A stretch of 48,188 nucleotides of DNA from Candidatus Heimdallarchaeota archaeon (GTDB lineage Archaea > Asgardarchaeota > Heimdallarchaeia > Heimdallarchaeales > Heimdallarchaeaceae). The translations under genes were made by a program, and so were the position numbers. Positions 1-48,188 of the stretch are shown one piece after another (within the stretch, counting starts at the first letter, position 1; every line of letters starts with the position of its first letter). The stretch is taken from positions 1 to 48,188 of the forward strand of contig JAUWPI010000002.1 in NCBI GenBank assembly GCA_030611665.1, written 5' to 3'. The notes under the pieces are model-generated. The model was not told the DNA's origin and made no database searches. It saw only the letters and a program-made list of their open reading frames with translations.

Positions 1-119
1 AAACAGAAAATTTTGAAATTAGTTTCTTATCAACTATATAATACTTAAACTGACTTTTAATATTTAAATAGTTTTGAGAAATCTGGATGTAGTTTGAGTG
101 TGCGCTCTTTTGCACAACT

Positions 120-128
120 CTTAAATAA
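120..128 (+). promoter_or_regulatory. Putative TATA box (cTTAAATAa) of the first solute-binding-protein gene
   Basis: The identical 9-mer CTTAAATAA lies exactly 53 nt upstream of the TTG start in both tandem paralogs (120-128 vs 2572-2580). GAGGT at 162-166 precedes the start. Confidence 0.45.
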
Positions 129-172
129 CTTGCAAACTAAGTAATATAAAATTTATTTTATGAGGTTGCGAG

Positions 173-1945
173 TTGAAAAGAAAAATCACACTAGTTATTT
201 TGATATGTTTATTTATGCCTTCACAGTTGTTTATTCAAAATGTAAAAAGCGCTGATGTTCCTGAGTTTTTCTCTATAGCTTTGCTCTCACCTAATTCAAG
301 TCACCGTTATTGTTGGACCCTACTTATGGAAATACAACTTCCAAAAATAGGGATTGGAGTATCCTTTCATGAATCAACGGGATGGTCAAATATAGCTCCA
401 CGAACATGGGATTATCCTTTTATCGACTATGATTATATTCCAACTTATGATGAAGGAGGGTATGATATACTCTTTACTGGCAGGTTCTGGTCTTTGGATT
501 TCCAACTACGTGGATTATATGATACAGTCTCATTGGTTCCATTTGGAGGTAATTACTATCAATACATTAATCCTATATATGATTCAACCTTAGCTAAATA
601 TAATCAAGAATATAATCCAGTTCTTCGAACACAATATGCACATCAACTTCAAGCTATTCTTTATGAGGATTTACCATCAATAAGCGTTATTTATTTCAGC
701 GATCTTTATGGTTTTAATGCAGAGTTAACAGGAATCAACCCCCTTCTACTTTCTACATCAAGTCAACGAATAGAGAACTGGGATGATCCTATTGATCATA
801 TTCTCAAATATGCGGTTAATGCAGATTTGGTTGAACAAAATATCTTCGTTCAAGAGAGTTATTTTGATGGTATATGGATGCAAAATACATATGGATCTTT
901 ATTCAGTCGAAACCCAACAAATCTAATGTGGGAACCCAACATAGCTACAGATTGTATTATAACTGATGGTGGAACAAATCTAACAGTCACTTTAAATCCT
1001 AATGCTAAATTTAGTGATGGTGATGAAGTTCTAGCAGAAGATGTCAAGTATTCTTATGAGTTATACATGTCTCCAGCTGTTGGTTCATCTTCATATGGTG
1101 ACTTAACCAAATGGTTTGCAAACAATGATTCAATTGTTGAAATGAATTCTAATACTATTAGTTTTATATTAACTGAACCTTACAACTTCCCCCTGAGCTT
1201 ACTATCTTATGGAATAATCGATAAAAGTGATGTTGAAGCTAAAATTGCTGCTTATGGTTATGATATATTCAATCAAGATCCAGGAACAGGTAATGTAGGG
1301 TGGTCGTTAGTGAAATCATGCGGACCAATGATGCTAACTGAATACGATTCTGTATTGAGTGTAGTAAAACTTCTTCCAAATCCATACTGGCACGGAGAAT
1401 CAGTAAAACTAAACGAATGGCACGAAATTTTTATTATAGGCAAAGATAACGGTGTTGCTGAATTGATTGCAGGTAACATCGATATTCTAGATAAATATTA
1501 CTTCCCAGTACTTGCTGATTTTGAAGACATTGCTGGTGTAGAAGGAGTTCTTGTAAGTGATTCTTCACACCAAGAAATGTCTATTAATATGAAACATCCT
1601 ATTTTAGGTACAGGTGAACTAACTCCAGTTGGTACTACTAAAGCTGCTAGAAGCATCAGAAAGGCAATAAGTCACATTGTTCCACGTCAAACAATTGCAG
1701 ATGAGGTTTTTGAAAAACTTGGTACCCCTGGAATATTGCCTATTCCAAAAAGCTGTATTGGTTTTAACGAGTCTCTTGAGCCCTATAGTACTAATTTAAC
1801 TTTATCAAAAGAATACTTGAAAGCAGCTGGATATGATCTTGACCCTACAACAACTACATCCTTTCCAGCTCTATACATAATTATAACTATGTTTTTTGGA
1901 TTAACAGTTGTTCCAGGAGTGTTAAAGAGATGGAAAAAGAACTAG
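173..1945 (+). CDS. Extracellular solute-binding protein, family 5 (peptide/oligosaccharide ABC-type SBP) with signal peptide and C-terminal TM anchor
   Basis: 590-aa ORF with a TTG start after GAGGT. It has an N-terminal hydrophobic signal (KITLVILICLFMP) and a C-terminal hydrophobic helix followed by KRWKKN. Length and motifs (NPYWHG, HQEMSINMKHP, RKAISHIVPR) are typical of SBP_bac_5. It is a close paralog of 2625-4424. Confidence 0.72.
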   Translation: MKRKITLVILICLFMPSQLFIQNVKSADVPEFFSIALLSPNSSHRYCWTLLMEIQLPKIGIGVSFHESTGWSNIAPRTWDYPFIDYDYIPTYDEGGYDILFTGRFWSLDFQLRGLYDTVSLVPFGGNYYQYINPIYDSTLAKYNQEYNPVLRTQYAHQLQAILYEDLPSISVIYFSDLYGFNAELTGINPLLLSTSSQRIENWDDPIDHILKYAVNADLVEQNIFVQESYFDGIWMQNTYGSLFSRNPTNLMWEPNIATDCIITDGGTNLTVTLNPNAKFSDGDEVLAEDVKYSYELYMSPAVGSSSYGDLTKWFANNDSIVEMNSNTISFILTEPYNFPLSLLSYGIIDKSDVEAKIAAYGYDIFNQDPGTGNVGWSLVKSCGPMMLTEYDSVLSVVKLLPNPYWHGESVKLNEWHEIFIIGKDNGVAELIAGNIDILDKYYFPVLADFEDIAGVEGVLVSDSSHQEMSINMKHPILGTGELTPVGTTKAARSIRKAISHIVPRQTIADEVFEKLGTPGILPIPKSCIGFNESLEPYSTNLTLSKEYLKAAGYDLDPTTTTSFPALYIIITMFFGLTVVPGVLKRWKKN

Positions 1946-1958
1946 TTTTTTTCTTCTT
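1946..1958 (+). terminator. T-run immediately after the stop codon (archaeal oligo-T terminator candidate)
   Basis: tttttttcttctt follows directly after the TAG at 1943-1945. Confidence 0.35.
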
Positions 1959-2393
1959 TCATGTATTTTTTCCTACCATTTGTTCTGTGAAATCTATCAG
2001 TTTCCTCTTTTCTTCCGTGTAGCTACTGTAAAATAATTTTGCTCTCTCCACCCATTTTGAGAGTTCATCTACAGATTTCTCTCTCTTTGATACTAGAAGA
2101 AATATTGCTTGATATGGGATAATATTACCATTCGTTAAACTGTTTTTCCCAAATTTCCAGGCTAATTCATAATTTTTTAGCGCTTCTATTTTTTGGTCTT
2201 TAATCGTATGCAGATTTGCTAAATAAAAATAAGCTTGAGGTTCCTCTGGATAGAGCTTTTTTATCTCTTTAAATATTTTAATTGCAGGATCAATCTGATA
2301 TTCAGTTATCGTACTGATTCCCGCTTCTAACAGTGTGCTAAAATATTTTTCGTCTTCCCCCATATTTTCCTCTTCGAACCTTACCAACGGCAT
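1959..2393 (-). CDS. Small helical, TPR-like hypothetical protein
   Basis: 144-aa ORF between the two SBP genes on the opposite strand. The segment AYFYLANLHTIKDQKIEALKNYELAWKF looks like a TPR helix pair. No family was recognised with certainty. Confidence 0.4.
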   Translation of the reverse strand: MPLVRFEEENMGEDEKYFSTLLEAGISTITEYQIDPAIKIFKEIKKLYPEEPQAYFYLANLHTIKDQKIEALKNYELAWKFGKNSLTNGNIIPYQAIFLLVSKREKSVDELSKWVERAKLFYSSYTEEKRKLIDFTEQMVGKNT

Positions 2394-2571
2394 TTACTTT
2401 CAGTTATCTCTCTTTCACTAACCTATAAAAACATCACAAAAATTATTTTGCTAATTTCAGTATTTTTTTGATATGATTAGTCTTTTGAAATCAGCATTTG
2501 TTATTAGTTAAGAAATTCAATAAATCTTAACAAATCTTATCTTTTCTATTACTCATTTTTCTCACATAATC

Positions 2572-2580
2572 CTTAAATAA
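2572..2580 (+). promoter_or_regulatory. Putative TATA box (cTTAAATAa) of the second solute-binding-protein gene
   Basis: Same 9-mer at the same 53-nt distance from the TTG start as at 120-128. GGAGGT at 2613-2618. Confidence 0.45.
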
Positions 2581-2624
2581 ACAGAAGAGAAGAGTAAAAT
2601 TGTTTCATTTATGGAGGTTTAAAA

Positions 2625-4424
2625 TTGAAAAGAAAAATAGTTTTTATAATAATTTTTTGTTTGTTTGTTTCGTCCATCGTAACTATCCATAATACAGCAA
2701 AAACAGAGGTACCGGAGTTTTTCTCTATTGCTTTACTTTCACCCAATACAAACGAAGCCCGTAATCAATGGGCACTGTTAATGGAACAACAATTACCAAA
2801 AATTGGTATTGGTGTATCCTACCATGAATCTACTAGCTGGGATAATATTGCCCCCCGTACATGGGCATATCCAATTCTTGATGATTACATTCCAACTTAT
2901 GCAGAGGGTGGTTACGACATGCTCTTTACAGGTTGGTCATGGGGACTTGATTGGGACCCAACCGGTTTGTGGGACACAGCAAGTTTGATACCAAATGGTG
3001 ATAACTTCTATCAATACAGCAACACTGCTTATGATGATAGATTAGACGAGTATCTAACTGCATTAGTTCCAGCTGAAAGAACAGCAGCAGCTCACGACAT
3101 ACAAGGAATGTTGTTTGATGACTTGCCAACTATTGTACTGATCTATCCAAGATCTCTCTTTGGTTTCAGTGAAACAGTATCTGGAATTGATGGACTGTTA
3201 ATAGCAAGCTCAAATCATAGAGCAGAATATTGGGCTGATTCAGATGACGATATCATCAAATATGCAATTCCTGCAGATTTGAAAGAACCAAACATCTATG
3301 TTGCAGAATCATTCTATGATATGCAATGGATGCAAACTGTTTATGGAGGTCTAGTAAAGAGAGCACAAGATACTCACGACTGGGAACCAGAAATTGCTGA
3401 AAATTTCACAATTTCAGAGATTATTGACAGCAAAATCAATATAACAGTGTTCTTAGATGAAGACGCTAAATTCAGCAATGGTGATCCAGTATTACCATCA
3501 GATGTCGTGTATTCATATGACTTATTCATGGATCCTCTTGTAGGCTCAACAAGCTATAGTTTCTATTGGAAATGGTTTAACACAACCGATCCACTCAATC
3601 CTGCTATCCAAGTTATTGGTGATGATGTAGCTGGTGGTGAGTTACTATTCCAATTAACAGGAGTATATAACTTCGCAACAGGCTTACTTGCTACCGCTAT
3701 CATTGATAAGAGCTATGTTCAACAAGCAATTTCAGATTTCGGTTATGATATCTTTAATGAAGAACCATTAACTGGTAATGTCCAAGACATACTTGTTCGT
3801 TCATGTGGTCCTTTCATGATGGCTGATTTCAATGCAGTTGACAGTGTTGTTAAAATGTTACCCAACCCATTCTGGCACGGAGATGCTGTTCTATTAGATG
3901 AATGGTATTTAACTTTCATATCTGGTAAAGACAGTGCAATGGCTGAATTAATCGCTGGTACCATTGACATTATGGATGCTCAATACTACCCAGTTTTATC
4001 AGATTTTGAAGGCGTTACTGGTGTACAAGGTGTCTTAATTAAAGATCCATCACATCAAGAAATGGCAATCAACATGAAACATCCTATCATTGGAACCGGA
4101 GAACTTACACCTCTTGGTACAGCTGCCGCAGCTTTGAGTATTCGTAAAGCAATAAGCCACTCTGTTCCACGTGATACAATCGTTTCAGAAATTCTTGAAG
4201 GATTAGGAGCGCCTGGTACTGTTCCATGTCCTGATGCCGCAGTGGACTTTGATGACTCCTTACCAGTTTACGCATACGATATAAGTCTAGCAATTGACTT
4301 CGTTGAAGCCGCAGGATATACTGTCGAAGTTCCAGTTCCAACTGCAACAGGTATTGCAGGTTTAGTATTCCTATCATTCTTAGGACTAGCAGCACTTATT
4401 GGGTTTAAAAAATACAAGAAATAA
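2625..4424 (+). CDS. Extracellular solute-binding protein, family 5, tandem paralog
   Basis: 599-aa ORF, collinear with 173-1945 along its whole length (shared blocks EVPEFFSIALLSPN, LPKIGIGVS.HEST.W.NIAPRTW, NP.WHG, HQEM.INMKHPI.GTGELTP). It has a signal peptide and a C-terminal TM helix followed by KKYKK. Confidence 0.72.
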   Translation: MKRKIVFIIIFCLFVSSIVTIHNTAKTEVPEFFSIALLSPNTNEARNQWALLMEQQLPKIGIGVSYHESTSWDNIAPRTWAYPILDDYIPTYAEGGYDMLFTGWSWGLDWDPTGLWDTASLIPNGDNFYQYSNTAYDDRLDEYLTALVPAERTAAAHDIQGMLFDDLPTIVLIYPRSLFGFSETVSGIDGLLIASSNHRAEYWADSDDDIIKYAIPADLKEPNIYVAESFYDMQWMQTVYGGLVKRAQDTHDWEPEIAENFTISEIIDSKINITVFLDEDAKFSNGDPVLPSDVVYSYDLFMDPLVGSTSYSFYWKWFNTTDPLNPAIQVIGDDVAGGELLFQLTGVYNFATGLLATAIIDKSYVQQAISDFGYDIFNEEPLTGNVQDILVRSCGPFMMADFNAVDSVVKMLPNPFWHGDAVLLDEWYLTFISGKDSAMAELIAGTIDIMDAQYYPVLSDFEGVTGVQGVLIKDPSHQEMAINMKHPIIGTGELTPLGTAAAALSIRKAISHSVPRDTIVSEILEGLGAPGTVPCPDAAVDFDDSLPVYAYDISLAIDFVEAAGYTVEVPVPTATGIAGLVFLSFLGLAALIGFKKYKK

Positions 4425-4430
4425 AGAAAC

Positions 4431-4460
4431 TTTTTTTCTTTTTTCTTTTCTTTTTATTTT
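4431..4460 (+). terminator. Long T-rich tract after the SBP stop codon (oligo-T terminator candidate)
   Basis: tttttttcttttttcttttctttttatttt begins 7 nt after the TAA at 4422-4424. Confidence 0.4.
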
Positions 4461-4465
4461 AGTTT

Positions 4466-7450
4466 TCAAATAGTTTTGAATATACTTAGTTTTGTTTTAC
4501 AATATGGGCATCTACCCTTTTTGCTTATCCATAATACAAGATGGTCATAATGAAAAAGATGCTCACAAAATGGACATTCCAGACCATTTTCGTAAACCTG
4601 TTGAAAACAGACCATGCATTTGTACTTGGACTCTTGACCTTCAATAATCTGTTTGCCTTTACTCTGGACTTTTTTGAAGAAACGTGCTGTTTTGGAAAGA
4701 TTGTCAGCAACCACTATACTTTCTTCATCAATTTTTGGTGTTTCTCTGCTATCCTGTTCTTTAGTTATAACAACAGAGGCATTAGCTTTCAGATAATTTA
4801 CATAATCGCTCAGTATTCCTTTGTTGATTTGAGGATCACCTACAACAATTAGCTTCTTTTTTGCTCTTGTTATGGCTACGTTTAATCTTCTTTCATCCCC
4901 AAATCCTCTATTCCCACTCGACTGAGATTCGGTTAAGGATAGAACAATTAATTCCCTATCACTTCCTTGAAACCGATCAACTGTATCAGTTGTGAGATTT
5001 GGTGGAAGATATCTTCTCATTTCTCCTACTTGTCCTCTATAAGGACCTATTATTCCCATTTGATTAATGTTCAAACCTAGTTTCAAGAAATTTTTCACTA
5101 TTGATCCCACTGTTTCAGCTTCTTTTTTGTTGATTTTCTTATCATGGAAAAACATTCCTTTTATAGGAACATAAACTAAGGGGGTTTTAGGATCATAAAT
5201 TTCTGGGTGGTCTAATTGAGAATAATCTCCATTATAATTACCTAGGTCAAGAAGATTTTGTAATTTTACTAAGCTATCAAACGATTTCAGTTTTCCTTCA
5301 TAGAATTTTTCATTGGAAAAATCTACAAGCTTCTCATTCATACGAAATTGATGAGTTAAAAGATGAATAGCTTCTGGGTAGAGTTTAGCCAATCTCTCGA
5401 ATAATGAAACACTCAATCCTTCTGTCTGAGCTTTTTGGCTCTGTACGACTGGAGGTAGTTGTTTATGATCTCCTACAAGAACAAACCTATCCCCCTCCAT
5501 TAAAGCTGATAGTACAGTTGGTTCTGTCATCTGACTGGCTTCATCAATTATTACTGTCTGTATCCCTAATCTCTCAAAATTTGGGCTAGAAATTGTAGAT
5601 GTTGTTGCGACGATAATAGGAATCTCATTTAACAATTGAGAAAACGATTTATCTGGATTTTTATCTCTATATGTTTCAAGAGTGTAATCTTTAATTTCAT
5701 CTTGCGTGGAATATTTACGTCCCAACCGTACAAAATTGGTAAAGTGATTTGCTATTAGGTAAGAACATATGTTATCAACTGCTCGATTAGTAAACGCGGT
5801 AAGAAGAACTTTTTCACCGTTTTTTGCAAGTATTATGGCTGATTTTGCAATGACATATGTTTTACCCGTTCCTGCAGGTCCTTGAATTAAGGAGAAGTTT
5901 TTAGTCCCTAATATTCGCTCAATACTTTCATTTTGTACAGGGTTATTTTTGACAAACTCACCCTTAACTGGCTTTATAATTGGGGGGGTAGTGCCAAGAA
6001 TAGTCTGTCTGAAATTGTTTCTCTTAAAGACTAAATTGAACAACCCCCTTTGCTGTCTTCTAAATCCTACATCTAATGAATAGATATCTACAACAGAGAT
6101 AGATCCAGCAACAGCCCGAGTCGATATTTCAAGTGAGTTATTAGAGATACTAGAAACAGCTCCAGTAATTACACTTCCTTTGTGTATGCTTCCTTGACTT
6201 AAAACGACAATATCTCCTTCTCTCAGTTCGGACATATTATTGCATGAAAAAATCAATTTAGTATTTCCATTTTCCTTTATTTCGTTTTCAAGTTTCAAAC
6301 CATCTATCGCTTTTCCTTTGGCAACTCTCTGGTTTATATTTAATTTCCATAAACTTGCAAAATTCTGAGAAGATTCATTCCTTTCTTCACGTATCCAATT
6401 TGTGAAACGATTGAAGTACTCTTGATTTGTATCAGGCATAGCATTGTGCGTACATAACAAATCATGAGGACAGGTTGAGCATCTTCTTTCTTGATTTAAA
6501 CCTGCACAAACCATGGCACAAAAATGTTTTACAGAACATTTTTTGCATCTGTTCAGTTGATCTTCTGGTAAAATTGGCGGATAATATCCCAAGTATGAAA
6601 TTCGGTAGGCAATGTTTCTCTGTTCTATCGCATATCTAAGAAGGTTCCAAGAAGGTTGTGCCTTCTTAAGAATAGCTTTGTTAGTTCCTACATAAATCAC
6701 AGTACCATCACTGGGTTTTGACAAATCAAAATAATCATCAAGACCATATTTGTAGAGTGTAACTTGAAGTAAATCAGAAAATCGGATATTATCATCTGCA
6801 TGAACCTTTCCAGTTTTGAGCTCATAGATGTGTCCTGAATTGAAGAGATCTATTCTCCCTCGAATACCAAAAGTGGGTGAAAGAAACAAGATTTCAGGAA
6901 GAGAATCACCCTTCAACCTTTCGACAAAAGAATCGAGACTCTCTGCCATTTCTCTCAATTCTTTGTTAACATCCTCTTTAGTGTAACCGAATTTTTCGAA
7001 CTGCAATGAAAAAGACTCAATAACAGAAGATAGCTGTTCTGAAGGTTTGGTTCCGCTTGCTATTGCAGAACCAAAACTATCGTGTATGATTGAACCACGA
7101 ATTGCTATATAGGGTGATGCTGTTTCACCAACTATTTCATTGAGATAATAACTCCTTGGGCAAAAAGAAACATTGTTTACAGCTGTTGCATTAATTAATA
7201 CATCTGGATCCACAACGACTATAGAACTTGATCCTGCTGAAAAGTACACAGAATCCTTATCTTGTATCTTTTCAATATTGAACAGCTTAAGTAAAGTATA
7301 CGGTTTAATGTATTCTCCTATAACATGCCAAGGAGACCAAAGATTAACTATGAAATTTCTATTCTCAGAATCTACTAGAATAGTAACACGAGGATTATCT
7401 CCTCCATTTTGGGATAAAGTCTTCAGATAGATACAAGTAAGAGATTCCAT
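4466..7450 (-). CDS. Dna2-like nuclease-helicase (Cas4/RecB-type Fe-S nuclease plus Upf1-like SF1 helicase) with a C-terminal RING-H2-like zinc finger
   Basis: Nuclease signals are the N-terminal Cys (SFCPRSYYL), D..ExK (IDLFNSGHIYELKTGK), QVTLYKY and the Cys cluster CKKCSVKHFCAMVC. Helicase signals are Walker A GPAGTGKTY, DEASQ, VLVGDHKQLPPVV, DRFQGSDRELIVLS and NVAITRAKKKLIVVGD. The last 50 aa read CMVC-x13-CEH-x2-H-x2-H-x3-W-x6-CPYC. I prefer the ATG at 7450 (MESLT...) over the TTG at 7504 used in the track. Confidence 0.8.
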   Translation of the reverse strand: MESLTCIYLKTLSQNGGDNPRVTILVDSENRNFIVNLWSPWHVIGEYIKPYTLLKLFNIEKIQDKDSVYFSAGSSSIVVVDPDVLINATAVNNVSFCPRSYYLNEIVGETASPYIAIRGSIIHDSFGSAIASGTKPSEQLSSVIESFSLQFEKFGYTKEDVNKELREMAESLDSFVERLKGDSLPEILFLSPTFGIRGRIDLFNSGHIYELKTGKVHADDNIRFSDLLQVTLYKYGLDDYFDLSKPSDGTVIYVGTNKAILKKAQPSWNLLRYAIEQRNIAYRISYLGYYPPILPEDQLNRCKKCSVKHFCAMVCAGLNQERRCSTCPHDLLCTHNAMPDTNQEYFNRFTNWIREERNESSQNFASLWKLNINQRVAKGKAIDGLKLENEIKENGNTKLIFSCNNMSELREGDIVVLSQGSIHKGSVITGAVSSISNNSLEISTRAVAGSISVVDIYSLDVGFRRQQRGLFNLVFKRNNFRQTILGTTPPIIKPVKGEFVKNNPVQNESIERILGTKNFSLIQGPAGTGKTYVIAKSAIILAKNGEKVLLTAFTNRAVDNICSYLIANHFTNFVRLGRKYSTQDEIKDYTLETYRDKNPDKSFSQLLNEIPIIVATTSTISSPNFERLGIQTVIIDEASQMTEPTVLSALMEGDRFVLVGDHKQLPPVVQSQKAQTEGLSVSLFERLAKLYPEAIHLLTHQFRMNEKLVDFSNEKFYEGKLKSFDSLVKLQNLLDLGNYNGDYSQLDHPEIYDPKTPLVYVPIKGMFFHDKKINKKEAETVGSIVKNFLKLGLNINQMGIIGPYRGQVGEMRRYLPPNLTTDTVDRFQGSDRELIVLSLTESQSSGNRGFGDERRLNVAITRAKKKLIVVGDPQINKGILSDYVNYLKANASVVITKEQDSRETPKIDEESIVVADNLSKTARFFKKVQSKGKQIIEGQESKYKCMVCFQQVYENGLECPFCEHLFHYDHLVLWISKKGRCPYCKTKLSIFKTI

Positions 7451-7565
7451 ATATAATTGAATAATTTGAATACAATAAATAAATATGTAGGTAAAAAGTG
7501 ACAAAAACTTCGTAAAAACAGGAAACTTGTAAGAATAAAAAAAAGATAGAAACTAGTGGAAAGGA

Positions 7566-7739
7566 TTACTCAAAGTCAATACATTCACTTGGGCATTCGT
7601 CTATACATAGTCCACAATCTGTGCAATCTTCTTTTCTTGTAGTAACTGCAACATCCTTTAAATCATAAACATTTTCGGGACATATATCCACACAAGCACC
7701 ACAAGCTATACAACAATCAGCGTCTACTACGGTTGGCAT
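7566..7739 (-). CDS. 2x[4Fe-4S] ferredoxin (57 aa), absent from the ORF track
   Basis: Hand translation gives MPTVVDADCCIACGACVDICPENVYDLKDVAVTTRKEDCTDCGLCIDECPSECIDFE*. It contains two canonical CxxCxxCxxxCP motifs, runs from ATG to TAA, and is followed by a T-run on its own strand. Confidence 0.8.
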   Translation of the reverse strand: MPTVVDADCCIACGACVDICPENVYDLKDVAVTTRKEDCTDCGLCIDECPSECIDFE

Positions 7740-7874
7740 TTTTCTTTTACACCTTATTTTTGACTCCCGTTTTTGAGCACCTTTTTAAAGTCTTCTCAAT
7801 CTCTATGTAATTCTTATTTTTTTATCACATTTTATTCAAATTAAGAAAAAAAAGTGAAAAGACAAAGATTTCAT

Positions 7875-10118
7875 TTATTTTATTTGAGATGATCTTCCTC
7901 TAGCAAAGTCAGCAATAACTATGTAAGAAACTAGCTTTGCAAAGTAAGTAGACTTGCTTAAGATTCCAACAACTTCTCCAGTAGCTTCATCTTGTGCAGC
8001 AATAAGAACTTCTTCATTTTCTCTTTCAACACCGATGAATCTTGGCAGTTCAACACCCGTTCCAGTATCTCTGAATCTTCTGATTTCTACATTAGCTTGA
8101 GATTCTAATGCTGACGAAATCCAAGCGCCATCTGTATCCTCATCAAGTTTTGTTACTAGAGTAACTTTAGCTGTTGTTGGTAGTGATTTAACCGCTTCTA
8201 AGGGGATGTATTCCTTGTGTGGAGATAGTATTGTAACCCCTCGTTTCGTGTCTTTAACGATTCTAGCAATGTTCTCTTTGACAGCTTCTAGACCAATAAT
8301 AGATGTTGTCTGAACGGGGGGAATGGTTGTTTCTTTTGAGGTAGCTTCAAGAGATCTGAAATCGTTCTTCAGTTTCATAGTCATGCTCAGAAGATAGTTT
8401 GCTGTATCTGACATTTTACGGTTATTATCTCCGATAAATTTAACTGAATCATTGACTTCTGAAGTAAGACTGCCAGCGAGTAGTTGTTTACCCTCTTCTA
8501 TATTTACTTTGGATGCATTTGCTATTTGGTCAACTGTAATTACAGCTGAATCTAGTGATTGCTGTAAAAAGCTGTTTAGCTCTTCCTTAAATGAAGAAGT
8601 AGTTGTTTGAACTAGATTTGAAACTTCTTGAAAGTGCTCTGTTATAGCTGTTTCGCTTTCTTGTATTAATGTTTCAGTTTTGCCTACCAAGTCTGACCAT
8701 TTTTCTTTCAATTGGTTAGAACCAGCAACAAATGAATCTGAAAACACTGAGTTGAGTTGGTCAGATAATGTACGAAATGATTGAACATTGCTATTCAAAT
8801 TCGCAATAACACTATTCGAAATCTCATTGAACTTATTGGAAAATTCTTCGTTGAATGAAGTAAATCTTTCAGTTGCTCCTACTTTAACTTCACTGAGTTT
8901 TTCATTATAACTTTGAATTGTCTCATTATAATGACTTTCTAGCTTTTGCATAAACATATCTCGTTCACTCACTAGATTGTTTCTCTGGTTTTGTTCATTG
9001 TTTTGTAGATCAGTGTATTTGAGAGCCATGCTCTCTTTAATCTGTGAGACTGTTGCAGAAATAGTTGTGTTTTTTTGTTGTTGTAGTTCACTCACAAGAG
9101 TAGTTTTTATGTTTTCAATTTTTTCATTGAGCGAGTTAACAGCTTCTTGAATATTTAACGAAAGTTCCTCTACTCTTTGGTTAAGTATCAAGTCTAATGA
9201 TTCTCCTAAACCTTGAAGGTTTGTTGAAACTGCTTCAGAAACAGAATCAACATTCTTCTCAGCATTTCTGGTTATCTCTGAAGAATATCCGAGATATTTC
9301 TCTGACTGCGTTCTATTAAAAGCTCTAACATCTAATTTTGAGACATTGATTCGTTGTTCTATTAGCTGCATCAATTCGTTAACTTCAGACAAATATTTTT
9401 GATGTAATTCGTTTAGCTTTGGTTGTAATGACTCAGAAACAGATTGGATTGTATTTATAGAATCCTGTGAAAGTTGAGAGATTTGATTGTTTGAAACTGT
9501 AACTGATTCTTCAGTCTGTTGCTTAATATTTCCTACTACTGTGTTCAATGTAGTTTTAGCTTGATTTAAATTACTCACATTTTCATCCAAGTATCCTTTA
9601 ATAGTAGCATTGAATTCAGCTTTCTTTTCTTCTCCTAATGTATTGTAATTGGAAATTAAAGCTGCAGATTTTTCCGCTACCGCTTGTTTCTGTTGTTGAT
9701 TTAGTGCATTAAAAGATGAATGAGATGCAGACAACGAACTGTCAATTGCTGTTTTCTTTTGTTCTGCGTTTTCTTCAAACTGTCTAGTAAGGCTTTCCCT
9801 TAATTGATTGAAACTCTCATTTTTACTTTGTATGAAACTTGTTGTTTCTGCAAGATTTGTCTTAATTTCAGAACTTAGTTTTTCACTGGTTTCAGCTAAG
9901 TATTCCAATGGGATTTTAACATAATATTTGTTGATATACCCTTCAGAAACTCCGATGGCACCTTTGTTTATCAAAGCATCGAGAGCAACATTTACCTTAG
10001 ATAAATGTAAGCTGCTAAATTGAGCAGTTTCAAAAGAGGTTAACTGCCCACATCCCAGAAGAAGTTGATAAATTTGTTTTTCTTCCTGTGTTAATTCTAA
10101 TCTTTCTATAAAGGACAT
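7875..10118 (-). CDS. TrmB-family winged-helix protein with a very long alpha-helical/coiled-coil insert and a TrmB-like C-terminal domain
   Basis: The N-terminus LTQEEKQIYQLLLGCGQLTSFETAQFSSLHLSKVNVALDALINKGAIG matches the TrmB-type wHTH pattern. About 550 residues of S/N/Q/E/L-rich heptad-like sequence follow. A mixed alpha/beta C-terminal domain of about 130 aa ends the protein (VTILSPHKEYIPLE...VEIRRFR...FIGVEREN). Confidence 0.55.
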   Translation of the reverse strand: MSFIERLELTQEEKQIYQLLLGCGQLTSFETAQFSSLHLSKVNVALDALINKGAIGVSEGYINKYYVKIPLEYLAETSEKLSSEIKTNLAETTSFIQSKNESFNQLRESLTRQFEENAEQKKTAIDSSLSASHSSFNALNQQQKQAVAEKSAALISNYNTLGEEKKAEFNATIKGYLDENVSNLNQAKTTLNTVVGNIKQQTEESVTVSNNQISQLSQDSINTIQSVSESLQPKLNELHQKYLSEVNELMQLIEQRINVSKLDVRAFNRTQSEKYLGYSSEITRNAEKNVDSVSEAVSTNLQGLGESLDLILNQRVEELSLNIQEAVNSLNEKIENIKTTLVSELQQQKNTTISATVSQIKESMALKYTDLQNNEQNQRNNLVSERDMFMQKLESHYNETIQSYNEKLSEVKVGATERFTSFNEEFSNKFNEISNSVIANLNSNVQSFRTLSDQLNSVFSDSFVAGSNQLKEKWSDLVGKTETLIQESETAITEHFQEVSNLVQTTTSSFKEELNSFLQQSLDSAVITVDQIANASKVNIEEGKQLLAGSLTSEVNDSVKFIGDNNRKMSDTANYLLSMTMKLKNDFRSLEATSKETTIPPVQTTSIIGLEAVKENIARIVKDTKRGVTILSPHKEYIPLEAVKSLPTTAKVTLVTKLDEDTDGAWISSALESQANVEIRRFRDTGTGVELPRFIGVERENEEVLIAAQDEATGEVVGILSKSTYFAKLVSYIVIADFARGRSSQIK

Positions 10119-10239
10119 AATTACTCACCTTTAAGATTCAAATTTGACTATATAAAATAAGAAGTTTGTGCATAGTTTATAGTACGATACAGTAAGAATC
10201 TTTTTTAACAAGAAAATGTTTTTGGTTTTGTGGGGATTT

Positions 10240-10857
10240 ATGTCTAATTACGAAATAGTCTCATGGGATCAATCTTATCAGATGACGTTCTATTTGTTTG
10301 AAAAAATGGTTGAAGAGGAATACTTTCCGGAGATTATTGTTGGAATTGCTAGGGGAGGATGGATACCAGCTCGTTTACTCGCAGATTTCTATGGTAATAG
10401 GAGAACGGCTAATATTAAAATTGAGTTTTATGATAGCAATTCTAAAGCAACAGAAAATCCTATCATCACACAAGAAATATCGGAAAATGTGGAAGGGAAG
10501 ATTGTTTTGATTGTTGATGATGTAGCTGACTCTGGAAAAAGCCTTGAAGCCGCTATTGAACACATAAAATTAATGAACCCTAAAGAAATAAAATCTGCAA
10601 CATTATACTACAAAAAACATAGCATTATTGTGCCAAATTACTTCATTAAAGAAACTCAATTATGGATTGTTTATCCGTGGGAATATGGAGAGTTTGTAGC
10701 TTTCCAATACAACCAGCTCCGAAATAGTATGTCTGTTAAAGATATTAGCAAAAAACTAAAGGACATAGGCATCCCTTCTCCGTTAGTTGAAACTTATTTC
10801 TCAATTATTCTTACTCAGGAAAAAAATAAAATCGGTGGTAATAATGAATCAAGATAA
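10240..10857 (+). CDS. Purine (hypoxanthine/guanine-type) phosphoribosyltransferase
   Basis: PRPP-binding motif KIVLIVDDVADSGKSL. It also shows the GIARGGWIPARLLAD loop typical of archaeal type I PRTases. I prefer the ATG at 10240 after GGGG. The track starts at 10216. Confidence 0.72.
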   Translation: MSNYEIVSWDQSYQMTFYLFEKMVEEEYFPEIIVGIARGGWIPARLLADFYGNRRTANIKIEFYDSNSKATENPIITQEISENVEGKIVLIVDDVADSGKSLEAAIEHIKLMNPKEIKSATLYYKKHSIIVPNYFIKETQLWIVYPWEYGEFVAFQYNQLRNSMSVKDISKKLKDIGIPSPLVETYFSIILTQEKNKIGGNNESR

Positions 10858-11134
10858 CGAGAAAGAAGATGTCGACCTACCCATCGAAGTCATAGATAGA
10901 GTGAATGTTGGAGTGATAGCAGTCTCTTTGAGTCTATATGAGGAAGGAATGGATCTTGAAGAGCTCATTGAGGTTACAGGTATAAACGGGGAAGATGTTT
11001 CCAAGTGTCTAGAATATTTGATAGACACTAGAATGGTCCGTAAAAAGATGGGTTCCGACACATATAGGGTATCGAATTTCAAGAAAATGCTACAATTTCT
11101 CCTCTCTGAAGGTATGGTATTTCCCTCAGAATAG
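10844..11134 (+). CDS. Small acidic winged-helix-like hypothetical protein
   Basis: 96 aa from the ATG at 10844, preceded by GGTGG. The start overlaps the end of the PRTase gene by 14 nt. The segment MDLEELIEVTGINGEDVSKCLEYLIDTRMVRKK resembles an HTH plus wing. Confidence 0.4.
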   Translation: MNQDNEKEDVDLPIEVIDRVNVGVIAVSLSLYEEGMDLEELIEVTGINGEDVSKCLEYLIDTRMVRKKMGSDTYRVSNFKKMLQFLLSEGMVFPSE

Positions 11135-11179
11135 TATTTTACAAATGTCAAGAAGATATGAATAATTAATTAGTCAAAA

Positions 11180-12652
11180 CTATTTTTCTAAAAAGGAATC
11201 TAGAGAAATCTGTGATGTTTTGTTTTTAGTTTCTTCTTGAACGTCTTCTTGAATATCTTCTTGAACAATCTTTGAAGATGTCTTCTTTTTTGATTTATTC
11301 ATATTCGCAAAAAACATCAAATCAATTTCAATTTCTTTCGCTTTTTCTAATCTAGATTCAGTAATTTGTACATACGCTTCTTCGTACAGAGTCATAATTT
11401 GTTTTGTCATTTTTGAAGTGCCATTAGTCAAGAAGTCTACATCGTCTTCATTGTATTGTAGCCAAACAACAATCCCAGCAGCCATAGTAGCGTCAGCATT
11501 AAAGATAATTTTCAGATAGGGATAAATATCTTTAGTAAATATTCTAGTAGAGCAATGAAGTTTTACTATACTCTTCGTTGCTAGTTGTTTCATTTTTGCG
11601 GTTTTTCCTCTCAACCTTCCCATTAATGCCCAATAACTCGGAAAACTAAACTTAGTATATTTGAAAGGAGATTGTTTTACAATATTTATTGAAGAAATCA
11701 ACATAAAAAAATACTTCAAGAAAATCCAATTCTGTTTTCTATAGCATAATGACAAGTAAATATCAGCTTCAGCAATTAACTCATATATGTTAAAAAGTTC
11801 AATTGAATTTGCAGCCTGCTTCCAAGCATGTTCGTAGACATAGTATAGTAGTTCTCTATAATCTACATTAACTCCATCAAGAGCGCGTTTTGCCTCACCA
11901 TAATCTTTAGCAGAGAAGATATTTGTTAAAGCTGCATCCAAATTGTGTTTCTGATTTCTTGGTGAAAAAATCATCTCTAAATCCTTTGTACTAAAAGCAA
12001 CGCCTTGTAAATCATTAATTGCAGATCGTGCATCTCCACCAGAGTTTTTTGTAATTGCAACTAATACTTTTTCTTCTATATCGAGATTCTCTTTTTCTGC
12101 AATTTTTTGTAGTAATAGCAGTATTTCTTGCTCTGTGAAACTTTTAAATGTTATAACTTTCATTTTTCTTTTTGCAGCTTTCAGAGATTTTGCTGAAGGA
12201 TCATTTGCTGTGCATATTATGGGGATTTTGGCTCTATCTATTGCTTTTGCGAGTGCTGGTCCTCCTCCACGATCCTCATTTCCGAAAAGCCCATCAGCTT
12301 CATCAACTAAAATTAGTTTCCTGACTCTAGCGCCTTGAATTACGGTTCCTTCTGTTGAAGATAGACCAATTAGTCGTTCTACTGCAGCTTTGTTTCTTTT
12401 ATCACTAGCATTAACTTCTACAAACTCATAATTGTATTTTTTGATTAAATATAGTACAACACTTGTTTTACCTACACCAGCGGGACCTGCAATCAAAACA
12501 ACCTTCTTTTTTTGTGCATTCCAGGTTATTAACCAGTCCTCAATTTCCTGAACTAGGGTTGAGTTTCCAATAAAATCTTCAAAAACTTCTGGTCGGTATT
12601 TTTCTACCCAAGGTATTGCTTGAATGTTGGTTTGAGAAGCCATTCTAGTCAT
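11180..12652 (-). CDS. rfcL: Replication factor C large subunit
   Basis: WVEKYRPEVFEDFIGN, Walker A GPAGVGKTS, Walker B LVDEADG, and archaeal RfcL size (490 aa) with an acidic/basic C-terminal tail. Confidence 0.9.
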   Translation of the reverse strand: MTRMASQTNIQAIPWVEKYRPEVFEDFIGNSTLVQEIEDWLITWNAQKKKVVLIAGPAGVGKTSVVLYLIKKYNYEFVEVNASDKRNKAAVERLIGLSSTEGTVIQGARVRKLILVDEADGLFGNEDRGGGPALAKAIDRAKIPIICTANDPSAKSLKAAKRKMKVITFKSFTEQEILLLLQKIAEKENLDIEEKVLVAITKNSGGDARSAINDLQGVAFSTKDLEMIFSPRNQKHNLDAALTNIFSAKDYGEAKRALDGVNVDYRELLYYVYEHAWKQAANSIELFNIYELIAEADIYLSLCYRKQNWIFLKYFFMLISSINIVKQSPFKYTKFSFPSYWALMGRLRGKTAKMKQLATKSIVKLHCSTRIFTKDIYPYLKIIFNADATMAAGIVVWLQYNEDDVDFLTNGTSKMTKQIMTLYEEAYVQITESRLEKAKEIEIDLMFFANMNKSKKKTSSKIVQEDIQEDVQEETKNKTSQISLDSFLEK

Positions 12653-12730
12653 TTAGGAATTCTATATTTCAATATAAAAAACATATGTTTAAGTGGGAAA
12701 AAAAGAGAATTTTTCTCTTGATATAAATTA

Positions 12731-13357
12731 CTACTTATCACCATTACTAGAATCTTTGCTACTTTTATCCTTATCTTTTCGGAAGAGCATTTTTCCTAGA
12801 ATTCCTCCCAATATGCCCCCAGCGAGTCCTACGACGGGGATAAATATGAAAGAGCCAACTACCAAAGTAAAGAAGAAAACAGTGAAGAAGGAACCAGTAA
12901 AGCCTGCAATGGAAATACTCATAGCATCAACCATAACTGAAAATATTATATCGAGAAAGACAAAAGAGAGCATAGCTGACCAAGCTCCAGACCTTAAACC
13001 TCCTCGAGAAGCTAATCCACCAGCAAAGGAACCTATTAACCATATTGCAAGAATAAGAATATACATTCCTGTACTACTAAACGGAAAAAGATCTATGTCA
13101 ATTGAATTGTCAGTGAATGTTTGAACAACATCAAAAATATCAGGTAAATCTATTGGTAAAAAGATATTCACAACTAAGAGTGATAGAAGGGCTACTACAA
13201 AGTGACCACCAGAAGGATGATCTGTTATCATGATCTCATTAAAGGCAACCAATCCTGGTTGGTCAAATGTTGGCCACAGTATCAGTATCAAGAGAATAAC
13301 AACAATTGTACAAGTAACAAAACCAATGAGAGTTTTCCATATACGTCTAAAGAACAT
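12731..13357 (-). CDS. Multi-pass membrane protein, unknown function
   Basis: 208 aa with several long hydrophobic, Gly-rich helices and a K/D/S-rich C-terminus. The overlapping plus-strand ORF 12693-13124 is judged spurious. Confidence 0.5.
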   Translation of the reverse strand: MFFRRIWKTLIGFVTCTIVVILLILILWPTFDQPGLVAFNEIMITDHPSGGHFVVALLSLLVVNIFLPIDLPDIFDVVQTFTDNSIDIDLFPFSSTGMYILILAIWLIGSFAGGLASRGGLRSGAWSAMLSFVFLDIIFSVMVDAMSISIAGFTGSFFTVFFFTLVVGSFIFIPVVGLAGGILGGILGKMLFRKDKDKSSKDSSNGDK

Positions 13358-13444
13358 CTTACTCAGAAAAAAAAGGTGATTTTACTATTTAGACTTTTGC
13401 ATTTACAATTTGAGAGTTATTTTCAACATAAAACTTGCCAAACT

Positions 13445-14218
13445 CTAAAATAGTATTGATAGACAGGTCAAAGATCCTTGACATTTTTCAAACTCACTCA
13501 TTTCTATAGGGATAACCTCAAATCCTGCGTCAGAAACAATATTTTGAGCATTACTGAAATTATTTGACATAATCACAGTACTTCCAATTGACAAACAATT
13601 AACTGAATAGCTTTCTCTTTTAGGGATTGATAGAAGAGTAAGGTCTTGTATAAGAGGCTGATTTTCATATTCATCACTAATAATCATCGTATTCTTACCT
13701 AGATACTTCATATAACTTTTGAGATGAACAATGTTAGGATTATTGATAGTATCAACTTTGATTTGTAACCAATCTTTCATTTGTTCTGTTCCAAGCTCAT
13801 TTGTTCTTTGTGTTATACCACAGATCAACCTATTAGGAAGATGCAAAACATCTCCACCTTCAATAGTAGCTGGTTCTGTTGCGCGTTTAGTTGCGAAATA
13901 TTCCTTGAGTGCTTCTTCTACCTCTTTATCTTCACCATGACGACTTTGAACACCCATTCTTGTGATAAAAGCTCTTTTTCCAAAAACTACAGCAGTATCC
14001 TCAACGAAACAAGAATCAGGGTACTCTTTCTTTGGAGGAAGTTTGATTAGCTCAAGCCCAAGACTAGATAATACGTCACAATAATTGATATGTTGTTGTT
14101 TTGCTTTTTCAAGATTCACAGTATGATGCAATGGGTGCGAAGAAACACATTGTGTGTAACTTATACTAGGTTCCCGTACTATCGCTTTTTTGGCCTTCAT
14201 ATGGCAATCATTTTTCAA
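13445..14218 (-). CDS. Dimethylarginine dimethylaminohydrolase / amidinotransferase-superfamily enzyme
   Basis: DSCFVEDTAVVF, IEGGDVLH, ITQRTN, HLKS and the C-terminal EFEKCQGSLTCLS (catalytic Cys context) match the DDAH pattern. The start may be an internal ATG (MKAKKAIVREPS). Confidence 0.68.
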   Translation of the reverse strand: MKNDCHMKAKKAIVREPSISYTQCVSSHPLHHTVNLEKAKQQHINYCDVLSSLGLELIKLPPKKEYPDSCFVEDTAVVFGKRAFITRMGVQSRHGEDKEVEEALKEYFATKRATEPATIEGGDVLHLPNRLICGITQRTNELGTEQMKDWLQIKVDTINNPNIVHLKSYMKYLGKNTMIISDEYENQPLIQDLTLLSIPKRESYSVNCLSIGSTVIMSNNFSNAQNIVSDAGFEVIPIEMSEFEKCQGSLTCLSILF

Positions 14219-14260
14219 TTATAAGATTAATTTATATATATCTCTATAGTAGAAATAAGT

Positions 14261-15091
14261 ATGGTGCTTATCGGTCAAACAATTCAAGCTCACAAAGGGT
14301 TGGAATGTGAACATCTAATCAAATTTGCCAAAAATTTGGGAATAGAATCTTGCGAGTTAAATCCACAAGGTGTAAATTTTGATAATCTTGATAACGTAAT
14401 AGAAGCTGTAGGGGATATGGTAACAACTTTTCATCTTCCAGTTGATGAAATCGATGGATATGATTTTTCTTTTCCTGAGAAACAAAAAGAGATTGATGGA
14501 GTCATTAAACTAATTAATGAAAATATGGATAAATTAAACATTATAGTTGCTGTATTTCACCCAGTTGAACATCATGGAAAATATGAAACGTTAGTTAATA
14601 ATGTCAGCCAACTAAGAATCCCCGTGGTTGTAGAAAATGTTATGAGTCAAACAGATGAAGATTTTCTCGATTATTATAATAGATTGAAAAAAGATTTGGG
14701 GAATCAACTGAAAGGATGGTTATTTGATGTAGCTCATTCATACATTCAAAACGGTTCGGAGACATATTTAGACCTACTTGACAAAATGCCTTTTAGTGAG
14801 TTAGAAAAAATTCATTTCTCTGATTGTAACGAAGGTGAAGATTCACACTACTCTTTTGGATCAGGTGTATTGCCAATTAACGACATTTTGCAGAACATAA
14901 AAAAAAGAGGTTATAGAAAAATAATAGTTAATGAGATTGATGCTCATCCTACAATATGGGATACTATTGATTCGTATAAGTTGGTAGCAAAATACTTCAA
15001 GAGAGGTCTTTATATAAAAGTTGCATTTAGAAAAATGATATTCAAACCAATAATTCAAAGAAGACTTAGGAAAGCCAATATTAATCTTTAA
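14261..15091 (+). CDS. Xylose-isomerase-like TIM-barrel protein (sugar phosphate isomerase/epimerase family)
   Basis: Spaced metal-ligand-like blocks FHLP, VFHP, VVVENV, FDVAHS and IHFSDC are typical of the AP_endonuc_2 / TIM-barrel family. This is a family-level call only. Confidence 0.45.
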   Translation: MVLIGQTIQAHKGLECEHLIKFAKNLGIESCELNPQGVNFDNLDNVIEAVGDMVTTFHLPVDEIDGYDFSFPEKQKEIDGVIKLINENMDKLNIIVAVFHPVEHHGKYETLVNNVSQLRIPVVVENVMSQTDEDFLDYYNRLKKDLGNQLKGWLFDVAHSYIQNGSETYLDLLDKMPFSELEKIHFSDCNEGEDSHYSFGSGVLPINDILQNIKKRGYRKIIVNEIDAHPTIWDTIDSYKLVAKYFKRGLYIKVAFRKMIFKPIIQRRLRKANINL

Positions 15092-15111
15092 CAATCGATA
15101 GCTTAGCTTTG

Positions 15112-15954
15112 TTACAACTGACATTCAGGACAATAGAAAGTACTTCTTTTATCTTGCACAACTCTCCTTATTTTGCTTCCACAATTATTACATTTTTTAT
15201 CTTTTTTCCCATATACTTGGTGCCAGTTTTGTGCTGATCCCTCTCCACCGTCAGGAGTTCTGAACGAGCTAAATGTACTACCCATAGATTCTACTGCTTT
15301 ATGGAGTGTTTTTGAGATAGCAAAACCTAGCTTGCATCGCTCTTCATCTGTCAATGTTATTACTAGTCTTGTAGGATTAATGTTTGCTAGTGCCAAAGAT
15401 TCGGATTTATATATATTTCCAATACCAGCAACTAATTTCTGGTCGAGAAGAACGGAACCAATCTCTCGGTTTGCGTAATTTCTCTTATTTATTCTTAGAA
15501 GAAATTCATCTATTGGAAAAGTAGCCAAGAGTCCATCTATACCCATCTTACGAATTGGTTGATGTTGAAGCACAGAGTTATAATCTTCATAAATTTTAAA
15601 TTGTCCAAAATTTCTCGTGTCATAAAAAACCACATTTGGCAATGTTTCAAATTCGATTGACACCTTTGAGTGTGAAGGTAAAATCTGATTTTTCTTTATT
15701 AATAGAAGCCAGTTACCAGACATTCCTAGATGGTTTAAAATAACTTCCCTCTTACCAAACTTAAAAATCAAAAACTTTCCAATCCTTTCAATGTTCGTTA
15801 TTTGATGTCCACTAAACTGATCAAATTGAGTTTGTCTATTTTGATATTTCCGATACTTTTGGGAGAGTTCAGTTAGATGGATTCTTTGAATTTTTTTCCC
15901 AATAATTGATTTCAATGAACGTCTTACACACTCAACTTCTGGTCCTTCTGGCAT
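15112..15954 (-). CDS. nei: Fpg/Nei-family DNA glycosylase/AP lyase, Nei (endonuclease VIII)-like
   Basis: N-terminal MPEGPEVE (catalytic Pro2/Glu3), H2TH LLDQKLVAGIGNIYKSESL, and a C-terminal zinc finger CNNCGSKIRRVVQDKRSTFYCPECQ. Confidence 0.85.
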   Translation of the reverse strand: MPEGPEVECVRRSLKSIIGKKIQRIHLTELSQKYRKYQNRQTQFDQFSGHQITNIERIGKFLIFKFGKREVILNHLGMSGNWLLLIKKNQILPSHSKVSIEFETLPNVVFYDTRNFGQFKIYEDYNSVLQHQPIRKMGIDGLLATFPIDEFLLRINKRNYANREIGSVLLDQKLVAGIGNIYKSESLALANINPTRLVITLTDEERCKLGFAISKTLHKAVESMGSTFSSFRTPDGGEGSAQNWHQVYGKKDKKCNNCGSKIRRVVQDKRSTFYCPECQL

Positions 15955-16463
15955 CTAACTATCTCCTCGATTTTATTTGTGATTTTTTCTCTGTTTTGCA
16001 TATTAATTTCGAAAACTTTCGTATCACTTCTTAGTTTGATTTTCTTTGTGAAATCATTATCCCTAAGCATAATAGTTCCAAGAACCTTGTTCTGATCAAG
16101 TGCTTGTATAACAAATTCCTTGAAAGAATGTGAAAAAAGTTCCATTTTCCCAATTTCATCAATAACAATCAATTTTGGTATCTTGTTGTTTATTTCTTTT
16201 TCTAGTTTGCTAACAACGAAGTTTAGGTTATCCAAATAAACACCATACCTTCCCACCCTGTACCTGCTTTCTATATTTTTCTTAGAAGCTAGGATTTTCT
16301 TAATGCCTGAGTAAGTTTCAATTGTAAAACCGGTTCTAACGTTATTTTCTTTTATTTCCAGTGTAATAAAACCAATTACATCAATGTTAAGTTTTGATAT
16401 TATTGTTGAGATTAGAGTGGTTTTCCCCGTTCTTGGAGATCCTGTCACAAGAATATTTGTCAT
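15924..16463 (-). CDS. Nucleoside-triphosphatase, THEP1/NTPCR family
   Basis: P-loop ILVTGSPRTGKTTL and Walker B LIVIDEIGKMELFS, with a size of about 180 aa. I prefer the ATG at 16463. The 3' end overlaps the nei start by 31 nt. Confidence 0.75.
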   Translation of the reverse strand: MTNILVTGSPRTGKTTLISTIISKLNIDVIGFITLEIKENNVRTGFTIETYSGIKKILASKKNIESRYRVGRYGVYLDNLNFVVSKLEKEINNKIPKLIVIDEIGKMELFSHSFKEFVIQALDQNKVLGTIMLRDNDFTKKIKLRSDTKVFEINMQNREKITNKIEEIVRCQKDQKLSV

Positions 16464-16602
16464 ATAATCACCCAAAAGATTAGAGAAGATCCTTGGTTCT
16501 ACAAATGATTCTTTATTCTCCTTCTTAAAAAGTCTTATAAATCTGGTCTTTTACTTCTTTCAAAAGTTAAAGATAATACTCCAACACTCGAGTGTGATTA
16601 AG

Positions 16603-17346
16603 ATGAGCAAAGATTTCAGAGGAGTAACAATAGATAGACGTATTGATTTAAAAGGTAAATCTATTGTCCGCTATGAAAAACATGGGAGGCGTTATGAATT
16701 ACTTGTTAATCCTGAACCCGCTTGGCTATTTATCCAAGGTGAAGAAGTAGAAACAGATGATATTTTTGAAGTTTATATTGTCTACGAAAATATTTCTCGA
16801 GGAGTTAAAGCTACACAAGATGATTTGGATGTAGCTTTTGAAGGATTAACCGATAGAGAAATAGCTATAAAAATTCTAAAAGAAGGTAAGTTACAGTTAA
16901 CAATAAGTCAACGAAATGAAATCCTTAAAGACAAGAGAATTGAGATAGTAGATTTTATTCACATTCACTGTATTAATCCACGTGAAAATACACCAATTCC
17001 AAAAGATCGAATTGAAAATGCAATTCTAGACTTAGGTGTCAACATTTCTTATAAAGACGATGTAAAAATCCAGGCATTAGAAGTCATTGATTTATTGAAA
17101 CCAATTATGCCAATTAGACTTGAATCAGTAAAATTAGCTGTAAAGATTCCCCCAAGTTATACTGGGGCCCTATATGGTTTCGTAATTTCTGCTGGAAATC
17201 TTGTTCAAGAAGAATGGTTATCTGATGGCAGTTTAGCAGTTATTGTTAATATCCCTTCAGGAACTCAAGCTGATTTCTTAGAACAAATTACATCTAAAAC
17301 AAAAGGGAAAGCTCAAGTTAAAGTTTTGGAAAGAATGTCGGAATAG
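16603..17346 (+). CDS. sdo1: SBDS-family ribosome maturation protein
   Basis: VRYEKHGRRYELLVNPEPAW...KATQDDLDVAFEGLTD...ILKEGKLQLT matches the SBDS N-terminal domain. It holds the first position of the archaeal exosome superoperon. Confidence 0.85.
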   Translation: MSKDFRGVTIDRRIDLKGKSIVRYEKHGRRYELLVNPEPAWLFIQGEEVETDDIFEVYIVYENISRGVKATQDDLDVAFEGLTDREIAIKILKEGKLQLTISQRNEILKDKRIEIVDFIHIHCINPRENTPIPKDRIENAILDLGVNISYKDDVKIQALEVIDLLKPIMPIRLESVKLAVKIPPSYTGALYGFVISAGNLVQEEWLSDGSLAVIVNIPSGTQADFLEQITSKTKGKAQVKVLERMSE

Positions 17347-17368
17347 AAAAACAAAACGGTGATATAAC

Positions 17369-18058
17369 ATGTCTAAAGTTATAGCAAAAAATCATGCAAT
17401 AGTTATACCAGGTGATCTTTTAGCTGAAGGACCAATTAATTATGGAGAAGGAATTGTTAAAAGAAATGGTGAATATTATTCCTCAGTAGTTGGTTTATTT
17501 CAGGATAAAGGTGATTTTATCCAAGTTAAAGCACTAAGAGGAAAGTATATCCCTCGACCTGGTGATTTAGTTATAGGAAAAGTCATAGAAGTTGGCTTAA
17601 CAAGCTGGATTGTTGATATAGGTTCGCCATATATTGCGATACTTAGTGCCAATAATGCAACAGAAAAACGCTTCGACCCAATTAATGATGACGCCAGAAA
17701 AATCTTCAGTTTAGGAGATATAATTCTCACAAAAATAGCAAGTTTTGATAGAACGAGAGATCCCTTGCTTATCACAAATGAAAGAGGATTAGGTAAACTA
17801 AGAGGGGGGCGATTAATTGAAATAGAGGCCTCTCACATACCCCGTGTTATTGGTAAAAAAGGCACTATGATCAATATGATAAAAAGATTGACTAGAACCC
17901 AAATAATCACTGGCCAAAATGGAAAGATATGGGTTAATGGAAAGAAGATAGAAGATGAATTGAAAGCAATTCAAGCGATAACAAAAATTGAGTTAGAGGC
18001 TCACACACAAGGTCTAACTGATAGAATTCGTGATATGATATCAGAGGACCAACAATAA
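17369..18058 (+). CDS. rrp4: Exosome complex RNA-binding subunit Rrp4 (S1 + KH)
   Basis: VIPGD N-terminal domain, S1-like PRPGDLVIGKVIEV, KH GKKGTMINMIKRLT, and position upstream of rrp41. Confidence 0.9.
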   Translation: MSKVIAKNHAIVIPGDLLAEGPINYGEGIVKRNGEYYSSVVGLFQDKGDFIQVKALRGKYIPRPGDLVIGKVIEVGLTSWIVDIGSPYIAILSANNATEKRFDPINDDARKIFSLGDIILTKIASFDRTRDPLLITNERGLGKLRGGRLIEIEASHIPRVIGKKGTMINMIKRLTRTQIITGQNGKIWVNGKKIEDELKAIQAITKIELEAHTQGLTDRIRDMISEDQQ

Positions 18059-18074
18059 ATTTAAGGTGATTATA

Positions 18075-18959
18075 ATGGCCGGAGACGGAAGTGTAAAACT
18101 CATAGATGAGAAAGGAATAAGATTAGATGGACGCAAAGTAGATGAATTACGTCCTGTAAATATTAAGATTGGCGTTATTAAAAACGCGGATGGTTCAGCA
18201 GAAATACGAATGGGTAAAAACATAATTGTTGCTGCAGTTTATGGACCAAGAGAATTACATCCAAAACACAGAGCACTTGCAGATAGAGCATTAATTCAGT
18301 GTTTTTATAGAATGTCTACATTTTCAGTAAGTGACAGGAAAAGCCCAGCTCCTTCAAGGAGAGAAAAAGAAATTTCCCTGGTTATCAGCAATGCATTAGC
18401 ATCTGTTATTCTAACAGAAAAATACCCAAGAACAACAATTGATGTATACTTACAGGTGTTGCAAGCTGATGGAGGAACTCGGACTGCAAGCTTAACAGCT
18501 GCCTCTGTAGCCTTAGCTGATGCAGGTATTCCTATGAAGGGGCTGATAGCTTCTGTAGCAGCTGGTTTAATCAATGGTCAAGCTGTTCTTGATCTATTTG
18601 ATATCGAGGATCAGAAGGGTTCAGGTGACTTACCCCTTGGATATTGTCCTGTACTTGATGAAATTTCTCTTCTTCAATTAGATGGTGTGTTTACTGTTAA
18701 ACAATTTGAAGATAGTCTAAACATTGCAATCAAGGGAGCTAAGGATCTTTACGAAATACAAAGAGATGCTCTTAAGCAAAAGTATACAGATATACGTGCA
18801 GAAGTAGAAGTTCCTGAAAAACCAAAAGTGGAAAAACCAAAAGCGGAAGAACCAAAAACTGAGGATCCTAAGGTCGTTCCCAAACCAGTATTAAAAGTTG
18901 AGAAACCTAAGACTGAGGACCCAAAACCTAGCAAAGATGATAAAAAAGAGGTCGAATAA
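18075..18959 (+). CDS. rrp41: Exosome complex exonuclease Rrp41 (RNase PH fold) with a K/P/E-rich C-terminal tail
   Basis: RLDGRKVDELRP, GSAEIRMGKN, ADGGTRTASLTAASVALADAGIPM. The start is the ATG at 18075 after AAGGTGA. A 53-aa tail EVEVPEKPKVEKPK...KDDKKEVE follows the RNase PH domain. Confidence 0.9.
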   Translation: MAGDGSVKLIDEKGIRLDGRKVDELRPVNIKIGVIKNADGSAEIRMGKNIIVAAVYGPRELHPKHRALADRALIQCFYRMSTFSVSDRKSPAPSRREKEISLVISNALASVILTEKYPRTTIDVYLQVLQADGGTRTASLTAASVALADAGIPMKGLIASVAAGLINGQAVLDLFDIEDQKGSGDLPLGYCPVLDEISLLQLDGVFTVKQFEDSLNIAIKGAKDLYEIQRDALKQKYTDIRAEVEVPEKPKVEKPKAEEPKTEDPKVVPKPVLKVEKPKTEDPKPSKDDKKEVE

Positions 18960-18960
18960 A

Positions 18961-19770
18961 ATGGGTGACAAATACATAATTAGTGAAATAGAAAAAGACC
19001 ACATCCTTTCATTGCTTGAACAGAAGAAAAGAATAGATGGAAGAACATTTGATGGTTTTCGAGAAATTAAAATCGAAACAAATTTTGTAGAAAAAGCAGA
19101 AGGTTCAGCAGTAATAACTGTTGGAGACACCAAAATTATTGTTGGAGTTAAAGCTACATTAGGAACACCATACCCAGATTCTCCTGAAAGTGGAGTAATA
19201 ACAACTGGTGCTGAACTCTCACCTATTGCTTCACCTTACTTTGAAAGTGGACCTCCAAGCAATGCAGCCATTGAATTAGCAAGAGTTACTGATAGAACTA
19301 TAAGAGAATCACACTGTGTTGATTTATCTAAATTATGCGTTGTTCCTGAAAAACATGTGTGGATTCTTTTCATTGATTTTTACGTGTTAAATCATGATGG
19401 TAATTTATTTGATGCTGCTGCATTAGGCGCAATGGCAGCTTTAGCAACAACAAAAATACCTAAAGTAAAAGTTCTTGATGATGGTTCCATAGAGATGCTA
19501 GACGAAAAAGAACCACTAAAGATAGATCATCATCCTGTTGCTGTAACATGCTATAAAATTGATAAGTACAAAATTTATGATCCAAATTTCAAAGAAGAGC
19601 GTGTATCTGATTCAAGAATCACAATTGGTTTTGATGAAGAGGACAGAATCGTAGCTTTGCAGAAAGGATATCAAGGAACTTACAAGCCTGCAGAGATTAT
19701 GGAAATAGTCCGTGAATCTTTGAATGTATCGAAAACTTTAAGGAAAGAGCTGATGAAATCGCTCTCGTAA
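18961..19770 (+). CDS. rrp42: Exosome complex subunit Rrp42 (inactive RNase PH fold)
   Basis: RIDGRTFDGFREI, EGSAVITVGDTKIIVGVKA, and an ATG 1 nt after the rrp41 stop. The track's upstream extension (18898) lies inside rrp41. Confidence 0.9.
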   Translation: MGDKYIISEIEKDHILSLLEQKKRIDGRTFDGFREIKIETNFVEKAEGSAVITVGDTKIIVGVKATLGTPYPDSPESGVITTGAELSPIASPYFESGPPSNAAIELARVTDRTIRESHCVDLSKLCVVPEKHVWILFIDFYVLNHDGNLFDAAALGAMAALATTKIPKVKVLDDGSIEMLDEKEPLKIDHHPVAVTCYKIDKYKIYDPNFKEERVSDSRITIGFDEEDRIVALQKGYQGTYKPAEIMEIVRESLNVSKTLRKELMKSLS

Positions 19771-19786
19771 ATAGAAGGTGTGAATC

Positions 19787-20068
19787 ATGGGTAAAACAAA
19801 AAAAGTAGGTTCAACTGGACGATTTGGTGCTCGATATGGTAGTACTATTCGAAAAAGAGTAAGGCAAATAGAGGAAAAAAGTAAATCCGTCTATAAATGT
19901 CCAGTATGTAATATGAAGACTCTAAAAAGAGTAGGTTTGGGAATTTGGGAGTGCACCAAGTGTGGAGAAAAACTTGCAGGAGGAGCTTGGGAACCCAATA
20001 CAAGTGCTGGAAGAAGTATCACAAGAAGGGTTACACGTATTACTGAAGGATTAAAAGAAGAATTTTAA
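19787..20068 (+). CDS. rpl37ae: Ribosomal protein eL43 (L37Ae)
   Basis: GRFGARYGSTIRKRV plus the zinc ribbon CPVC...CTKCGEKLAGGAW. Confidence 0.95.
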   Translation: MGKTKKVGSTGRFGARYGSTIRKRVRQIEEKSKSVYKCPVCNMKTLKRVGLGIWECTKCGEKLAGGAWEPNTSAGRSITRRVTRITEGLKEEF

Positions 20069-20145
20069 ATCTCTCTCTTTCCCTTACTATTTTATTTTTT
20101 GTTTACAACGTTTACCTTTTAATTACTATGTACTTTTTTTCTCAA

Positions 20146-20694
20146 ATGACAAAGATTGGTTTCACTACATCACGTTCTCCTGCAAACAAAACTCGTTCAT
20201 TTATACATGACATAGTTAGTATTGTTCCCCAGTCTTCAAGAGTAGCAAGAGGGTCAGCTACCATGGCTTATACAATTAATGCAATGAAAATGAAGGGATA
20301 TGAAAACGCTGTTATAGTTCACTCTGTTAAAGGAAACCCGAATTTTATGCGAATTTATGATTTAACTGACGAACCTAAAGAATTACCATTTGCCATAAAA
20401 ATTAGAGGTTTAACACTTTCCAGAGAGTATAGAAAAGAAAACAGTAGATCGAGACCAGTTTTTTCAATACTCATCTCTTCTTTAGAAAATTCATTTGAGA
20501 ATGATATTCTTAGAAAAGTTTTTCAAATCACAAATATAGGGATTGATAAGATTAAAGGAAAAAGTTACGTAACCCTATATGCCGACTATCTTGATCGAGA
20601 TGAAGGATTAATTTTTCTTGAATTTTTGGACAATAAAAACAAACAAGTAGGTCCTAGGATGAAAATAAGAATTGTTCCGAGAGAGGTAGAATGA
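20146..20694 (+). CDS. Brix-domain (Imp4-like) ribosome biogenesis protein
   Basis: IGFTTSRSPANKTRSFIHDI is the typical Brix N-terminus. The gene has the conserved position after rpl37ae in the exosome superoperon. I prefer the ATG at 20146. Confidence 0.68.
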   Translation: MTKIGFTTSRSPANKTRSFIHDIVSIVPQSSRVARGSATMAYTINAMKMKGYENAVIVHSVKGNPNFMRIYDLTDEPKELPFAIKIRGLTLSREYRKENSRSRPVFSILISSLENSFENDILRKVFQITNIGIDKIKGKSYVTLYADYLDRDEGLIFLEFLDNKNKQVGPRMKIRIVPREVE

Positions 20695-20720
20695 CATCGC
20701 CATTGTAAAGTGAGAGAAGT

Positions 20721-20996
20721 ATGAATGCTCAGTCAATAGATTCGATTAGTATGACAGTAATAATTCAAGTAACGGATAATCGGACATGTAGTTTGCTTTA
20801 TGAAACTCTTGTTTTAGAGTCCAGGTATAATCCCAACGATAGAGCACAGGCAAATTTGACAGTTGATAACAATCTTTTAATTTTAGAAATAAATGCTAAG
20901 GATCCTGTATCTGCTAGAGCTTCAATTAACTCATTCATGAAATGGATAGGCATATCGCTTCAAATTATTTCAATGACAGAAGATACAGAGAAGTAG
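20721..20996 (+). CDS. pcc1: KEOPS subunit, Pcc1 family
   Basis: LLILEINAKDPVSARASINSFMKWIGISLQII matches the Pcc1 signature (..i.A.D..alRa.vNs.lrWi). It has the conserved superoperon position. Confidence 0.65.
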   Translation: MNAQSIDSISMTVIIQVTDNRTCSLLYETLVLESRYNPNDRAQANLTVDNNLLILEINAKDPVSARASINSFMKWIGISLQIISMTEDTEK

Positions 20997-21094
20997 ATCT
21001 GTTCGATCAATCAAACTGTATCAGAATTTGACAAAATTGAAAACTTAGCACTTTTATCCAAAAAAGATAAAATAAGAGGATTTTTCTTTGTAAT

Positions 21095-23086
21095 ATGGGT
21101 CTCGAAAAACTAATCTCTTCAATCACAAAAGAATTGTCAGGAGAGAGAACAAAACAATTAACAGGCATTCTTTCACAATATCATAGGATCCAAGCAAGTA
21201 AGGAGTTTTTGGCTGCTTCGGAATATATCTATAACAAACTGAAGATGCTAGGAGATAATAATTGTCAAATCCATGAATATATAGCTGATGGCACAAAGAG
21301 AAATTATGAATGGTATGCTCCACTCTCATGGGACATTGAAGATGGAGAATTAATACAACTAGAACCGGATGAGCAGATTTTATGCAGATTTTCTGAAACT
21401 CCTGAAAGCATTTGCACGCATTCAAAGGACACTGACATTGAGGGGGAAGTTATCCACATTGGAAGTGCAAAACCAGAGGAGATCGAAGGCAAGGAAATTG
21501 GAGGAAAAATAGTTCTTACAACAGGGCAGCCTAGAGCGATGATAGACCAATTAAAGGAATTAGGAGCGATTGGTGTTATAGCTTATCCTTCAGAAGAGAG
21601 AGCCAAAGGGCACTCTGAAATGATACAATATGTTGGATTGTGGCCAAATGCGGATAACAAAGAAAAATCTACTTTTGGATTTTCTATTTCAAGAAGGGAA
21701 GCCAATAAATTAATTTTGCAAATAAATCAAAAGAAAAAAGTAATTGTTAAAGCAAAAATCAAAGCGATCCTCTATGAGGGTAACATGCATGTTTTATCGA
21801 CAAAAATAGAAGGAACTAAAAATCCCAAAGAGGAAATTATATTGATAGCTCATATTTGTCATCCAGCACCTTCAGCCAATGATAATGCTTCAGGGAGCGC
21901 TCTTTTATTCGAAGTATATAGATCATTAAAATCTATGATAGATAAAGGGACAATAGAAAAGCCTCATAGAACAATTAGATTCTTATGGGTGCCTGAATTC
22001 CATGGCACCGTTCCTTGGATCATAGAAAAAGAAAAAGAAAAAGGATTCACACCAATATTTTGTATAAATTTAGACATGGTTGGAGAGCATCCTGTTCATG
22101 TAGGTTATCCTTTTACATTTAACCAATCAAGTATTTCAACACCCTCTTATCTAAATGATGTCATTTCAGATGTGATAGAACATGTTAAGGACAATCCTGC
22201 AGCGATTGAACAAGGTGGTTGGCAATTTCCATGGAATTGTAGGATTGTTTCATATTCAGGTGGATCTGATCATATTCTTTTCAATGACGAACCATTTCGT
22301 ATCCCGTCTGTAATGTTTGGTCATCCAGATACTTTTCATCACACTAATTTAGATACAATTGAAAAAGTTGATCAGACTACATTGAAGAGAGTTGGAATTA
22401 CTACATTAGCAACAACGATTATTGGATCTAGTTTGGATAAGTATTCAGATATTATAGCAAAAGCCTATGTCACTGGATATCAAAAAAGAAAAGCTAAACT
22501 CATAAATATGGTCTCAACAGAAGTCGAAAAAACAGAAGAGTTTCAAGAAAATAAAAAATTTACTTATAGGTATATAATTGTTGAAATCATCAAAAAATTT
22601 GTTGAAAATGAGAAAAAGTCTATAGAATTAATGCAAAAACAGTTTCAATTTTCAGATAAAATGATGATTGACTTTCTCAACAACGATTTAATGCTACTAT
22701 TAAGTAATATTCTACAGTATTTTCCTGTAGTTTTTGATCAAAATATTGAAACAGAGTATAGCGTTATATTTCAACAGATACCAAAAAGAAAATGGAAAGG
22801 ACCAATTAATAGCTCGAAATTATATGAGATTATGAGTTCAAGTTTTAAACTGAAGGAATCATCACAGATATCTGATAAGCAATTAACAGAACTACAAGAA
22901 TTCTTTAAAAAATCATCCGGTGTATATGGAGGATTTATACTTGAAATCACTAATTTGATAAATAACACAAATACAAAACTCGATATACTTACATTACTAA
23001 GTTTGATAAATTGGAAAGTACTAGAATTTCAAATTCTTGAGGATATCTTGCAATTGCTTGAGTACCTTGAGTATATTGTTTTTTAA
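21095..23086 (+). CDS. M28-family aminopeptidase-like protein (PA domain + M28 core) with a helical C-terminal extension of about 200 aa
   Basis: Metal-ligand contexts HICHPAPSANDNASGSA, NLDMVGE, GGSDHILF and FHHTNLD. Confidence 0.65.
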   Translation: MGLEKLISSITKELSGERTKQLTGILSQYHRIQASKEFLAASEYIYNKLKMLGDNNCQIHEYIADGTKRNYEWYAPLSWDIEDGELIQLEPDEQILCRFSETPESICTHSKDTDIEGEVIHIGSAKPEEIEGKEIGGKIVLTTGQPRAMIDQLKELGAIGVIAYPSEERAKGHSEMIQYVGLWPNADNKEKSTFGFSISRREANKLILQINQKKKVIVKAKIKAILYEGNMHVLSTKIEGTKNPKEEIILIAHICHPAPSANDNASGSALLFEVYRSLKSMIDKGTIEKPHRTIRFLWVPEFHGTVPWIIEKEKEKGFTPIFCINLDMVGEHPVHVGYPFTFNQSSISTPSYLNDVISDVIEHVKDNPAAIEQGGWQFPWNCRIVSYSGGSDHILFNDEPFRIPSVMFGHPDTFHHTNLDTIEKVDQTTLKRVGITTLATTIIGSSLDKYSDIIAKAYVTGYQKRKAKLINMVSTEVEKTEEFQENKKFTYRYIIVEIIKKFVENEKKSIELMQKQFQFSDKMMIDFLNNDLMLLLSNILQYFPVVFDQNIETEYSVIFQQIPKRKWKGPINSSKLYEIMSSSFKLKESSQISDKQLTELQEFFKKSSGVYGGFILEITNLINNTNTKLDILTLLSLINWKVLEFQILEDILQLLEYLEYIVF

Positions 23087-23190
23087 TTTTCTTTTTTCTT
23101 CAATCTCTAGCTTCGTAACACAAAACTTCTTTCTAGCCTTTAGCAATTATTTTATATGTATATAGTATAATAGTAGTTTGTAGATTCAAG

Positions 23191-24036
23191 ATGCCAAAAG
23201 AAGATTTAAAGTCACTAGTTAATTCTGTAAATATGTTGAAAAACATGGTTGAAAGCATTGTTGCAGCTGTACAAGAGAGATTCAAAGATTATGATAATGT
23301 TGTCGTATCCTTGAAAGAAAGGTTAGACAATCTAGAATCTTCCAGTGGATCGGTTCCAACAACTCCTTCACGAGAAATTAGTTCTGACATAACAGCGAGA
23401 ACAGAAACATTAGAGAAACGATTGGACACATTGAATGAGAGACTATTGCTTATTGAAACTTCAAAAGGTGAAGTAGTTGAAGCACTCCCAACACCTGAAC
23501 CAGAAATTAAGGATGAAGTTGAATCTGTCATTACAGAAGCACCTCCGACACCAGCACCAGTTCCAGAGATAATTGAAACTTTGAAAGATTTCGAGGAACC
23601 AGTAGTGAAAGAGGAAAGCGCTGCAGTTCAACCAATTGTAGGTGTGCCTTCTATACCAACTCCAGGAGCTATTCCAACACCAGCACCTACACCTAAACCT
23701 GAAGGTACTATTGGTGTTCCAACACCTGCGGTTGAAGTAACTGCACCTCCAACAGAGGTATCTGTGCCTGCGCCTGCCCCCACTCCTGCATCACAGATTA
23801 CCGAAGCTACAGAAAGGGATGTTAGTCCTATTTCAAAGCAAGTATCAGGAGCAATTCCAACACCACCAGCGGCAGAAGAAACAATTCAACCAGAAACTGA
23901 AATTCAACCTCCTGTACCAAAAGCAGAAGAAGTGAAACCTCCTGAAGAAGGAAAGTCTGCTGAATTATTTGGAGAAGCCGTAAGTGGAGATAAAGCTGAG
24001 CTACTCAAAGCTTTGAAAAAGCTGGAAGATTTGTAA
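23191..24036 (+). CDS. Coiled-coil plus Pro/Thr/Glu-rich low-complexity protein, unknown function
   Basis: 281 aa. The N-terminal 95 aa or so are heptad-like (LKERLDNLES...LEKRLDTLNERLLLIE). A P/T/E/A-rich segment of about 160 aa with GAIPTP(A/P) repeats follows. The C-terminus is a short amphipathic helix, AELLKALKKLEDL. Confidence 0.5.
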   Translation: MPKEDLKSLVNSVNMLKNMVESIVAAVQERFKDYDNVVVSLKERLDNLESSSGSVPTTPSREISSDITARTETLEKRLDTLNERLLLIETSKGEVVEALPTPEPEIKDEVESVITEAPPTPAPVPEIIETLKDFEEPVVKEESAAVQPIVGVPSIPTPGAIPTPAPTPKPEGTIGVPTPAVEVTAPPTEVSVPAPAPTPASQITEATERDVSPISKQVSGAIPTPPAAEETIQPETEIQPPVPKAEEVKPPEEGKSAELFGEAVSGDKAELLKALKKLEDL

Positions 24037-24084
24037 ATCATTCCCGACAGTAAATTTCAAATATAGTCCTCGAACGTTTGACTA

Positions 24085-25122
24085 ATGGTAAGTTCATTAA
24101 TAGTTTACATAATAGCATTTACTGTTCCCTTATTTTTATCTGGAATAGGATTTCCTTTTTTCATCAAATTTATGCTAAAAAAAGGAATTTTTGGGATAGA
24201 CATTCACAAGAAGGAACAACCAAAAGTTGCAGAAATGGGGGGTATTGTCATAATTATCTCACTTATAATTAGTTCAGTGATAGCAATTTTAGTTGTTGAA
24301 GATTCAAAGGTACAACTTATGATCGGTATGTTCTGCATAACAATAACAATTGCTGGGATCATAGGTATCATAGATGATTTTTTGACTTTAAATGCTATAC
24401 TAAAACCAGTTCTTTTACTTATAGCTTCTGTTCCAATAATTGCTTCCACTTGGTTCAGTACCGGACCATTATACAATCCTGAACCATTATTTCCATTAAT
24501 AGGTCAAACAAGATTAACAATAGTTTACCTAATGCTCTTACCATTTGTTATTACGGTTCCTGCTAATGCAGTAAATATGATTGATGTTTTTAATGGCTCA
24601 ATGGCTACAACTACAATCATTGTCCTTATTACATCCTTTATTGCAAATATAATCATATTTGATAGAGATTATACTATTCTAGATCCAACAAATATTTTTA
24701 TACTAATGATAACTGGAGTTCTAATAGCTTTTCTAGTTTATAATCGCTATCCAGCCCGAGTTTTTGGTGGTGATTCAAGTAGTCTGACAATAGGTGCTTC
24801 TTTAGGAGCTATCGCTGTTCTAGGTCGTCTTGAAATTGTGATAATAATAGCCATTATTCCATTTATAATGAATTCCTTTGGAATAATTAGTAGTGTTAAA
24901 GGATTGTTAGAACGAAGAAAAATGGCTAGACCAACAAAGATGACGAAAGACTGGAAGATTGAATCTACCAATGATCAAAAAGCTCCAATCACATTAGTAG
25001 GATTGGTAATTCAAAAAGGCCCGTTACATGAAAAAGATGTTGTAAAAAGTTTTGGAGTTCTTACGGTTTTCAGTAGCATACTAGCAATAATAACTGCCAT
25101 ATTGATTAGAGTGGTGATTTAA
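24085..25122 (+). CDS. aglH: UDP-HexNAc:dolichyl/polyprenyl-phosphate HexNAc-1-P transferase (GT4 MraY/WecA/AglH family)
   Basis: Multi-TM protein with IGIIDDF and NAVNMIDVFNG motifs. Confidence 0.8.
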   Translation: MVSSLIVYIIAFTVPLFLSGIGFPFFIKFMLKKGIFGIDIHKKEQPKVAEMGGIVIIISLIISSVIAILVVEDSKVQLMIGMFCITITIAGIIGIIDDFLTLNAILKPVLLLIASVPIIASTWFSTGPLYNPEPLFPLIGQTRLTIVYLMLLPFVITVPANAVNMIDVFNGSMATTTIIVLITSFIANIIIFDRDYTILDPTNIFILMITGVLIAFLVYNRYPARVFGGDSSSLTIGASLGAIAVLGRLEIVIIIAIIPFIMNSFGIISSVKGLLERRKMARPTKMTKDWKIESTNDQKAPITLVGLVIQKGPLHEKDVVKSFGVLTVFSSILAIITAILIRVVI

Positions 25123-25454
25123 TGAGGTTACATAAACTAACTCCAAAACTATATAGGGTTCTTGGTCTTGAGTTATTTGTTTTTGGAACCTTCATAGGCA
25201 TTTGTGCAATTATCGACTCATTAATTGTTGGTTTCCCAGAGAATCCAAACCCCACAATCAATTTCATCATTGGTGCTTCCAAGGTAATTATTAGTATAAT
25301 ATTGATAGCTATTTGGTTATACGTTTGGTACTATATTACAAAGCGACTTATGGTTAGTAAGGAGGACATAAAGGAAGCAAAGAAAATTAAGAGAGAAAAG
25401 AAACAAGTAAAAATGCAAAAAAAGAAAGAGAAGAAAAAGAATATTAAGACTTAG
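25122..25454 (+). CDS. Small two-TM membrane protein with a Lys-rich tail
   Basis: The ATG overlaps the aglH stop (TAATG). It has two hydrophobic helices followed by KIKREKKQVKMQKKKEKKKNIKT. Confidence 0.45.
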   Translation: MRLHKLTPKLYRVLGLELFVFGTFIGICAIIDSLIVGFPENPNPTINFIIGASKVIISIILIAIWLYVWYYITKRLMVSKEDIKEAKKIKREKKQVKMQKKKEKKKNIKT

Positions 25455-26100
25455 CTTCTAACAGATACAACCTTTTCTTTAGCATGAAAAACTTCTTTGA
25501 AAACTCTAAACTTGAAATTTCATAGTCTTCGAACTGAGATTCAATTGCAAAAAGTTCGTTTTCTACGTTAAGAATTTCATCTTCTAAATGCTTCTTCTTT
25601 TCCTGATTTAGAACTCGAGTTGTAATTTGTGAGGAGTTCTTTGATTGTATATCTGCTAATTCTGTCTTCTTATTTTGTAAAATAATTGATAATTGCTCTT
25701 TCTGTGCAATTAAAGGATCCAATTGATTTTTGGGTGCTTTCCACTTTGGTCCAGTAGTAATCTTTCTAGCAGGTACTTTTGAGAACAAACGGATAACCTC
25801 TACAATCACTTGGAATAAGTGATAACTAGGTCTCCATCTGGCAAGGACTCGCATTTCAAGGAACCCTTCAGTATTGATATTTGGATGTGTTATTTGTGTT
25901 AATATTTCAATTTCTGGTGGAGAATCGGGAAATGCATTTGGTAAACTTATCTCAACTTCTACAGGAATTTCTCCTTCATCGGAAATTGCTGAAACAAAAC
26001 CTCTCCACTTTGTTAAATTTCCATCTATTGGTTCGAATGCATATGCTCGTTCCATAACAAGACTATATTCTTTCGCTAAGATACTATCTGGAATAGGCAT
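25444..26100 (-). CDS. E2-variant (UEV, no catalytic Cys) plus coiled coil plus Vps23-core/steadiness-box-like tail; TSG101/Vps23-like
   Basis: UBC-fold signature LPNAFPDSPPEIEILTQITHPNINTEGFLEMRVLARWRPSY, where the E2 active-site Cys position is occupied by non-Cys residues. The whole 218-aa protein contains no Cys. Residues from about 128 to 190 are heptad-like. The C-terminal YEISSLEFSKKFFMLKKRLYLLEA resembles the I(S/D)...F.K..R.L.r.qF..RA motif of the Vps23 core. Confidence 0.65.
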   Translation of the reverse strand: MPIPDSILAKEYSLVMERAYAFEPIDGNLTKWRGFVSAISDEGEIPVEVEISLPNAFPDSPPEIEILTQITHPNINTEGFLEMRVLARWRPSYHLFQVIVEVIRLFSKVPARKITTGPKWKAPKNQLDPLIAQKEQLSIILQNKKTELADIQSKNSSQITTRVLNQEKKKHLEDEILNVENELFAIESQFEDYEISSLEFSKKFFMLKKRLYLLEAKS

Positions 26101-26226
26101 TTTTATTTCTGACTCCTTTCGAAATATAATTGCGCAACGCCTTATTTATAGATTCGCTTTTGATTGCAATGAAAAAGTTATTTTCAATCCTTACACTTTT
26201 AAACGTAAAATGTTTTTTCGAAATTG

Positions 26227-28089
26227 ATGACTCGTATAGCTGTAATTAACCAGGATAAATGTAGACCGGATAAATGTGGTCAAGTTTGTTACAAATATTG
26301 TCCTTCAGTAAGGGCAGGTAAGGAAACTATAACATTTGACCCTCCGAGTAATAAAGCGGTTATTCATGAATCTTTATGCTCTGGAATTGCTATATGTGTG
26401 AAAAAGTGCCCATTTCACTGTATCACTATAGTAAACTTGCCTGAGGATTTTGATAAGGAAGTTACACACAGATACAGTATAAATGGTTTTAAACTACATC
26501 GATTGCCTATGCCAAAAATTGGTCAAGTTATAGGTTTAGTTGGACAAAATGGTTCTGGAAAATCAACAACTTTGAATATTTTACAGGGTACCCTTAAACC
26601 AAATCTAGGAAGGTTTGATAATCCTCCTGAATGGGATGATATTATAGAAAACTACAGAGGAACTGAGATTCAGTCTTATTTCCAAAAACTTGCGGATAAA
26701 GAATTGAAAACTATACTGAAGCCTCAAAATGTGGATAAATTACCCCGTGTTGTAAAAGGAAATGTCTCAGATTTAATTAAAAAAGTAGACGAAAAAGGAA
26801 TTCAAGATGAAGTTAAAGAAATTTTTTCTTTAAGTAAGGTTTGGAATAGAGATATCTCAAAATTAAGTGGTGGAGAGCTTCAAAGAATGGCTATTGCGGC
26901 TAGTATTGTACAAGAAGCAGACGTTTACCTCTTTGATGAACCAACCTCATATTTGGATGTTAAAGAAAGAGTCAAAATTTCACAATACATTAACGAGATG
27001 AAATCTCCAAAACAAACTTTGATTGTTGTAGAACACGATCTTGCTATGCTGGATTATTTGAGTGATCAAATCCACATGTATTATGGTGAGGCCGGTGCAT
27101 ACGGCATAGTTAGTCATCCCTATTCTGTAAGAGAAGGAATTAATATTTTCCTTGATGGATACATCCCCTCAGAAAATATGCGTTTTAGACCAGAACCAAT
27201 TATCTTCAAAAAAACATCATTTGAAGATAAATATACTTCGCATCGAATAGCTATAAAATATGGGGATATGACAATGGATTTTGATACTTTCAGCCTTTCA
27301 TCTAAAGGGGGAGAACTCTATAAAGGAGAAGTTATAGGCATCATTGGACCAAACGGCATTGGAAAAACAACCTTTGTAAAAATGTTAGCAGGTGAGCTAG
27401 AACCCACAACAATCTCTGAACCCTTAGAATTGCTTGTTCAAACTTCTACTACGGAAGAAGATAAATCTGAAATTTCTCTAGGAATTAGAAATGAACATAG
27501 AGAGAAATTAACTGTTAGCTATAAACCCCAATATCTATACACAGAATCTGAAAAAACTGTCGAAGAATACATGCGTGAAATCAATCCAGTAATGTTAACA
27601 AGTGGGTGGCATAAGTCAGAAATAGTAAACCCATTAAAATTTGCAAAACTACTTGATTCTCAATTGTGCGAACTTTCAGGAGGAGAATTACAGAAAGTCA
27701 GTATTGCAGCATGTTTAGGAAATTCGAAAGCAAATTTATTTTTATTAGATGAGCCCAGTGCATATATTTCATCTGAAGACAGAGTAAATGTTGCAAAAGT
27801 TATTAAAAGAGTTGTAAGTCATTACGGAATGCCTGCTCTGGTAGTTGAGCATGATGTAATGATGTTAAATTTTGCTTCTGACAGATTAATTGTTTTCGAT
27901 GGAAAACCAGGCGAAATAGGAAAAAGTGGCAGAATTGGTTCCCTTCAATTGGGCATGAATGATTTTTTAAGAAAAATGAATATAACATTTAGACAAGATC
28001 CCAGAACTCTCAGACCTAGAGTAAATAAGAAAGATTCACAATTAGATAAAAAACAAAAAGCAGAAGGAAAATATTTTGTTGCCGCCTAA
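26227..28089 (+). CDS. abce1: ABCE1 (RNase L inhibitor homolog), ribosome recycling ATPase
   Basis: N-terminal Fe-S domain (CRPDKCGQVCYKYCP, CSGIAICVKKCP). Two ABC modules are present (GLVGQNGSGKST / LSGGELQR / LFDEP and GIIGPNGIGKTT / LSGGELQK / LLDEPS). Confidence 0.95.
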   Translation: MTRIAVINQDKCRPDKCGQVCYKYCPSVRAGKETITFDPPSNKAVIHESLCSGIAICVKKCPFHCITIVNLPEDFDKEVTHRYSINGFKLHRLPMPKIGQVIGLVGQNGSGKSTTLNILQGTLKPNLGRFDNPPEWDDIIENYRGTEIQSYFQKLADKELKTILKPQNVDKLPRVVKGNVSDLIKKVDEKGIQDEVKEIFSLSKVWNRDISKLSGGELQRMAIAASIVQEADVYLFDEPTSYLDVKERVKISQYINEMKSPKQTLIVVEHDLAMLDYLSDQIHMYYGEAGAYGIVSHPYSVREGINIFLDGYIPSENMRFRPEPIIFKKTSFEDKYTSHRIAIKYGDMTMDFDTFSLSSKGGELYKGEVIGIIGPNGIGKTTFVKMLAGELEPTTISEPLELLVQTSTTEEDKSEISLGIRNEHREKLTVSYKPQYLYTESEKTVEEYMREINPVMLTSGWHKSEIVNPLKFAKLLDSQLCELSGGELQKVSIAACLGNSKANLFLLDEPSAYISSEDRVNVAKVIKRVVSHYGMPALVVEHDVMMLNFASDRLIVFDGKPGEIGKSGRIGSLQLGMNDFLRKMNITFRQDPRTLRPRVNKKDSQLDKKQKAEGKYFVAA

Positions 28090-28101
28090 CTAGTTGAAAT
28101 A

Positions 28102-28983
28102 TTAAGGGGTTTTTACAGTAATTTTCAGTTTCTCTTCTTTTTTCATGGATTCTAATTTTCCTTTTTTGATTTTCCCTTCCATAATTGATCTGGAGATAAG
28201 TAAAGTAATTTTTCTTTTTATGAATCTGAATCTAGTTGTAATCCAAATAAGTGGAATGAAAAACCAAGGTTGTATAAGATTTTCCTTCGGTTTTATTACA
28301 AGCCTAGCTATTTTTTCAGCTAGTCTTGACACTGAATAACTTTGGTATGAAGAATCATCCAAACCTGCCACTTTATGAAACTCTGTACCATAAGGCCCAG
28401 GAAAAACTGTTGATACTTTTATCCCATACGCTTTTACTTCTTCTCTGATACAATCACTAAATGTTTTAACAGCAGATTTTGTAGCGCAGTATACAGCAAA
28501 GGGATACACTGGTAGAAGTGCTAGGGAGGAAGAAAGATTGATTATATGGCCATCATTCTGTTCTTTCATTATTGGTATCACTAATTTAGACATTTTTACT
28601 AAACCTAGAATATTCGTTTCAATGAGCTCATCTATTTCGGAGATTGGTTGTTCTAAGAAAAGATTAGCCTTACCTAAGCCAGCGTTGTTAATCAAAACAT
28701 CAATTCTACCAAAATTCTTCAATGAAAGCTCGATTATTCTAGCTCGATCATCTCTAGTTCTAATATCGCCAATAATTGGTAAAACTATGATTTTCAATTT
28801 TCGTAACTGCCGAGTAGTTTGCATTAATTTCTTTTCTCTTCTAGCCACGATAACTAACTTTGTACCATAGTTTGCTAATGCTAAAGCAACGTTCTTTCCA
28901 ATTCCTGAGGATGCTCCAGTTATCAATACAACTTTTCCATCTTCAAAAAAAGAATGGTTCTTGTAACCTTTCTTCTTACTCAT
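28102..28983 (-). CDS. Short-chain dehydrogenase/reductase (SDR) with a hydrophobic C-terminal segment
   Basis: TGASSGIG, NNAG and the YCATKSA catalytic motif. Confidence 0.85.
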   Translation of the reverse strand: MSKKKGYKNHSFFEDGKVVLITGASSGIGKNVALALANYGTKLVIVARREKKLMQTTRQLRKLKIIVLPIIGDIRTRDDRARIIELSLKNFGRIDVLINNAGLGKANLFLEQPISEIDELIETNILGLVKMSKLVIPIMKEQNDGHIINLSSSLALLPVYPFAVYCATKSAVKTFSDCIREEVKAYGIKVSTVFPGPYGTEFHKVAGLDDSSYQSYSVSRLAEKIARLVIKPKENLIQPWFFIPLIWITTRFRFIKRKITLLISRSIMEGKIKKGKLESMKKEEKLKITVKTP

Positions 28984-29057
28984 ATAATCGAACTATTTTC
29001 TAAAACATTGTATAAAAACACAAAAATAAAAAAAGAATAGATAATAACGAGAGGAAT

Positions 29058-29483
29058 TTAATCTTTTAATGATTCGAACCATTCAGGTAATCTAATATCG
29101 CTCAATGGAACACTATCACCTGGAAGATAAGGTTTGATATCTAAAACAGGTGTATCATCCAAAGCATCAATTCTATCAATGTATAATCTATTATTTTCCA
29201 CCTTCAGGAGTTTTACCTTTGTAAGTCCAATTGGATTGGGTCTTGAAGGACTTCTGGATGAAAAAACGCCTGTTTCTACGGGATTACTCAGTCTAGGTGG
29301 CGTCACTAACAGTGTTGCTCTATCTTTAGGGGTGTCTCTCATTGAAATCCACCACATTACAATGATGTGCCCAAATTTCTCTATGTGTTGCAAACCTAAT
29401 GTGTAGGGGGCACAAATTTCAATGTAACAAGAATCTTGTTCGATTTTTACTTCTCCTATCTGATATACATTAAAAGAACTCAT
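29058..29483 (-). CDS. trmO: TsaA/TrmO-like tRNA methyltransferase (YaeB/UPF0066 family)
   Basis: SRSPSRPNPIGLTKVKLLKVENNRLYIDRIDALDDTPVLDIKPY is the family signature. I prefer the ATG at 29483. Confidence 0.8.
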   Translation of the reverse strand: MSSFNVYQIGEVKIEQDSCYIEICAPYTLGLQHIEKFGHIIVMWWISMRDTPKDRATLLVTPPRLSNPVETGVFSSRSPSRPNPIGLTKVKLLKVENNRLYIDRIDALDDTPVLDIKPYLPGDSVPLSDIRLPEWFESLKD

Positions 29484-29524
29484 AATTATCAAATAACAAG
29501 AAGAACAATATCATTTGAACTTTT

Positions 29525-29674
29525 CTAGGTGTTTATATCTATATTCGAGAGGATTTCTTTAGCTTTAAAATCAGTAAGAAGATCCGGATAATATTCTCCA
29601 TAAATAGCTCTGCCCCATAAAGGAAAGATCATTGTTTCGATGATTTCATTGTCAGGTTTAGTTAAATTACCCAT
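29525..29674 (-). pseudogene. 49-aa ORF resembling only the N-terminus of a class I SAM-dependent O-methyltransferase (LCMT/TcmP-like); possible gene remnant
   Basis: Hand translation gives MGNLTKPDNEIIETMIFPLWGRAIYGEYYPDLLTDFKAKEILSNIDINT*. The ET..(F/I)PLW(G/A)RA...D..A motif is the usual start of that family. The ORF ends long before any SAM-binding motif. Confidence 0.3.
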
Positions 29675-29804
29675 CTACTAATCATTTTCTCTAATATTAT
29701 TAGATTTTTCGGAAAAAGGAACTAAATCATAACTTTTAAAATTGGAACGAAAAATGTGAGATTAACTGACGAGATGTCCACCCGGGAATCGTTAGGTGAT
29801 TAAA

Positions 29805-30434
29805 ATGACTAAAAGTATGTATAGGTATATCGGAGATTTTTGGAAAAATCGCAATTCTCCTGAATTCAAAGATCTTATGCGCCAAAGGATTATTCAATGG
29901 CGAAGAGAGGGGGCTACTGAGCGTGTTGAGAAACCCACAAGACTGGACAGGGCTAGAGCTTTGGGCTATAAAGCTAAACAAGGTTATATTGTTGTTCGAG
30001 CTCGTGTTAGAAGAGGAGGAAGAAGAAAACAACGACCAGTCAGAGGAAGAAAATCTCGAAACATGGGTGTAAACAAAATCACTCCAAAGAAGAGCATCAA
30101 AGTTATTGCTGAAGAAAGAGTAGGTAGAAGATATAGCAACTTAGAAGTCTTAAATTCTTACTGGGTAGGTCAAGATGGAAAGCACAAATTCTTTGAAATT
30201 ATCTTGATAGATCCACAGCATCCAGTAATTGCAAAAGATCCCAGAACAAGCTGGATTTCATTAAAAGAGCTTCGTGGAGATGATGTTTTCTACATCAAAA
30301 ATCCAGTACATAGAGGAAGGGTTCATAGAGGTTTAACAAGTGCTGCTAAAAAATCTCGTGGTCTTCGTAATAAGGGATACGGTGCAGAGAAGATTAGACC
30401 ATCATTACGTGCTCATGGAAGAGGAGGAAATTAA
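29805..30434 (+). CDS. rpl15e: Ribosomal protein eL15 (L15e)
   Basis: [11 protein letters not shown]...QRIIQWRRE...[23 protein letters not shown] at 29805. Confidence 0.95.
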
Positions 30435-30527
30435 CCTCATTTTTCTTTATTTTTCAACATAACTGTACTTGTTCACTATGCAAATATTCATTTTTGTAAA
30501 GAGAATTTCTTTGTTTACTGAAGAGAA

Positions 30528-30980
30528 ATGGAAATCATAGCTAGCAAACTCACTTTTAGTTTTTCAGTTCATGTAACTGAAGTTATGGAAAAAAACATGA
30601 CTGCATTATCAAATCTTACTAAAGGAATTAACCAAGATCATGTAATAATTACTGAATCCTTATTAGAGGGGGGTTATGGTAACCCTATCAAGTTTATTGA
30701 AGCATCTTTCACCAAAACTACAACTGTTAATAAAATAATTAAATATATATCTTCAAGATTGTCAGATGAGGACAAAGAATATTTAGGTTCTGAGTTCGAA
30801 AACAGATTTGATTCCAAAAGAAGTACCTTTTTCTTGAGATTTGATAAAAATGCCATCTATGCTGATAAGCTGCTTATTACAGATTCCTCAAATATAATAA
30901 AACTAGCAATAAAATTAAGAGCGTTTACCAAGCAAGCTAATTACAAATCTTTTCTAATAGAAAGTGGTATAATCATATAA
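30528..30980 (+). CDS. Possible DUF54/UPF0201 (COG1931) RNA-binding protein
   Basis: About 150 aa. SVHVTEVMEKNMTALSNL resembles the family's v.pTEd.eKv..Al.nl start. The gene follows rpl15e, as the conserved archaeal pairing of L15e with COG1931 does (neighbourhood recalled from memory). Confidence 0.4.
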   Translation: MEIIASKLTFSFSVHVTEVMEKNMTALSNLTKGINQDHVIITESLLEGGYGNPIKFIEASFTKTTTVNKIIKYISSRLSDEDKEYLGSEFENRFDSKRSTFFLRFDKNAIYADKLLITDSSNIIKLAIKLRAFTKQANYKSFLIESGIII

Positions 30981-31144
30981 AATAAGGTTAGAGCACTTCA
31001 TTATCAAAATACAGAATCTTTTTAAATGTGGTAGAGGAAGAGACATAGGCACTGAGGAATTAGGATGGATCGCGAAATTCGCTAAAATAAAACATTTTTT
31101 GAATAACCTCCGTAGCGTGCCGTATAGAGTTTCTAACAAATATT

Positions 31145-34100
31145 TTGGAGAAGATTACTTTGAATAAGAAGAAACACGTTTTCGAAACCGTAAAAACAAC
31201 ACCCTCGTTTCCTGAAGAGGAAGAAAAAATCCTAGAGTTTTGGGAAAAAAGTGATGTTTTCAACAAAGTGAGAGAAAGTAAAAAAGGTAAAAAGTTATAC
31301 AGGTGGCTAGAAGGTCCACCAACCGCAAACGGTTTACCTCATGCAGGACATGCTCTTACAAGAGCAACAAAAGATGTATTTTTGAGATACAAACTCATGC
31401 ACGATTTTGATATTCAACCATACATTGCAGGTTGGGATTGTCACGGTCTTCCAGTTGAATTACAGGTTGAGAAGGAACTTGGTTTTACAGCTAAGTCTGA
31501 CATTGAAGAGTATGGAATGAGAAACTTCAATGAAGCGTGTAGGAAATCAGTCTTCAAATATGTTAAAGAATGGCACGATATGTCAGTAAGAATAGGATTC
31601 TGGTTAGATTTAGATAATCCATATATCACCATGGATGAAAACTACATAGAGAGTGTATGGTGGTCATTAAAAGAGATATATAACAAAGGTTTGATGTATC
31701 TTGGTTACAAAGTTGTTCCATATTGTCCCAGATGTGGTACTCCACTATCTTCTCATGAAGTAGGACAAGGTATGAAAGAAACAACTGATCCTTCAATATT
31801 CATAAAATTCAAATCACTTGATTTCGATGACACATACTATCTTGCGTGGACCACAACACCTTGGACTTTGATATCAAATATCTGTTTGACAGTGCATCCA
31901 GATATAGATTATGTTCAAATAGAACATGAAGGAGAAAAATTCATACTTGCTAAAAAAAATGCTGAAAATCTATTCGAAGATTACAAAGTTCTTAAGAAAT
32001 TTAAAGGAAAAGACTTAGAAAGAAAAAAGTACGAACAATTATTTCCTTTCATTGTACCGGAAGAAGAAGCGTTTTTTGTAGCTCTAGCGGACTATGTTAC
32101 AACAGAAGATGGTACCGGCATAGTTCATTCTGCACCAGCTTTTGGAGAGGATGATTCAATAACAGGAAAGAAATATGGACTGCCCTTGATGAATCCTGTA
32201 CTAGAGGATGGTACTTTCTCTGATGAAATAACTGATTTTGCAGGCTTATTCGTCAAAAACGCTGATCCAAAAATCATAAGGAATCTAAAAGATAGAGGGT
32301 TACTCTTAAAGCAGGGAATTTACAAACATACATATCCATTTTGCTATCGCTGTGATGGACCATTGCTATATTATTCCACTGAAACATGGTACATTAAAAT
32401 GTCTGAAATGAGAGAGAAGTTAGTTGCAAATAACGAACAAATACGTTGGCAACCTGCTCATTTGAAAGAAGGTAGATTTGGGAATTTCATACGAGAAGCA
32501 AGAGATTGGGCATTATCCCGCAATCGATTTTGGGGAGCACCTCTGCCAATATGGACATGCCTGAATGATCATCATACAATATTAGGAAGTCGAAAGGAAC
32601 TTGAAGATCTTTCCGGGAAACCATTACCCGAAGGCTTCAGTTTGCATCGTCCATGGGTAGATGAAGTAACTTTCGAATGTCCAGAATGCAAGGAAGTAGC
32701 TAGAAGAGTTCCATATGTAATAGATGCTTGGTATGAATCTGGGTGCGCGCCTTTTGCACAATATCATTATCCATTTGAGAACAAAGAGTTATTTGAAAAG
32801 CACTTTCCATTTGACTTTATCACTGAAGCTATAGATCAAACTAGAGGGTGGTTTTACACACTATTAGCAATAAGTACAGTTCTATTTGATAAACCAGCTT
32901 TCTTGAATTGTTTAACTATGGGATTAACTTTGGATGGTAGTGGCAGAAAAATGAGTAAGAGTAAAGGCAATGTCATCTTTTCTCATGACATTATAGACCA
33001 ATTTGGAGCTGATGCTGTTAGATGGTATCTATTTTCAAATCCTACATGGTCAAGTGTTATATTAGAACCAAGCCACATAGGTGATTCTATGAAGAAACTA
33101 ATACTAACGCTTTGGAACAGTTATAGTTTCTTTGTTTCTAATGCAAATGTTGATCAGTTTGACTTAGTTACCTTTTCTGTTCCATTAAAGGAAAGACCAG
33201 AGCTCGATCGATGGATGATAAGTGAGTTGAATTACCTAATAAAAACAGTAGAGGAAAATATGGAAGATTTAGTAGTTCATCAATCTGTACAAGTATTCGA
33301 GAAATTTGTTCTAGATAAATTTAGCAACTGGTATCTTCGCCAATCAAGAAGAAGGTTCTGGAAAACTGAGTTAGATCAAGACAAAAAATCAGCTTATATC
33401 ACAACTTATGAAGTGCTCAAAACTTTAACAAAATTACTAGCACCGTTTATACCATTCTTAACGGAGACATTATACAAGAATCTTGTCAAATCCTTAGATA
33501 AGGAAGCACCAATAAGTGTGCACATGTGCTTATTTCCAAAATCTAACGAAAAACAAGTTGATTCACAACTTTCAGAAGAAATGAACAAGGTAATAGGTTT
33601 AGTTACTGCAGGACGAAGTATACGCTCTTCAGCTAATATAAAATTGAGACAGCCTCTTTCTGAACTAATAGTTATAACACCTCTGGGCAAGGAGGAGCTA
33701 ATCTTGAAGTATGAAGATTTGTTCAAAGATGAACTCAATGTGAAAAAAGTAGTTCTTCAAGAGAGCTCAGATAAATTGGTTAACTACGTTATTAAACCTA
33801 ATTTCAAAATTTTAGCTCCTAAAGTAAAATCTGTAGTTAATGACATAAGAGTAAAACTAGAAAATCTTAAACCAAAAGAAGCAAATGAATTTGTAAAAAA
33901 ACTCATTTCAGGAGAAACTATACTTCTTAAATTAGAGAAAGAAGAGTATGAACTAATGCCTGAAGACTTAGAATACAGAATAGACGTACAAGAAGGTTTT
34001 GCTGGTGAGGAGGCTGAAGGCTATCTATTGCTGTTTAATTCAACCATAACTGAAGAACTTAAACAAGAAGGCTACGTGAGAGACATAATAAGAAGAGTTC

Positions 34101-34318
34101 AAACAATGAGAAAAGAACTTGATTTAGAGTATACACAAAAAATACTATTAACCATAAAAACTGATGAATTTGGCTCGAAAGCTCTTGAAAGGTTTATAGA
34201 ATACATAAAGGAAGAGACCTTAAGTTCAGAACTCAATTTATCTATGCCTAAAGATGGTCACATCAAAGAATGGGAATTTGACGGTTTTAAAATTACAATT
34301 GGACTCGTTCCAATTTAA
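31145..34318 (+). CDS. ileS: Isoleucyl-tRNA synthetase
   Basis: PPTANGLPHAGH (HIGH), KMSKSKGN (KMSKS), a CP1 editing insertion, Zn-type Cys pairs and a length of 1057 aa. The apparent start is TTG. Confidence 0.95.
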   Translation: MEKITLNKKKHVFETVKTTPSFPEEEEKILEFWEKSDVFNKVRESKKGKKLYRWLEGPPTANGLPHAGHALTRATKDVFLRYKLMHDFDIQPYIAGWDCHGLPVELQVEKELGFTAKSDIEEYGMRNFNEACRKSVFKYVKEWHDMSVRIGFWLDLDNPYITMDENYIESVWWSLKEIYNKGLMYLGYKVVPYCPRCGTPLSSHEVGQGMKETTDPSIFIKFKSLDFDDTYYLAWTTTPWTLISNICLTVHPDIDYVQIEHEGEKFILAKKNAENLFEDYKVLKKFKGKDLERKKYEQLFPFIVPEEEAFFVALADYVTTEDGTGIVHSAPAFGEDDSITGKKYGLPLMNPVLEDGTFSDEITDFAGLFVKNADPKIIRNLKDRGLLLKQGIYKHTYPFCYRCDGPLLYYSTETWYIKMSEMREKLVANNEQIRWQPAHLKEGRFGNFIREARDWALSRNRFWGAPLPIWTCLNDHHTILGSRKELEDLSGKPLPEGFSLHRPWVDEVTFECPECKEVARRVPYVIDAWYESGCAPFAQYHYPFENKELFEKHFPFDFITEAIDQTRGWFYTLLAISTVLFDKPAFLNCLTMGLTLDGSGRKMSKSKGNVIFSHDIIDQFGADAVRWYLFSNPTWSSVILEPSHIGDSMKKLILTLWNSYSFFVSNANVDQFDLVTFSVPLKERPELDRWMISELNYLIKTVEENMEDLVVHQSVQVFEKFVLDKFSNWYLRQSRRRFWKTELDQDKKSAYITTYEVLKTLTKLLAPFIPFLTETLYKNLVKSLDKEAPISVHMCLFPKSNEKQVDSQLSEEMNKVIGLVTAGRSIRSSANIKLRQPLSELIVITPLGKEELILKYEDLFKDELNVKKVVLQESSDKLVNYVIKPNFKILAPKVKSVVNDIRVKLENLKPKEANEFVKKLISGETILLKLEKEEYELMPEDLEYRIDVQEGFAGEEAEGYLLLFNSTITEELKQEGYVRDIIRRVQTMRKELDLEYTQKILLTIKTDEFGSKALERFIEYIKEETLSSELNLSMPKDGHIKEWEFDGFKITIGLVPI

Positions 34319-34377
34319 TTCTTTATGTTTCCAACTCTCATAGAGGAATAGATAAAAGAAAGCATGATAATTTACCT

Positions 34378-34441
34378 TTGTGGCTGTGATTTAACCGTCC
34401 CAGACTGACAAATGATGTTCTCACGACTAAATGAGCCACAA
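34378..34441 (+). ncRNA. Candidate archaeal box C/D sRNA (2'-O-methylation guide)
   Basis: A terminal stem pairs tgtggc (34379-84) with gccaca (34435-40). Box C is GUGAUUU (34386-92). A 12-nt guide follows, then D' CUGA (34405-08), a 3-nt spacer, C' AUGAUGU (34412-18), a second 12-nt guide and D AUGA (34431-34). The G.A/A.G pairs are retained. The C-box pos6 G->U change is matched by the D-box pos1 C->A change, keeping a Watson-Crick pair. Confidence 0.6.
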
Positions 34442-34493
34442 TATTTTTACGATAATGTAAATCTTAATTAGCGTTTACGATTACACAATATTT

Positions 34494-36056
34494 GTGAGCG
34501 GAATAAATTCTAATGCGATAGAAATTATTTATCATCAACCAGGACACCTAAAGGGTGTCACAGTAATTCAAGTGATAGATGGTAAAATCTTCACAGGTGG
34601 CGGAGAAGGGAGGATCTGTATTTGGGATGAGAAGATAGAAAAAGAAATCGCTTGTATTTATGCTCACAATGCAGCAATTACTGATATTCAAAGGATTTCT
34701 GATACTAATTATTTCGTCACCACGTCACAGAATTTAGAAATCAATTTATGGTCTCTTAAAACTTTAGAATTGCTTCAATCAAAGAGAGCACATTCATCTA
34801 CTATTATTGGTGCAAAACCTTGGAGGAATTACATCATAAGTGCGAGTAGAGATCAGTTTCTCAAAAAATGGAAACTGGAAAATAATAAACTAATCGAGGT
34901 TGATAAGGTCAAAATTCCTGATTTGGAAAGATTCTTCATAGAAGATGACATTATAATCACAGCTCACAATGATGGTCTAATTTCAATATATGGGGCAGAG
35001 GATTTGGGGTTTGTAAAATATTTATCGATCAAACCTTCAGCAATAATAAAAGCTATAAAAAAGGCATCAAAAGATATAACTGAATTTCAAGGAAAAAATC
35101 CCAGGTATATTCTACAACAGTTTGCTAGACTAAATGGTATTCCTGTAACTATCTGCAAAGCTACAGAGGAGAGTATTATAATAGGTCATGTAGCAGGAAT
35201 GATTTCTACATGGGACAAACACAAGTATAAAAATACTGAAATTATTTTCCCCCATGGTAAAAACATAACAGGTGTAGAAATTAAGAATAATAGTATATAT
35301 TCCAGTTCAATGAGTTCTCATTTGAAAAAGAGTGATTTTAATTCTAAACGATTAATTGTACAAACCAAGATAGAACATAGACCTCTTTCACTTTCATTAT
35401 TACCATCTAAAAAAATTATAGTGGGATTAGAATCCGGAGAGATACATCTCTATGACGAATCTTTAAACTTAGTGAAGAAGAAGAACAATATTGTGCCAGT
35501 TTCTAGTCTTTGCATTATGCCTGAGAACGTTGTAGTTGCTTCCAGAGATGGTGAAATCGTTGTTTTAGACATTAATTCTCTTAAACAACTAAATACAAAA
35601 AAGCTATACAAAAAATCCATTCAGGGCATTTTCTACTATGATAATAGGTTAATCTGTATTGGAGACAATTCTACAATTCATATTCTCGATTCAGATTTGA
35701 ATGTTTTAAAAACCATCAAATTATCTGAAAAGCCAACTAAACTTTATCAGGTGAAAAGATACATAATATTAACTCCAAATCTTGTACTAGATTTACAAAA
35801 AGATGAAATCATCAAAGGAGAAATATCAAAAGAAACAGAAAATGAAGTATCTGAAACCAATCTTTTTCAAATAGACTTCTCTCACGGAGATTCTTCAATA
35901 TTCATACATAACAACAAGTTGGAAAACATCGATTATTCAGATAAGTATTCTTACTATCCAGCAGAAATTATCAAAGCTTTGAGAATACTAGTAGATTCTC
36001 AGAATAAAATGCAATACTCTAGGATAAATTCAGAGACTGTTTCATTTCAAATATAA
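34494..36056 (+). CDS. WD40-repeat beta-propeller protein
   Basis: Repeated units of about 40 aa with the H...I......-hydrophobic strand-..D..I..W pattern (GGGEGRICIWD, SQNLEINLWS, SRDQFLKKWK, HVAGMISTWD, LESGEIHLYD, SRDGEIVVLD). GTG start. Confidence 0.62.
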   Translation: MSGINSNAIEIIYHQPGHLKGVTVIQVIDGKIFTGGGEGRICIWDEKIEKEIACIYAHNAAITDIQRISDTNYFVTTSQNLEINLWSLKTLELLQSKRAHSSTIIGAKPWRNYIISASRDQFLKKWKLENNKLIEVDKVKIPDLERFFIEDDIIITAHNDGLISIYGAEDLGFVKYLSIKPSAIIKAIKKASKDITEFQGKNPRYILQQFARLNGIPVTICKATEESIIIGHVAGMISTWDKHKYKNTEIIFPHGKNITGVEIKNNSIYSSSMSSHLKKSDFNSKRLIVQTKIEHRPLSLSLLPSKKIIVGLESGEIHLYDESLNLVKKKNNIVPVSSLCIMPENVVVASRDGEIVVLDINSLKQLNTKKLYKKSIQGIFYYDNRLICIGDNSTIHILDSDLNVLKTIKLSEKPTKLYQVKRYIILTPNLVLDLQKDEIIKGEISKETENEVSETNLFQIDFSHGDSSIFIHNNKLENIDYSDKYSYYPAEIIKALRILVDSQNKMQYSRINSETVSFQI

Positions 36057-36095
36057 AGTGGAAAAAATAGGATTTCTCCTTACATTTAAGGCGTA

Positions 36096-36578
36096 TTATC
36101 TTTTATGTTTATCAAAAATAACCTCTGGTATATCTAACCATCCGGACCGTAGAATCGGATCTGAATAGTCTTCAACATAAACCACCCGTTTTATCCCTAC
36201 ATTGATGATAGCCATTGTACACCCACTACATGGTCGAGTTGTGGAATACAAGGTTGTACCCTCGGGACTTATTCCTGCACTTGCAGCTTGTAAAATAGCA
36301 TTAAGTTCGGCGTGAACAGCAGGGCAAATCTCGTTCTTTTCTCCAGATTTTTCGTATAGTTTTGTACAAGTTTTGACTGTACAATGTTTTACTCCTCTAG
36401 GCACACCATTATAACCAGTTGAAATAATTTGTTTGTTATCGTTTACAAGAACAGCTCCAACTTGTCTTCTGATACAAGTCGCTCTTGTTTTCACAATTTC
36501 CGCGATTTGAATAAAATATTCATCCCAAGAGGGTCTGTTCAATTCTTTAAACTCGAGTGAGGCTTCTTGATTTTCCAT
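36096..36578 (-). CDS. dCMP deaminase (CMP/dCMP-type zinc deaminase)
   Basis: HAELNAI and PCSGC zinc-ligand motifs. 160 aa. Confidence 0.85.
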   Translation of the reverse strand: MENQEASLEFKELNRPSWDEYFIQIAEIVKTRATCIRRQVGAVLVNDNKQIISTGYNGVPRGVKHCTVKTCTKLYEKSGEKNEICPAVHAELNAILQAASAGISPEGTTLYSTTRPCSGCTMAIINVGIKRVVYVEDYSDPILRSGWLDIPEVIFDKHKR

Positions 36579-36598
36579 TTCTGTTTCCTTCTAATTTT

Positions 36599-36937
36599 TC
36601 ATGATTTACTCTCTAATAACTTTAGATAGCGCTTTGCTTTGTTTACTAATCCTGTCGTATATAAGGGAATCAAAATTACATCTTTATCACCAATATTTGT
36701 GATTCTAGATAGAATTACCATCAGGTTTGATAAGGCTTTATGGTCACATCGAATTATCCCCGTTCCCTCTTCTTCCTTATAATTATCAAAAAATAGTCCT
36801 GCTCCTGTTGTTCCACTTATACCAAATATTGTTTGGTATTCATCCCATATTTTAGATTTTATAGATAAAAGGATTGGCAAATCTTCATTTGGTAGAACCT
36901 GGAAAACAACATATCTGTCTCGAGTGATTACAACCAT
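36599..36937 (-). CDS. rnp2: RNase P protein component Pop5 (Rnp2)
   Basis: About 112 aa with a TRDRYVVFQV start typical of Pop5. GGAGG lies 8 nt upstream of the ATG at 36937. The gene is immediately downstream of the Rpp30-like gene. Confidence 0.62.
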   Translation of the reverse strand: MVVITRDRYVVFQVLPNEDLPILLSIKSKIWDEYQTIFGISGTTGAGLFFDNYKEEEGTGIIRCDHKALSNLMVILSRITNIGDKDVILIPLYTTGLVNKAKRYLKLLESKS

Positions 36938-36938
36938 T

Positions 36939-37817
36939 TCAACTATCCTCCTTAATACCATTGACAAGATTCGATTTATCTAACTTCATTGCATTTTTTA
37001 AAGCAATTAGTAGTTGATTATCGAAAACACTCATTTTACTTCTGTTAAAGGGGATATCTAATAATTGTGCTAGGTATCTAATTTGAATTCCATTTCTTAG
37101 CTTGTAACAGGATTCAGGTTTCATAGTAAGAATGAATTGAGTGTTGGTTGAACTAATTAGCTTGAATATTTTCTTACCAGACCTAATTGCAACACTTATT
37201 CCTTTGTTATCGCTTAAAAGAAGTGGAGATAATATCAATTCAAAGCATTTATTGTGTTGTTTCATCAAAGAACACAGGGCTTTATCAATTTGTAAGTTGC
37301 TAGATATAAGATCTACTGTTATGTAATCTACTCTCCTATCATGTGCAGCCCATTTGAGGACTTTAATGTCATCGGTCTTTACTGCTATAATTTCATATTC
37401 ATTTCTTAATTCTGAAAGTTTGCGTTTTAGATTTTCTATAGAATCTTCCTCAAGTGTCTTTCTAGAGATTAAAATGTGTGTATCGAATTTCGCAGAAATT
37501 ATAGCATCTTTTATAGTTTGCTTAAAATCTATTAAATCGAATTTCACTCCTACAGTTTTGCACATTTCGACCATCGATGTGATAGAATATTTCTTTGCTT
37601 CTTCTGAGGTAATTAGTTCGTTCACATTACCAAGATTAAAGCCATCTACTGAAAAGAGATTTATTCTTAATGGTTTAACAATGTCAGAGAAAAGTTTCAG
37701 ATTTCTTAGAATGTCCGCAGAAACATAATTTTCACAAGATAAAACCGAATCGGACATGAATGCTTCTGGGTCTTTCATGTATTTTCCTCTAGAAGTAAGA
37801 GATTGTTGTTTCTTCAA
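36939..37817 (-). CDS. rnp3: RNase P protein component Rpp30 (Rnp3), PHP/TIM-barrel-like
   Basis: YEIIAVKTDD...RVDYITVDL...CFELILSPLL...ILTMKP blocks align by eye with archaeal Rpp30. It is adjacent to pop5. The start is uncertain (TTG 37817 or ATG 37778). Confidence 0.58.
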   Translation of the reverse strand: MKKQQSLTSRGKYMKDPEAFMSDSVLSCENYVSADILRNLKLFSDIVKPLRINLFSVDGFNLGNVNELITSEEAKKYSITSMVEMCKTVGVKFDLIDFKQTIKDAIISAKFDTHILISRKTLEEDSIENLKRKLSELRNEYEIIAVKTDDIKVLKWAAHDRRVDYITVDLISSNLQIDKALCSLMKQHNKCFELILSPLLLSDNKGISVAIRSGKKIFKLISSTNTQFILTMKPESCYKLRNGIQIRYLAQLLDIPFNRSKMSVFDNQLLIALKNAMKLDKSNLVNGIKEDS

Positions 37818-37995
37818 AAACTTTACTTCTATTAAGAGGAATTAAAGGAAATGAAAAACATTAAATAGTTAAATTTTGACAGTGCTTTAAATCGCAAAGC
37901 TAAAAATTAATAAACGCATTGAGATAAAACACTCTGGTTACTAATAATCCACTCATATATTTGAACTGGAAAAAGAACAAGGGGATACACAGAAG

Positions 37996-38532
37996 ATGAG
38001 TATATATCAAACACTTTGGAAAAATGATAAAAACAGAACACTTCTTATTAGTTCAATTATTGTTATAGGGACCTTGATTATAGCCATTATATTTGCTTCT
38101 CTCAACTATAATACTGCAGGTTTCTTGAAGATATGGTATTTTATCGATCAAGATGAGAGACATTATAGCTGGGGTTTAGTTATGGCAGAAGCAATTCTAT
38201 TATCGTTGTTTTACTTCTTCCTGTTGATTTCATTAGCAACTTTGAGTGAAATAAGAGCCAAACTTCCGTCATGGAGCACTTTTGTTCCAAGCTCAATAAT
38301 CTCAATTCTAGTTACATGGTTGATTACATCCATTCGTCCAAGAGGTGGAGGTTTACCAACTAACTTTACTTCTGGAATGCAATGGACTATTTTTGGTGTA
38401 CTAATTGTAGTAATAATCGCTTCAATTTTTTACATGTTTTTCTTAGAAGAAGAAAAAGTAGATAAGCTGAAAAAAGTAAAAGAAGTAAAATCTACCAAGA
38501 AGAAAACTAAAGCTGAAAAAAAGAAAGATTAA
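37996..38532 (+). CDS. Four-TM membrane protein with a Lys-rich C-terminal tail
   Basis: Hydrophobic helices followed by EEEKVDKLKKVKEVKSTKKKTKAEKKKD. Confidence 0.5.
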   Translation: MSIYQTLWKNDKNRTLLISSIIVIGTLIIAIIFASLNYNTAGFLKIWYFIDQDERHYSWGLVMAEAILLSLFYFFLLISLATLSEIRAKLPSWSTFVPSSIISILVTWLITSIRPRGGGLPTNFTSGMQWTIFGVLIVVIIASIFYMFFLEEEKVDKLKKVKEVKSTKKKTKAEKKKD

Positions 38533-38571
38533 ATCGTTTTTCTTTTAATTTTCGATTATGTATAAAAAGAA

Positions 38572-38979
38572 TTATTCGGAACCGCTTCCTTCAATTAACT
38601 CATTGAGAGGTTTGCTTCCGTTCTTTGATACTTTCATATTGATTTGATAAGATGCTTCTGAAAGCATGTTACCACGTACAGATTTCCTTATTCTTCGTCC
38701 CTTTCTATGAACTTTGTAACCAATTCCACCACTCAAGAGATACTTTCTTCTTCCAGCTCCTTGAATGTTTGATCGATAGGGGAAACCATCACGGTCGCTT
38801 CCACCTGTAATTATGAACTCATATGCAGGAAAGCCCATTAAATTGCCATCTATTTTATCACCGATTTTTAAACCTATCAAGGCAGTTGCTTGAGCGTCTC
38901 TTACAATTTTTGAAAAGCACTTTCCTTCATTATCGCCAATGTTAATCTTAAATTCGAGTTGTCTTGATTTTTCTGACAT
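38572..38979 (-). CDS. rps6e: Ribosomal protein eS6 (S6e)
   Basis: ITGGSDRDGFPYR...GRRKYLL...KGRRIRKSVRGN. Confidence 0.9.
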   Translation of the reverse strand: MSEKSRQLEFKINIGDNEGKCFSKIVRDAQATALIGLKIGDKIDGNLMGFPAYEFIITGGSDRDGFPYRSNIQGAGRRKYLLSGGIGYKVHRKGRRIRKSVRGNMLSEASYQINMKVSKNGSKPLNELIEGSGSE

Positions 38980-39160
38980 TTTTCACGCCTCGTAACATAA
39001 TTACTAGAGGTTTATAGCTTTACCTAATAACATTTGCAAAGATTATTGTTTTTAACAGTTTTCATATTTAACCAAATTCATTCTTTGAGTATTTTCCTAC
39101 TAGAAGATTTCTAATTAAACAAATATGTTATTAGTTCACATAAAGGATAATTCAGCCAAA

Positions 39161-39168
39161 TTTAAATA
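39161..39168 (+). promoter_or_regulatory. Putative TATA box (TTTAAATA) of tfb with a purine-rich BRE-like upstream flank
   Basis: TTTAAATA lies 50 nt upstream of the tfb ATG and is preceded by ccaaa. GGTG lies 8 nt upstream of the ATG. Confidence 0.4.
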
Positions 39169-39210
39169 GGGGACAGCTAAAATATACCAAGGACAGTATC
39201 TGGTGTAATT

Positions 39211-40158
39211 ATGCCCTCGCAACCAATTAATATTCTAACTAGTTCTGAGCCATCTATGCCAAGATGCCCTGATTGTAATTCTAACAAATTAGCTTTTGAT
39301 TCAACCAGAGGAGAAGTAAGTTGTGGGAGCTGTGGATTAGTAGTAGAAGATTCTTATATAGATCAAACAGCTGAATGGCGTGCCTATACAAAGGAACAGC
39401 ATGTTAATAGAGCCAGAACAGGGACTCCAAAAAACCTTCTAAGTTACGACCATTATGGAACTTTAATTGATTATTCTAACAGAGACATTTTTGGAAACTC
39501 TTTATCTCCTGAAAAGGCTAGTCAAATGTTTAGATTAAGAACCTTGCAAAGAAGAGCTGTTCTTCAATATGGAACCGAAAGGAACTTACTAAGAGCTTTG
39601 AATGAGATTAAAAGAATTAGTAGTCAATTAAATCTAACTTTGAAAGTAAGGGAAACTGCAGCAATGATCTATCGAAAAATACTCAAAACAGGATTGGTTC
39701 GAGGACGTTCAACAGAAGCTTTAGTTTCTGCAGCACTCTATCTTGCTTGTAGACTACACAAACACCCAGCAAGTTTGGAAGATGTTTCAGACAAAACAAG
39801 ATTAAGCAAAAAGAAATTAGCTAGAAATTTCAGATTACTTCTAAAACATCTAGATTTGAAGATGCCGCTAGCAAGCCCCGATAGCAGTATTGCAAAGTTT
39901 GCTTCAATACTCAATTTTTCACCCAAAGTATTAATAGAAGCTCAAGAAATACTTGCAAGGGCAAAAGAGGCAAAAATAACTGTAGGAAAGAATCCCAACT
40001 CACTTGCTGCAGCAGCATTATATATTGCGGCAATTCAAAATAAGACAAAATGTCCACAGAACGAAATCGCTAAGACTTGCCAAATAACAGAGGTTACACT
40101 TAGAAATAGATACAAGGAATTTATTCGTGTCTTGGATATAAAAATCAGTTTGAGCTAA
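39211..40158 (+). CDS. tfb: Transcription initiation factor IIB (TFB)
   Basis: N-terminal zinc ribbon CPDCNSNKLAFDSTRGEVSCGSCGLV, a B-reader/linker, and two cyclin-fold repeats (RGRSTEALVSAALYLACR / NPNSLAAAALYIAA). Confidence 0.95.
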   Translation: MPSQPINILTSSEPSMPRCPDCNSNKLAFDSTRGEVSCGSCGLVVEDSYIDQTAEWRAYTKEQHVNRARTGTPKNLLSYDHYGTLIDYSNRDIFGNSLSPEKASQMFRLRTLQRRAVLQYGTERNLLRALNEIKRISSQLNLTLKVRETAAMIYRKILKTGLVRGRSTEALVSAALYLACRLHKHPASLEDVSDKTRLSKKKLARNFRLLLKHLDLKMPLASPDSSIAKFASILNFSPKVLIEAQEILARAKEAKITVGKNPNSLAAAALYIAAIQNKTKCPQNEIAKTCQITEVTLRNRYKEFIRVLDIKISLS

Positions 40159-40160
40159 AA

Positions 40161-40577
40161 TTAGTTTGAGCTATGAACCTTTTCAAGCTTTATTTCCTTA
40201 ATTTCAGCTATTGATTGAAGAATTTCTTCAATATCGGTTATTGGTTTTGTTAGATCCTTTTCTTGTAAGAAACCTTCCCAGAAACATCTATTTTCAACTA
40301 AACACAGCCCTGTACTATAAACAACTTTAGTTGAGAATTCTGCAATCTTCGTCATTATTTTGGCAACTATTTCCGGTGTAAGTGGGAAAATCTGGATGCT
40401 TAGTTTGTAGACATCTGAAGAAACTGGGAAGAAATAAAGCGCTCTAGCGTTTGTTGAATATATACTTAGAATATTGCTGTTTTTAGAAACCTCTGATAGT
40501 GCGTTTAATATCTCATCGGATATTGTTATATTATTAGTCGTATCATAAATTGAAGAAAAGGTTAGTTGTTCCAACAT
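40161..40577 (-). CDS. Hypothetical protein, possibly with an ACT-like C-terminal half
   Basis: 138-aa ORF convergent with tfb. A beta-alpha-beta-beta-alpha-beta-like pattern runs from LSIQIFPLTPEIVAKIMTKIAEF to IKEIKLEKV. No firm family assignment. Confidence 0.35.
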   Translation of the reverse strand: MLEQLTFSSIYDTTNNITISDEILNALSEVSKNSNILSIYSTNARALYFFPVSSDVYKLSIQIFPLTPEIVAKIMTKIAEFSTKVVYSTGLCLVENRCFWEGFLQEKDLTKPITDIEEILQSIAEIKEIKLEKVHSSN

Positions 40578-40709
40578 ATTATCACCAATTGTACTATCAT
40601 TTATTGTTATCTACTATCAACTTGTAACATTTAAACTCTTTCTTACTGATAAAGCAAAAAATACTCTTAAACATGGAAAGACTAAAAATATCTATTTCAA
40701 AAGCTAGTT

Positions 40710-41300
40710 GTGAAGGAAGTATATTTTATAACACATAATAAACACAAATATGAAGAAGCTTCTGAAATAGCGAAAAACTACAAAATGTCTGTAGAATGGG
40801 TTGATATTGAATATGAGGAAATACAAGCAAATAATTTAGAAGATATTGCACTAGCTAGTTGTAAAAACCTCATACAAACAAAGCCTGAATTGAAGAAGAA
40901 GCATTTTTTTGTTGAAGATGCCGGATTATTCATAGAATCGTTGAATGGCTTCCCTGGTCCCTATTCTGCTTTTATATTTCAAACATTGGGGAATGAAGGG
41001 ATTTTAAATCTCATGAAAAGTGAAGAAAATAGAGTTGCGTATTTTAAATCAGTTATAGCTTATTTTGCTAATGGGAAAATCAAACTGTTTGTTGGGAAAA
41101 CAAAAGGGACAATTTTCACGGAAAAAAGAGGAGTAAAAGGTTTTGGTTTTGATCCTATTTTCTTAACAGCAGATGAAGGATTAACCTTTGCAGAGATGTC
41201 ACTTACAACCAAGAATTTATATTCCCATCGCCAAAAGTCACTTCGTGAAATGTTCACCTCGTTAACCACCTTCGAGAACAAAACAGTATCTGGTGAATAA
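40710..41300 (+). CDS. Non-canonical purine NTP pyrophosphatase (Ham1/RdgB/ITPase)
   Basis: FITHNKHKYEE, FFVEDAGLFIESLNGFPGPYSA, GFGFDPIF, SHR. GTG start. Confidence 0.9.
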   Translation: MKEVYFITHNKHKYEEASEIAKNYKMSVEWVDIEYEEIQANNLEDIALASCKNLIQTKPELKKKHFFVEDAGLFIESLNGFPGPYSAFIFQTLGNEGILNLMKSEENRVAYFKSVIAYFANGKIKLFVGKTKGTIFTEKRGVKGFGFDPIFLTADEGLTFAEMSLTTKNLYSHRQKSLREMFTSLTTFENKTVSGE

Positions 41301-41301
41301 T

Positions 41302-41754
41302 ATGGCAAGAATGCATGCACGGAAACGTGGAAAAGCTAGTTCAACAAGAGCTTATAGAGATCAAGCTCCTGAATGGATGGCTATAGACAAGAAAGAAATT
41401 GCAAAAAAGGTTGAAGAATTAAAAAGACAAGGTCTTTCTGCAGCAATGATAGGAGTAATTCTAAGAGATCAATATGGTGTCACTGGCGTCAAAGAAGTAT
41501 TAGGAAAGAAACTGGCAACAGTTGTAGAAGAATTAAATTTACAACCAAAATATCCTGAAGATTTAACCAACTTAGTCAGAAAAGCTATGCACCTAAGAAA
41601 GCATCTTGAAGAAAACAAAAAAGATCTTCATAGTAAAAGGGGATTGCAATTAATCGAAGCTAAAATACGACGTTTAGTTAAATACTACAAAAAGAAAGGT
41701 ATTTTCCCAACAGATTGGAAATACGATCCAAAAACTGCAGGGCTTTTACTATAA
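41302..41754 (+). CDS. rps15: Ribosomal protein uS15 (S15P/S13e)
   Basis: MARMHARKRGKASSTR...DLHSKRGLQLIEAKIRRL. The ATG lies 1 nt after the ITPase stop. Confidence 0.95.
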   Translation: MARMHARKRGKASSTRAYRDQAPEWMAIDKKEIAKKVEELKRQGLSAAMIGVILRDQYGVTGVKEVLGKKLATVVEELNLQPKYPEDLTNLVRKAMHLRKHLEENKKDLHSKRGLQLIEAKIRRLVKYYKKKGIFPTDWKYDPKTAGLLL

Positions 41755-41800
41755 GATTCGATACTCTTTTATTTTTTAATACATTTCTGTTTTCTAAATT

Positions 41801-43351
41801 GTGAATCTTATGACAGCTAATGATGGACTTTATAATAAATATCAATTGTTAAAAAAGAAAGCTAAGAAAATTGCACAATTTTTGGTCGATTCTGAAGATA
41901 ATGTTGCTATAGTTACTTTAGAAACCCCAGATAATCTCTGCGCAACAGGGATATTATTACTAAATTTAAAGGAACAGAAGATAGGATCTCAAGTTATATA
42001 TGCAAAGGAAAAAGACCAACTTGAAAAAAGAATCAAAAAGTTAGATTGTCAAACCATAGTTTTCATTGGGCTTAGTCTTAGGGAAATGCCTCTTGGTATC
42101 CTCAAGGATAGCGATAAAAAGAGAATAATGATACATCATGAGTTATCCAAGAAAGAACTGGAAAAAATATCCAAAGAGAACATAGAAGAATTATCTCTAA
42201 AAGGAATTGATTTACCAACAAATACTATCTCAAATGCTGGTTTAAGTTACTTCATATCAGCGGGTTTTAATGGTGATTATCAGAAACATTCCCACTTAGC
42301 TATTATTGGTAGTTTAGCAAAAAGGCAAGTGAACAATAAAGATCAAAAATTAATTGGATTAAATGGAATTATACTTGAGGAAGGTAAGAAAGAACAGTTT
42401 CTAACGGTGACCAAAGGCACAAGGATAGCCGGACGAGAAAGTCAACCCATTCATCTTGCACTCAAATATTCAATAAATCCCTACTTTCCTGGATTAACAG
42501 GAAATGAAAGCGCATGCACTTCTTTCTTATCTCGAACAGGTATCACAATGAAAGATCAAGAAGATGAGTGGAGGAGCATTGCTTCTTTGAGCTCTGAAGA
42601 GACGAAAAAACTTAATGATGGTCTTATTTCAATTCTCATGGAGAATAAAGATTACTCGCTTAGTGACATAAAAAAACTAATAGGACCGATATACATAATT
42701 GAAAACGAATCAGAACACAACCCAACTCGCAATATTGAGGAATTTTTATGGTTATTAGAAGGCGGTTGTCAAATAGGTAAATATGGTTTAGTTTTAGCTG
42801 TTATTTTGGGGGACAGAGAGAACTTATTTGATCAACTCAACAGTAACTTAAGTGATTATCATGGGCGAGCAACACTTGTAATAGATGAAATAGCTCAGAA
42901 ACCAGAGATAATTGAAGAGAAACGATACTACCGTATGATAAAAGGAGATAATATCTTGGATAAAGAAACAGCACCAGCAATAATTAATGCCCTTGTTGAA
43001 AGCAAGACGATTCCTATAGATATCCCAGTATTAGCATCTCTCAACCAAAATGAAGAGACTTATCTTTTTGTTCATGAATCACCTTTACAACAGAAAAAAG
43101 GGATAAAATTACACCATATTTTTCAAGAAGCTGCAAATAGCAAATTGGTAAAGAAATTATCCAAAGAAGGTGATTTCTTCGAAGTTATTGTTGAAACAGA
43201 TAATTTTTCTGATTTAATAAAAAATATTGAAGAAACTCTTGAATATCATCATGAAGGAACCAAAGAAAAGAAAGAAGAAGAGAAGAAATCAGAATCCTCA
43301 ACGAAAAAGCAAGTATCCAAGAAGAAGAAAGAGCACCAAGATAAGAAATAA
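41801..43351 (+). CDS. RecJ/GAN (Cdc45-like) DHH-superfamily homolog with degenerate catalytic motifs and a K/E-rich tail
   Basis: There is strong by-eye similarity to archaeal GAN in the central region (GRESQPIHLALKYSINPYFPGLTGNE; SNAGLSYFIS; HLAIIGSL). The DHH motifs are altered. DxDG is replaced by TPDN, motif II D by G (IVFIGLS), DHH by IHH, motif IV GD by AK, and no GGGH is present. The gene is adjacent to rps15. An alternative ATG lies at 41810. Confidence 0.6.
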   Translation: MNLMTANDGLYNKYQLLKKKAKKIAQFLVDSEDNVAIVTLETPDNLCATGILLLNLKEQKIGSQVIYAKEKDQLEKRIKKLDCQTIVFIGLSLREMPLGILKDSDKKRIMIHHELSKKELEKISKENIEELSLKGIDLPTNTISNAGLSYFISAGFNGDYQKHSHLAIIGSLAKRQVNNKDQKLIGLNGIILEEGKKEQFLTVTKGTRIAGRESQPIHLALKYSINPYFPGLTGNESACTSFLSRTGITMKDQEDEWRSIASLSSEETKKLNDGLISILMENKDYSLSDIKKLIGPIYIIENESEHNPTRNIEEFLWLLEGGCQIGKYGLVLAVILGDRENLFDQLNSNLSDYHGRATLVIDEIAQKPEIIEEKRYYRMIKGDNILDKETAPAIINALVESKTIPIDIPVLASLNQNEETYLFVHESPLQQKKGIKLHHIFQEAANSKLVKKLSKEGDFFEVIVETDNFSDLIKNIEETLEYHHEGTKEKKEEEKKSESSTKKQVSKKKKEHQDKK

Positions 43352-43377
43352 AATAGCAAATAAAATGCAAAGTAGAG

Positions 43378-43656
43378 ATGAGAACCTTGAAACTAGATTC
43401 GACACAAGTTCAAATTACAATAGGTTGTATAAATCCAGAACTAGCAGAAATTATAGTTAAGGGATTAGAACCTGAGAATTCTTTACTAGATGACGACACA
43501 AAAATAATAATGAAGAGAGACGGAAAGAATGTTGAAATCAGTATCGAATCCAGTGCAAAGATATCATCAATACGATACACATTGGATGATATTCTAAATA
43601 CAATTTCTACAATAGAGAAAGTATTCTTATCTGCGAACAAACTTGAAGAGCAATAG
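43378..43656 (+). CDS. Second Pcc1-family protein (Pcc1/Pcc2-like KEOPS subunit)
   Basis: VQITIGCINPELAEIIVKGLEPEN...GKNVEISIESSAKISSIRYTLDDILNTISTIEKV follows the Pcc1 beta-alpha-beta-beta-alpha pattern. It is collinear by eye with 20721-20996. Confidence 0.58.
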   Translation: MRTLKLDSTQVQITIGCINPELAEIIVKGLEPENSLLDDDTKIIMKRDGKNVEISIESSAKISSIRYTLDDILNTISTIEKVFLSANKLEEQ

Positions 43657-43739
43657 TCCGTATAGAAAAACAAGTCATTAACAACAATAAAAGATAATAG
43701 TCTTCTTAATCATAATATTTAAAACCAAACTAAAGAAGA

Positions 43740-44372
43740 ATGAAACAACTTACAGAGGTTAAATTATTGTCGTCACGAAAATCCACACGTAAAAGTAGAA
43801 GTAAGGTTGTAGATAAGTGGAAAGAAAAATCTTGGTATCAAGTAATGTCACCTGGATACATTGTAGAAAAATCTCTAGGTGAAACACCTGCAAGTGATCC
43901 GGAATTATTGCCGGGTAGAGTCATTGAAATGGCAAAATTAGGTGTCTTATCTGACATGTTCAATGATATCAATCTAAAAATCAGATTCAGAATTACAGCT
44001 GTTGAAGGTAATGTATGTAGAACCGAATTTGCAGGACATGAAGTTGCAAAAGAACAAATAAGGTCCCAAATTCGCAGAAATCGTTCTAAAATCGAATCAA
44101 TACAAAATGTTTCCACAAAAGACAGAGCAAGATTAAGAGTGTCTTCTATCATAATTACTCCTATTAGATGCGGAACAAGTACACAAAAGATTGTAAGGAA
44201 AACAATCGGAGATCTTATCAAAACCAGAGCTAAAGAGCAAATGTTCACAGATTTTGCTAAAAACATGGTAAACGGCGATATTGCCAAAGAAGTCCGAGAA
44301 GCAGTTAGCAAAATTTTCCCTGTAGTTATGGCTGATATAAGAAAAAGTAAAGTAATTACTTTACCTAGTTAA
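43740..44372 (+). CDS. rps3ae: Ribosomal protein eS1 (S3Ae)
   Basis: VVDKWKEKSWYQVMSP...GRVIE...LKIRFRI... Confidence 0.9.
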   Translation: MKQLTEVKLLSSRKSTRKSRSKVVDKWKEKSWYQVMSPGYIVEKSLGETPASDPELLPGRVIEMAKLGVLSDMFNDINLKIRFRITAVEGNVCRTEFAGHEVAKEQIRSQIRRNRSKIESIQNVSTKDRARLRVSSIIITPIRCGTSTQKIVRKTIGDLIKTRAKEQMFTDFAKNMVNGDIAKEVREAVSKIFPVVMADIRKSKVITLPS

Positions 44373-44402
44373 ACGCAGCAATAGCTGCTATATGATTTGA
44401 TT

Positions 44403-45602
44403 TTATTTCGCTGCAGATACGATTTTAATTATATCGTTATTTTGGAGTTCATAATCAGCACCTATTCTTCTACCTGAAGGAGCTAACTGACCATGGATAA
44501 AATTCTTGGCAAAGTCTGTATGTACTTTTGCTGCAAATTCTATAGCTGTTGTTCCTTTAGGTACTAAATAAGCATCAGGGAGAACATTTCCCAATTTATC
44601 TGCCAATTTGCTGGTATCTTCTACAGGATATACAACGATCATATTAAGCAAATTGAACACAACGTAAGAGAGAATTGCTTGCACTCCTGTTGAACCATAC
44701 TTTTTTAGCAGACTCTCATCAATTTTTTCCAACAATAGTGTTTTTTGTTCGCCTAATTTTTCCTGATCAAGAATTTTGTAAGTAGAATTGCCAGGATTAT
44801 ATGAAATGGTACCCTTTTCTTGTTCAGAACGCAAAAATACTTCAGCAAGAGCAGCTGCTGGAAAAACATCTATACTCAGATTTTCCTTTAACTTGTTTAG
44901 ATTATCTTCGGCTTTTGGTTGATCTATTTTATTTGCAACTATTACCATAGGTTTTGCTTTCTTTCTTATCGCTGTAACGAGTTCTGCTAATTTATCATCC
45001 CATGTTGAAGCATCATCATTGATTATTCCAACATCACGTATAGCATCATCTATAATGCGTTTCTTAACAGCTAAACCTGTCAGTTTTTCGTGAAGTAGCG
45101 TGGAAAGATGTAATTTCTCTGCTAGAGCTTTTTTCTTCATCATCACATAATCCCGTTGAATGATAGCCAAAATCCACGCATCAATTTCATTAGCCAAAAA
45201 AACCACATCATTAAGAGGATCCCAACTACCCTTATCAATTGGATTGCCTTCAGCATCAAGCGACCCGCTAGCATCGACTATATGAAGCAAAATATCAGCT
45301 TGGCGTAAATCATCTAAGAATTTATTCCCCAGTCCTCTTCCTTCTGATGCTCCTGGAACCAATCCTGCAACATCTAAAAAGCTTACCGGAAGAAATCTGA
45401 TACCATCTTTACACTTAGAATTTTTAGGATTATCTTCAACTTCATGAATTTTGCACATGCAAGGACTACGTACATAAGCTGTTCCACGGTTCGGTTTAAC
45501 GGTCGTAAATGGATAATCTCCAACTTTTGCATCAACCATAGTCAAAGCATTAAGAAATGTGCTTTTACCACAACTTGGTTTTCCAACTATACCTATTAAC
45601 AT
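44403..45602 (-). CDS. Obg-like (YchF/Ygr210-type) GTPase with a TGS-like C-terminus
   Basis: G1 [13 protein letters not shown]3 [13 protein letters not shown]4 NKID, and a C-terminal beta-grasp-like [10 protein letters not shown]. Confidence 0.85.
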
Positions 45603-45717
45603 TAGATGAACGTAATCTTAATCGAATAAAGGTTTTTTGTAAAATATCGATACTCGAGCTTCTTTTATTGAAGTATGATATCTCAACCTTTTTTAGATTA
45701 TCAATAATCACTGAATT

Positions 45718-46089
45718 ATGAAAAACGATAACCCTGAAGACACTAGTGAAGGTAGGGTTGAAGACGAAATAGAAGAAGAAGAATTTCAAGACGTGTTTCC
45801 AGCTCTTTTCCGCGAAATTAAAGATGGTGAAAAAGGCATAATGAAAGAGGAACATCGTACTAGTGCCGGTTCAAAGAAAGAAAGAAAATTCAGAGAGCAT
45901 ACACCTGGTGCAATAGATTTCATCTGTCGATGTAAATCAGAACAAGAGGCTGAAGAGATCATAGATTATTTATTGAAGAAAGGAGATATAACAGAAGAAC
46001 ATGCAAATAATCTTAAAAAACAACTTCAGGAGAAGGGGCTAGAATACTTTGGAGAAAACAGAGGTCCAGGTTATTATGAACGAGCATAA
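45718..46089 (+). CDS. Small acidic conserved-archaeal-type hypothetical protein (possibly DUF2095-like)
   Basis: 123 aa. The segment GAIDFICRCKSEQEAEEIIDYLLKKGDITEEHANNLKKQL resembles that family as recalled from memory. Not verified. Confidence 0.4.
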   Translation: MKNDNPEDTSEGRVEDEIEEEEFQDVFPALFREIKDGEKGIMKEEHRTSAGSKKERKFREHTPGAIDFICRCKSEQEAEEIIDYLLKKGDITEEHANNLKKQLQEKGLEYFGENRGPGYYERA

Positions 46090-46178
46090 TTTTTTGTTAA
46101 GACACCGATTATTCTATCAATTTTATAATAATATCAGGTAACAAGGATAAACTTAGATAGTAAAAAAAGAAAAGGAAA

Positions 46179-47393
46179 TTATTCCTTTTTATATGCAATT
46201 TCTCCATTAATGAAAGTAATTTGGTTTTCTGCATAGAAGTTTTCTAATGGATGTTCAGTCCAAATAACTAAATCTGCGTCTTTACCAGGCTCTATACTTC
46301 CAAGTCTATCTTCAACTTTAATCATCTTAGCGGCATTAATTGTAATTGCTTTTAGCGCTTCATTAATGGGTAAGCCCTCTTTTATTGCCATACAAGGGAG
46401 AATTTGGAAATGACGAAGCCTTGTAAAGGAATCACTTTGTATAGAGATTCTAACGCCAGCTTTCCATAATTTAACTGGGGTTTCAAAACTAATATTGCGT
46501 AATTCTACCTTTTCAAAACCAACAAGTGAAGGTCCGACCGAAACTGGAACACCTTTCTTTGCAATATAATCCGCAATTTTATGTCCTTCAGTTGCATGAA
46601 TAAGCATCAATTCAACATCAAATTCTTCAGCTAAACGAATAGCAGTAACAATATCATTTGCCTGATGACAATGGAAGTTCAGTGGTATTTCTCTGTTTAA
46701 TACTTTTACTAGAGCTTCTTTACCAAGATCACGTTCTGGTTCAGATGGCATTTTTTCTATATCATTAGTTTCTTCTGCTTTTACTTTCTTTTTCTCATAT
46801 TCTTGCCATTTTTTAGCATAGTTTTGAGCATCTACAAAGGCTTTGCGAAAAACAGCTGCTGTTCCCATTCTAGTTGAAGGTAGTTTTTTATCTGTACCAT
46901 AGACGTTTTTTGGATTTTCTCCTAGAGCAGCTTTCATAGATGAAGGAGTTTTTACAATCAAATCATCTACAATATTGCTTTTACAATAAGTTTTGATGAT
47001 AGTATCTGTTCCTCCAATAACGTTTCCACTTCCTGGACCTGTCTGAATTGTGGTAACTCCACCAATTCTAGCTTCAAGTAGTCCGGGATCTTCAGGGTTT
47101 ATGGCATCTAATGCTCTAACATATGCAGTTGCTGGATCAGTCATCTCATTTCCATCAAAACCTGCCCAACCAACCGAACCATCAAAGAGTCCCTGATGAG
47201 TATGAGTATCGATAAAACCCGGTAGAACAATTTTCCCTTCCGCATCTATTACTTCGTATCCTTCTGGAATTGATGTTGTTCCATCGGTTATCGCTTCTAT
47301 TTTTCCATCTTTAATCAAGATGGTTCCATTTTCTATGATTTCTTCATTTTCATTAACGGTAATTATTTTACCTTTAACAATAGCAAATTTCAT
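46179..47393 (-). CDS. Metal-dependent amidohydrolase
   Basis: PGFIDTHTH, the HATE/HCH histidine contexts, C-terminal GKDADLVIW and an N-terminal beta-sandwich. Confidence 0.8.
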   Translation of the reverse strand: MKFAIVKGKIITVNENEEIIENGTILIKDGKIEAITDGTTSIPEGYEVIDAEGKIVLPGFIDTHTHQGLFDGSVGWAGFDGNEMTDPATAYVRALDAINPEDPGLLEARIGGVTTIQTGPGSGNVIGGTDTIIKTYCKSNIVDDLIVKTPSSMKAALGENPKNVYGTDKKLPSTRMGTAAVFRKAFVDAQNYAKKWQEYEKKKVKAEETNDIEKMPSEPERDLGKEALVKVLNREIPLNFHCHQANDIVTAIRLAEEFDVELMLIHATEGHKIADYIAKKGVPVSVGPSLVGFEKVELRNISFETPVKLWKAGVRISIQSDSFTRLRHFQILPCMAIKEGLPINEALKAITINAAKMIKVEDRLGSIEPGKDADLVIWTEHPLENFYAENQITFINGEIAYKKE

Positions 47394-47576
47394 CTTAATT
47401 ATGTTTCATTCAAAGGAATTTTTAAACCTATTTGAAGGAAGATGAGATGTTCCTTGACAGCTCTTGTAAAGTAGGGAAATATCTCTTGGAAGAACAAAAG
47501 GAAGTAAAATGACTAATTAATCCTCAAAGAGAGTAGGGTTTAAAAATTAAATTGTTTGTTTACCTATTGTGATTAT

Positions 47577-47912
47577 ATGACTGTTGATTTAATTGAACGA
47601 CTAAAAGAATTTGGAAAAAAGATGAAAGACTGGGACAAAATGAAGACAAGCGTTCTTGGCGTTTCTATTGTTAAACTCCCCACAAAAGGAGAAGATCTCA
47701 ACTTTGGATTAGAGCTGATAGCAGTTAATGAAGATGGTACTACATTGAAAAAAAAAGGTGTGTACATTACCTCATTAGAACAATGGGAATCATTCAAATC
47801 GATACTCAATAACGAAAAAGCGCATGATCTTATAAAAAACATTGATAACATGAGAAAACAAAAAGCAGTCACAAATACGTCTGAAGATAATGGAGAAGTA
47901 TTAGAATTATAA
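47577..47912 (+). CDS. Hypothetical protein
   Basis: 111 aa from the ATG at 47577 (the track uses the TTG at 47556). No recognisable family. Confidence 0.4.
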   Translation: MTVDLIERLKEFGKKMKDWDKMKTSVLGVSIVKLPTKGEDLNFGLELIAVNEDGTTLKKKGVYITSLEQWESFKSILNNEKAHDLIKNIDNMRKQKAVTNTSEDNGEVLEL

Positions 47913-47934
47913 ACTCTTTCAAGAGGTTATTTAC

Positions 47935-48188
47935 ATGAAAGCCATCCTTTTAGCAGCTGGTGAGGGATTAAGGTTAAGACCTTTAACTGAAAATGTTCCT
48001 AAACCATTATTGAAAGTTCTAGATAAAACAATTCTCGAGAGATCAATAAACAACTTATCAAAATGTGGAGTTGAAGGTTTTGTTATAATTACTAATTATA
48101 AAGAAGAAAAAATCAAAAAACACATTCTAGATAAATTCCCTTCTTTAGATATTGTTTTTGTGCACCAACCAGAAATAAAAGGTACTGG
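47935..48188 (+). CDS. Sugar-1-phosphate nucleotidyltransferase (partial, continues beyond the window)
   Basis: MKAILLAAGEGLRLRPLTENVPKPLL is the classic G-x-G-T/L-R-L NTP-transferase N-terminus. GAGGT lies upstream of the ATG. Confidence 0.75.
   Translation, partial: MKAILLAAGEGLRLRPLTENVPKPLLKVLDKTILERSINNLSKCGVEGFVIITNYKEEKIKKHILDKFPSLDIVFVHQPEIKGT

What the first reader, a model, noticed from the sequence alone, without database searches (positions are those of the whole stretch)
4466..7450. Dna2-type nuclease-helicase fused to a C-terminal RING-H2-like finger
The last 50 codons (4469-4618) translate to CMVCFQQVYENGLECPFCEHLFHYDHLVLWISKKGRCPYC. This fits C-x2-C-x13-C-x-H-x2-H-x2-H-x3-W-x6-C-P-x-C, the spacing of a RING-H2 cross-brace finger. 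It includes the conserved Trp that contacts E2 enzymes, and His replaces Cys at ligand 6. The rest of the protein is a complete Cas4/RecB-type Fe-S nuclease plus a Upf1/Dna2-type SF1 helicase. RING E3 modules are eukaryotic hallmarks and are rare in archaea outside Asgard lineages. I do not know of an archaeal Dna2 carrying one. The fusion would physically couple Okazaki-fragment or DNA-end processing to ubiquitin-like conjugation. An inactive E2 variant is encoded 18 kb away.
Basis: partly seen in the sequence, partly recalled or inferred. Interest (0 to 1): 0.8.

Follow-up and report, generated by a model that had tools for sequence, protein, structure and literature searches.

The report
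Heimdallarchaeal Dna2 with RING-finger tail
A DNA-cutting and unwinding enzyme (Dna2) of Heimdall-group Asgard archaea always carries at its end a small zinc finger of the type that eukaryotes use to attach ubiquitin, a fusion I found described in no paper and which may link DNA replication or repair to protein tagging in close archaeal relatives of eukaryotes.

Summary
Window 4466-7450 (-) is one uninterrupted 994-aa gene, and its last 50 residues are a Cys/His finger. The body is a complete Dna2-type enzyme: the best solved-structure match by sequence and by predicted fold is mouse DNA2. The tail is a real RING-type finger. It reaches the Pfam zf-RING_2 cut-off, its profile hits only RING-H2 E3 ligases in the PDB, and its AlphaFold model superposes on RING domains.

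The fusion is not an assembly artefact. I found the finger in 47 database sequences at 25-94% identity. These include a 3.08-Mb chromosome record of Ca. Heimdallarchaeum aukensis. Every named member is Heimdallarchaeota, Heimdallarchaeaceae or Kariarchaeaceae. Haloarchaeal, bathyarchaeal, bacterial and eukaryotic Dna2 relatives lack the finger.

The conserved pattern is therefore C-x2-C-x9-12-C-x2-C-x4-H-x2-H-x10-C-x2-C.

Positions that contact E2 in known RING E3s are conserved. No ubiquitin, E1 or active E2 gene lies next to the gene in any locus examined, and E3 activity is untested. The "inactive E2" 18 kb away exists, but nothing links it to this gene. I found no paper describing the fusion.

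The parts
4466..7450 (-). Complete coding sequence of the Dna2-RING protein (994 aa plus stop codon). An in-frame TTG at 7504 lies upstream, but orthologs support the ATG at 7450.
7211..7450 (-). N-terminal beta-barrel (OB-like), residues about 1-80, as in mouse Dna2
   Evidence: AlphaFold model, strands 2-80. The whole-model Foldseek match to 5EAX spans about 1040 columns.
6491..7198 (-). RecB/Cas4-type PD-(D/E)xK nuclease domain with a four-Cys Fe-S cluster signature, residues about 85-320. Fe-S ligands: C97, C302, C305, C311. Active site: D201, E210, K212, Q229, Y233.
   Evidence: Pfam Dna2 PF08696 and PDDEXK_1. All listed residues are invariant in 19 diverse family members.
6083..6433 (-). 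Helical stalk plus beta-barrel (1B-like) domain, residues about 340-456
4781..5953 (-). SF1B (Upf1/Dna2-type) helicase domains 1A and 2A, residues about 500-890. Walker A is GPAGTGKT, Walker B is DEASQ, and motif VI is RRLNVAITRAK.
   Evidence: AAA_11 and AAA_12. Mouse DNA2 E 7e-59. Invariant motifs.
4622..4780 (-). Variable linker, residues 891-943. It is low-confidence in the models and not conserved between the two family groups. Within the close Heimdall-group orthologs a short motif, [IV][IV]A[DE]x[ILV]-S/N/L-[KRT]-x-A, is kept.
4469..4621 (-). C-terminal RING-type finger, residues 944-994. Ligands: C945, C948, C959, C962, H967, H970, C981, C984. Positions matching E2 contacts in known RINGs: V947, W974, P982, K985.

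Best explanation
Shown: this is the chromosomal Dna2-type nuclease-helicase of a Heimdallarchaeaceae archaeon. It has an OB-like barrel, an Fe-S PD-(D/E)xK nuclease, a stalk and barrel, and an SF1B helicase. Throughout the Heimdallarchaeia-labelled lineages found here, a RING-family zinc finger of C4H2C2 type is attached through a variable linker of 50-80 residues.

Inferred mechanism: the nuclease-helicase body threads 5' single-stranded DNA ends (flaps, resected ends, stalled or reversed forks), as eukaryotic Dna2 does. The tethered RING docks a ubiquitin-charged E2 of the Asgard E1/E2 system. Ubiquitin is then transferred to proteins sitting at the same DNA structure, or to Dna2 itself to control its turnover. 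Candidate substrates (PCNA, RPA, RFC, Dna2 itself) are speculation.

My confidence in the identity and architecture is about 0.9. The 0.45 below is my confidence in the E3 mechanism.
For: Dna2 identity:
- Pfam Dna2, PDDEXK_1, AAA_11 and AAA_12 all match.
- The best PDB sequence match is mouse DNA2 at 7e-59, against Upf1 at 6e-38.
- The full-length AlphaFold model (pLDDT 84.7, pTM 0.85) matches mouse Dna2 5EAX at E 2.5e-53 with TM 0.72/0.69 over about 1040 columns.
- Fe-S, nuclease and helicase residues are invariant in 19 diverse members.

RING identity:
- zf-RING_2 matches 32 of 32 tails at E <= 0.01 (best 2.5e-9), and the window tail scores above the Pfam cut-off.
- The tail profile hits Arkadia, HRD1/synoviolin, gp78, RNF165, RNF126, RLIM and EL5.
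- The tail model has pLDDT 89-96 over the finger and a beta-beta-alpha layout.
- All top 50 Foldseek hits are RING domains, nearly all of known E3 ligases, with rmsd 1.2-1.9 A for the best.

Selection on the finger:
- Seven of the eight ligands are identical in all 48 sequences, which span 25-94% identity to the window protein. Ligand 6 is His in 47 and Glu in one.
- The linker before the finger is not conserved.

E2-contact positions known from RING-E2 structures (own knowledge of c-Cbl, RNF4 and Arkadia-type complexes) are kept:
- I/V/L at C1+2 in 48/48.
- Trp at ligand 6+4 in 44/48.
- Pro at C7+1 in 46/48.
- Lys/Arg at the 'linchpin' position C8+1 in 45/48.

A cognate system exists. Heimdallarchaeota AB125 encodes two E2s with a catalytic Cys (PMC9192718). 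Heimdallarchaeia encode ubiquitin, and an Asgard E1/E2/RING E3 cascade works in vitro (bioRxiv 10.1101/2023.07.25.550441).
Against: - No enzymatic evidence exists.
- No ubiquitin, E1, active E2 or deubiquitinase gene lies beside the gene in the window or in five other loci.
- I could not test whether these genomes carry the Ub system at all.
- The canonical ligand-4 His is missing in 28 of 48 members. The finger therefore departs from studied RING-H2 E3s, and its zinc geometry is unverified because model coordinates could not be inspected.
- A few distant members lack the Trp (P0040, P0055, P0063) or the basic linchpin residue (P0040-P0042).
- Many RING-like fingers are non-catalytic.
Confidence: 0.45

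Rival explanations
1. The finger is a non-catalytic zinc module. It would mediate dimerisation, binding to a replisome or repair partner, or DNA contact, without E3 activity. The RING-like CH domain of the related helicase Upf1 binds Upf2 in this way, and TFIIH p44 and MAT1 carry structural RINGs.
For: - There is no genomic linkage to Ub-system genes.
- The ligand set is non-canonical: C-x2-C at ligands 3/4 and His at ligand 6.
- Several top structural matches are RINGs that dimerise through flanking helices (TRIM37, RNF8, Rad18, TRAF6).
- The Trp and the basic linchpin residue are lost in a few distant members.
Against: - Four surface positions that matter for E2~Ub engagement, and that are not needed for folding, are conserved in 44-48 of 48 sequences.
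- The nearest sequence relatives are all active RING-H2 E3s.
Confidence: 0.42
2. The protein is not the replicative or repair Dna2. It would be a helicase-nuclease effector of a defence system, with the RING acting as a sensor or regulator.
For: - NCBIfam and PADLOC give partial hits to defence helicases: PLuB helicase-like at 257 bits and MkoA at 208 bits.
- The distant member P0041 sits next to MmeI-type and other DNA methyltransferase genes.
Against: - The defence hits cover only the generic helicase part and fall far below the family cut-offs (257 against 999).
- In four Heimdallarchaeaceae genomes the gene lies in a conserved housekeeping neighbourhood: RFC large subunit, phosphoribosyltransferase, ferredoxin and a solute-binding protein.
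- The whole fold matches Dna2.
Confidence: 0.08
3. The tail is an assembly chimera, a frameshift read-through or a separate small ORF wrongly joined to the Dna2 gene.
For: None found. Read-level support in this assembly could not be examined.
Against: - The frame is continuous in the window.
- The same fusion occurs in 47 independent database sequences from NCBI, JGI, ENA and Logan assemblies, including a 3.08-Mb chromosome record, CP084166.1.
Confidence: 0.01

Closest known systems
Eukaryotic Dna2 (mouse DNA2, PDB 5EAN/5EAW/5EAX)
   Same: Same domain order and predicted fold: OB-like barrel, Fe-S PD-(D/E)xK nuclease, stalk, beta-barrel and SF1B helicase. It is the best sequence match (E 7e-59) and the best fold match (TM about 0.7).
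   Different: Eukaryotic Dna2 sequences found here (P0035, P0036, P0198, P0199) end about 40-55 residues after helicase motif VI and have no finger. They are longer at the N-terminus. Identity is only 23-32%.
Other archaeal and bacterial Dna2-like nuclease-helicases (haloarchaeal P0032-34 and P0046, Bathyarchaeota P0043, Sericytochromatia P0047)
   Same: Nuclease plus helicase core at about 31-36% identity. In a rough NJ tree the haloarchaeal and bathyarchaeal proteins sit next to the window's group.
   Different: None has the roughly 100-residue C-terminal extension or the finger.
RING-H2 E3 ligases (Arkadia/RNF111, RNF165, HRD1/synoviolin, gp78/AMFR, RNF126, EL5)
   Same: These are the closest relatives of the tail by profile (E 1e-7 to 1e-5) and by fold. 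Shared sequence features are the [FY]-H-x2-[CH]-[LI]-x2-W core, C-P-x-C-[KR] at the end and I/V/L after Cys1.
   Different: His replaces Cys at ligand 6. The ligand-4 His is dispensable, and an invariant extra Cys makes a C-x2-C pair at ligands 3/4. The finger is attached to a DNA enzyme rather than to a membrane or adaptor region.
Rad5/HLTF/SHPRH (own knowledge: Snf2-type DNA translocases with an embedded RING that polyubiquitylate PCNA)
   Same: A DNA motor and a RING E3 on one polypeptide acting at stalled forks. This is the nearest functional analogy.
   Different: Those are SF2 Snf2 ATPases with the RING inserted inside the ATPase and no nuclease. They are not homologous in architecture, and no membership is claimed.
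Upf1 CH domain and ZNFX1 (own knowledge; both appear as helicase-core matches)
   Same: Upf1-like SF1B helicases of the same superfamily that carry RING-like or NFX1-type zinc modules.
   Different: Their zinc modules are N-terminal (Upf1) or of another type (ZNFX1). They act on RNA and have no nuclease.
Archaeal small RING E3s of the Caldiarchaeum and Asgard E1/E2/RING cascades (PMC5654768; bioRxiv 10.1101/2023.07.25.550441)
   Same: They show that archaeal RING fingers can work with cognate E1 and E2, which makes an E3 role for the Dna2 tail plausible.
   Different: They are stand-alone small proteins encoded in Ub-system operons. The Dna2 finger is fused to an enzyme and is unlinked to such operons. 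I did not compare the sequences directly.

Membership tests
Dna2 nuclease-helicase | RecB-type PD-(D/E)xK nuclease motifs (D...E-x-K, Q-x3-Y) matching the Dna2 nuclease model | tested here: met
   Pfam PF08696 scores 61 bits (cut-off 22.4) and PDDEXK_1 47 bits. D201, E210, K212, Q229 and Y233 are invariant in 19 members.
Dna2 nuclease-helicase | Four-Cys Fe-S cluster signature bracketing the nuclease (C...C-x2-C-x5-C) | tested here: met
   C97, C302, C305 and C311 are invariant and align in register with the mouse DNA2 cysteine motif. Cluster binding itself was not tested.
Dna2 nuclease-helicase | C-terminal SF1B (Upf1-like) helicase with intact ATPase motifs | tested here: met
   AAA_11 scores 133 bits and AAA_12 144 bits. 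Walker A, Walker B and motifs III, V and VI are invariant.
Dna2 nuclease-helicase | Overall architecture of solved Dna2 (OB barrel, nuclease, stalk, barrel, helicase 1A/2A) | tested here: met
   The AlphaFold model (pLDDT 84.7) matches 5EAX at E 2.5e-53, TM 0.72/0.69. This is a prediction only.
Dna2 nuclease-helicase | Orthology to eukaryotic Dna2 by phylogeny | tested here: inconclusive
   Deep branches of the rough NJ tree are unresolved.
Dna2 nuclease-helicase | 5'-flap or ssDNA endonuclease and 5'-3' helicase activity | not testable with these tools
   Requires biochemistry.
RING finger (zf-RING_2 / RING-H2) | Profile match at or above the curated cut-off | tested here: met
   The 56-aa tail scores 28.7 bits against a cut-off of 27.3. 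That is marginal: an 84-aa piece scores 27.1, and the tail scores 21.1 within the whole protein. 32 of 32 family tails match at E <= 0.01, best 2.5e-9.
RING finger (zf-RING_2 / RING-H2) | Eight conserved Cys/His zinc ligands | tested here: met
   C945, C948, C959, C962, H967, H970, C981 and C984 are invariant in 19 diverse members. In 48 sequences only ligand 6 varies, once, to Glu.
RING finger (zf-RING_2 / RING-H2) | Canonical RING-H2 spacing with C3-x-H4-x2-H5-x2-C6 | tested here: not met
   The ligand-4 His is present in 20 of 48, and ligand 6 is His rather than Cys. The conserved spacing is C-x2-C-x4-H-x2-H. The finger is therefore a RING-family variant, not a canonical RING-H2.
RING finger (zf-RING_2 / RING-H2) | Beta-beta-alpha RING fold | tested here: met
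   The tail model has pLDDT 89-96 over the finger, with strands 44-46 and 53-55 followed by helix 56-66. All top 50 Foldseek hits are RING domains, the best at rmsd 1.2 A over 58 columns. This is a prediction only.
RING finger (zf-RING_2 / RING-H2) | Two zinc ions bound in cross-brace fashion | not testable with these tools
   Model coordinates could not be inspected and zinc is not modelled.
RING finger (zf-RING_2 / RING-H2) | E2 binding and E3 ligase activity | not testable with these tools
   Only indirect evidence: positions that contact E2 in known RINGs are conserved.
PHD finger | Match to the PHD profile | tested here: not met
   The C-x2-C-x4-H-x2-[CH] spacing resembles PHD fingers, but only 4 of 32 tails hit Pfam PHD (best E 0.0019), against 32 of 32 for zf-RING_2.
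Anti-phage helicase-nuclease systems (Mokosh MkoA, PLuB, Hhe, ProA) | Full-length match at the family cut-off | tested here: not met
   Matches are partial and cover the helicase only. PLuB scores 257 bits against a cut-off of 999. MkoA covers query residues 603-878.

The most novel reading that the evidence does not exclude
The Dna2 of Heimdallarchaeia is a self-targeting E3 ligase. The RING tail recruits an Asgard E2~Ub and ubiquitylates replisome or repair proteins (for example PCNA, RPA or Dna2 itself) at 5' flaps, resected ends or stalled forks. This would be the first case of ubiquitin signalling wired directly into DNA replication or repair in an archaeon. It would be an archaeal counterpart, built on a different motor, of the eukaryotic Rad5/Rad18-PCNA logic, arising in or near the lineage that gave rise to eukaryotes.
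Probability: 0.35. Interest if true: 0.8.

Novelty: new variant of a known kind. Interest (0 to 1): 0.55.

Why it matters
In eukaryotes, ubiquitin controls much of DNA replication and repair. Nothing comparable is known in archaea, where the few studied ubiquitin cascades have been tied to ESCRT and proteasome functions.

A RING finger welded to the Dna2 nuclease-helicase, and kept under selection across Heimdallarchaeia, offers a concrete and cheap experiment: cognate E1, E2, Ub and this protein in a test tube. That experiment asks whether ubiquitin-DNA-metabolism coupling predates eukaryotes.

If the finger proves non-catalytic, it still marks a lineage-specific partner-binding module on a core replication enzyme. 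It also provides a natural C4H2C2 variant for studying how RING ligand sets can shift.

Tried and rejected
- Scan of GTDB genome contigs with the family alignment.
- Second and third large homolog searches. The RING-only profile found just two C-terminal fragments (P0037, P0038). The diverse full-length profile added nothing beyond. The origin of the finger (a stand-alone Asgard RING or something else) stays open.
- PHD finger reading of the C-x2-C-x4-H-x2-H spacing. Rejected: Pfam PHD matches 4 of 32 tails, zf-RING_2 matches 32 of 32.
- Plain zinc ribbon or treble clef. Rejected: the model has the central helix of RINGs, and all top fold hits are RING domains.
- Defence-system reading. Only generic helicase hits were found.
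- PIP-box or other conserved short motif in the linker. None was found, and the linker is not conserved between family groups.
- Functional link to the UEV 18 kb away. There is no adjacency, and the gene is absent from the 6-10 kb flanks retrieved around the Dna2 orthologs in five other loci.
- Literature. I found no paper describing a Dna2-RING fusion.
- The NJ tree is too rough to say whether the finger was gained once or twice, or how the family relates to eukaryotic Dna2.
Full report

Window 4466-7504 (-) is one open reading frame.

Pfam finds AAA_12 (144 bits), AAA_11 (133), Dna2 nuclease PF08696 (61 bits, cut-off 22.4) and PDDEXK_1 (47) in the body. In the tail it finds zf-RING_2, zf-C3HC4_2, zf-RING_16 and zf-rbx1. 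Taken alone, the 56-aa tail scores 28.7 bits on zf-RING_2 (E 1.7e-6), just above the curated cut-off of 27.3.

**2. The body is Dna2.**

- The best solved-structure relative by sequence is mouse DNA2 (5EAN/5EAW/5EAX, E 7e-59). It is well ahead of Upf1 (6e-38), IGHMBP2, Sen1 and ZNFX1. The nuclease and Cys motifs also align in register.
- A full-length AlphaFold model built on 19 diverse family members has mean pLDDT 84.7 and pTM 0.85.
- The best Foldseek matches of that model are the three mouse Dna2 entries: E 2.5e-53, TM 0.72/0.69 over about 1040 columns. Ighmbp2 and Upf1 follow at E-35 to E-32.
- Across those 19 sequences (25-62% identity to the window protein) the following are invariant:
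  - the Fe-S ligands C97, C302, C305 and C311;
  - the nuclease residues D201, E210, K212, Q229 and Y233;
  - all the helicase motifs.

**3. The tail is a RING-family finger.**

- A profile of 30 tails searched against all PDB sequences returns RING proteins almost exclusively, nearly all E3 ligases. At the top are Arkadia (7.7e-8), synoviolin/HRD1 (2.8e-7), gp78/AMFR (6e-7), RNF165, RNF126, RLIM and EL5.
- The tail-only AlphaFold model is confident over the finger (pLDDT 89-96). It has two short strands followed by a helix that starts at ligand 5, which is the RING beta-beta-alpha layout rather than a zinc ribbon.
- All top 50 Foldseek hits are RING domains, nearly all of E3 ligases: TRIM37 (rmsd 1.2 A over 58 columns), RNF165, Ring1B, HRD1, RNF8, gp78, EL5, TRAF6 and Rad18.
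- Scanned one by one, 32 of 32 family tails match zf-RING_2 (best 2.5e-9). Only 4 of 32 touch the PHD model.
- I could not inspect coordinates. Cross-brace zinc binding is therefore inferred from the fold match, not measured.

**4. It is not an artefact, and it is a family trait.**

The first homolog search found 31 Heimdall-group proteins at 52-94% identity. All 29 that include their C-terminus carry the finger. One is from a 3.08-Mb chromosome record of Ca. Heimdallarchaeum aukensis (CP084166.1).

The exhaustive search of 1.84 billion cluster representatives added 17 more clusters at 25-36% identity with the same tail. Together with the cluster that holds the close orthologs, that makes at least 18 clusters at 50% identity. 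These proteins have about 130-165 residues after helicase motif VI. Finger-less relatives have about 40-65.

Every finger-bearing cluster that has a source name is Heimdallarchaeota, Heimdallarchaeaceae or Kariarchaeaceae. P0054 comes from assembly GCA_030149205.1, one of the 103 MAGs of a study whose only archaeal MAG is Kariarchaeaceae. At 37% GC it is probably that MAG.

The finger-less neighbours in similarity space are haloarchaeal, bathyarchaeal, bacterial and eukaryotic Dna2-like proteins. A rough NJ tree puts the finger-bearing proteins in two groups, with unresolved deep branches. I cannot say whether the finger was gained once, and I could not determine whether Hodarchaeales or non-Heimdall Asgard lineages have it.

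**5. Correction of the ligand assignment.**

Across 48 sequences:

| Position | Conservation |
|---|---|
| Cys three residues before C962 (C959) | invariant |
| Ligand 6 | His in 47, Glu in 1 |

The conserved pattern is C-x2-C-x(9-12)-C-x2-C-x4-H-x2-H-x10-C-x2-C. One sequence has a 6-residue second loop. The second zinc site is thus most likely C959/C962/C981/C984.

The spacing at ligands 3-6 resembles PHD fingers, but the sequence is RING-H2-like: [FY]-H-x2-H-[LI]-x2-W ... C-P-x-C-[KR]. I file it as a RING-family variant (C4H2C2), not a canonical RING-H2.

**6. Does it look like an E3?**

Positions that contact E2 or E2~Ub in known RING E3s (my own knowledge of c-Cbl, RNF4 and Arkadia-type complexes) are kept:

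| Position | Residue | Conservation |
|---|---|---|
| C1+2 | I/V/L | 48/48 |
| Ligand 6+4 | Trp | 44/48 |
| C7+1 | Pro | 46/48 |
| C8+1 ('linchpin') | Lys/Arg | 45/48 |

The preceding linker is not conserved between the two groups and has no PIP-like box.

Heimdallarchaeota encode E2s with a catalytic Cys (PMC9192718). They also encode ubiquitin, and an Asgard E1/E2/RING cascade has been reconstituted (bioRxiv 10.1101/2023.07.25.550441). A Caldiarchaeum cascade was reconstituted earlier (PMC5654768).

Against this, no Ub, E1, active E2 or JAB gene lies in the 48-kb window or next to the gene in five other loci. I put the E3 reading at about 0.45 and a non-catalytic binding or dimerisation module at about 0.42.

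**7. Surroundings.**

The window is a housekeeping chromosomal region. It encodes:

- two SBP_bac_5 solute-binding proteins;
- a small 2x[4Fe-4S] ferredoxin;
- a TrmB-HTH/coiled-coil protein;
- a phosphoribosyltransferase;
- the RFC large subunit;
- Fpg/Nei;
- exosome subunits, SBDS, L37ae and Pcc1;
- ABCE1, IleRS and TFB;
- a GAN/RecJ-Cdc45-like protein.

In four Heimdallarchaeaceae genomes the block RFC-L / PRTase / TrmB-coiled-coil / ferredoxin / Dna2-RING / SBP is conserved, with small rearrangements. The more distant members sit elsewhere.

The 'inactive E2' at 25444-26100 (-) is real. It matches UQ_con at 53.5 bits, keeps the HPN motif and has no cysteine in the whole protein. Its C-terminal coiled coil resembles the Asgard UEV-Vps23 or 'UEV_X' proteins described in the bioRxiv paper, and nothing ties it to Dna2.

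**8. Novelty and verdict.**

Both parts are well-known kinds, and RING fingers are already known in Asgard archaea. Automated annotation already lists PF13639 on several of these proteins. The sources name them only 'AAA domain-containing protein', 'AAA family ATPase', 'DNA helicase' or 'Dna2'. Five literature searches found no description of the fusion.

I rate it a new variant of a known kind: a lineage-wide Dna2-RING architecture with a shifted ligand set. It is moderately interesting now, and considerably more so if E3 activity is shown.

Noticed in passing
window 25444-26100 (-): A 218-aa E2-fold protein (UQ_con 53.5 bits). It keeps the HPN motif but has Glu where the catalytic Cys should be, and no cysteine anywhere. 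A predicted coiled-coil tail follows. It resembles the Asgard UEV-Vps23 or 'UEV_X' ubiquitin-binding proteins (bioRxiv 10.1101/2023.07.25.550441) rather than a partner of the Dna2 RING.
   Followed up: partly
window 7566-7739 (-); also L001 9130-9306, L014 5151-5324, L015 5036-5212: A 57-58-aa 2x[4Fe-4S] ferredoxin lies just upstream of the Dna2-RING gene on the same strand in four Heimdallarchaeaceae genomes. In the other three a PLD-like or unannotated 160-170-aa gene on the opposite strand sits between them. That gene is missing in the window, where the gap to the ATG at 7450 is only 115 bp. A link to the Fe-S cluster of Dna2 is unexamined.
   Followed up: partly
window 11180-12652 (-); L001 13007-14533: The RFC large subunit (Rad17, AAA and RFC1-lid domains) lies within a few kb of Dna2-RING in all four Heimdallarchaeaceae loci. 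In Ca. H. aukensis it is the immediate convergent neighbour.
   Followed up: partly
window 7875-10118 (-): A 747-aa protein with an N-terminal TrmB-type HTH and a very long coiled-coil or apolipoprotein-like repeat region. It is conserved next to the ferredoxin in the related genomes. Function unknown.
   Followed up: no
window 41801-43351 (+): A 516-aa protein with a DHH-CID domain (GAN/RecJ-Cdc45-like). This is another replication-associated gene in the window.
   Followed up: no
window 34494-36056 (+): A 520-aa WD40 beta-propeller protein with many eukaryote-type WD40 family hits, all below their cut-offs.
   Followed up: no
L016 8916-14916 (GCA_016839295.1, distant member P0041): Here the Dna2-RING gene abuts an MmeI-type methyltransferase/restriction gene (stop and start overlap) and three more N6/N4 methyltransferase genes. 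The setting looks like a defence island, unlike the housekeeping context of the window.
   Followed up: no
P0068 (523-aa fragment), P0040, P0055, P0063: Natural variants of the finger. P0068 has Glu at ligand 6. P0040 has a 6-residue second loop and so no residue equivalent to the Trp. P0055 and P0063 have Ala in place of the Trp.
   Followed up: partly
window 173-1945 (+) and 2625-4424 (+): Two tandem paralogous SBP_bac_5 solute-binding proteins of about 590-600 aa. The second ends 41 bp from the Dna2 stop codon, in convergent orientation.
   Followed up: no

Follow-up and report, generated by a model that had tools for sequence, protein, structure and literature searches.

A compact, cysteine-less paralogue of Asgard Vps23 encoded away from ESCRT genes in Heimdall-group archaea

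The window analysed here, a stretch of 48,188 nucleotides at the start of contig JAUWPI010000002.1 (assembly GCA_030611665.1) of a Candidatus Heimdallarchaeota archaeon, carries a complete gene, opening with ATG, whose 218-residue product contains no cysteine on direct reading of the open reading frame (Table 1). It is flanked on one side by a GT4/AglH-like glycosyltransferase gene and a small transmembrane ORF, and on the other by the divergently transcribed ABCE1/RLI gene, with which it shares a short intergenic region holding a TATA-like element and a GGAG stretch, read as the putative promoter and ribosome-binding site. Neither ESCRT, Vps28, E1, nor ubiquitin genes were found in the window, whether by Pfam scans of the tested ORFs of at least 90 aa, by synteny annotation, which was used for 15.1–18.1 kb, or by a phmmer query of the six-frame ORFs with human ubiquitin. 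The cysteine-free ORF, its AglH and ABCE1 flanks, and the lack of ESCRT or ubiquitin genes in the window are all as the initial annotation had described them. Orthologues in the Heimdallarchaeaceae also sit between AglH-like and ABCE1 genes, and distant family members occupy other housekeeping contexts; in none of the neighbourhoods inspected, in Heimdallarchaeaceae or in distant members, do genes of the family adjoin ESCRT or ubiquitin genes, and genomic context therefore lends no support to an ESCRT role. A functional linkage to ABCE1 or AglH was also considered and rejected, as the adjacency is restricted to Heimdallarchaeaceae and lost in distant members.

Table 1. Features of the gene, its product, and the upstream region (positions are those of the window)
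Feature	Position	Strand	Basis
Complete gene, 218 aa + stop	25444..26100	-	ORF list; 37 orthologues of ~218 aa; full-length homology to Asgard Vps23
Truncated UBC/E2 fold (UEV domain), residues 1-112	25765..26100	-	Pfam UQ_con; AF2 secondary structure; Foldseek
H72-P73-N74, E2 'HPN' motif, retained	25879..25887	-	Translation; alignment of orthologues
Glu82 at E2 catalytic Cys position	25855..25857	-	Alignment to UBE2L3 active-site position 86; translation
Variable low-confidence linker, residues 113-122	25735..25764	-	pLDDT ~60; poorly conserved columns
Stalk helix, amphipathic, heptad-like, residues 123-153	25642..25734	-	AF2; heptad test; alignment to Odin/Heimdall stalks
Hairpin helix 1, acidic, residues 161-191	25528..25620	-	AF2 pLDDT ~89-91; 8 D/E vs 4 K/R
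Hairpin loop DYEIS, residues 192-196	25513..25527	-	AF2; alignments
Hairpin helix 2, basic, residues 197-217, 6 K/R vs 2 D/E	25450..25512	-	AF2; Foldseek
Divergent intergenic region, 123 bp, common to gene and ABCE1 gene	26101..26223	.	Read from sequence
TATA-like TATAAATA (putative promoter)	26143-26150 (-50 to -43 from ATG)	target strand	Read from sequence
GGAG (putative ribosome-binding site)	26113-26116	target strand	Read from sequence

The N-terminal domain has the fold of a ubiquitin-conjugating enzyme without the two C-terminal E2 helices. Pfam UQ_con (PF00179) matches residues 28–108 with an E value of 2.6e-14 (53.5 bits against a cut-off of 27), the UBC signature that the initial annotation had singled out lies at residues 57–92 (FPDSPPEIEILTQITHPNINTEGFLEMRVLARWRP), and the AF2 model superposes on UbcH5, Ubc13, and Rad6 in Foldseek (E ~1e-7, rmsd 2.1–2.8 Å over ~110 columns), with E2 enzymes making up all 50 matches listed for the domain (best E 2.5e-7). 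An RWD domain (PF05773), the competing fold that the same annotation had raised, reached 16.8 bits against a cut-off of 22.8 and was discarded, the top structural matches being E2 enzymes. The TSG101-type UEV model PF05743 gives the 218-aa protein 19.6 bits (cut-off 27), compared with the 53.5 bits of UQ_con, and four orthologues (P0029, P0031, P0033, and P0012) score 41.5, 37.3, 29.0, and 27.7 bits with PF05743. The HPN motif is invariant in Heimdallarchaeaceae orthologues and degenerate in distant family members. With the catalytic cysteine replaced by Glu82, no ubiquitin thioester is possible, and the domain, judged by its sequence, is an E2 variant, or a UEV in the broad sense, in agreement with the pseudo-E2 proposed at the outset. 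The check for a hidden cysteine found E, S, A, D, or T at this column in orthologues and a cysteine in none of the 22 + 23 aligned homologues, which excludes a sequencing error.

Beyond the linker, AF2 predicts three helices, the last two with pLDDT values of 82–92. The initial annotation had described a heptad-rich stalk of about 60 aa. In one heptad register running over residues 123–191, hydrophobic residues fill 60% of the a/d positions and 22% of the others, a pattern equalled by 2.5% of shuffles. The stalk is short, comprising ~31 aa and, beyond them, the first helix of the hairpin. The last two helices are predicted to form this hairpin, acidic first and basic second, which matches the charge pattern given for steadiness boxes (SBs) by Lu et al. 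(2023, bioRxiv 10.1101/2023.07.25.550441). The C-terminal tail YEISSLEFSKKFFMLKKRLYLLEA is the most conserved stretch of the C-terminal half, EF.KKF..LKKRLYLL in the second hairpin helix is its best-conserved motif, and the DYEIS loop has its aligned counterpart in F-E-D-G-D-I of Asgard Vps23 and R-G-V-I-D of TSG101. When the C-terminal AF2 model was compared with 350,542 PDB chains, the two top Foldseek matches, 2F6M_C and 2F66_A, were both yeast Vps23-C (prob 0.93 and 0.91, TM 0.78 and 0.74), and further ESCRT-I headpiece chains (2P22_A/B, 6VME, and 2CAZ_B) ranked in the top 31; the E value of the hairpin, 0.84, is not significant, and hairpins of two helices are structurally simple. A profile of the tail searched against PDB sequences returned only chance coiled-coil or uL29 matches (E>0.4).

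The evidence that carries the identification of the protein as a whole is its homology to Asgard UEV-Vps23 proteins (asCOG005829/007313), whose standing as Vps23 is accepted and partly backed by experiment. BLASTP aligns residues 5–218 with residues 8–262 of HeimAB125_14070 (4e-36, 31% identity overall and ~42% in the UEV) and residues 6–214 with residues 4–237 of Odin Vps23 (8e-16), and hhalign against a profile of these two proteins gives an E value of 4.3e-39 and a probability of 99.96% over 210 columns. The stalk and hairpin taken alone still match Asgard Vps23 with P 5.9e-8, and the hairpin alone matches the Asgard SB, ungapped, with P 1.9e-7. An HMM of the C-terminal part scores the Asgard Vps23 tails at 26.1 (Odin) and 22.9 bits, the maxima among shuffles being 10.6 and 15.5; the controls consisted of 2000 composition-preserving shuffles, none of which reached the real score, together with reversed sequences. 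In turn, the part of the Heimdall fusion lying opposite the tail in the alignment matches Pfam Vps23_core (PF09454) at 23.6, 25.0, and 29.3 bits (cut-off 26.8), and the Asgard SB profile matches the eukaryotic Vps23_core with P 2.3e-4 and the register unchanged, all three pairwise alignments sharing the one register that the initial annotation had proposed. By these computations, the C-terminal acidic/basic hairpin is homologous to the steadiness box of Asgard Vps23 proteins.

Both Asgard relatives resemble the 218-aa protein in architecture and differ from it in detail. HeimAB125_14070 (OLS31938.1), the ESCRT-I protein of the AB_125 clade, is a UEV-Vps23-Vps28 fusion whose UEV binds Heimdall ubiquitin (PMC9192718). 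It is collinear in UEV, stalk, and Vps23 SB and likewise lacks a catalytic cysteine, but it measures 469 aa, its stalk exceeds that of the 218-aa protein by ~40 aa, and the chain goes on to the SB and C-terminal domain of Vps28, whereas the 218-aa protein stops right after the first SB. The fusion is encoded in an E1 / fusion / Vps22 / Vps25 / Vps4 / 2x Snf7 cluster, in contrast to the AglH-like/ABCE1 setting of the gene described here. The Vps23 of Odinarchaeota LCB_4 (OdinLCB4_14270), which was shown to bind ubiquitin and which also binds Vps28, forming a 2:1 complex (PMC9192718), has the same three-part architecture, is short (251 aa), and aligns over its full length; like the 218-aa protein it shows no Vps23_core among the best 25 of its 39 Pfam matches (E≤1), but its gene adjoins those for ubiquitin, a RING E3, and Vps28, the asparagine of its HPN motif is gone, and its stalk is longer.

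Direct comparison with eukaryotic ESCRT-I proteins is far less productive. The initial annotation had aligned the tail with the Vps23 core of yeast Vps23 and human TSG101, and direct tests of this similarity failed: PF09454 finds no match at E≤10 in the whole protein or in 18 isolated orthologue tails, and hhalign of the tail against a profile of metazoan and yeast Vps23_core is not significant (P 0.26–0.39), the profile, built from TSG101 homologues and yeast Vps23, being shallow (Neff 2.35) and composed mostly of metazoan exon fragments, some of which contained intron read-through and were trimmed. HMM scores against the TSG101 and yeast Vps23 hairpins were no higher than those of shuffles. 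What the protein shares with eukaryotic Vps23/TSG101 (PF05743 + PF09454) is the domain order of UEV, coiled-coil stalk, and SB-like hairpin, as well as the hairpin register, in which V178-ENELFAIESQFEDYEISSLEFSKKFFMLKKRLYLLEA aligns ungapped to IEDTIFYLGEALRRGVIDLDVFLKHVRLLSRKQFQLRA; it differs in having no Pro-rich linker, a far shorter stalk, and a UEV nearer to the plain E2 core. The proposed order of UEV, stalk, and steadiness box is thus sustained through full-length homology to Asgard Vps23, and not through direct similarity to the eukaryotic Vps23_core. An affinity of sequence to Vps37 was also sought and rejected: the best matches to Vps37/Mod(r) (PF07200) reach 13–14 bits where the cut-off is 30.1 and are collinear, though no better than the Tropomyosin matches, and the family HMM scores the PDB-verified VPS37B hairpin at 1.4 bits, in the shuffle range (hhalign P 0.036).

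The protein is conserved in more than 35 Heimdallarchaeaceae assemblies at 49–94% identity, with 37 orthologues of ~218 aa. A profile of the C-terminal part searched against 1.84 billion representatives retrieved just 25 proteins, all of the same architecture, and did not reach canonical Vps23, and a word-indexed search with a broad alignment found nothing beyond family members; on this computational evidence, the proteins constitute a separate conserved family of ~205–227 aa in Heimdall-group archaea. One member has been noted before, namely HeimAB125_11700, which Hatano et al. (2022, Nat Commun 13:3398; PMC9192718) listed as a cysteine-less E2-like protein and possible UEV, modelling only its E2-like part and discarding the C-terminus for its low lDDT; they gave it no stalk or SB reading and reported no experiment on it. 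Its 26-residue fragment printed in their Suppl. Fig. 7B, 67-LSPITNPNM/TSDGVLEMRLAR/WRDS-92, fits the family at identical numbering (cf. P0012, P0018), which makes HeimAB125_11700 an apparent orthologue; judging by close relatives, it should be ~66% identical to the 218-aa protein. Since AB_125 carries both HeimAB125_11700 and, in its ESCRT cluster, the fusion HeimAB125_14070, the family is not the single Vps23 of its lineage, and the 218-aa protein is a paralogue rather than the cluster-encoded ESCRT-I subunit.

A second precedent is the 'UEV_X' of Lu et al. (2023, bioRxiv 10.1101/2023.07.25.550441; Cell Rep 2024), a UEV with a short helical stretch behind it at residues 170–210, exemplified by OLS29001.1, which occurs in Heimdall-, Gerd-, and Kariarchaeia and lies near UEV-Vps23 in their tree and yet distinct from it. 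The present family is probably the same, being likened to it by architecture, size, and distribution; the accession OLS29001.1 itself was not found among the cluster members of the family. Where Lu et al. labelled the 170–210 tail as PF05120 (GvpG)-like, at an HHpred probability of 65%, the tail of the present family shares homology with the SB of Asgard Vps23, and the best 25 of 37 Pfam matches (E≤10) for the 18 tails do not include GvpG. This type of protein has therefore already been described in Heimdall-group archaea, and the 218-aa protein, as a second copy, is a sound finding rather than a new one.

Several other explanations of these data were weighed. The most durable, which we nonetheless regard as unlikely, is that of a ubiquitin-system protein standing alone outside ESCRT, either an Mms2/Uev1-like E2 cofactor for chain building or a homodimeric ubiquitin receptor whose tail serves self-association. 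It gains from an N-terminal domain whose sequence has no nearer PDB match than canonical E2s and UBE2V1/V2 (Mms2) (E ~1e-8 to 1e-9), from the retained HPN motif, from a gene never located with ESCRT genes, and from the two cysteine-bearing E2s of AB_125-type genomes (07740 and 09840), which are possible partners. However, Mms2/Uev1 have neither stalk nor hairpin, the tail is best conserved in the C-terminal half and SB-like in fold, and no relatives come nearly as close as the Asgard Vps23 proteins, whose similarity spans the full length, tail included; Mms2 was accordingly rejected as the best assignment for the domain, on scores as well as on full-length homology to Vps23. Considerably less probable still is a C-terminal half made of generic coiled coil or of a segment akin to GvpG/CdvA, which would resemble an SB in composition only and leave a 'UEV plus coiled coil'. 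The GvpG label of Lu et al. speaks for it, as do the non-significant comparison with eukaryotic SBs and the Pfam matches listed for the 18 tails, which comprise only sub-threshold coiled-coil families (Tropomyosin, Mod_r, and APG6_N), but no shuffled or reversed sequence approaches the real score, the ungapped alignment of the hairpin is significant, GvpG is missing from the best tail matches, and Foldseek ranks Vps23-C first. An active E2 that lost its cysteine to a sequencing or assembly error, or a decaying pseudogene, to which nothing beyond the E2 fold and the HPN motif points, is refuted by comparison: in more than 40 independent assemblies the length is the same and the site never holds a cysteine, and the ORF is intact and strongly conserved along its whole length.

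Taken as a whole, the observations are best explained by a compact paralogue of Asgard ESCRT-I Vps23 with a ubiquitin-binding, SB-docking role, an explanation we consider probable. By analogy with its Asgard relatives, the protein is likely to function as a ubiquitin-binding ESCRT-I accessory subunit acting through its steadiness box. Its UEV domain would bind the archaeon's ubiquitin non-covalently, as does the 42%-identical UEV of HeimAB125_14070, and its stalk and hairpin would dock onto the SB hairpins of other ESCRT-I-type proteins, whether the Vps23-Vps28 fusion, Vps28, or further SB-containing partners. The protein may then serve as an additional subunit or adaptor for ubiquitin recognition, handing ubiquitylated cargo to ESCRT-II/III/Vps4. 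The gene, located in a housekeeping region, is presumably expressed from a promoter of its own and not as part of the ESCRT operon. A more specific and rather doubtful proposal is that the protein is the archaeal functional counterpart of Vps37. In lineages with a fused Vps23-Vps28, that chain would then supply two hairpins and the free 218-aa protein the third headpiece hairpin, together with a partner stalk helix, yielding a eukaryote-like, three-hairpin ESCRT-I with two ubiquitin-binding UEV domains. Such an arrangement would have parallels in human VPS37A, which bears a UEV, and in the 2:1 Vps23:Vps28 complex found in Odinarchaeota.

Vps23-like proteins of Asgard archaea are central to the arguments for pre-eukaryotic, ubiquitin-directed ESCRT sorting, and the Heimdall group is the lineage closest to eukaryotes. 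Within this group, the gene provides a clean and well-conserved case of a second, minimal Vps23-type protein, and a tail earlier left unmodelled or called GvpG-like may now be read, from its sequence relationships, as a steadiness box. This raises the question of whether the family represents a dedicated second Vps23-like subunit at what later became the Vps37 position or a ubiquitin receptor that has departed from the ESCRT pathway; if the former were true, a Vps23 duplicate for the 'second Vps23' position would predate eukaryotes and would already be present in Heimdall-group archaea. The practical consequence is small, namely that the gene now goes by 'ubiquitin-protein ligase' and 'E2' in databases and both names mislead, and the evolutionary consequence is moderate and hinges on the binding behaviour of the 218-aa protein.

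The 218-residue protein is encoded by an intact ORF with an ATG start, and its N-terminal domain is recognizably that of an E2. Pfam profile searches gave a divided result: UQ_con matches residues 28-108 (E = 2.6e-14; score 53.5 bits, cut-off 27), the UEV model of TSG101 type (19.6 bits) and the RWD model (16.8 bits) fall short of their cut-offs, and Vps23_core finds no match even at E <= 10. The protein contains no cysteine at all; in phmmer alignments to UBE2L3 the catalytic position is taken by Glu82, the HPN motif is kept (H72-P73-N74), and none of the Heimdallarchaeaceae homologues aligned has Cys at the active-site position, where E, S, A and D occur instead. The UBC signature and the Cys-less, UEV-type pseudo-E2 described in the initial annotation are thus both borne out, with computation showing that the thioester cysteine has been lost from an otherwise intact E2 core. 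AlphaFold2 predicts a truncated form of this core (helix 5-18, a four-stranded sheet, and helix 95-108), and in a Foldseek comparison of the whole model with the PDB all 50 matches listed are canonical E2 enzymes (UbcH5, UbcH7, Ubc13, and Rad6; E ~1e-7 over ~110 columns), with no RWD or unrelated fold among them.

The tail had been aligned with the eukaryotic Vps23-core motif, and this comparison fails when made directly. Besides the missing match in the full protein, Vps23_core has none in 18 isolated family tails, a tail-profile search of PDB sequences recovered no ESCRT chains, hhalign of the tail against a eukaryotic Vps23_core profile (PDB-verified TSG101, yeast Vps23, and TSG101 homologues) gave P of 0.26-0.39, and the family HMM scored the hairpins of TSG101, yeast Vps23, and VPS37B inside the shuffle distribution. 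What stands is the relationship via Asgard Vps23, represented by the Odinarchaeota protein and by HeimAB125_14070, the UEV-Vps23-Vps28 fusion of Heimdallarchaeota AB_125 (sequences from Supplementary Data 1 of Hatano et al. 2022, PMC9192718). In BLASTP the protein is collinear with both, aligning 5-218 with 8-262 of the fusion (E = 4e-36, 31% identity) and 6-214 with 4-237 of Odin Vps23 (E = 8e-16, 24% identity). Profile-profile comparison of the family with Asgard Vps23 extends over the full length (E = 4.3e-39, 210 columns) and persists for the stalk plus hairpin (P = 5.9e-8) and for the hairpin alone (P = 1.9e-7, 52 ungapped columns), so that all three parts of the protein are homologous to Asgard Vps23 and the UEV-stalk-steadiness box order first proposed for it is upheld. 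The family C-terminal HMM by itself gives the Odin tail 26.1 bits and the fusion 22.9 bits, as against maxima of 10.6 and 15.5 bits in 2000 composition-preserving shuffles and 9.6 and 7.3 bits for the reversed sequences.

The fusion segment aligned to residues ~172-218 is the one that Pfam calls Vps23_core, at 23.6 bits in AB_125 and at 25.0 and 29.3 bits in the fusions of two comparison loci, L008 and L013 (cut-off 26.8). An Asgard steadiness-box profile in turn matches the eukaryotic Vps23_core profile (P = 2.3e-4), and the family-Asgard, Asgard-eukaryote, and family-eukaryote alignments share one ungapped register, the same as that originally suggested. Odin Vps23, for which ubiquitin and Vps28 binding are reported experimentally (PMC9192718), does not itself have Vps23_core among the best 25 of the 39 Pfam families that it matches at E <= 1, and its UEV reaches 23.1 bits against PF05743, under the cut-off of 27; the missing Pfam match is therefore not disqualifying here, and Pfam thresholds under-call Asgard ESCRT-I proteins generally. 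Taken transitively, the sequence evidence identifies the tail as a homologue of the Asgard Vps23 hairpin, of steadiness-box type.

The predicted fold fits this assignment. In the AlphaFold2 model from the family alignment (mean pLDDT 82.5), the UBC core is followed by a low-confidence linker and by helices 123-153, 161-191, and 197-217, the last two with pLDDT ~89-92; a heptad-rich stalk had been anticipated, and one register across residues 123-191 modestly beats shuffles (P = 0.025). Residues 112-218 were also modelled on their own (pLDDT 83.6); searched against 350,542 PDB chains, this model has as its best two matches 2F6M_C and 2F66_A, both yeast Vps23-C from the ESCRT-I core (probability 0.93 and 0.91, target-normalised TM 0.78 and 0.74, rmsd 2.2-2.3 A over 58 columns), and the top 31 also include yeast Vps23 (2P22_A), human ESCRT-I headpiece chains (6VME), and the Vps28 hairpins 2P22_B and 2CAZ_B. 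None of the E-values (at least 0.84) is significant, which is to be expected of a hairpin with two helices, and the support lies in the ranking of the matches rather than in the statistic. Within the hairpin an acidic helix (8 D/E vs 4 K/R) is followed by a basic one (6 K/R vs 2 D/E), the pattern given for steadiness boxes by Lu et al.

Among 5.8 billion proteins searched there were 37 homologues, nearly all of exactly 218 aa and 49-94% identical; they come from 'Candidatus Heimdallarchaeaceae / Heimdallarchaeum' assemblies, and the best-conserved stretch of their second half is the C-terminal ENELFAIEQQFEDYEISSLEFAKKYF.LKKRLYLLE. Their database names vary ('E2 variant', 'E2', 'ubiquitin-protein ligase'); among the orthologues P0001, P0005, P0006, and P0015, several are labelled 'ubiquitin-protein ligase' or 'ubiquitin-conjugating enzyme E2', and the catalytic cysteine is missing in all. 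The C-terminal 107-residue profile retrieved only 25 of 1.84 billion representative proteins at E <= 0.001, and nearly all full-length ones measure 205-227 aa and carry the matching part C-terminally, behind an E2-like domain; the family is hence a distinct unit, reaching into more distant Heimdall-group lineages, whose members are ~30% identical and in several cases have a decayed HPN motif.

Of the four E2-like proteins that Hatano et al. (PMC9192718) report for AB_125, two have Cys and two lack it, the latter being the fusion and HeimAB125_11700, which they flag as a possible UEV and whose C-terminus was dropped from their modelling. Their Supplementary Fig. 7B shows a fragment of HeimAB125_11700, 67-LSPITNPNM/TSDGVLEMRLAR/WRDS-92, which fits the family at identical residue numbers (LSPITHPNMTPDGVLEMRMLARWRDS in the orthologue P0018; L67...S92 in the window protein), making the latter an apparent orthologue of HeimAB125_11700. 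In a related genome the fusion lies in an ESCRT cluster, in the order ThiF-type E1, fusion, Vps22/EAP30, Vps25, Vps4, and two Snf7 genes; the window protein, whose gene lies outside such a cluster, is accordingly a paralogue. In addition to UEV-Vps23 and UEV-Vps28, Lu et al. 2023 recognise a group termed 'UEV_X', which occurs in Heimdall-, Gerd-, and Kariarchaeia, is placed near UEV-Vps23 in their tree, and joins a UEV to a segment (residues 170-210) resembling PF05120 (GvpG). Compared by description, size, architecture, and distribution agree; GvpG is not among the best 25 of the 37 Pfam families for our family tails; the family is probably UEV_X.

Features of the window and of comparison loci (L numbers, other genomes)
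Feature	Locus	Coordinates	Strand	Remarks
Window protein gene	window	25444-26100	-	218 aa
Small ORF	window	25122-25454	+	110 aa, two predicted TM segments, Lys-rich tail; downstream, convergent, 11-bp overlap with window protein gene 3' end
GT4/AglH-like glycosyltransferase	window			downstream, converging
ABCE1/RLI	window			123 bp upstream, divergent
Fpg, an NTPase, SBDS, Rrp4	window	15.1-18.1 kb		annotated by synteny
Pcc1 (KEOPS subunit)	window	20721-20996	+	first paralogue
Pcc1 (KEOPS subunit)	window	43378-43656	+	second paralogue
Pro/Thr/Glu/Ala-rich protein	window	23191-24036	+	281 aa, N-terminal coiled coil, long low-complexity region, no Pfam match
WD40 beta-propeller protein	window	34494-36056	+	520 aa, adjoins IleRS
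TrmB-type HTH protein	window	7875-10118	-	747 aa, N-terminal HTH, long apolipoprotein-like helical repeats
TrmB-like protein	L014	2719-4899		726-727 aa, 3-4 kb from distant family member
TrmB-like protein	L016	2004-4187		as in L014, another lineage
RNA polymerase A'' with intein	L017	2149-5085		directly downstream of remote family member
RNA polymerase A'' with intein	L018	2146-5019		as in L017
Canonical ESCRT cluster	L008	8916-15938		AB_125 clade; 104-aa ORF without Pfam match between fusion and Vps22

The AglH-like gene and ABCE1 flank the gene as noted initially (G+C of the window ~34%). The ATG of the small ORF overlaps the GT4 stop, and a small TM ORF (90-111 aa) is kept at this position in orthologous loci; in the ABCE1-side spacer, 43-50 bp ahead of the ATG, there is a TATA-like TATAAATA, and the spacer also holds a GGAG; both may be functional. 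Scanned with Pfam, the remaining large ORFs yielded housekeeping genes only (exosome and RNase P subunits, ribosomal proteins, Pcc1, IleRS, TFIIB, a Dna2-like helicase, RFC) and no ESCRT, Vps28, E1, or ubiquitin genes, and human ubiquitin had no phmmer match among all six-frame ORFs, in agreement with the absence first remarked upon. Within Heimdallarchaeaceae the order M28 peptidase, unknown Pro-rich protein, GT4, small TM protein, orthologue, ABCE1 is fixed, and in remote members the neighbours are complex-I-like subunits and PGI, or RNA polymerase A''. Proximity to ABCE1 and AglH thus reflects synteny within the lineage and gives no clue to function. No ESCRT or ubiquitin genes were seen adjoining any family member at these loci. 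Separately, the WD40 protein, matched by many eukaryote-type propeller families, all under cut-off, recurs at the syntenic locus in Ca. Heimdallarchaeum (L001); L001 and L004 encode an unannotated 278-301-aa protein between M28 peptidase and GT4, at the position of the Pro/Thr/Glu/Ala-rich product; the A'' genes of L017 and L018 (Rpb1 domain 5) are split by a LAGLIDADG-endonuclease intein; and the TrmB-like proteins near family genes may reflect remnant synteny or chance.

By analogy with the fusion, whose UEV is 42% identical and binds ubiquitin in cross-linking and SPR assays (PMC9192718), the UEV would bind archaeal ubiquitin non-covalently, and the stalk and hairpin may assemble with other ESCRT-I proteins bearing a steadiness box. 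The main rival reading, in which the protein no longer belongs to the ESCRT pathway and serves as a free ubiquitin receptor or Mms2-like E2 cofactor, draws on the E2-like N-domain and on a gene context outside any ESCRT cluster, but does not fit the conserved steadiness-box tail. The complex of Odin Vps23 with Vps28 has 2:1 stoichiometry, its second Vps23 standing where eukaryotes have Vps37 (PMC9192718). The Heimdall fusion gives only one Vps23 and one Vps28 hairpin, from which comes the attractive idea that the free 218-aa paralogue could provide the third hairpin and partner stalk helix of the headpiece. No specific Vps37 affinity was detected (Mod_r 13-14 bits, like Tropomyosin noise; VPS37B hairpin P = 0.036). 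Vps23-like proteins are well known from Asgard archaea (PMC9192718; PMC10936438; Lu et al. 2023), and the orthologue is already in the literature, its family probably as UEV_X; added here is evidence, from sequence comparison, that the family ends in a true steadiness box and that the protein is a full-length miniature Vps23 paralogue, which supports the original domain reading through Asgard Vps23 homology and predicted fold. Its significance would rise if it does bind to complete an ESCRT-I headpiece.
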